Part shown: piece by piece, positions 1 to 10,550 of the stretch
How positions within the stretch are numbered: position 1 is the stretch's first letter
Layout: each line of letters begins with the position of its first letter
Origin: a virus
Taxonomy: Duplodnaviria > Heunggongvirae > Uroviricota > Caudoviricetes
Virus record (IMG/VR): IMGVR_UViG_2609459856_000005
Location: 1-10,550 of that record
DNA length: 10,550 bases
Direction: 5' to 3' (one strand)
Made by a program: the position numbers and the translations under genes
The notes under the pieces: generated by a model
Databases searched by the model: none
Told to the model about the DNA's origin: nothing
What the model saw: the letters and a program-made list of their open reading frames with translations, nothing else

Positions 1-27
1 CCATCCGTTATTTGCGGAGGTGAGGCT

Positions 28-243
28 ATGAAATCCATGGACAAAATTTCAACGGGCATTGCCTACGGCACCTCCGCAGGCAGTGCTGGCTACTGGTTTT
101 TACAGTGGCTTGATCAGGTCAGTCCTTCACAGTGGGCTGCGATTGGTGTACTGGGGAGTCTGGTTCTGGGCTTCCTGACTTATCTGACAAATCTGTACTT
201 CAAAATCAGAGAAGACAAGCGTAAGGCTGCACGGGGAGAGTAA
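28..243 (+). CDS. Class II pinholin/antiholin, phage 21 S-like (71 aa, dual start)
   Basis: 71-aa ORF beginning MKSMDK (Met1 and Met4 in frame, the dual-start motif of phage-21 S giving a 71-aa antiholin and 68-aa holin). Two hydrophobic segments ([19 protein letters not shown] and [23 protein letters not shown]) and a charged C-terminal tail. GGAGGTGAGG Shine-Dalgarno upstream. Sits immediately upstream of a SAR endolysin. Confidence 0.9.
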
Positions 244-247
244 TTCA

Positions 248-598
248 ATGACTCAAAACTATGAACTGATTGTGAAAGGGATCCGCAATTTTGAGAATAA
301 AGTTACGGTAACTTTAGCGTTACGGGACAAAAAACGCTTTGACGGTGAAATTTTTGACCTGGACATCTCGCTGGACCGTGTTGAAGGTGCCGCGCTGGAG
401 TTTTATGAGGCAGCAGCCAGAAGGAGCATCAGACAGGTCTTCCTGGATGTTGCTGCCGGGTTATGTGAAGGGGATGAGCAGTCGCCGGAAAAGCGCCCCG
501 TAATTTTAGATGCGCAGAATGTTTGGATAACCTACAAAGGAAAGCTACCAGGAAGAATTACTGGTTCTCTGAAGACTCCTCCGGAATCACAACCTTAA
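248..598 (+). CDS. Lysis-cassette-associated hypothetical protein, YdfR-like (DUF1327), tentative
   Basis: 116-aa ORF with GGAGAG Shine-Dalgarno, wedged between holin and endolysin. From memory this matches the position and sequence type of ydfR in the Qin prophage of E. coli K-12 (essQ-ydfR-rrrQ order). No TM segment; soluble, mildly acidic. Family call is recalled, not searched. Confidence 0.75.
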   Translation: MTQNYELIVKGIRNFENKVTVTLALRDKKRFDGEIFDLDISLDRVEGAALEFYEAAARRSIRQVFLDVAAGLCEGDEQSPEKRPVILDAQNVWITYKGKLPGRITGSLKTPPESQP

Positions 599-661
599 GT
601 CACTGACCGGAACAGATAAACCTGTCCGTGGGCAGAAACCGATAAATCCTGATAAATATCC

Positions 662-1195
662 ATGAACGCAAAAATCAGATACGGCCTGTCGGCTGCCGTT
701 CTGGCACTGATTGCCGTCGGTGCGCCCGCGCCTGATATTCTCGACCAGTTTCTGGATGAAAAAGAAGGTAACCACACAACGGCATACCGCGATGGGTCCG
801 GCATCTGGACCATCTGTCGGGGTGCCACGATGGTGGATGGAAAACCCGTTTTTCCCGGTATGAAACTGTCGAAGGAAAAATGCGACCAGGTCAACGCCAT
901 TGAGCGTGATAAGGCGCTGGCATGGGTGGAGCGCAATATTAAAGTACCACTGACCGAACCACAAAAAGCGGGTATCGCGTCATTTTGTCCCTATAACATT
1001 GGCCCCGGTAAGTGTTTTCCATCGACGTTTTATAAGCGGCTGAATGCTGGTGATCGTAAGGGCGCATGCGAGGCGATTCGCTGGTGGATAAAAGATGGTG
1101 GGCGCGATTGCCGCATACGTTCAAATAACTGCTATGGACAGGTTATTCGTCGTGACCAGGAAAGCGCATTAGCCTGTTGGGGAATAGATCAGTGA
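662..1195 (+). CDS. SAR endolysin (T4-lysozyme-like muramidase, GH24; R21/RrrQ-like)
   Basis: 177 aa. N-terminal Gly/Ala-rich weakly hydrophobic signal-anchor-release segment ([18 protein letters not shown]). Catalytic triad spacing E35-x8-D44-x5-T50 ([16 protein letters not shown]), as in P1 Lyz and phage 21 R. Follows the pinholin as expected. Confidence 0.92.
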
Positions 1196-1659
1196 GCAGA
1201 GTCGCCGCGATTATTTATGCTCTGGTTATCTGCATCATCGTCTGCCTGTCGTGGGCGGTCAATCATTACCGTGATAACGCCATCACCTACAAAGAACAGC
1301 GTGATAAAAAAGTCAGTGAGCTGAAGCAGGTGACCGCCACCATCGCTGACATGCAGCAGCGTCAGCGTGATGTTGCTGCGCTCGATGCAAAGTACTCGAG
1401 AGAATTAGCCAATGCGAAAGCTGAAAATGAAACTCTGCGCGCTGATGTTGCCGCTGGTCGTAAGCGCCTGCGGGTCAATGCCAGTTGCTCCGCAGCCGTG
1501 CGTGAAGCCACCGGACCCACCAGCGTGGATAATGCAACCAGCCCCAGACTGGCAGACACCGCTGAACGGGATTATTTCACCCTCAGAGAACGGTTGATGA
1601 CGATGCAGAAGCAACTGGAAGGGGCACAGCTATACATTCGTGAGCAATGTCTCAGATAA
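1192..1659 (+). CDS. Rz: Rz i-spanin (inner-membrane spanin subunit)
   Basis: Protein [34 protein letters not shown]... is collinear with lambda Rz (N-terminal TM helix, coiled-coil periplasmic domain, C-terminal ...YIREQC). GTG at 1192 overlaps the endolysin stop (GTGA). The ATG at 1177 given in the ORF track lies inside the endolysin gene and is less likely. Confidence 0.88.
1412..1597 (+). CDS. Rz1: Rz1 o-spanin (outer-membrane lipoprotein), embedded in Rz in the +1 frame
   Basis: 61-aa [23 protein letters not shown]... with signal peptide and lipobox (VSAC, Cys20), a proline-rich mature part ([27 protein letters not shown]) collinear with lambda Rz1, lying entirely inside Rz in a different frame. 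Confidence 0.85.
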
Positions 1660-1814
1660 AAACCGGCCAAGGATAATCCGCTAAAGATTCGCCGGTGGCG
1701 AAAGAGAGCCAAGGTGTCAACCTACGCTATTACTTATGATAATGCAACAGACGAAGCGGGACATATTGGCGCATAACAAATCAGTGCAGGCTAACTGCAG
1801 GAAGAACTTAGGGC

Positions 1815-2081
1815 GTGAACGTAGAAAACCTAAGTAACGCACATTACATCTATAACGAGATGAAAGAGCTACAGCGACAGAAAGGTATACTGGAAAGTGG
1901 TGCAGGGCTTGGTGTGACAATCCAGTCTGCCTATCAATATAGTGCTTTTCTTGAGGCCATACGCCCGCATGCAGTTGCTGAACTTAACAGCCGTATTGAG
2001 GAAAAGAAATCCGCGCTGGTTAATTTGGGTGCTTCCTTCTCTATATACGAGCATAATAAGGCGGGTTGGAAACCCGCCTAA
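1815..2081 (+). CDS. Hypothetical protein (moron ORF, 88 aa from GTG; 73 aa if started at ATG 1860)
   Basis: Open frame in an AT-rich segment downstream of Rz; predicted soluble helical protein with no recognisable motif. Start codon uncertain. Ends at a hairpin shared with the convergent downstream gene. Confidence 0.45.
   Translation: MNVENLSNAHYIYNEMKELQRQKGILESGAGLGVTIQSAYQYSAFLEAIRPHAVAELNSRIEEKKSALVNLGASFSIYEHNKAGWKPA
2060..2078. terminator. Perfect 8-bp hairpin (GGCGGGTT-GGA-AACCCGCC) between convergent genes; possible bidirectional terminator
   Basis: Seen directly: GGCGGGTT at 2060-2067, loop GGA, AACCCGCC at 2071-2078. It overlaps the last codons of the + ORF and lies 8 nt from the stop of the minus-strand gene. 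No clean T-tract on either side. Confidence 0.45.
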
Positions 2082-2086
2082 AGCAC

Positions 2087-2626
2087 TTAGAAACTGCGTG
2101 GAGCTGTGGAAAGAATGGATGCCAGTTCTTCCTTCGATAAATCCCAGCTTCGATTTACAGCGTCAATTTTCTTACACTCATCAAGCATTGCGTTATAGAG
2201 ATGTTCTGTAAGTGAATGAGTATTGGCAATGGGCTGTTTCTGTTCGGGGAAGCGATCAAATTTCTGATACGCCTCAATGATACTGAAGTAATCGCATTCA
2301 TTATTACCGTCGAAACCTGGGAGCTGAATTGCCCCATCATGTATTTTTAGATGATGGTCACGGACTAATTCTTTTTGCTCGTCATCACTAAGTTTCCTGA
2401 AAGCATTGGAAAGTCCGCGATACATATTCAAGACAGCAGTAACAAAATCACGATCTTCTTTACTTGGTTCGTCAACATCCAAATGTGAATATTCGGCCTT
2501 GATAACCCAATCATTACCAGATGACACAGCATATTTAACAAGCTGTGGATCAATATCAGTTTCGATACCTAGGTGGATGGCAATGTCACATAACAAAATG
2601 GTATTGATTTTATCTTTAATATCCAT
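2087..2626 (-). CDS. Hypothetical cytoplasmic protein, possible YfbU-family (UPF0304) member; moron on the opposite strand
   Basis: 179-aa ORF on the minus strand with a strong Shine-Dalgarno (AGAGGG, 7 nt before ATG), AT-rich composition, no TM segment. Motifs MY..L......L.D and L.GFD...E..Y align with my recollection of E. coli YfbU; family call unverified. Confidence 0.8.
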   Translation of the reverse strand: MDIKDKINTILLCDIAIHLGIETDIDPQLVKYAVSSGNDWVIKAEYSHLDVDEPSKEDRDFVTAVLNMYRGLSNAFRKLSDDEQKELVRDHHLKIHDGAIQLPGFDGNNECDYFSIIEAYQKFDRFPEQKQPIANTHSLTEHLYNAMLDECKKIDAVNRSWDLSKEELASILSTAPRSF

Positions 2627-2764
2627 GAGTTAACCCTCTGAAGTAAAAAGTAATATCTACACCCGTTGGCTCATGAAGTCTATTGATCTGTCTCATATCA
2701 GCAGCAAATCTATTCCATGGAGATACTCAATGCAGGTCACCTTTGATTTATATAAGGGCGAAAC

Positions 2765-3115
2765 ATGCCAGCACTAATCCCACGCGCCTGCCGTAAGCGT
2801 GGATGTGCAGGTACAACCACAGACAGTTCTGGTTACTGCGATAAACATCGTGGCGAAGGATGGGTACAGCATCAACGCGGACTGAGCCGCCACCAGCGTG
2901 GCTATGGCTCGAAATGGGATGCCATACGTGCGCGCATACTGAAGCGTGATAATCATCTGTGTCAGAACTGCCTGCGCAATGGGAGAGCCGTTGAAGCCAG
3001 AACTGTGGACCACATCATTCCGAAAGCTCATGGTGGCACGGATGCAGACAGTAACCTGCAGAGTCTGTGCTGGCCCTGTCATAAAGCAAAAACAGCGCGC
3101 GAACGCATCAATTGA
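2765..3115 (+). CDS. HNH endonuclease (phage packaging-associated)
   Basis: 116 aa with N-terminal Cys cluster (CRKRGCAG...YCDKH) and HNH motif (DHIIPKAHGG...N...LCWPCH). Lies directly upstream of the terminase genes, as HNH genes do in HK97-like phages. Confidence 0.92.
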   Translation: MPALIPRACRKRGCAGTTTDSSGYCDKHRGEGWVQHQRGLSRHQRGYGSKWDAIRARILKRDNHLCQNCLRNGRAVEARTVDHIIPKAHGGTDADSNLQSLCWPCHKAKTARERIN

Positions 3116-3262
3116 TAACAGTTCCCATCTGTAGGGGAGGGGCGGGTCAAATCTCTGCAACCCTGGCTGCTCAGTACCGCCGCCTGACCCTTCCTCACAT
3201 CGCCGCAGGTTCGAAAACTTTTTTTGGAAATGTGAACAAACGATTGATAGGTAAGACCGATT
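3116..3262. other. Putative cos (cohesive end / terminase recognition) region
   Basis: Non-coding gap between the HNH and TerS genes, the place where cos lies in HK97-like genomes. Contains GC-rich blocks (GGGGAGGGGCGGG, CCGCCGCC), a T7 tract (3219-3225) and an IHF-consensus match (WATCAANNNNTTR on the minus strand, about 3237-3249). Exact cleavage site not identified. Confidence 0.4.
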
Positions 3263-3745
3263 ATGTCAGGACCTTCGAAACCCCCGCCACGCCTGCATTT
3301 GATACGAGGCAATCCCTCAAAGCGCCCCGTTAAAGACCCCAAAAAAACCGCTAAAAAGGATGAAAAAGGTCTTCCTAAAATTCCGCAGCATTTAGGGGCA
3401 CAGGGGAAGTACTGGTTCAGGCGAATGGCGGAAGAGCTGAATGCGGAAGGGATCATTTCTCAGCTTGATGCGCGTGCGCTCGAGTTGCTGGTGGAAGCCT
3501 ACACCGAATATCGGCATCACTGCGAAACACTCGATGTTGAGGGGTATACCTACCGCACGGAAACGCAGAGCGGTGATGTACTGATTAAGGCGCACCCCGC
3601 GGCGGCAATGAAAGCGGATGCCTGGAAGCGGATCCGGGCAATGCTTGCAGAGTTTGGTATGTCACCGGCAAGCCGGGCTAAAGTAAATATCGCCGGACCG
3701 GATGATGTTGATCCGCTGGCGGAGCTTTTAAAAGCGAGAGACTGA
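3263..3745 (+). CDS. Terminase small subunit (P27 family)
   Basis: 160 aa, basic N-terminus (LIRGNPSKRPVKDPKKTAKKDEKG) typical of P27-family TerS; stop TGA overlaps the TerL ATG (TGATG). Confidence 0.88.
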   Translation: MSGPSKPPPRLHLIRGNPSKRPVKDPKKTAKKDEKGLPKIPQHLGAQGKYWFRRMAEELNAEGIISQLDARALELLVEAYTEYRHHCETLDVEGYTYRTETQSGDVLIKAHPAAAMKADAWKRIRAMLAEFGMSPASRAKVNIAGPDDVDPLAELLKARD

Positions 3746-5502
3746 TGGCAAAAGTGGCTGACGGGATCCGCTACGCCGAACGTGTTGTCGCAGGAGAAAT
3801 TGTTGCTGGCGAATTTGTCCGCTTGGCCTGCCAGCGTTTTCTTGATGATCTGAAGTACGGCGAAGAGCGGGGGATTTATTTCAGTGAACCCCGTGCGCAG
3901 CACATCCTGAATTTCTACAAATTTGTGCCTCATGTAAAAGGGGCGCTGGCAGGCCAGCCCATTGAACTGATGGACTGGCATGTATTTATCCTCATTAATA
4001 TTTTTGGTTTTGTCATTCCGCTGGTGAATGAAGAGACCGGGGAAGTTGTCATGCGCAGCGATGGCAGCGGACGTCCGGTGATGGTGCGCCGGTTCCGGAC
4101 GGCGTACAACGAAGTCGCCCGTAAAAACGCAAAATCAACTCTGTCATCGGGTATCGGCCTGTATATGACGGGGGCAGATGGTGAAGGCGGTGCTGAGGTG
4201 TATTCAGCCGCCACCACGCGTGACCAGGCCAGAATTGTGTTTGAAGACGCCAAAAATATGGTCAGAAAAGCCCGGTCGACACTCGGGCGGTTGTTTGATT
4301 TCAACAAGCTGGCGATTTACCAGGAGCAGAGCGCATCAAAATTTGAACCGCTTTCCTCGGATGCAAACAACCTGGATGGTCTGAACATCCACTGCGCCAT
4401 TATTGATGAGCTGCATGCACATAAAACCCGCGACGTGTGGGACGTTCTGGAAACGGCAACCGGTGCCCGCCTGCAGTCCCTGTTATTTGGTATCACCACG
4501 GCAGGGTTTAACAAGGAAGGGATTTGTTACGAGCAGCGTGATTACGCCATCAAGGTATTGCGTGGCTATAACAGCGATGTGGAGGGCGCTGTAAAAGACG
4601 ACTCCTACTTTGCGATTATTTACACCCTCGATGAGGGAGATGATCCGTTTGATGAAACGGTCTGGCAGAAAGCGAATCCCGGCCTGGGCATCTGTAAACG
4701 CTGGGATGATCTGCGTCGCCTGGCGAAAAAAGCGAAAGAACAGGTCTCTGCGCGGGTGAATTTTTTTACCAAACACATGAATGTGTGGGTAACAGCAGAG
4801 TCTGCCTGGATGGACATGATTAAGTGGGAGAAGTGCGAATACATTGCCCCACGACATGAGCTGAAAACGTATCCCATGTGGGTCGGCGTTGACCTTGCTC
4901 ATAAGATTGATATCTGTGCGGCGGCAAAACTCTGGCGAACGGATAACGGGCATGTTCATGCCGATTTTAAATTCTGGCTTCCGGAAGGACGGCTGGAACG
5001 ATGCTCGCGGCAGCAGGCAGAACTTTACCGGAAGTGGGCGGAGATGGATAAGCTGATTCTGACGGATGGTGATGTTATCGATCATGCTCAGATAAAAAGT
5101 GACTTACTGGAATGGATTGGTGGTGAAAACCTCAGGGAACTGGGATTTGACCCGTGGAGCGCGATGCAGTTCAGCCTGGCACTGGCTGAAGAAGGGATAC
5201 CGCTGGTGGAGGTTCCGCAGACGGTTCGCAATCTGTCAGAGGCCATGAAGGAAACGGAATCACTGGTCTATGCCGGGCGTTTCCATCACAGCAATCATCC
5301 GGTCATGAACTGGATGATGTCTAACGTTACGGTAAAACCGGACAAAAACGACAATATCTTCCCGAATAAATCCACGCTGGAAGCCAAAATCGACGGCCCT
5401 GTTGCGATGTTTACAGCAATGAGCCGGATGCTGGTCAATGGTGGTGAACCGGAGCTGGATCTGTCTGAACATCTGGTCAGCGTGGGCATCCGTTCGCTTT
5501 AA
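3745..5502 (+). CDS. Terminase large subunit (HK97-type, Terminase_1-like ATPase/nuclease)
   Basis: 585 aa. Walker A-like RKNAKST (4120-4140), Walker B-like hhhhDE ([10 protein letters not shown]), C-terminal nuclease-domain length. Position after TerS and before portal. Confidence 0.95.
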
Positions 5503-5513
5503 CCGAGGTCATT

Positions 5514-5696
5514 ATGTTTCTGATAATTCTCGCGCCACTGGTGGGCGTGCTGGGTGCGCTTTTGCTGGCGTATGGTGCCTGGCTGATTTATCCCCCGGCG
5601 GGGTTTGTTGTTGCCGGGGTGCTGTGCCTGTTCTGGTCGTGGCTGGTGGCGCGATATCTCGACCGTACACAGCCGTCTGTCGGCGGAGGTAAATAG
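5514..5696 (+). CDS. Small hydrophobic membrane protein (60 aa, two predicted TM helices), function unknown
   Basis: [52 protein letters not shown]... with GAGGT Shine-Dalgarno 5 nt upstream. Its stop overlaps the portal GTG start, suggesting translational coupling. Confidence 0.55.
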
Positions 5697-6937
5697 TGTT
5701 CTTTTCGGGATTATTTCAACGAAAAAGTGACGCGCCGGTGACCACGCCAGCAGAGCTGGCGGATGCCATCGGGTTGTCTTACGACACCTATACCGGAAAG
5801 CAGATCAGCAGTCAGCGGGCCATGCGACTGACGGCGGTTTTTTCCTGCGTCAGAGTGCTGGCAGAGTCGGTCGGGATGTTGCCCTGCAATCTGTATCACC
5901 TGAACGGCAGCCTGAAACAGAGAGCCACCGGCGAACGTCTGCATAAGCTGATCTCCACGCATCCCAATGGCTATATGACGCCGCAGGAGTTCTGGGAGCT
6001 GGTGGTCACCTGTCTGTGCCTGAGGGGAAACTTTTACGCCTACAAAGTGAAAGCATTTGGCGAAGTGGCTGAACTGCTGCCCGTCGATCCCGGTTGTGTG
6101 GTACCGAAGCTTAACAGTCGCTGGGAGCCGGTCTATCAGGTCACATTCCCGGACGGTTCCACGGATGTACTGAGCCAGGAAGATATCTGGCATGTGCGCA
6201 CGCTGACGCTGGACGGTCTGGTGGGACTGAATCCCATCGCCTATGCCCGCGAGGCAATATCGCTGGCAGCAGCGACCGAAGAGCACGGGGCCAGACTGTT
6301 CAGCAATGGTGCGGTGACGTCCGGTGTGTTGCGTACAGAACAGACGCTGTCGGATCAGGCTTATGAGCGCCTGAAGAAAGATTTTGAGGAGCGTCACACC
6401 GGGCTTGGCAATGCTCACCGCCCGATGATCCTTGAGATGGGGCTGGACTGGAAGTCGATGGCGCTGAACGCCGAGGACAGCCAGTTCCTGGAAACCCGCA
6501 AGTTTCAGCTTGAAGAAATCTGTCGTCTGTTCCGGGTGCCGTTGCACATGGTGCAGAACACCGATCGCGCCACCTTCAACAATATCGAAGAGCTGGGGCT
6601 GGGATTTATCAACTATTCACTGGTGCCGTATCTGACCCGCATCGAACAGCGGATCAACACCGGACTGGTACGAAAAAGTAAGCAGGGCGTTTATTACGCC
6701 AAATTTAACGCCGGGGCGTTACTGCGCGGGGATATGAAGTCCCGTTTTGAAGCCTACGCCACCGGGATCAACTGGGGAATTTACTCTCCCAATGACTGCC
6801 GCGACCTGGAAGATATGAATCCGCGTCCCGGTGGGGATGTCTATCTCACACCGATGAACATGACCACGAAACCATGCGATGGCAGTAAAGCCGGTAAGCA
6901 GAAGGATAACGCCAATGCAGACGAAACAACGTCTTGA
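5696..6937 (+). CDS. Portal protein (HK97 family)
   Basis: 413 aa. GTG start at 5696 preceded by GGAGG (5685-5689). Size and order (TerL-portal-protease-MCP) are those of the HK97 head module. Confidence 0.93.
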   Translation: MFFSGLFQRKSDAPVTTPAELADAIGLSYDTYTGKQISSQRAMRLTAVFSCVRVLAESVGMLPCNLYHLNGSLKQRATGERLHKLISTHPNGYMTPQEFWELVVTCLCLRGNFYAYKVKAFGEVAELLPVDPGCVVPKLNSRWEPVYQVTFPDGSTDVLSQEDIWHVRTLTLDGLVGLNPIAYAREAISLAAATEEHGARLFSNGAVTSGVLRTEQTLSDQAYERLKKDFEERHTGLGNAHRPMILEMGLDWKSMALNAEDSQFLETRKFQLEEICRLFRVPLHMVQNTDRATFNNIEELGLGFINYSLVPYLTRIEQRINTGLVRKSKQGVYYAKFNAGALLRGDMKSRFEAYATGINWGIYSPNDCRDLEDMNPRPGGDVYLTPMNMTTKPCDGSKAGKQKDNANADETTS

Positions 6938-7565
6938 TGTACCGCTGAGTCTGAAATCTGTCAGTGACTCCGGTGAGTTTGAAGGGTATGGCTCCGTCTT
7001 TGGTGTAAAGGACAGCCACGATGATGTGGTGATGTCCGGGGCATTTGCTGCTTCACTGCGGGCGTGGAGTGACAGAAAAGCGTTACCTGCGCTGCTCTGG
7101 CAGCACCGCATGGATGAACCCATCGGTGTTTACACCGAAATGAAGGAAGACGATGTCGGGCTTTACGTCAGGGGACGGTTGCTTATTGATGATGATCCCC
7201 TCGCAAAACGCGCACATGCACACATGAAGGCCGGTTCGTTAACCGGCCTTTCTATTGGGTACGTCCTGAAAGACTGGGAATACGACCGGAGCAAAGAAGC
7301 CTTTCTGCTGAAAGAAATCGACCTCTGGGAAGTCAGCCTGGTGACGTTCCCGTCTAACGACGAGGCGCGGATCAGCGACGTCAAGAACGCACTGGCCCGC
7401 GGGGAAATCCCCGAACAGAAAAAAATCGAAAGAGTCCTGCGTGATGTCGGACTCTCCCGTACCCAGGCCAAAGCATTCATGGCCGGGGGCTATGGCGCAC
7501 TGTCCCTGCGCGACGCTGAGGATGTGGGCTCTGCACTGAATGCACTGAAAAATCTAAACTTCTAA
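6915..7565 (+). CDS. Prohead maturation protease (HK97 family, peptidase S78-like)
   Basis: Protein MQTKQRLDVPLSLKSVSDSGEFEGYGSVFGVKDSHDDVV... between portal and major capsid genes. Start chosen at ATG 6915 (AAGGA upstream, 23-nt overlap with portal) rather than the in-frame ATG 6879, which has no Shine-Dalgarno. Confidence 0.88.
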   Translation: MQTKQRLDVPLSLKSVSDSGEFEGYGSVFGVKDSHDDVVMSGAFAASLRAWSDRKALPALLWQHRMDEPIGVYTEMKEDDVGLYVRGRLLIDDDPLAKRAHAHMKAGSLTGLSIGYVLKDWEYDRSKEAFLLKEIDLWEVSLVTFPSNDEARISDVKNALARGEIPEQKKIERVLRDVGLSRTQAKAFMAGGYGALSLRDAEDVGSALNALKNLNF

Positions 7566-7579
7566 TCAGGAGAAATACG

Positions 7580-8785
7580 ATGGCGGTTGATATTAAAGAT
7601 GTCGAACAGGTCGCGCAGGAGCTGCAGCAGAAGTTTGACGACTTCAAAGCAAAGAACGACAAGCGCGTGGATGCGATTGAGCAGGAAAAAGGCAAACTTG
7701 CCGGGCAGGTGGAAACCCTGAACGGGAAACTCAGCGAGCTGGAAAACCTCAAAAGCGATCTTGAAAAAGAGCTGCTTGAGCTGAAACGTCCGGCAGGTGG
7801 TGCGCAAAATAAACTGGCCACCGAGCATAAAGAAGCGTTTGTGGGCTTCCTGCGTAAAGGCCGTGAAGACGGTCTGCGCGATCTGGAGCGCAAGGCATTG
7901 CAGGTGGGCACCGATGAAGACGGTGGCTATGCCGTGCCGGAAGCACTGGATCGCAACATTCTCACCCTGCTGAAAGATGAAGTGGTGATGCGCCAGGAAG
8001 CCACGGTGATCACCGTTGGTGGTTCCGACTACAAAAAACTGGTGAATCTGGGCGGCACGGCTTCCGGATGGGTTGGCGAGACTGACGCGCGCTCCCAGAC
8101 CGCCACCTCAAAACTGGGACTGATTGAACCTTTCATGGGGGAAATCTACGGTAACCCGCAGGCCACCCAGAAAATGCTGGATGATGCCTTTTTCAACGTG
8201 GAAGCATGGATCAACAGCGAGCTGGCAACCGAATTTGCCGAACAGGAAGAAATTGCCTTTACCACCGGCGATGGTACCAAGAAGCCGAAAGGGTTCCTAG
8301 CGTATGAATCCACTGATGAAACCGATAAGGTCCGGGCGTTCGGCAAACTTCAGCATATTGTATCCGGCGAAGCGACGGCGGTGACCGCAGACGCCATTAT
8401 CAAACTGATTTACACGCTGCGTAAGGCACACCGCACTGGCGCGAAGTTCATGATGAACAACAACAGCCTGTTTGCCATCCGTCTGCTTAAAGACAGCGAG
8501 GGTAACTATCTGTGGCGTCCGGGGCTGGAACTGGGGCAGCCGTCCTCTCTGGCGGGTTACGGTATCGCTGAAAACGAACAGATGCCGGATATCGCCGCTG
8601 ATGCGAAAGCCATTGCATTTGGTAACTTCAAACGGGGTTACACCATCGTTGACCGTATCGGCACCCGCATTCTGCGTGACCCGTACACCAATAAACCGTT
8701 TGTCGGTTTTTATACCACCAAGCGCACCGGCGGGATGCTGGTCGATTCGCAGGCCATCAAACTGCTGAAGATTGCAGCGGCGTAA
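7580..8785 (+). CDS. Major capsid protein (HK97 fold) with N-terminal delta/scaffolding domain
   Basis: 401 aa. AGGAG Shine-Dalgarno. The first ~100 aa are a charged coiled-coil (EQVAQELQQKFDDFKAKNDKRVDAIEQEKGKLAGQVETLNGKLSELENLKSDLEKELLELKR) typical of the HK97 gp5 delta domain removed by the prohead protease. Directly downstream of the protease gene. Confidence 0.95.
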   Translation: MAVDIKDVEQVAQELQQKFDDFKAKNDKRVDAIEQEKGKLAGQVETLNGKLSELENLKSDLEKELLELKRPAGGAQNKLATEHKEAFVGFLRKGREDGLRDLERKALQVGTDEDGGYAVPEALDRNILTLLKDEVVMRQEATVITVGGSDYKKLVNLGGTASGWVGETDARSQTATSKLGLIEPFMGEIYGNPQATQKMLDDAFFNVEAWINSELATEFAEQEEIAFTTGDGTKKPKGFLAYESTDETDKVRAFGKLQHIVSGEATAVTADAIIKLIYTLRKAHRTGAKFMMNNNSLFAIRLLKDSEGNYLWRPGLELGQPSSLAGYGIAENEQMPDIAADAKAIAFGNFKRGYTIVDRIGTRILRDPYTNKPFVGFYTTKRTGGMLVDSQAIKLLKIAAA

Positions 8786-8790
8786 TCACT

Positions 8791-8820
8791 CAGGGGCGCG
8801 GAACCGCACCCCCTGTTCTG
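8791..8820 (+). terminator. GC-rich imperfect hairpin immediately after the capsid gene (possible attenuator or mRNA-stabilising stem-loop)
   Basis: CAGGGGCGCGG-AA-CCGCACCCCCTG followed by TGTTCTG; the stem has one mismatch or bulge and the T-tract is poor. Confidence 0.3.
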
Positions 8821-8834
8821 ACGGGTGAAGAATC

Positions 8835-9023
8835 ATGATCCTGAAACAAGATCTGAAATGGTCACCGGACGGTATGCGTGTTGAGATTATTCGGGCCGGT
8901 GAGTATGAAGATAAAGAATTACCCGAACGGGTACGCGAAATTGCCACTGCAGCTGGGATTGTCTCTGATAAGAGAACACCTGTTGCGCGGGGGGCTGATA
9001 AGTCTAAAAAACAGCATTCATAG
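8835..9023 (+). CDS. Small hypothetical protein (62 aa) between capsid and head-tail connector genes
   Basis: ORF MILKQDLKWSPDGMRVEIIRAGEYEDKELPERVREIATAAGIVSDKRTPVARGADKSKKQHS has protein-like composition and fills the 250-bp gap. Shine-Dalgarno weak. The overlapping minus-strand ORF 8786-9034 looks like a shadow frame. Confidence 0.4.
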   Translation: MILKQDLKWSPDGMRVEIIRAGEYEDKELPERVREIATAAGIVSDKRTPVARGADKSKKQHS

Positions 9024-9034
9024 AGGTTGCCCAA

Positions 9035-9340
9035 ATGATGCCCACTCTGGAAGAGCTTCGTGTTCAGTGCCGGATTGATGATGACAATGAACAGGAGAAT
9101 TCTCTTCTTATGATGTATCTGGCTGCTGCCAGGGAAGAGGCTGAAAAGTTTTTAAACCGGACGCTTTACGATGAAACTGTTTCTGAGCAGGATACGACCG
9201 GGCTTGTAATAACACCTCTGATAAAACTGCGTCTTATGCAACTGGTTGGCTACTGGTACGAGAACAGGGAAATGCAGGATGCAGTGCCTGATTTTTTCTA
9301 TACCGGACTGCGGATGTATCGGTTTCATCCCGGAACATAG
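9035..9340 (+). CDS. Head-tail connector protein (gp6-like)
   Basis: 101 aa, MMPTLEELRVQCRIDDDNEQENSLLMMYLAAAREEAEKFLNRTL... is the characteristic N-terminus of gp6-like head-tail connector proteins. AGAGGT Shine-Dalgarno; position after the capsid gene. Confidence 0.85.
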   Translation: MMPTLEELRVQCRIDDDNEQENSLLMMYLAAAREEAEKFLNRTLYDETVSEQDTTGLVITPLIKLRLMQLVGYWYENREMQDAVPDFFYTGLRMYRFHPGT

Positions 9341-9348
9341 GAGGATTC

Positions 9349-10550
<1,202 letters not shown>

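Follow-up and report, generated by a model that had tools for sequence, protein, structure and literature searches.

The 116-codon gene that separates the holin and endolysin genes of this virus (positions 248 to 598) belongs to the ydfR family, and we suggest, with a probability that we would put at about 0.4, that it is a dispensable accessory gene of the late transcript whose product acts on host RNA decay rather than forming part of the lysis machinery. Positions are those of the window, that is, the whole 10,550-nucleotide stretch of viral DNA that was analyzed. The gene is optional, its product is cytoplasmic and under selection, the protein core corresponds to the fragment of the Escherichia coli K-12 protein reported to bind RNase E, and relatives reside outside lysis cassettes; together, these points favor an action on RNA decay over a role in the timing of lysis. 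We hold the figure to about 0.4 because the biochemistry is thin and the reported association may be bridged by RNA.

Results

A ydfR Gene within a Complete Lysis Cassette

Profile searches with Pfam and PHROG models identify a complete lambdoid lysis cassette on the + strand at the left end of the window. It begins with a 71-aa class II pinholin of the phage-21 S type (28 to 243; PF04971, "Bacteriophage P21 holin S," E = 1.4e-35, and PHROG holin families), which has a dual start at Met1 and Met4 (MKSMDK). A Shine-Dalgarno-like GGGGAGAG, found by reading the sequence, lies within the holin 3′ end (233 to 240), 7 nt 5′ of the ATG of the ydfR-family gene. This gene runs from ATG to TAA (248 to 598) and encodes a soluble protein of 116 aa (13.1 kDa, pI 5.5; PF07041, DUF1327, E = 1.4e-42); it is followed by a 63-nt spacer (599 to 661), whose 3′ end was recognized by comparing upstream regions as the leader CCTGATAAATATCC (648 to 661), and by the gene for an RrrQ-type SAR endolysin of 177 aa (662 to 1195; PF00959, E = 1.4e-24). 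Reading of the endolysin sequence shows an N-terminal hydrophobic stretch rich in Gly and Ala together with an E-x8-D-x5-T motif, which we take to be the marks of a SAR endolysin such as phage 21 R. The genes for the Rz i-spanin (1192 to 1659; PF03245, E = 2e-49) and, embedded in it in another frame, the Rz1 o-spanin (1412 to 1597; PF06085, E = 1.4e-18), both with coordinates as in ON470583, end the cassette; HNH endonuclease, small and large terminase, and portal genes come next, and beyond the portal lie genes for a prohead protease, the capsid, and head-tail connectors. Escherichia phage vB_EcoS-689R5 matches this region at 99.6% identity. Two reverse-strand ORFs (587 to 964 and 595 to 936) are antisense to the endolysin gene and were judged spurious.

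Between Rz and the HNH gene stands a convergent pair, an 88-aa ORF (1815 to 2081, +; phrog_5415, unknown function) facing the gene for a 179-aa YfbU-domain protein (2087 to 2626, −; PF03887, E = 1.5e-10; phrog_6084). The pair is present in vB_EcoS-689R5 and missing from the AR_0077 prophage, which has an identical ydfR gene and otherwise the same gene order and in which the HNH gene directly follows Rz; it is another optional insert, in the forward/reverse layout also seen with DUF1327 pairs. Farther along, an IS3-family transposase OrfA gene (9411 to 9758; PF01527, HTH_Tnp_1, E = 5.9e-13) follows a head-tail connector gene (9035 to 9340), and at this position (region 9347 to 10550) the AR_0077 prophage has a head-closure gene. 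The window probably contains an interrupted, defective prophage. In close relatives, three or four tRNA genes lie between the Q antiterminator gene and the holin (3427 to 3733 in locus L001; 11179 to 11488 in L108), a cluster that corresponds to the DNA just upstream of the window's first position.

Analysis of substitution rates and the recurrence of the ORF in the same slot in relatives confirm that it is a genuine gene, as opposed to a chance reading frame. It matches PF07041 at 144.3 bits (cut-off 25; aa 1–112 on profile positions 1–92) and five PHROG families, all labeled "unknown function" (PHROGs 2091, 406, and 1085 at E values of 1e-50 to 1e-68); a search of NCBIfam returned no model. 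An identical gene (100%) in the E. coli AR_0077 prophage is annotated "YdfR family protein," the ydfR of vB_EcoS-689R5 is 99% identical, and K-12 YdfR is 81% identical over aa 1–74 and unrelated beyond. The residues that form the family signature (R44, E46, G47, L50, E51, F52, Y53, E54, and A57) are all present. Compared with diverged relatives by the Nei-Gojobori method, codons 1–75 give dN/dS values of 0.25 to 0.35 at dS values up to about 1.5, and codons 80–112 give 0.12 to 0.32 at dS values of about 0.2 to 0.3. These codon comparisons indicate that both the core and the tail are under purifying selection in the ydfR frame, and the very unlike synonymous distances of the two parts point to a recombination joint near codons 75–80. 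Family, name, and position are already recorded in Pfam, RefSeq, and EcoCyc-type resources and are thus already known. A preliminary description of this DNA had reported a soluble 116-aa ORF between holin and endolysin, had proposed Pfam DUF1327 for a search, and had pointed to ydfR of Qin-type prophages as its counterpart; the + strand position, the lack of a membrane segment, the DUF1327 score, and the gene order of K-12 Qin bear it out on all of these points.

An Insertion/Deletion Polymorphism between Holin and Endolysin

Among 470 phage records that match the holin-to-endolysin DNA, 98 cover at least 80% of the region. An even sample of 60 phage records yielded 43 that hold both holin and endolysin; ydfR is present in 13 of these, another insert in one, and the two lysis genes are directly adjacent (738-bp span) in the remaining 29. 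The earlier statements that related cassettes pass directly from holin to endolysin and that the gene is inserted here thus agree with most sampled records and with phage VT2phi_272, whose flanks are near-identical to those of the window and whose endolysin ATG lies 4 nt past the holin stop. Global DNA alignment of window positions 1 to 1300 with VT2phi_272 reveals an extra segment from 244 to about 675 on the + strand, made up of a 4-nt spacer, ydfR, the 63-nt spacer, and five initial endolysin codons that differ (MNAKI in the window, MSRKL in VT2phi_272, which lacks ydfR). The junction reads GGGGAGAG TAA GCTG ATG, opening endolysin gene R, in VT2phi_272, and GGGGAGAG TAA TTCA ATG, opening ydfR, in the window. 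Junctions were compared in VT2phi_272, BP-4795, PhiR12_2_star, and a Qin-type locus, and their agreement implies that ydfR takes the translationally coupled slot otherwise used by the endolysin; to judge from these alignments, it is read from the ribosome-binding site (RBS) inside the holin 3′ end. The gene is an insertion/deletion polymorphism and is optional in the lysis cassette. Holin alleles, C-terminal tail included, are common to cassettes with and without ydfR, to within one or two residues.

Upstream regions of the endolysin gene were compared at eight loci with ydfR and one without, a set that includes L002–L006, L010, and L107. An AU-rich leader containing ATAAATAT stands directly before the endolysin ATG at all eight ydfR loci, whatever the sequence farther upstream, the full leader being present at six, and no Shine-Dalgarno match was found in the leader at any of the eight. 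This arrangement suggests that insertion of ydfR probably lowers endolysin translation relative to that of the holin. Just 5′ of the leader are GATAAA(Y)CCTG-like repeats (616 to 626 and 641 to 651). The 63-nt spacer has no significant RNA structure (folding z = −0.05) and no Rfam match, and the idea that it hides an RNA element was rejected on these grounds. The search for promoters and terminators consisted of consensus scans, which found no promoter-like or terminator-like site on the + strand of window positions 1 to 1200. Since the cassette shows no promoter, terminator, Rfam match, or unusual RNA structure, ydfR would be read within the late transcript.

Distribution and Synteny in Escherichia

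The DUF1327 family is tiny and nearly confined to Escherichia. It accounts for 313 clusters among 5.8 billion proteins and for 89 representatives among 1.84 billion 50%-identity clusters. Across 185,579 species genomes, homologues were found on Escherichia and Shigella contigs only, plus two MAG contigs labeled Veillonella and Bacillota that carry an E. coli-type cassette and are probably misbinned. Complete E. coli genomes have ydfR in 4349 of 5426 cases (about 80%), at 8617 places and with up to 10 per genome, and the 114–116-aa form is intact in about 1900 of them. The GenBank phage set holds 101 records with a homologue, all of them Escherichia or Stx phages.

A P21-type holin gene lies directly upstream of the ydfR homologue at each of 91 loci, with 4 nt between holin stop and ydfR start in 90 and 3 nt in one. 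An RrrQ-type endolysin gene lies 3′ of ydfR at 88 loci, the other three ending before the endolysin is reached, and the distance between the two genes varies from 38 to 918 nt. Independent checks found the same slot in BP-4795, PhiR12_2_star, and four E. coli chromosomes, and the K-12 Qin prophage has the order essQ (holin)-ydfR-rrrQ (endolysin)-rzpQ, with ydfR starting 4 nt past the holin stop. The conserved holin-X-endolysin arrangement anticipated in the preliminary description is therefore what the survey, the sampled chromosomes, and Qin all display.

Some E. coli loci encode long YdfR variants (169–183 aa), and in these an 86-aa convergent ORF overlaps the ydfR 3′ end (L003, 3458 to 3718, −; L005 and L086, 4500 to 4760, −; 91% identical between loci). 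In PV340551 this reverse ORF is labeled "DUF1823 containing"; it matched no Pfam model and is not significantly similar to the partner family of about 94 aa found outside Escherichia. A recombinant cassette, L037, has a different reverse ORF of 90 aa (5215 to 5487, −) before a second copy of the endolysin gene. The gap between holin and endolysin is a hot spot for small genes on the reverse strand.

Relatives outside Escherichia

Stand-alone DUF1327 relatives of 72–86 aa occur in prophages of Citrobacter, Enterobacter, Cronobacter, and other Enterobacteriaceae. They are located after the tape-measure gene (L093–L095), between genes resembling gpM and gpL (L102), between genes resembling gpL and gpK (L104), after a gene resembling gpI (L092 and L103), and between a gene for a 485-aa protein and the HNH/terminase genes (L096, L098, L099, and L101). 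These are five non-lysis slots in the tail or packaging regions of late operons, always on the late-gene strand, which argues that the function of the DUF1327 domain is not tied to lysis.

Every one of these distant relatives has a convergent ORF within 42 nt; in L103 the two overlap by 4 nt. The partner ORFs of most loci belong to one family of about 94 aa, whose members are 36–99% identical to one another and end in ...INELMQPP.R..F...PE.F[LI]K. Such pairs, with gaps of about 4–15 nt, are found in L093 (5001 to 5553), L096 (5001 to 5529), L098 and L099 (5001 to 5526), L101 (4001 to 4517), L102 (4001 to 4526), and L092 (4001 to 4576). The convergent ORFs of L103 (4282 to 4506, −; 74 aa) and L104 (4273 to 4821, −; 182 aa) are unrelated to this family, so it is the forward DUF1327 gene that stays constant, while the cargo on the reverse strand differs. 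Neither these two ORFs nor the partner of about 94 aa has a Pfam match, the PADLOC models detected no family at E ≤ 0.01 in the window protein, in one distant homologue, or in the convergent partners, and a single-protein scan with P0174 gave no match. The gene arrangement suggests that a DUF1327 gene and its convergent ORF form a mobile two-gene cassette; the ydfR copy in the window has no convergent partner.

A Constant Core with Exchangeable Tails

Members of the YdfR family are modular, joining a constant core (aa 1 to about 75) to one of several tails. In the window protein, the conserved core domain comprises aa 1–77 (248 to 478), as defined by the AF2 model, conservation, charge, and dN/dS, and the exchangeable C-terminal tail, QSPEKRPVILDAQNVWITYKGKLPGRITGSLKTPPESQP, comprises aa 78–116 (479 to 595), as defined by pLDDT, mosaic architectures, and dN/dS. 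Tails include the window type, the K-12 type, the window type with an extension of 60–70 aa (the 176- and 183-aa forms), and others. Structure prediction, a step proposed in the preliminary description, gave a soluble strand/helix core: the AF2 model, built with a 34-sequence alignment that includes relatives at 17–39% identity (pLDDT 87.3, pTM 0.71), predicts three antiparallel strands (residues 5–14, 18–27, and 34–43) and a long helix (50–74), with the signature R44-x-E46-G47-x-x-L50-E51-F52-Y53-E54-x-x-A57 at the junction of strand 3 and the helix. The core is acidic, with a pI of 4.8 in the window and of 4.3–5.7 in 33 of 34 relatives. The tail (aa 78–116) is basic (pI 9.8), rich in Pro and Gly, and predicted to be disordered, and residues 73–113 fall below a pLDDT of 50 in the full-length AF2 model (pLDDT 58.9). 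No membrane-spanning segment was found in the window protein (maximum Kyte-Doolittle 19-residue mean 0.69; GRAVY −0.40).

The predicted core has no informative fold match. When the family profile was searched against PDB chains, nothing scored better than E = 1.4; Foldseek with the poor full-length model gave nothing below E = 0.16 against the PDB, and a Foldseek search of viral predicted structures gave uncharacterized proteins only (best E = 5e-3). The window protein lacks the alpha-beta-beta-beta-alpha fold with basic RNA-contacting loops of a dsRBD, and that assignment was rejected. Fusions were considered as functional hints (287-aa, 206-aa, and tandem-repeat relatives) and set aside, no second Pfam domain having been found in them. 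BLASTP gave no match between the C-terminal extension of the 176- and 183-aa E. coli variants and the convergent partner family, and the notion that the long variants are inverted fusions with such a partner was dropped. Two distant relatives, P0190 (176 aa) and P0192 (170 aa), apparently carry a pair of DUF1327-like domains in tandem within a single polypeptide; the second of the pair is a weak profile match (E = 2e-5 to 1e-4) below the Pfam cut-off. The window-type basic tail (EKRPIILEAQ..KGKLPGRITGSLKTPP) also occurs in P0154 (112 aa), behind a different, coiled-coil-like N-terminal module, and as a second copy in L037 (5142 to 5243), upstream of the second endolysin gene; its behavior suggests an independent module tied to the region 5′ of the endolysin.

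Discussion

YdfR of K-12 (b1555, UniProt P76160), encoded by the Qin cryptic prophage, is listed as uncharacterized (PMC11551758), and the only substantive biochemistry on it is a 2026 report in RNA Biol (PMC13232886). In that work, aa 1–72 sufficed for a two-hybrid signal with RNase E 1–597; this fragment gave the stronger signals with RNase E constructs, and the full-length protein gave a signal with one construct only, Rne 1–597. Strep-YdfR co-purified chromosomally encoded Rne1-598-FLAG from a lysate for which nuclease treatment is not described, so that the association could be bridged by RNA, and the eluate contained abundant DNase-resistant nucleic acid (PMC13232886). Overproduction of YdfR in K-12 changed very few transcripts and did not slow growth, and the native gene is almost silent, with almost no reads under standard growth (PMC13232886). 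A 2026 overexpression screen associated ydfR with a 3-fold rise in the streptomycin MIC (PMC12924614), to which we attach little weight as a guide to function.

The core of the window protein (aa 1–77) covers the K-12 fragment reported to bind RNase E (aa 1–72) and is 81% identical to it. We propose that the gene is carried on the late (lysis) transcript in lambdoid prophages of Escherichia; if the orthologue is a guide, the acidic core of its product would associate with the catalytic N-terminal half of host RNase E, with RNA, or with both. The protein would then affect how RNA is processed or degraded in the cytoplasm during late infection, perhaps by shielding the long late transcript or by redirecting RNase E. 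The conserved acidity of the core would fit docking on a basic, RNA-binding surface. As a side effect in cis, the insertion would move the endolysin from a strong holin-coupled RBS to a conserved AU-rich leader that lacks a Shine-Dalgarno match. Against action on RNA it can be said that an acidic domain is an unusual RNA binder, that the basic tail of the window protein is missing from K-12 YdfR, and that the link to RNase E comes from one study of an overproduced, tagged K-12 protein. A more elaborate proposal joins the two lines of evidence: YdfR would be the temperate-phage equivalent of the RNase E modulators of virulent phages, a small acidic domain that docks on the catalytic half of RNase E late in induction. 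In addition, its gene would form the constant, forward-strand part of a mobile cassette in which a DUF1327 gene faces a small convergent gene and which moves among intergenic slots in the late operons of Enterobacteriaceae prophages, the lysis copy in E. coli being a fixed, partner-less derivative. We offer this version tentatively and regard it as unlikely.

A direct role in lysis is one alternative reading. YdfR could be a cytoplasmic regulator that tunes lysis by binding the C-terminal tail of the pinholin or the unexported SAR endolysin, and the invariant position speaks for it: within Escherichia, ydfR is found only right after the holin stop (91 of 91 loci), always upstream of an RrrQ-type SAR endolysin, and, on the evidence of the junctions, it appears translationally coupled to the holin. 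Such constancy fits a lysis role and equally fits plain inheritance through recombination in the conserved flanks. According to a passage of PMC13232886, a genetic screen cited there scored ydfR as important for envelope integrity; we infer that an insertion in ydfR could have caused the envelope phenotype through polarity on the downstream endolysin gene rrrQ. The role in lysis timing or regulation that the preliminary description drew from the conserved position is not supported, because about two thirds of the sampled phages with the same holin and endolysin lack ydfR, the holin is practically identical with and without it down to its C-terminal tail, YdfR has no membrane segment, distant homologues lie in tail and packaging regions among unrelated neighbors, and in K-12 the overproduced protein caused no growth defect and associated with RNase E and RNA (PMC13232886). 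We consider a lysis regulator doubtful. It seems more improbable still that the insertion is kept for its effect in cis, uncoupling the endolysin from the holin RBS and lowering the endolysin:holin ratio while the protein matters little. Without ydfR the endolysin ATG does sit 4 nt past the holin stop, behind GGGGAGAG, and all eight ydfR-containing architectures do have the ATAAATAT-containing leader; however, dN/dS values of 0.25–0.35 at saturated synonymous distance, and a motif and fold kept across genera, are signs of selection on the protein, the stand-alone domain is conserved where no endolysin follows, and in K-12 Qin coupling is kept because the ydfR stop overlaps the rrrQ start. An effect in cis can coexist with any function of the protein.

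Inhibition of host enzymes is common among small acidic phage proteins, and ydfR might accordingly be a gene for lysogenic conversion, defence, or anti-defence, carried on a mobile cassette that serves phage-phage or phage-host conflict. Its presence/absence polymorphism, its up to 10 copies per genome, the joint travel of the domain and a convergent small gene into many intergenic slots elsewhere in the Enterobacteriaceae, and the convergent ORF behind the longer YdfR of some E. coli variants all lend themselves to this interpretation, which we nonetheless judge unlikely, given that no PADLOC defence model matched, that the window gene has no promoter of its own and no convergent partner, and that almost no ydfR reads were seen in K-12 under standard growth (PMC13232886). 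Truncated and frameshifted copies, several entries of odd length, and a highly mosaic C-terminus might also suggest a functionless passenger, a decaying remnant that the cassette tolerates. Purifying selection on core and tail, the intact 114–116-aa form in about 1900 complete genomes, and a confidently predicted fold common to relatives of 17–39% identity in other genera make this very improbable. The "tolerated moron" of the preliminary description came closer than its lysis proposal: presence/absence variation with sharp junctions agrees with a moron, whereas ydfR brings neither promoter nor terminator, and purifying selection implies that it is more than tolerated.

We therefore return to an accessory late protein that acts on RNA decay as the reading we favor. 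ydfR is among the commonest uncharacterized prophage genes of E. coli, Stx1 and Stx2c phages included, and if the association with RNase E is functional, it would bear on how stable the late transcript is, which in Stx phages includes the toxin genes. The polymorphism also provides a natural experiment on gene order, RBS sharing, and the holin:endolysin ratio. What is new here comprises the exact boundaries of the indel and the takeover of the RBS, the modular core/tail structure with a confident core model and conserved core acidity, and the non-lysis contexts and convergent partner of the distant DUF1327 relatives.

K-12 YdfR is like the window protein in its PF07041 membership, its 81% identity over aa 1–74, and its slot. 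It differs in having 103 aa, an unrelated C-terminus (…EKLSEKVESYLQHQYSFKIENPANKHERPHHKYL), and a stop that overlaps the rrrQ start, whereas the window protein has 116 aa and a basic, Pro/Gly-rich tail and is followed by a 63-nt spacer.

Known regulators from lysis cassettes include the S21-71 antiholin, T4 RI, and P1 LydB, and these proteins, like Mu gp25, are so far known to work in the membrane or periplasm by way of segments that span the membrane, are secreted, or bind the holin. ydfR resembles their genes, and that of Mu gp25 (the "releasin"; PMC9239132), in lying within or beside a holin-endolysin pair and being co-expressed with it. Unlike these regulators, YdfR lacks hydrophobic segments and a signal sequence, can be present or absent with the same holin alleles, and has relatives outside lysis cassettes. 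Assignment to the antiholins or other membrane-acting regulators was rejected on two counts: YdfR has no membrane, secreted, or SAR segment, and, with 29 of 43 sampled cassettes lacking ydfR, there is no sign of need for, or co-adaptation to, a particular holin.

Morons and other inserts of lambdoid phages, such as lambda bor and lom or ant, which lies between R and Rz in Stx phages, offer a parallel in genome organization, ydfR likewise being an optional gene that interrupts a conserved late-gene order with sharp junctions; in BP-4795 a single cassette contains both ydfR and an ant insert. Classical morons come with a promoter and a terminator, and the lysogen expresses them. ydfR departs from them in that no promoter or terminator of its own was detected and the RBS of the holin is borrowed. 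It is not a moron in the strict sense, the consensus scans of positions 1 to 1200 having found no flanking sigma-70 promoter and intrinsic terminator, although it shares with morons the presence/absence polymorphism and the sharp junctions.

Phage modulators of RNase E include phiKZ Dip (gp37), the T7 gp0.7 kinase, and T4 Srd. No structural or sequence similarity of YdfR to any known RNase E modulator was found; like these three, YdfR would be a small phage protein directed at a host RNA-decay enzyme in the course of lytic growth, if the association described for K-12 is functional. In that event it would be, to our knowledge, the first RNase E-directed factor of lambdoid temperate phages. The phiKZ Dip protein works through an acidic surface, and the core of YdfR is likewise acidic.

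Follow-up and report, generated by a model that had tools for sequence, protein, structure and literature searches.

A YfbU-family moron at the lysis/packaging junction of lambdoid prophages encodes a candidate Kamadhenu-like defence protein

In a lambdoid prophage of Escherichia coli, the segment separating the lysis and packaging modules (1660-2764) is a mosaic that combines an o-spanin gene remnant, a late-operon gene (ORF88) and a cassette encoding the 179-aa YfbU-family protein ORF179. The right two-thirds of this segment, from about 2043 to 2764, constitute a self-contained moron with its own leader, the YfbU-family gene and a stem-loop, whose anatomy, family and fold, mobility and conserved position are documented here. 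By analogy with Kamadhenu, a single-gene abortive-infection system of lactococcal plasmids, anti-phage defence is the best-supported function of ORF179, and we give this candidate role roughly even chances. The initial annotation of this DNA had regarded a defence function as plausible, and we infer the same.

The window, i.e., the whole stretch of 10,550 nucleotides analyzed, was assigned by gene-family searches to the late region of a lambdoid, HK97-like E. coli prophage. It contains genes for a class II holin (28-243) and a lysozyme (662-1195), between which lies a YdfR/DUF1327 gene (248-598) shared with phage 640R1 and the related E. coli prophages under comparison and missing from phage phi467. 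The variable slot is bordered on the left by the Rz i-spanin gene (1177-1659, plus strand; Pfam Phage_lysis, E 2e-49), with Rz1 embedded at 1412-1597, and on the right by an HNH endonuclease gene (2765-3115, plus strand; Pfam HNH, E 1.9e-16), which is the first gene of the packaging module. A P27-type small terminase (TerS, 3263-3745) and the large terminase (TerL, 3745-5502) follow, and genes for the portal, protease, major capsid protein and head-tail connector (the last at 9035-9340) lie downstream of TerL. An IS3-family, ISEc31-like element within 9349-10550 starts at about 9369, some 20 bp inside the head-closure gene that comes after the connector gene; this insertion probably renders the present prophage copy defective for virion assembly. 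A prophage of E. coli APEC E12053 matches positions 1-5441 at 98% identity. This near-identity stops at 5441, close to the end of the TerL gene, and the portal and head genes beyond that point belong to a different module, as is ordinary in lambdoid mosaicism.

Computed base composition bore out the low G+C content first ascribed to the segment between the two modules (42.1% at 1660-2764 versus 50.8% at 1-1659 and 53.3% at 2765-9400). Of all 1105-bp intervals in the window, the one beginning at 1650 has the lowest G+C (41.8%), and outside the segment no interval of that length falls below 48.9%. ORF179 by itself has 39.3% G+C and a GC3 of 34.4% against about 51-54% in the flanks; ORF88 stands at 45.3%. 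Inspection of related prophages likewise agreed with the proposal of a variable junction, an accessory hotspot that can also receive bor, because the site was found empty, occupied by bor or occupied by the ORF179 cassette. At the empty junctions of phage phi467 and of E. coli SCU-115, SMS-3-5 and CFS3313, the Rz stop is followed by 42 bp and then the HNH start, whereas phage vB_EcoS-640R1 carries a reverse-oriented bor and a small ORF there. The blastn homology to empty-site and bor-carrying phages ends at about 1629-1658, and that to empty-site phages restarts exactly at 2765. In a set of 5426 complete E. coli genomes, we counted the HNH-TerS module at 1170 places (1055 genomes), the ORF179 cassette at 231 places, all chromosomal (225 genomes), and the empty junction in 205 genomes, so that other cargo must occupy the rest of the module places.

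The segment is not, as first supposed, a single island with two partner genes, since ORF88 and ORF179 each occur without the other and the left end derives from the o-spanin gene of another phage. Next to Rz, the junction DNA at 1660-1744 has no blastn match to empty-site, bor-carrying or Klebsiella loci. It is followed at 1745-1837 (plus strand) by the 3' remnant of an o-spanin gene, 31 codons without a start, which tblastn revealed through 77% identity to residues 38-68 of a Klebsiella 67-aa lipobox protein (E 1.5e-12). To judge from this match, the parent was a separate o-spanin lipoprotein gene of the type carried by Klebsiella and Enterobacter prophages. The remnant overlaps the ORF88 start by 23 nt, which matches the arrangement of the intact o-spanin gene and the 76-aa gene in Klebsiella, and colinear blastn homology with Klebsiella prophages begins at 1748. 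It lies just 3' of the complete embedded Rz/Rz1 pair and is a recombination scar that marks the join of two different lysis cassettes. A minus-strand terminator-like site at 1799-1785, inside the remnant, was dropped because its fold equals that of shuffled sequences (z -0.25).

ORF88 (1815-2081, plus strand, GTG start, 88 aa) matches phrog_5415 end to end (PHROG; E 2e-38 over 1-76/76). This family comprises at least 276 clusters, nearly all of 76 aa, from Citrobacter, Salmonella, Klebsiella and E. coli; in the alignment, the family stop TAA reads ATA in ORF88, which adds 12 residues through the hairpin described below. Identity to the Klebsiella gene by codon position (87/93/68%) is as expected of a coding gene. 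In the lambda-like prophages of E. coli, a YfbU neighbor is missing and the 76-aa gene overlaps the spanin gene at the latter's end. ORF88 is therefore a late-operon gene outside the moron, of a kind normally coupled to spanin genes. A role tied to lysis or to the end of the late operon is a low-confidence guess. AlphaFold models the protein as a hairpin of two helices (pLDDT 77). Comparison of this model with BFVD was uninformative, with only uncharacterized phage proteins at E > 0.1, and ORF88 has no match in Pfam or NCBIfam. PADLOC-DB v2.0.0 (2023) yielded no match at E <= 1 for ORF88 or ORF179. As anticipated by the initial annotation, neither protein matched a virion, lysis or packaging family in Pfam and PHROG searches.

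The gene coordinates and RNA folding verified that ORF88 and the minus-strand ORF179 (2087-2626, ATG start) meet at a perfect hairpin. This stem-loop (2060-2078; GGCGGGTT-GGA-AACCCGCC) has a stem of 8 bp, or 9 bp when the flanking A-U is counted, and a centroid energy of about -15 kcal/mol (z -2.2 to -2.4 versus shuffles). It is located within the final seven codons of ORF88 and 8 nt past the ORF179 stop. Klebsiella prophages keep it with one compensatory pair change (GGCGGGG/CCCCGCC), and every diverged cassette has its own, different strong stem-loop just past the YfbU-like stop, two of which are canonical intrinsic terminators. The hairpin of the window has no clean T-run and was not called by the consensus terminator scan, and an Rfam scan of 1400-3300 gave no match at E <= 1. 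It is probably a terminator or 3' stabilizer of the minus-strand transcript and possibly acts in both directions. On the other side of the gene, ORF179 is preceded by a 138-bp noncoding leader (2627-2764, minus strand) that is conserved with Klebsiella, with 83% identity overall and near-invariance across the 75 nt beside the ATG. The leader contains a GAGGG ribosome-binding site (2634-2638) and also bears that of the divergent HNH gene. The standard promoter scan found no minus-strand promoter, and a relaxed one picked out a weak sigma-70 candidate (TAGACT-19 nt-GATATT, 2682-2652) with 8 of the 12 consensus positions.

ORF179 is a solo YfbU-family protein with a GFDGNNE motif and has no co-oriented neighbor gene in the window. 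Residues 46-172 match Pfam PF03887 (YfbU) at 41.8 bits (cut-off, 25), and the protein matches phrog_6084 end to end. Its score against the NCBIfam equivalog PRK05445 stays below the cut-off (32.8 versus 90 bits); ORF179 is thus a distant paralogue and not the housekeeping chromosomal YfbU. An AlphaFold model built from 35 homologues (pLDDT 91.7) shows the two-domain helical YfbU fold, and fold searching returned YfbU only. The same fold is shared with E. coli YfbU at 15% identity, and the family profile matches PDB 1WPB and 4LR3 at E 4e-9, with the GFD...E motif common to both. Within the subfamily, C13, W40, G104-F105-D106, E110, H137 and Y144 are invariant and N108 and N109 nearly so; H137 aligns with a Gln in YfbU. 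Two other assignments were discarded, i.e., a Cfr10I/Bse634I restriction endonuclease, which scored 19.1 bits against a Pfam cut-off of 27 and was not returned by the fold search, and a stathmin match, a spurious sole return of a single-sequence PDB search. The accessory gene is not "undescribed," as it had been called, given that RefSeq already lists ORF179 as "YfbU family protein" and that the YfbU-domain anti-phage protein Kamadhenu has been published (PMC11381338). In the literature searched, we found no experiments on ORF179 or any enterobacterial homologue.

Comparison of prophages indicates that the cassette has a history of its own. Between E. coli and Klebsiella pneumoniae prophages, ORF179 retains 93.5% DNA identity (87% at third codon positions), whereas the flanking HNH, TerS and TerL genes retain 65-71% (42-45% at third positions) and ORF88 is intermediate at 83%. 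The cassette was therefore exchanged much more recently than its surroundings and moves horizontally between enterobacterial prophages. As with other morons, close relatives differ in whether they carry it between the same gene pair, and the base composition of ORF179 is unlike that of the flanks. Homologues with 50-63% protein identity in Superficieibacter, Enterobacter hormaechei, Providencia rettgeri and one further group are invariably flanked by the lysis cassette on one side and the terminase genes on the other and run antisense to the late operon without exception, irrespective of the lysis type (holin_2_1/lysozyme/Rz, holin_8/GH19 or DUF2570) and of the terminase type (P27-type or DUF1441/GpA). 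An ORF88 homologue is absent from all of these loci. As far as the literature searched shows, this antisense rule at the lysis/terminase junction is undescribed. In three otherwise diverged prophages (L098, L101 and L104), the motif GGAGTACCTTTT occurs about 125-140 nt upstream of the YfbU-like start, between this gene and a divergent DUF1441 small-terminase gene, and may be part of cos. The ORF179 genes of the cassettes listed from 224 E. coli genomes are intact, with identities of 97.5% or more, and the cassette is present in ExPEC, APEC and STEC genomes.

The GFDGNNE subfamily extends well beyond enterobacterial prophages. Exhaustive profile searching collected 2080 representative clusters (833 at E <= 1e-10), mostly of 175-190 aa, including homologues on small plasmids of Acinetobacter, Psychrobacter, Xanthomonas and Enterococcus and one in a Yersinia P2-like phage, downstream of the tail-fibre genes. 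The neighborhoods of 79 loci from GTDB species representatives disclosed two recurrent partners. In 28 loci, a same-strand gene 2-26 nt upstream or overlapping encodes a protein of about 166 aa with a hydrophobic N-terminus, which has no Pfam or PADLOC match; this pair occurs in Pseudomonas, Psychrobacter, Vibrio-like taxa, E. coli prophages and others (e.g., upstream genes at L019 7465-7968, L024 7468-7968 and L110 5486-5995, with 25 further loci). One E. coli copy, from another type of prophage, is flanked by DNA polymerase A and an SNF2 helicase. The E. coli version at L110 5486-6552 pairs a 169-aa protein of this kind, again with a hydrophobic N-terminus, with a YfbU-like protein of 183 aa. 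In 6 loci, an FRG-domain (PF08867) gene matching the PADLOC candidate PDC-S15 directly precedes the YfbU-like gene within one operon (e.g., L069 1939-2661 and L079 7120-7833, with four further loci), at times overlapping it by a few bases, which suggests that PDC-S15 is at least sometimes a two-gene system. Both partner architectures are undescribed as far as the literature searched shows. An Acinetobacter plasmid copy adjoins AbiD. In a Superficieibacter prophage, the equivalent slot (L096 6990-8488) accumulates defence-type cargo, with a PD-T4-6/Stk2-like Ser/Thr kinase and a PP2C phosphatase beside the YfbU-like gene; the same prophage has a HicAB pair upstream of the holin. Another 150 neighbors of distant homologues, taken with no control set, are mixed and include a few defence genes (FRG, TIR, AriAB, PD-T4-6 and a pAgo-associated nuclease), a modest signal that lends weak support to a defence role.

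ORF179 is most likely expressed in the repressed prophage, presumably from its own leader. If it acts as Kamadhenu does, the solo protein would respond when a superinfecting phage makes a recombination or late-stage product, and would abort that infection. Upon induction, late transcription running antisense across ORF179 could silence the gene and so spare the resident phage. A less probable reading is that ORF179 is a lysogenic-conversion gene with a host benefit other than defence, such as stress tolerance or DNA-damage cell death. It would accommodate the fold shared with E. coli YfbU, whose deletion altered survival after DNA damage (PMC2646832), the carriage of the cassette by ExPEC, APEC and STEC genomes, and the company of bor, a serum-resistance gene, among the morons of this junction. 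The low identity to YfbU and the equivalog score far below cut-off speak against it, as do the partners and neighbors of the family, which include FRG/PDC-S15, AbiD and kinase genes. Moreover, carriage on phages and small plasmids across many phyla, with soil and marine taxa among them, fits mobile-element conflict better than a niche-specific host trait. We consider it unlikely that ORF179 serves lytic growth, either through anti-defence or as a DNA-end/packaging factor beside cos. In its favor, the enterobacterial prophage copies always adjoin the terminase/cos region, and Kamadhenu genetics implicate recombination proteins (PMC12184496). However, every such copy is antisense to the late operon and so cannot be expressed by late transcription, closely related phages do without the gene, and homologues reside on nonphage plasmids and elsewhere in the P2-like phage.

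Two further explanations concern the segment as a whole, and we hold both to be very improbable. ORF88 and ORF179 lie side by side in convergent orientation, here as in Klebsiella prophages, in a block better conserved than its flanks, as might befit a two-gene toxin-antitoxin or sensor-effector system. An obligate pair is nonetheless rejected, because each gene occurs independently: ORF88 homologues lack ORF179 in E. coli lambda-like prophages, and the 50-63% homologues of ORF179 lack ORF88. The ORF88 family is also far larger (276 versus 44 clusters), and the two genes form separate, opposed transcription units. That the segment is merely decaying, functionless recombination debris would agree with the o-spanin remnant at its left end, the lost ORF88 stop, the IS insertion in a head gene of this prophage copy and the existence of a few truncated ORF179 variants. 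Against such decay, third codon positions take most of the substitutions in both ORFs, ORF179 is intact and nearly identical among the listed E. coli copies, its leader is conserved, and the family motifs are invariant across phyla.

Kamadhenu-like defence by ORF179 would have consequences at several levels. If the protein blocks superinfection, about 4% of complete E. coli genomes and many K. pneumoniae genomes carry a defence gene that PADLOC does not flag, which would be relevant to phage-therapy host range. Kamadhenu would extend from a lactococcal curiosity to a family across many phyla, and the orphan YfbU fold would gain a tractable phenotype in E. coli genetics. The antisense placement beside terminase genes offers a testable model of how a prophage could escape its own abortive-infection gene. 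A bolder, joint reading is that the GFDGNNE branch is a large unrecognized family of anti-phage sensors (about 2000 clusters at 50% identity) that would detect phage recombination proteins in three architectures, i.e., solo in the enterobacterial lambdoid lysis/terminase slot, in an operon with a small membrane-anchored protein or in one with FRG (PDC-S15), and whose antisense placement in prophages would confer built-in self-immunity through late-transcription interference on induction. We regard this composite picture as speculative and, taken whole, doubtful.

Known systems resemble ORF179 to different degrees. Lambda bor shares the slot, the reverse orientation to the late operon and the atypical base composition; Bor, however, is an outer-membrane lipoprotein, whereas ORF179 is an unrelated, soluble helical protein. 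The YfbU fold was solved in 2004 with no function assigned, and we know of no biochemistry for it. E. coli YfbU itself (UPF0304; PDB 1WPB and 4LR3) is a conserved chromosomal gene of housekeeping type, linked to MazF/DNA-damage cell death and not to phage (PMC2646832), whereas ORF179 is a sporadic, low-GC prophage gene. PDC-S15 is itself only a candidate system of FRG-domain proteins; such a gene accompanies the YfbU-like gene in 6 of the 79 wider-subfamily loci, whereas ORF179 has no FRG partner. A type II toxin-antitoxin system consists of two cotranscribed small genes, whereas ORF88 is convergent to ORF179 and evolutionarily independent of it. The closest counterpart is Kamadhenu (pUCCL624_130, BioProject PRJNA1086404), in which a single gene of Lactococcus plasmids, encoding a YfbU-domain protein of 180 aa, confers abortive infection (Grafakou et al. 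2024, PMC11381338); its escape mutants map to a phage single-strand annealing protein, the Sak-like SSAP G22 (Mosterd et al. 2025, PMC12184496). No Lactococcus record was among the PLSDB tblastn matches listed for ORF179 and an Enterococcus plasmid YfbU or among the best 120 matches of a Firmicutes-seeded profile. The likeness to Kamadhenu comes from Pfam family, size (179 versus 180 aa), fold match and solo architecture and not from an alignment; like it, ORF179 is a single YfbU-domain gene of about 180 codons on a mobile element, here a prophage. Kamadhenu is plasmid-borne in a Gram-positive host, where its phenotype has been demonstrated and escape mutants obtained (PMC11381338, PMC12184496, PMC13064643), whereas ORF179 is prophage-borne in Enterobacteriaceae and is a candidate known from sequence.

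Follow-up and report, generated by a model that had tools for sequence, protein, structure and literature searches.

A YfbU-family gene antisense to the late operon of an Escherichia coli prophage is optional cargo and a candidate defence gene

As shown in Table 1, one of the late-region genes of an E. coli prophage, which is lambdoid and HK97-headed, is read against its phage neighbours. The window (the whole stretch of DNA that was analysed, 10,550 nucleotides) carries its phage lysis and head genes on the plus strand, in agreement with the orientation given in a preliminary description, while a YfbU-like gene at the junction between lysis and packaging genes lies on the minus strand. The locus raises the question of whether this gene belongs to the lytic programme of the phage or is cargo, and of what its product might do in a lysogen.

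Table 1. Features of the window around the YfbU-like gene.
Feature	Position	Strand	Remarks
S21-type holin	28-243	plus	
DUF1327/YdfR	248-598	plus	
Lysozyme	662-1195	plus	
Rz spanin	1177..1659	plus	left flank, end of lysis cassette; Pfam Phage_lysis, E 2e-49
Rz1	1412-1597	plus	embedded in Rz; Pfam Rz1, E 1.4e-18
Variable cargo (moron) slot	1660..2764		end of Rz to start codon of HNH gene; 42.1% GC
88-aa ORF	1815..2081	plus	convergent with YfbU-like gene; phrog_5415, E 2e-38
Terminator-like element	2053..2079	minus	9-bp GC-rich hairpin (2079-2059), then weak U-tract UAUUAU
YfbU-family CDS	2087..2626	minus	179 aa; ATG 2626-2624, TAA 2089-2087
Conserved 5' block	2627..2690	minus	Shine-Dalgarno GAGGG, candidate -10 GATATT, candidate -35 TAGACT
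Candidate -10, GATATT	2657-2652	minus	
Candidate -35, TAGACT	2682-2677	minus	suboptimal 19-nt spacer
HNH endonuclease	2765-3115	plus	right flank, start of packaging module; Pfam HNH, E 1.9e-16
P27-family small terminase	3263-3745	plus	Pfam Terminase_4, E 2.5e-25
Large terminase	3745-5502	plus	
Portal	5696-6937	plus	
S78 prohead protease	6879-7565	plus	
HK97-type capsid	7580-8785	plus	
Head-tail connector	9035-9340	plus	

The ATG-to-TAA frame for a 179-aa protein was found exactly where it had been placed on the minus strand. The sequence GAGGG at 2638-2634, 7 nt before the ATG, is a good Shine-Dalgarno site, and the earlier word "strong" for it was slightly generous. The low GC content that had been pointed out is real: the gene (39.3%) and the cargo segment (42.1%) are unlike the lysis genes (50.7%) and the genes from HNH through capsid (53.9%). 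In homologues down to 48% identity, the length of 537 nt was exact, with neither indels nor stop codons, and dN/dS against three relatives was 0.11, 0.13 and 0.07. The YfbU-like gene is real and is under purifying selection. Its product is a soluble, mostly helical, two-domain YfbU-family protein that is apparently cytoplasmic; neither its sequence nor its helical AF2 model gives a sign of a signal peptide or of a transmembrane segment. Residues G104, F105, D106, E110, H137 and Y144 were invariant in the subfamily. Across 54 diverse members, G104 was invariant and F105, D106, G107, N108, E110, N135, H137 and M147 were nearly so.

Similarity to the YfbU family (UPF0304, PF03887) had been proposed as a possibility, and it was confirmed by three approaches. 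The Pfam match reached 41.8 bits (E 1.5e-10), where the gathering threshold is 25, and placed protein residues 46-172 on profile positions 46-164 of 166. When 36 homologues were combined into a profile, its comparison with K-12 YfbU gave a probability of 95.8% (E 7e-9). The structural model showed the two-domain helical fold of YfbU (PDB 1WPB). Pairwise BLASTP against K-12 YfbU gave an E-value of 0.078, which alone is not significant, so the similarity rests on the profile and structure methods. Searching PDB sequences with phmmer returned no YfbU match and one chance stathmin match; the single sequence is too diverged, and comparison of folds was therefore needed. The family-wide motifs GFD..E, N-x-H and Y..M were all present in the 179-aa protein. 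The three E. coli YfbU motifs cited in the preliminary description were accurate when checked against K-12 b2294, and BLASTP paired exactly those segments. The protein also matched PHROG 6084 (function label unknown) from end to end, and a BFVD fold search found the same fold in one viral protein only, which is unannotated. The family assignment is already known, as PGAP/RefSeq names the product "YfbU family protein" (WP_021522774.1); two deposited phage records carry the gene as "hypothetical protein".

The structure of E. coli YfbU was solved in 2004. E. coli YfbU (b2294, PDB 1WPB) and the window protein share the Pfam family, the two-domain helical fold and the motifs GFD...E, TH and Y..ML, but they are only 15-22% identical and differ in length (164 and 179 aa). 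Most of the family conserves C13-D14, W40 and N108-N109, which E. coli YfbU lacks. Furthermore, E. coli yfbU belongs to the core genes of the chromosome and lies between hxpA and yfbV, whereas the window gene is prophage cargo. The NCBIfam equivalog model for YfbU (NF003936) scored 32.8 bits, below its cut-off of 90. Because this cut-off was missed and the locus lies in a prophage, outside hxpA-yfbV, the prophage gene is classed, on sequence and location, as a divergent paralogue of chromosomal yfbU and not as its orthologue. The gene belongs to a large mobile-element branch of the YfbU family that stands apart from the chromosomal yfbU orthologues.

To place the gene within the prophage, comparator prophages were found by a search with the Rz-to-TerS segment. 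In EC958 (ST131), the slot between the flanks was occupied by an antisense iss gene, a homologue of bor, with flanks of 82.6% (Rz) and 98.7% (HNH) nucleotide identity to the window. In strain C31, it was occupied by an antisense GNAT acetyltransferase gene. In Ecol_881, the slot was empty, and 43 bp separated the stop codon of Rz from the start codon of the HNH gene. Nucleotide identity between the window and these comparators was 82.6-97% in Rz and about 99% in HNH. Homology to EC958 and Ecol_881 was lost at about 1640-1658, and sequence was shared with C31 up to 1799; homology to all three resumed exactly at 2765, the HNH start codon. The proposal that the gene occupies a moron slot thus held, since the slot in sister prophages contains iss, a GNAT gene or nothing. 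The YfbU-like gene is, with near certainty, optional cargo that the phage can dispense with. Prophages that share these flanks but carry iss, a GNAT gene or no cargo at all exclude an essential part for the gene in the lytic cycle or in packaging. Neither of the findings that the preliminary description had named as contrary to its reading was made: HMM and structure comparison both gave YfbU, and the gene did not prove to be a conserved structural or packaging accessory.

Phage lambda places bor in the slot at the lysis-terminase junction. Bor and Iss are outer-membrane lipoproteins of about 97 aa that give serum resistance. Lambda bor and iss have the same slot and orientation as the window gene, namely after Rz, antisense and before the packaging genes, but the window protein is unrelated to these lipoproteins, helical and apparently cytoplasmic.

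Of 5,426 complete E. coli genomes, 225 carried a copy with a nucleotide identity of 95% or more, in every case on the chromosome. The carrier genomes listed were largely human and poultry isolates. Recurrence at the same kind of position, which had been put forward as a check, was found: homologues of 83% to 50% identity hold an equal position and orientation amid unrelated modules. They come from assemblies and metagenomes, including Escherichia, Enterobacter, Providencia and Superficieibacter records. The neighbouring lysis modules consisted of S21 holin, lysozyme and Rz, of holin_8 and GH19, or of LysC and DUF2570, and the neighbouring packaging modules of HNH and P27 TerS or of Nu1-like and GpA. 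A scan of IMG/VR gave 177 viral contigs with a relative, and 78 loci were kept and searched by tblastn with 20 marker proteins. Both flanks fitted in 44 of the 78 loci, with terminase (minus), the YfbU-like gene (plus) and lysis (minus) in this order. A further 30 had one recognised flank in a consistent position, three had no recognised marker and one (L106) was odd. As many of the loci are almost the same, they represent fewer than 78 independent contexts. The antisense pattern between lysis and terminase extended to a separate branch whose identity to the window protein is only 28-39%. The lysis-terminase junction of lambdoid phages is thus a slot that has repeatedly captured YfbU-family genes in one orientation.

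This constant location bears on a role as an accessory of the lytic cycle, for example in cos recognition, packaging or the timing of lysis. Such a role would agree with the fact that the gene always adjoins the small-terminase end of the packaging module (HNH/TerS or Nu1/cos). However, sister prophages whose flanks are 94-99% identical lack the gene or carry unrelated genes, the gene is read against the late operon, it is found with two terminase systems that are unrelated to each other, and family members also occur on plasmids and non-phage islands. The empty slot in a sister prophage largely refutes this explanation, and we consider it highly improbable.

The mobile unit comprises the gene, a conserved block on its 5' side and a hairpin on its 3' side. 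Its upstream intergenic region is 138 bp long and reaches the divergent HNH gene. About 65-75 bp before the ATG was kept among relatives that are 79-94% identical in protein, and sequence farther upstream diverged. The conserved 5' block contains the Shine-Dalgarno sequence, GATATT and ATAGACTT. From its conservation, we infer a putative promoter function for this block; its match to the sigma-70 consensus is poor, and a scan for consensus promoters and terminators found no site at threshold on the minus strand near the gene. On the 3' side, the hairpin starts 7 nt past the stop codon and has an RNA fold of -20.1 kcal/mol (z -2.5 against shuffles).

The 88-aa ORF that converges on the gene had no Pfam match. 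It was seen only beside YfbU-like copies of at least 88% identity and is co-cargo in close relatives only. It was absent from three loci (L002, L062 and L067) and from the prophages with iss, GNAT or an empty slot. In four others (L042, L044, L064 and L076), its last 12 codons (36 nt), hairpin included, remained by the gene. ORFs at its position in other prophages showed no homology to it. The YfbU-like gene has no conserved partner gene. An antitoxin or partner on the 3' side was considered and rejected, as the small ORFs there are unrelated between prophages and the 88-aa ORF occurs only with close copies. The features of a type II toxin-antitoxin system were not found in the prophage: there was no RHH domain, no conserved neighbour and no adjacent small antitoxin gene.

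The family contains one member of known activity against phages. Kamadhenu is a single-gene abortive-infection system of 180 aa with the YfbU fold, encoded on the Lactococcus plasmid pUCCL624_130 (Grafakou et al. 2024, PMC11381338; Mosterd et al. 2025, PMC12184496). Phage mutants that escape Kamadhenu all alter G22 of a Sak-like single-strand annealing protein (PMC12184496), and the system has no effect on phage DNA replication, transcription or translation (PMC13064643). Kamadhenu is the family's only tested member of the stand-alone kind. Like Kamadhenu, the window gene encodes a stand-alone YfbU-fold protein of about 180 aa (179) on a mobile element, with no partner. Kamadhenu is found on a plasmid of a Gram-positive host, whereas the window gene is found on an E. 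coli prophage; abortive infection and annealing-protein escape mutants are demonstrated for Kamadhenu, whereas the defence role of the window gene is predicted. The likeness is one of Pfam family, fold, size and single-gene architecture, not of sequence comparison. Searching PLSDB by tblastn with three different queries gave no Lactococcus match, and a profile search of 5.8 billion proteins gave no Lactococcus-named protein among the best 120 matches listed.

We propose, with a probability of roughly one half, that the YfbU-like gene acts as a single-protein defence factor of the lysogen. The Kamadhenu precedent, which was not cited in the preliminary description, strengthens the gene's standing as a defence candidate. 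The reading is supported by the wider family sitting in mobile-element and defence neighbourhoods, described below, and by the report that host YfbU is required for cell death after DNA damage. The slot itself does not imply defence, because its iss/bor and GNAT occupants are not phage-defence genes. A scan of the YfbU-like gene with PADLOC-DB v2 found no match. PADLOC and DefenseFinder do not include Kamadhenu (PMC13335696), and the empty PADLOC result is uninformative, because Kamadhenu post-dates PADLOC-DB v2 and is absent there.

According to this proposal, the gene would be expressed in the lysogen from a promoter of its own, in the direction opposite to late transcription, and convergent late transcription would damp that expression when the prophage itself enters lytic growth. 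Like Kamadhenu, the product would by itself bring about abortive infection or superinfection exclusion. The trigger may be the recombination machinery of the infecting phage, either a single-strand annealing protein or its DNA intermediates. Once triggered, the protein would either stop infection at a late step or bring the cell to arrest, and it would do so through the conserved polar motif C13-D14, W40, G104-F105-D106-G-N-N-E110, N135-x-H137 and Y144.

The chromosomal homologue suggests two other functions. E. coli YfbU is reported to be selectively made after MazF induction and to be needed for cell death after DNA damage (PMC2646832). The claim that YfbU is a "death protein" rests on a single study. 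If the link between host YfbU and death after DNA damage carries over, the prophage gene might be a lysogenic-conversion factor that tunes the host response to stress, DNA damage or cell death and benefits the lysogen in the gut or under SOS-inducing stress. The slot is a classic site of host-fitness cargo, with iss/bor and GNAT in sister prophages, and the largely human and poultry origin of the listed carriers would also suit such a factor. However, a shared activity is not assured at 15-22% identity to host YfbU and with C13, D14, W40 and N108-N109 lacking in the host protein, and the tiny plasmids and Abi, R-M and TIR neighbours of the wider family suit conflict systems better. We regard this explanation as unlikely, though worth keeping in mind.

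The window protein could also be a counter-defence decoy, which would join or compete with host YfbU and block host suicide during induction or infection. According to earlier descriptions, host YfbU forms a large complex and is a death factor, and inhibitory homologues of host proteins are common in phages. However, anti-defence genes are normally found in early operons and the YfbU-like gene is antisense in the late region, its divergence from host YfbU is very high, and homologues occur on plasmids and chromosomal islands across many phyla. The sole tested homologue defends rather than counter-defends, and a decoy is thus given little weight.

The defence proposal draws on the wider family, which is large and patchily spread. 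When 1.84 billion cluster representatives were searched with a profile, 2,077 clusters matched at E values of 0.001 or lower, and a motif-seeded scan, started from an alignment of 16 sequences, found relatives in 301 species-representative genomes, patchy across many phyla. Most members share the motifs LLCDI, GNxWA, (F/Y)PGFDGNNE, N-S-H and Y-x-R-M-L; the window protein carries all five, and chromosomal E. coli YfbU has lost several. On a 5.4-kb Psychrobacter plasmid, a YfbU-family gene was essentially the sole cargo. On an 8-kb Acinetobacter plasmid, it adjoined an Abi_2 gene, and on a Photobacterium island it was found together with GmrSD and AbiC. In a P2/HP1-like Yersinia prophage, the family gene was located at the cargo end, with two insertion sites. 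Some members were found amid transposases and HicB and PIN toxin-antitoxin modules, and one was found among housekeeping genes.

Among 148 neighbours at 37 loci, scanned without a control set, PADLOC matched TIR/bSEFIR, PDC-S15, PDC-S66, mad2, type I R-M and AbiEi/AbiEii, and Pfam matched DUF932, MerC and FRG. These defence-gene neighbours are no more than suggestive.

Two further architectures of the YfbU domain were found, and both share the domain and the conserved motif with the window gene, which is stand-alone unlike either of them. In the operon architecture, seen at 15 of 38 loci and also in Photobacterium, the YfbU domain is encoded by the second gene, and the first encodes a conserved partner of about 166 aa. 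This partner has an N-terminal hydrophobic helix, and the operon form is found in many Proteobacteria. In the other architecture, some members carry an N-terminal ribbon-helix-helix (RHH) fusion, which scored 20.4 bits against a Pfam threshold of 20.5. The small ORFs upstream of three members (on the Acinetobacter plasmid, a Kosakonia plasmid and in Oleiagrimonas) gave no RHH match.

These architectures and neighbourhoods bear on a third function, a toxin-like addiction or stabilisation module that penalises loss of the prophage or plasmid, with phage defence as a by-product. Such a module would account for the mobilisable plasmids of 5-8 kb that carry a family member as essentially sole cargo, for the just-subthreshold RHH fusions, which are typical of antitoxins and autoregulators, and for the members amid HicB and PIN toxin-antitoxin genes. 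However, the prophage subfamily has neither an antitoxin-like partner nor an RHH domain, and the single gene is stably kept in 225 genomes, where a constitutive stand-alone toxin would not be tolerable. We consider an addiction module improbable for the prophage gene.

The defence proposal can be widened. The prophage YfbU-like proteins might be the enterobacterial counterparts of Kamadhenu, in a widespread abortive-infection family that senses phage annealing or recombination proteins. In this form, C13-D14, D106, E110, H137 and Y144 would make up a pocket, as yet undescribed, for catalysis or ligand binding. The "death protein" YfbU of the E. coli core genome would have descended from a defence gene of this kind through domestication and degeneration of its motifs, and a single immune mechanism would underlie the stand-alone gene, the operon with a membrane partner and the RHH fusion. 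We hold this wider form to be doubtful.

If the defence reading is true, about 4% of complete E. coli genomes would carry an unrecognised single-gene immunity factor, as would many prophages of Enterobacter, Providencia and Klebsiella type, and current tools would miss it. The family's functional data come only from one Lactococcus plasmid gene; the E. coli member would then be the best genetic system for the mechanism of the YfbU fold and would offer a rational handle on the role of chromosomal YfbU. If the gene is inert against phages, it is an ordinary prophage gene that is already correctly named in RefSeq. As a defence candidate it is well founded and easily testable in a tractable host, and it would not surprise a specialist. 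What is new here is the proof that the gene is optional cargo, its consistent antisense location between lysis and terminase genes across backbones and branches, and the three domain architectures. Whatever the function, the location of the cargo slot is useful for mining more accessory genes.

Two other family assignments were considered for the 179-aa protein and rejected. The Cfr10I/Bse634I endonucleases (PF07832) scored 19.1 bits against a threshold of 27 and had no structural support. The idea of a HEPN RNase, a class marked by an R-x4-6-H motif in a four-helix fold, had come from an R-x4-H-like motif that is present in most YfbU-family members. It was rejected for the 179-aa protein, which has P132 at the position concerned and shows no HEPN fold.

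Comparison of the stretch from the end of Rz to the start of HNH (window 1660-2764) with its equivalents in other prophages showed that this junction is a clean polymorphic cargo slot. The slot contained iss/bor in ST131 strain EC958 and a GNAT acetyltransferase gene in strain C31, and it was empty in Ecol_881. All of the cargo genes found in the slot (EC958, C31) were antisense to the late operon, and the slot is worth mining for further cargo genes. Beside the YfbU-like gene of the window, an 88-aa ORF without a Pfam match was identified. A hairpin falls within the final 12 codons of this ORF and probably terminates the YfbU-like transcript.

The window prophage carries an IS3-family element. 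The intact prophage of TUM14697 and the window were identical up to about position 9378 and diverged beyond it in the sequence comparison. Because the element interrupts the head-closure gene, this prophage copy is, judging from its sequence, probably defective for virion assembly. The YfbU-like cargo gene was undamaged despite the insertion.

Positions of features in the window and in the compared loci
Feature	Locus and position	Orientation	Remark
88-aa ORF	window 1815-2081	+	phrog_5415; convergent with YfbU-like gene
60-aa strongly hydrophobic ORF	window 5514-5696	+	between large terminase and portal genes
60-aa hypothetical protein	L001 (TUM14697) 15428-15610		annotated
IS3-family element	window 9349-10550		inserted about 10 codons into head-closure gene
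OrfA of IS3-family element	window 9411-9758		HTH_Tnp_1 match, E 5.9e-13
iss/bor in slot	L027 (EC958) 1109-1402	antisense to late operon	
GNAT acetyltransferase in slot	L028 (C31) 1262-1747	antisense to late operon	
Empty slot	L029 (Ecol_881) 1083-1126		
Kinase/phosphatase and HicA/HicB	L015/L016 8990-10488 and 12538-13170		
Abi_2 / YfbU-family pair	L024 (pAL_065-6) 593-1582 and 2123-2620		
~166-aa partner operons	L110, L111, L113, L115, L117, L121, L129, L131, L132, L145, L150, L157, L159, L160, L177		about 5470-5990 in each
~166-aa partner operon	L020 (Photobacterium) 6482-6988		
tRNA clusters	L001 9603-9912; L188 1268-1574		

One large YfbU-family branch had its YfbU gene in second position in an operon, behind a conserved protein of ~166 aa that belongs to no Pfam family. 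This partner showed a mean column identity of 57% in its alignment (A7) and has an N-terminal hydrophobic helix, which is probably transmembrane. The two genes may form an undescribed two-gene system. Unlike the members of this branch, the YfbU-like gene of the window stands without the ~166-aa partner.

Alignment of diverse family members (A4) revealed the motif R-x-x-N-[SACT]-H in about 33 of 54 proteins, most commonly as R-(D/E)-L-N-S-H, at the equivalent of window residues 132-137. The motif is similar to the R-x4-H motif of HEPN proteins. The window subfamily has P-I-A-N-T-H at these residues instead, and a HEPN fold was not found for it. Some family members (P0070, P0074, P0099, and also P0100 and P0228, which are 227-240 aa in size) carry an N-terminal extension of ~50 aa. 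The extensions of P0070, P0074 and P0099 came close to the cut-off of a ribbon-helix-helix (CopG) model without reaching it (top score 20.4 vs 20.5 bits), suggesting that DNA-binding, self-regulating versions of the YfbU domain exist; P0100 had no such match in the profile scan.

Other gene contexts were also observed. In the L015/L016 prophage, whose copy of the gene is assigned by NCBI to Superficieibacter, the YfbU-like gene adjoins genes for a Ser/Thr protein kinase and a PP2C phosphatase at the same lysis-terminase junction, and a HicA/HicB pair lies immediately upstream of the lysis cassette. On the mobilisable 8-kb plasmid pAL_065-6 of Acinetobacter lwoffii, one small ORF separates a YfbU-family gene from an Abi_2 (AbiD/F-type) gene, and the other three cargo genes are one for an alcohol dehydrogenase and two hypothetical ORFs of small size.

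The hydrophobic 60-aa ORF of the window had no Pfam match, and the annotation of TUM14697 places a hypothetical protein of the same length in the corresponding gap; a small membrane protein within a head module is unusual. In carrier prophages (L001, L188), clustered tRNA genes also separate the Q antiterminator from the holin, at a position shortly upstream of what the window covers; one prophage has four (Ile, Lys, Thr and Gly) and the other three (Met, Thr and Gly).
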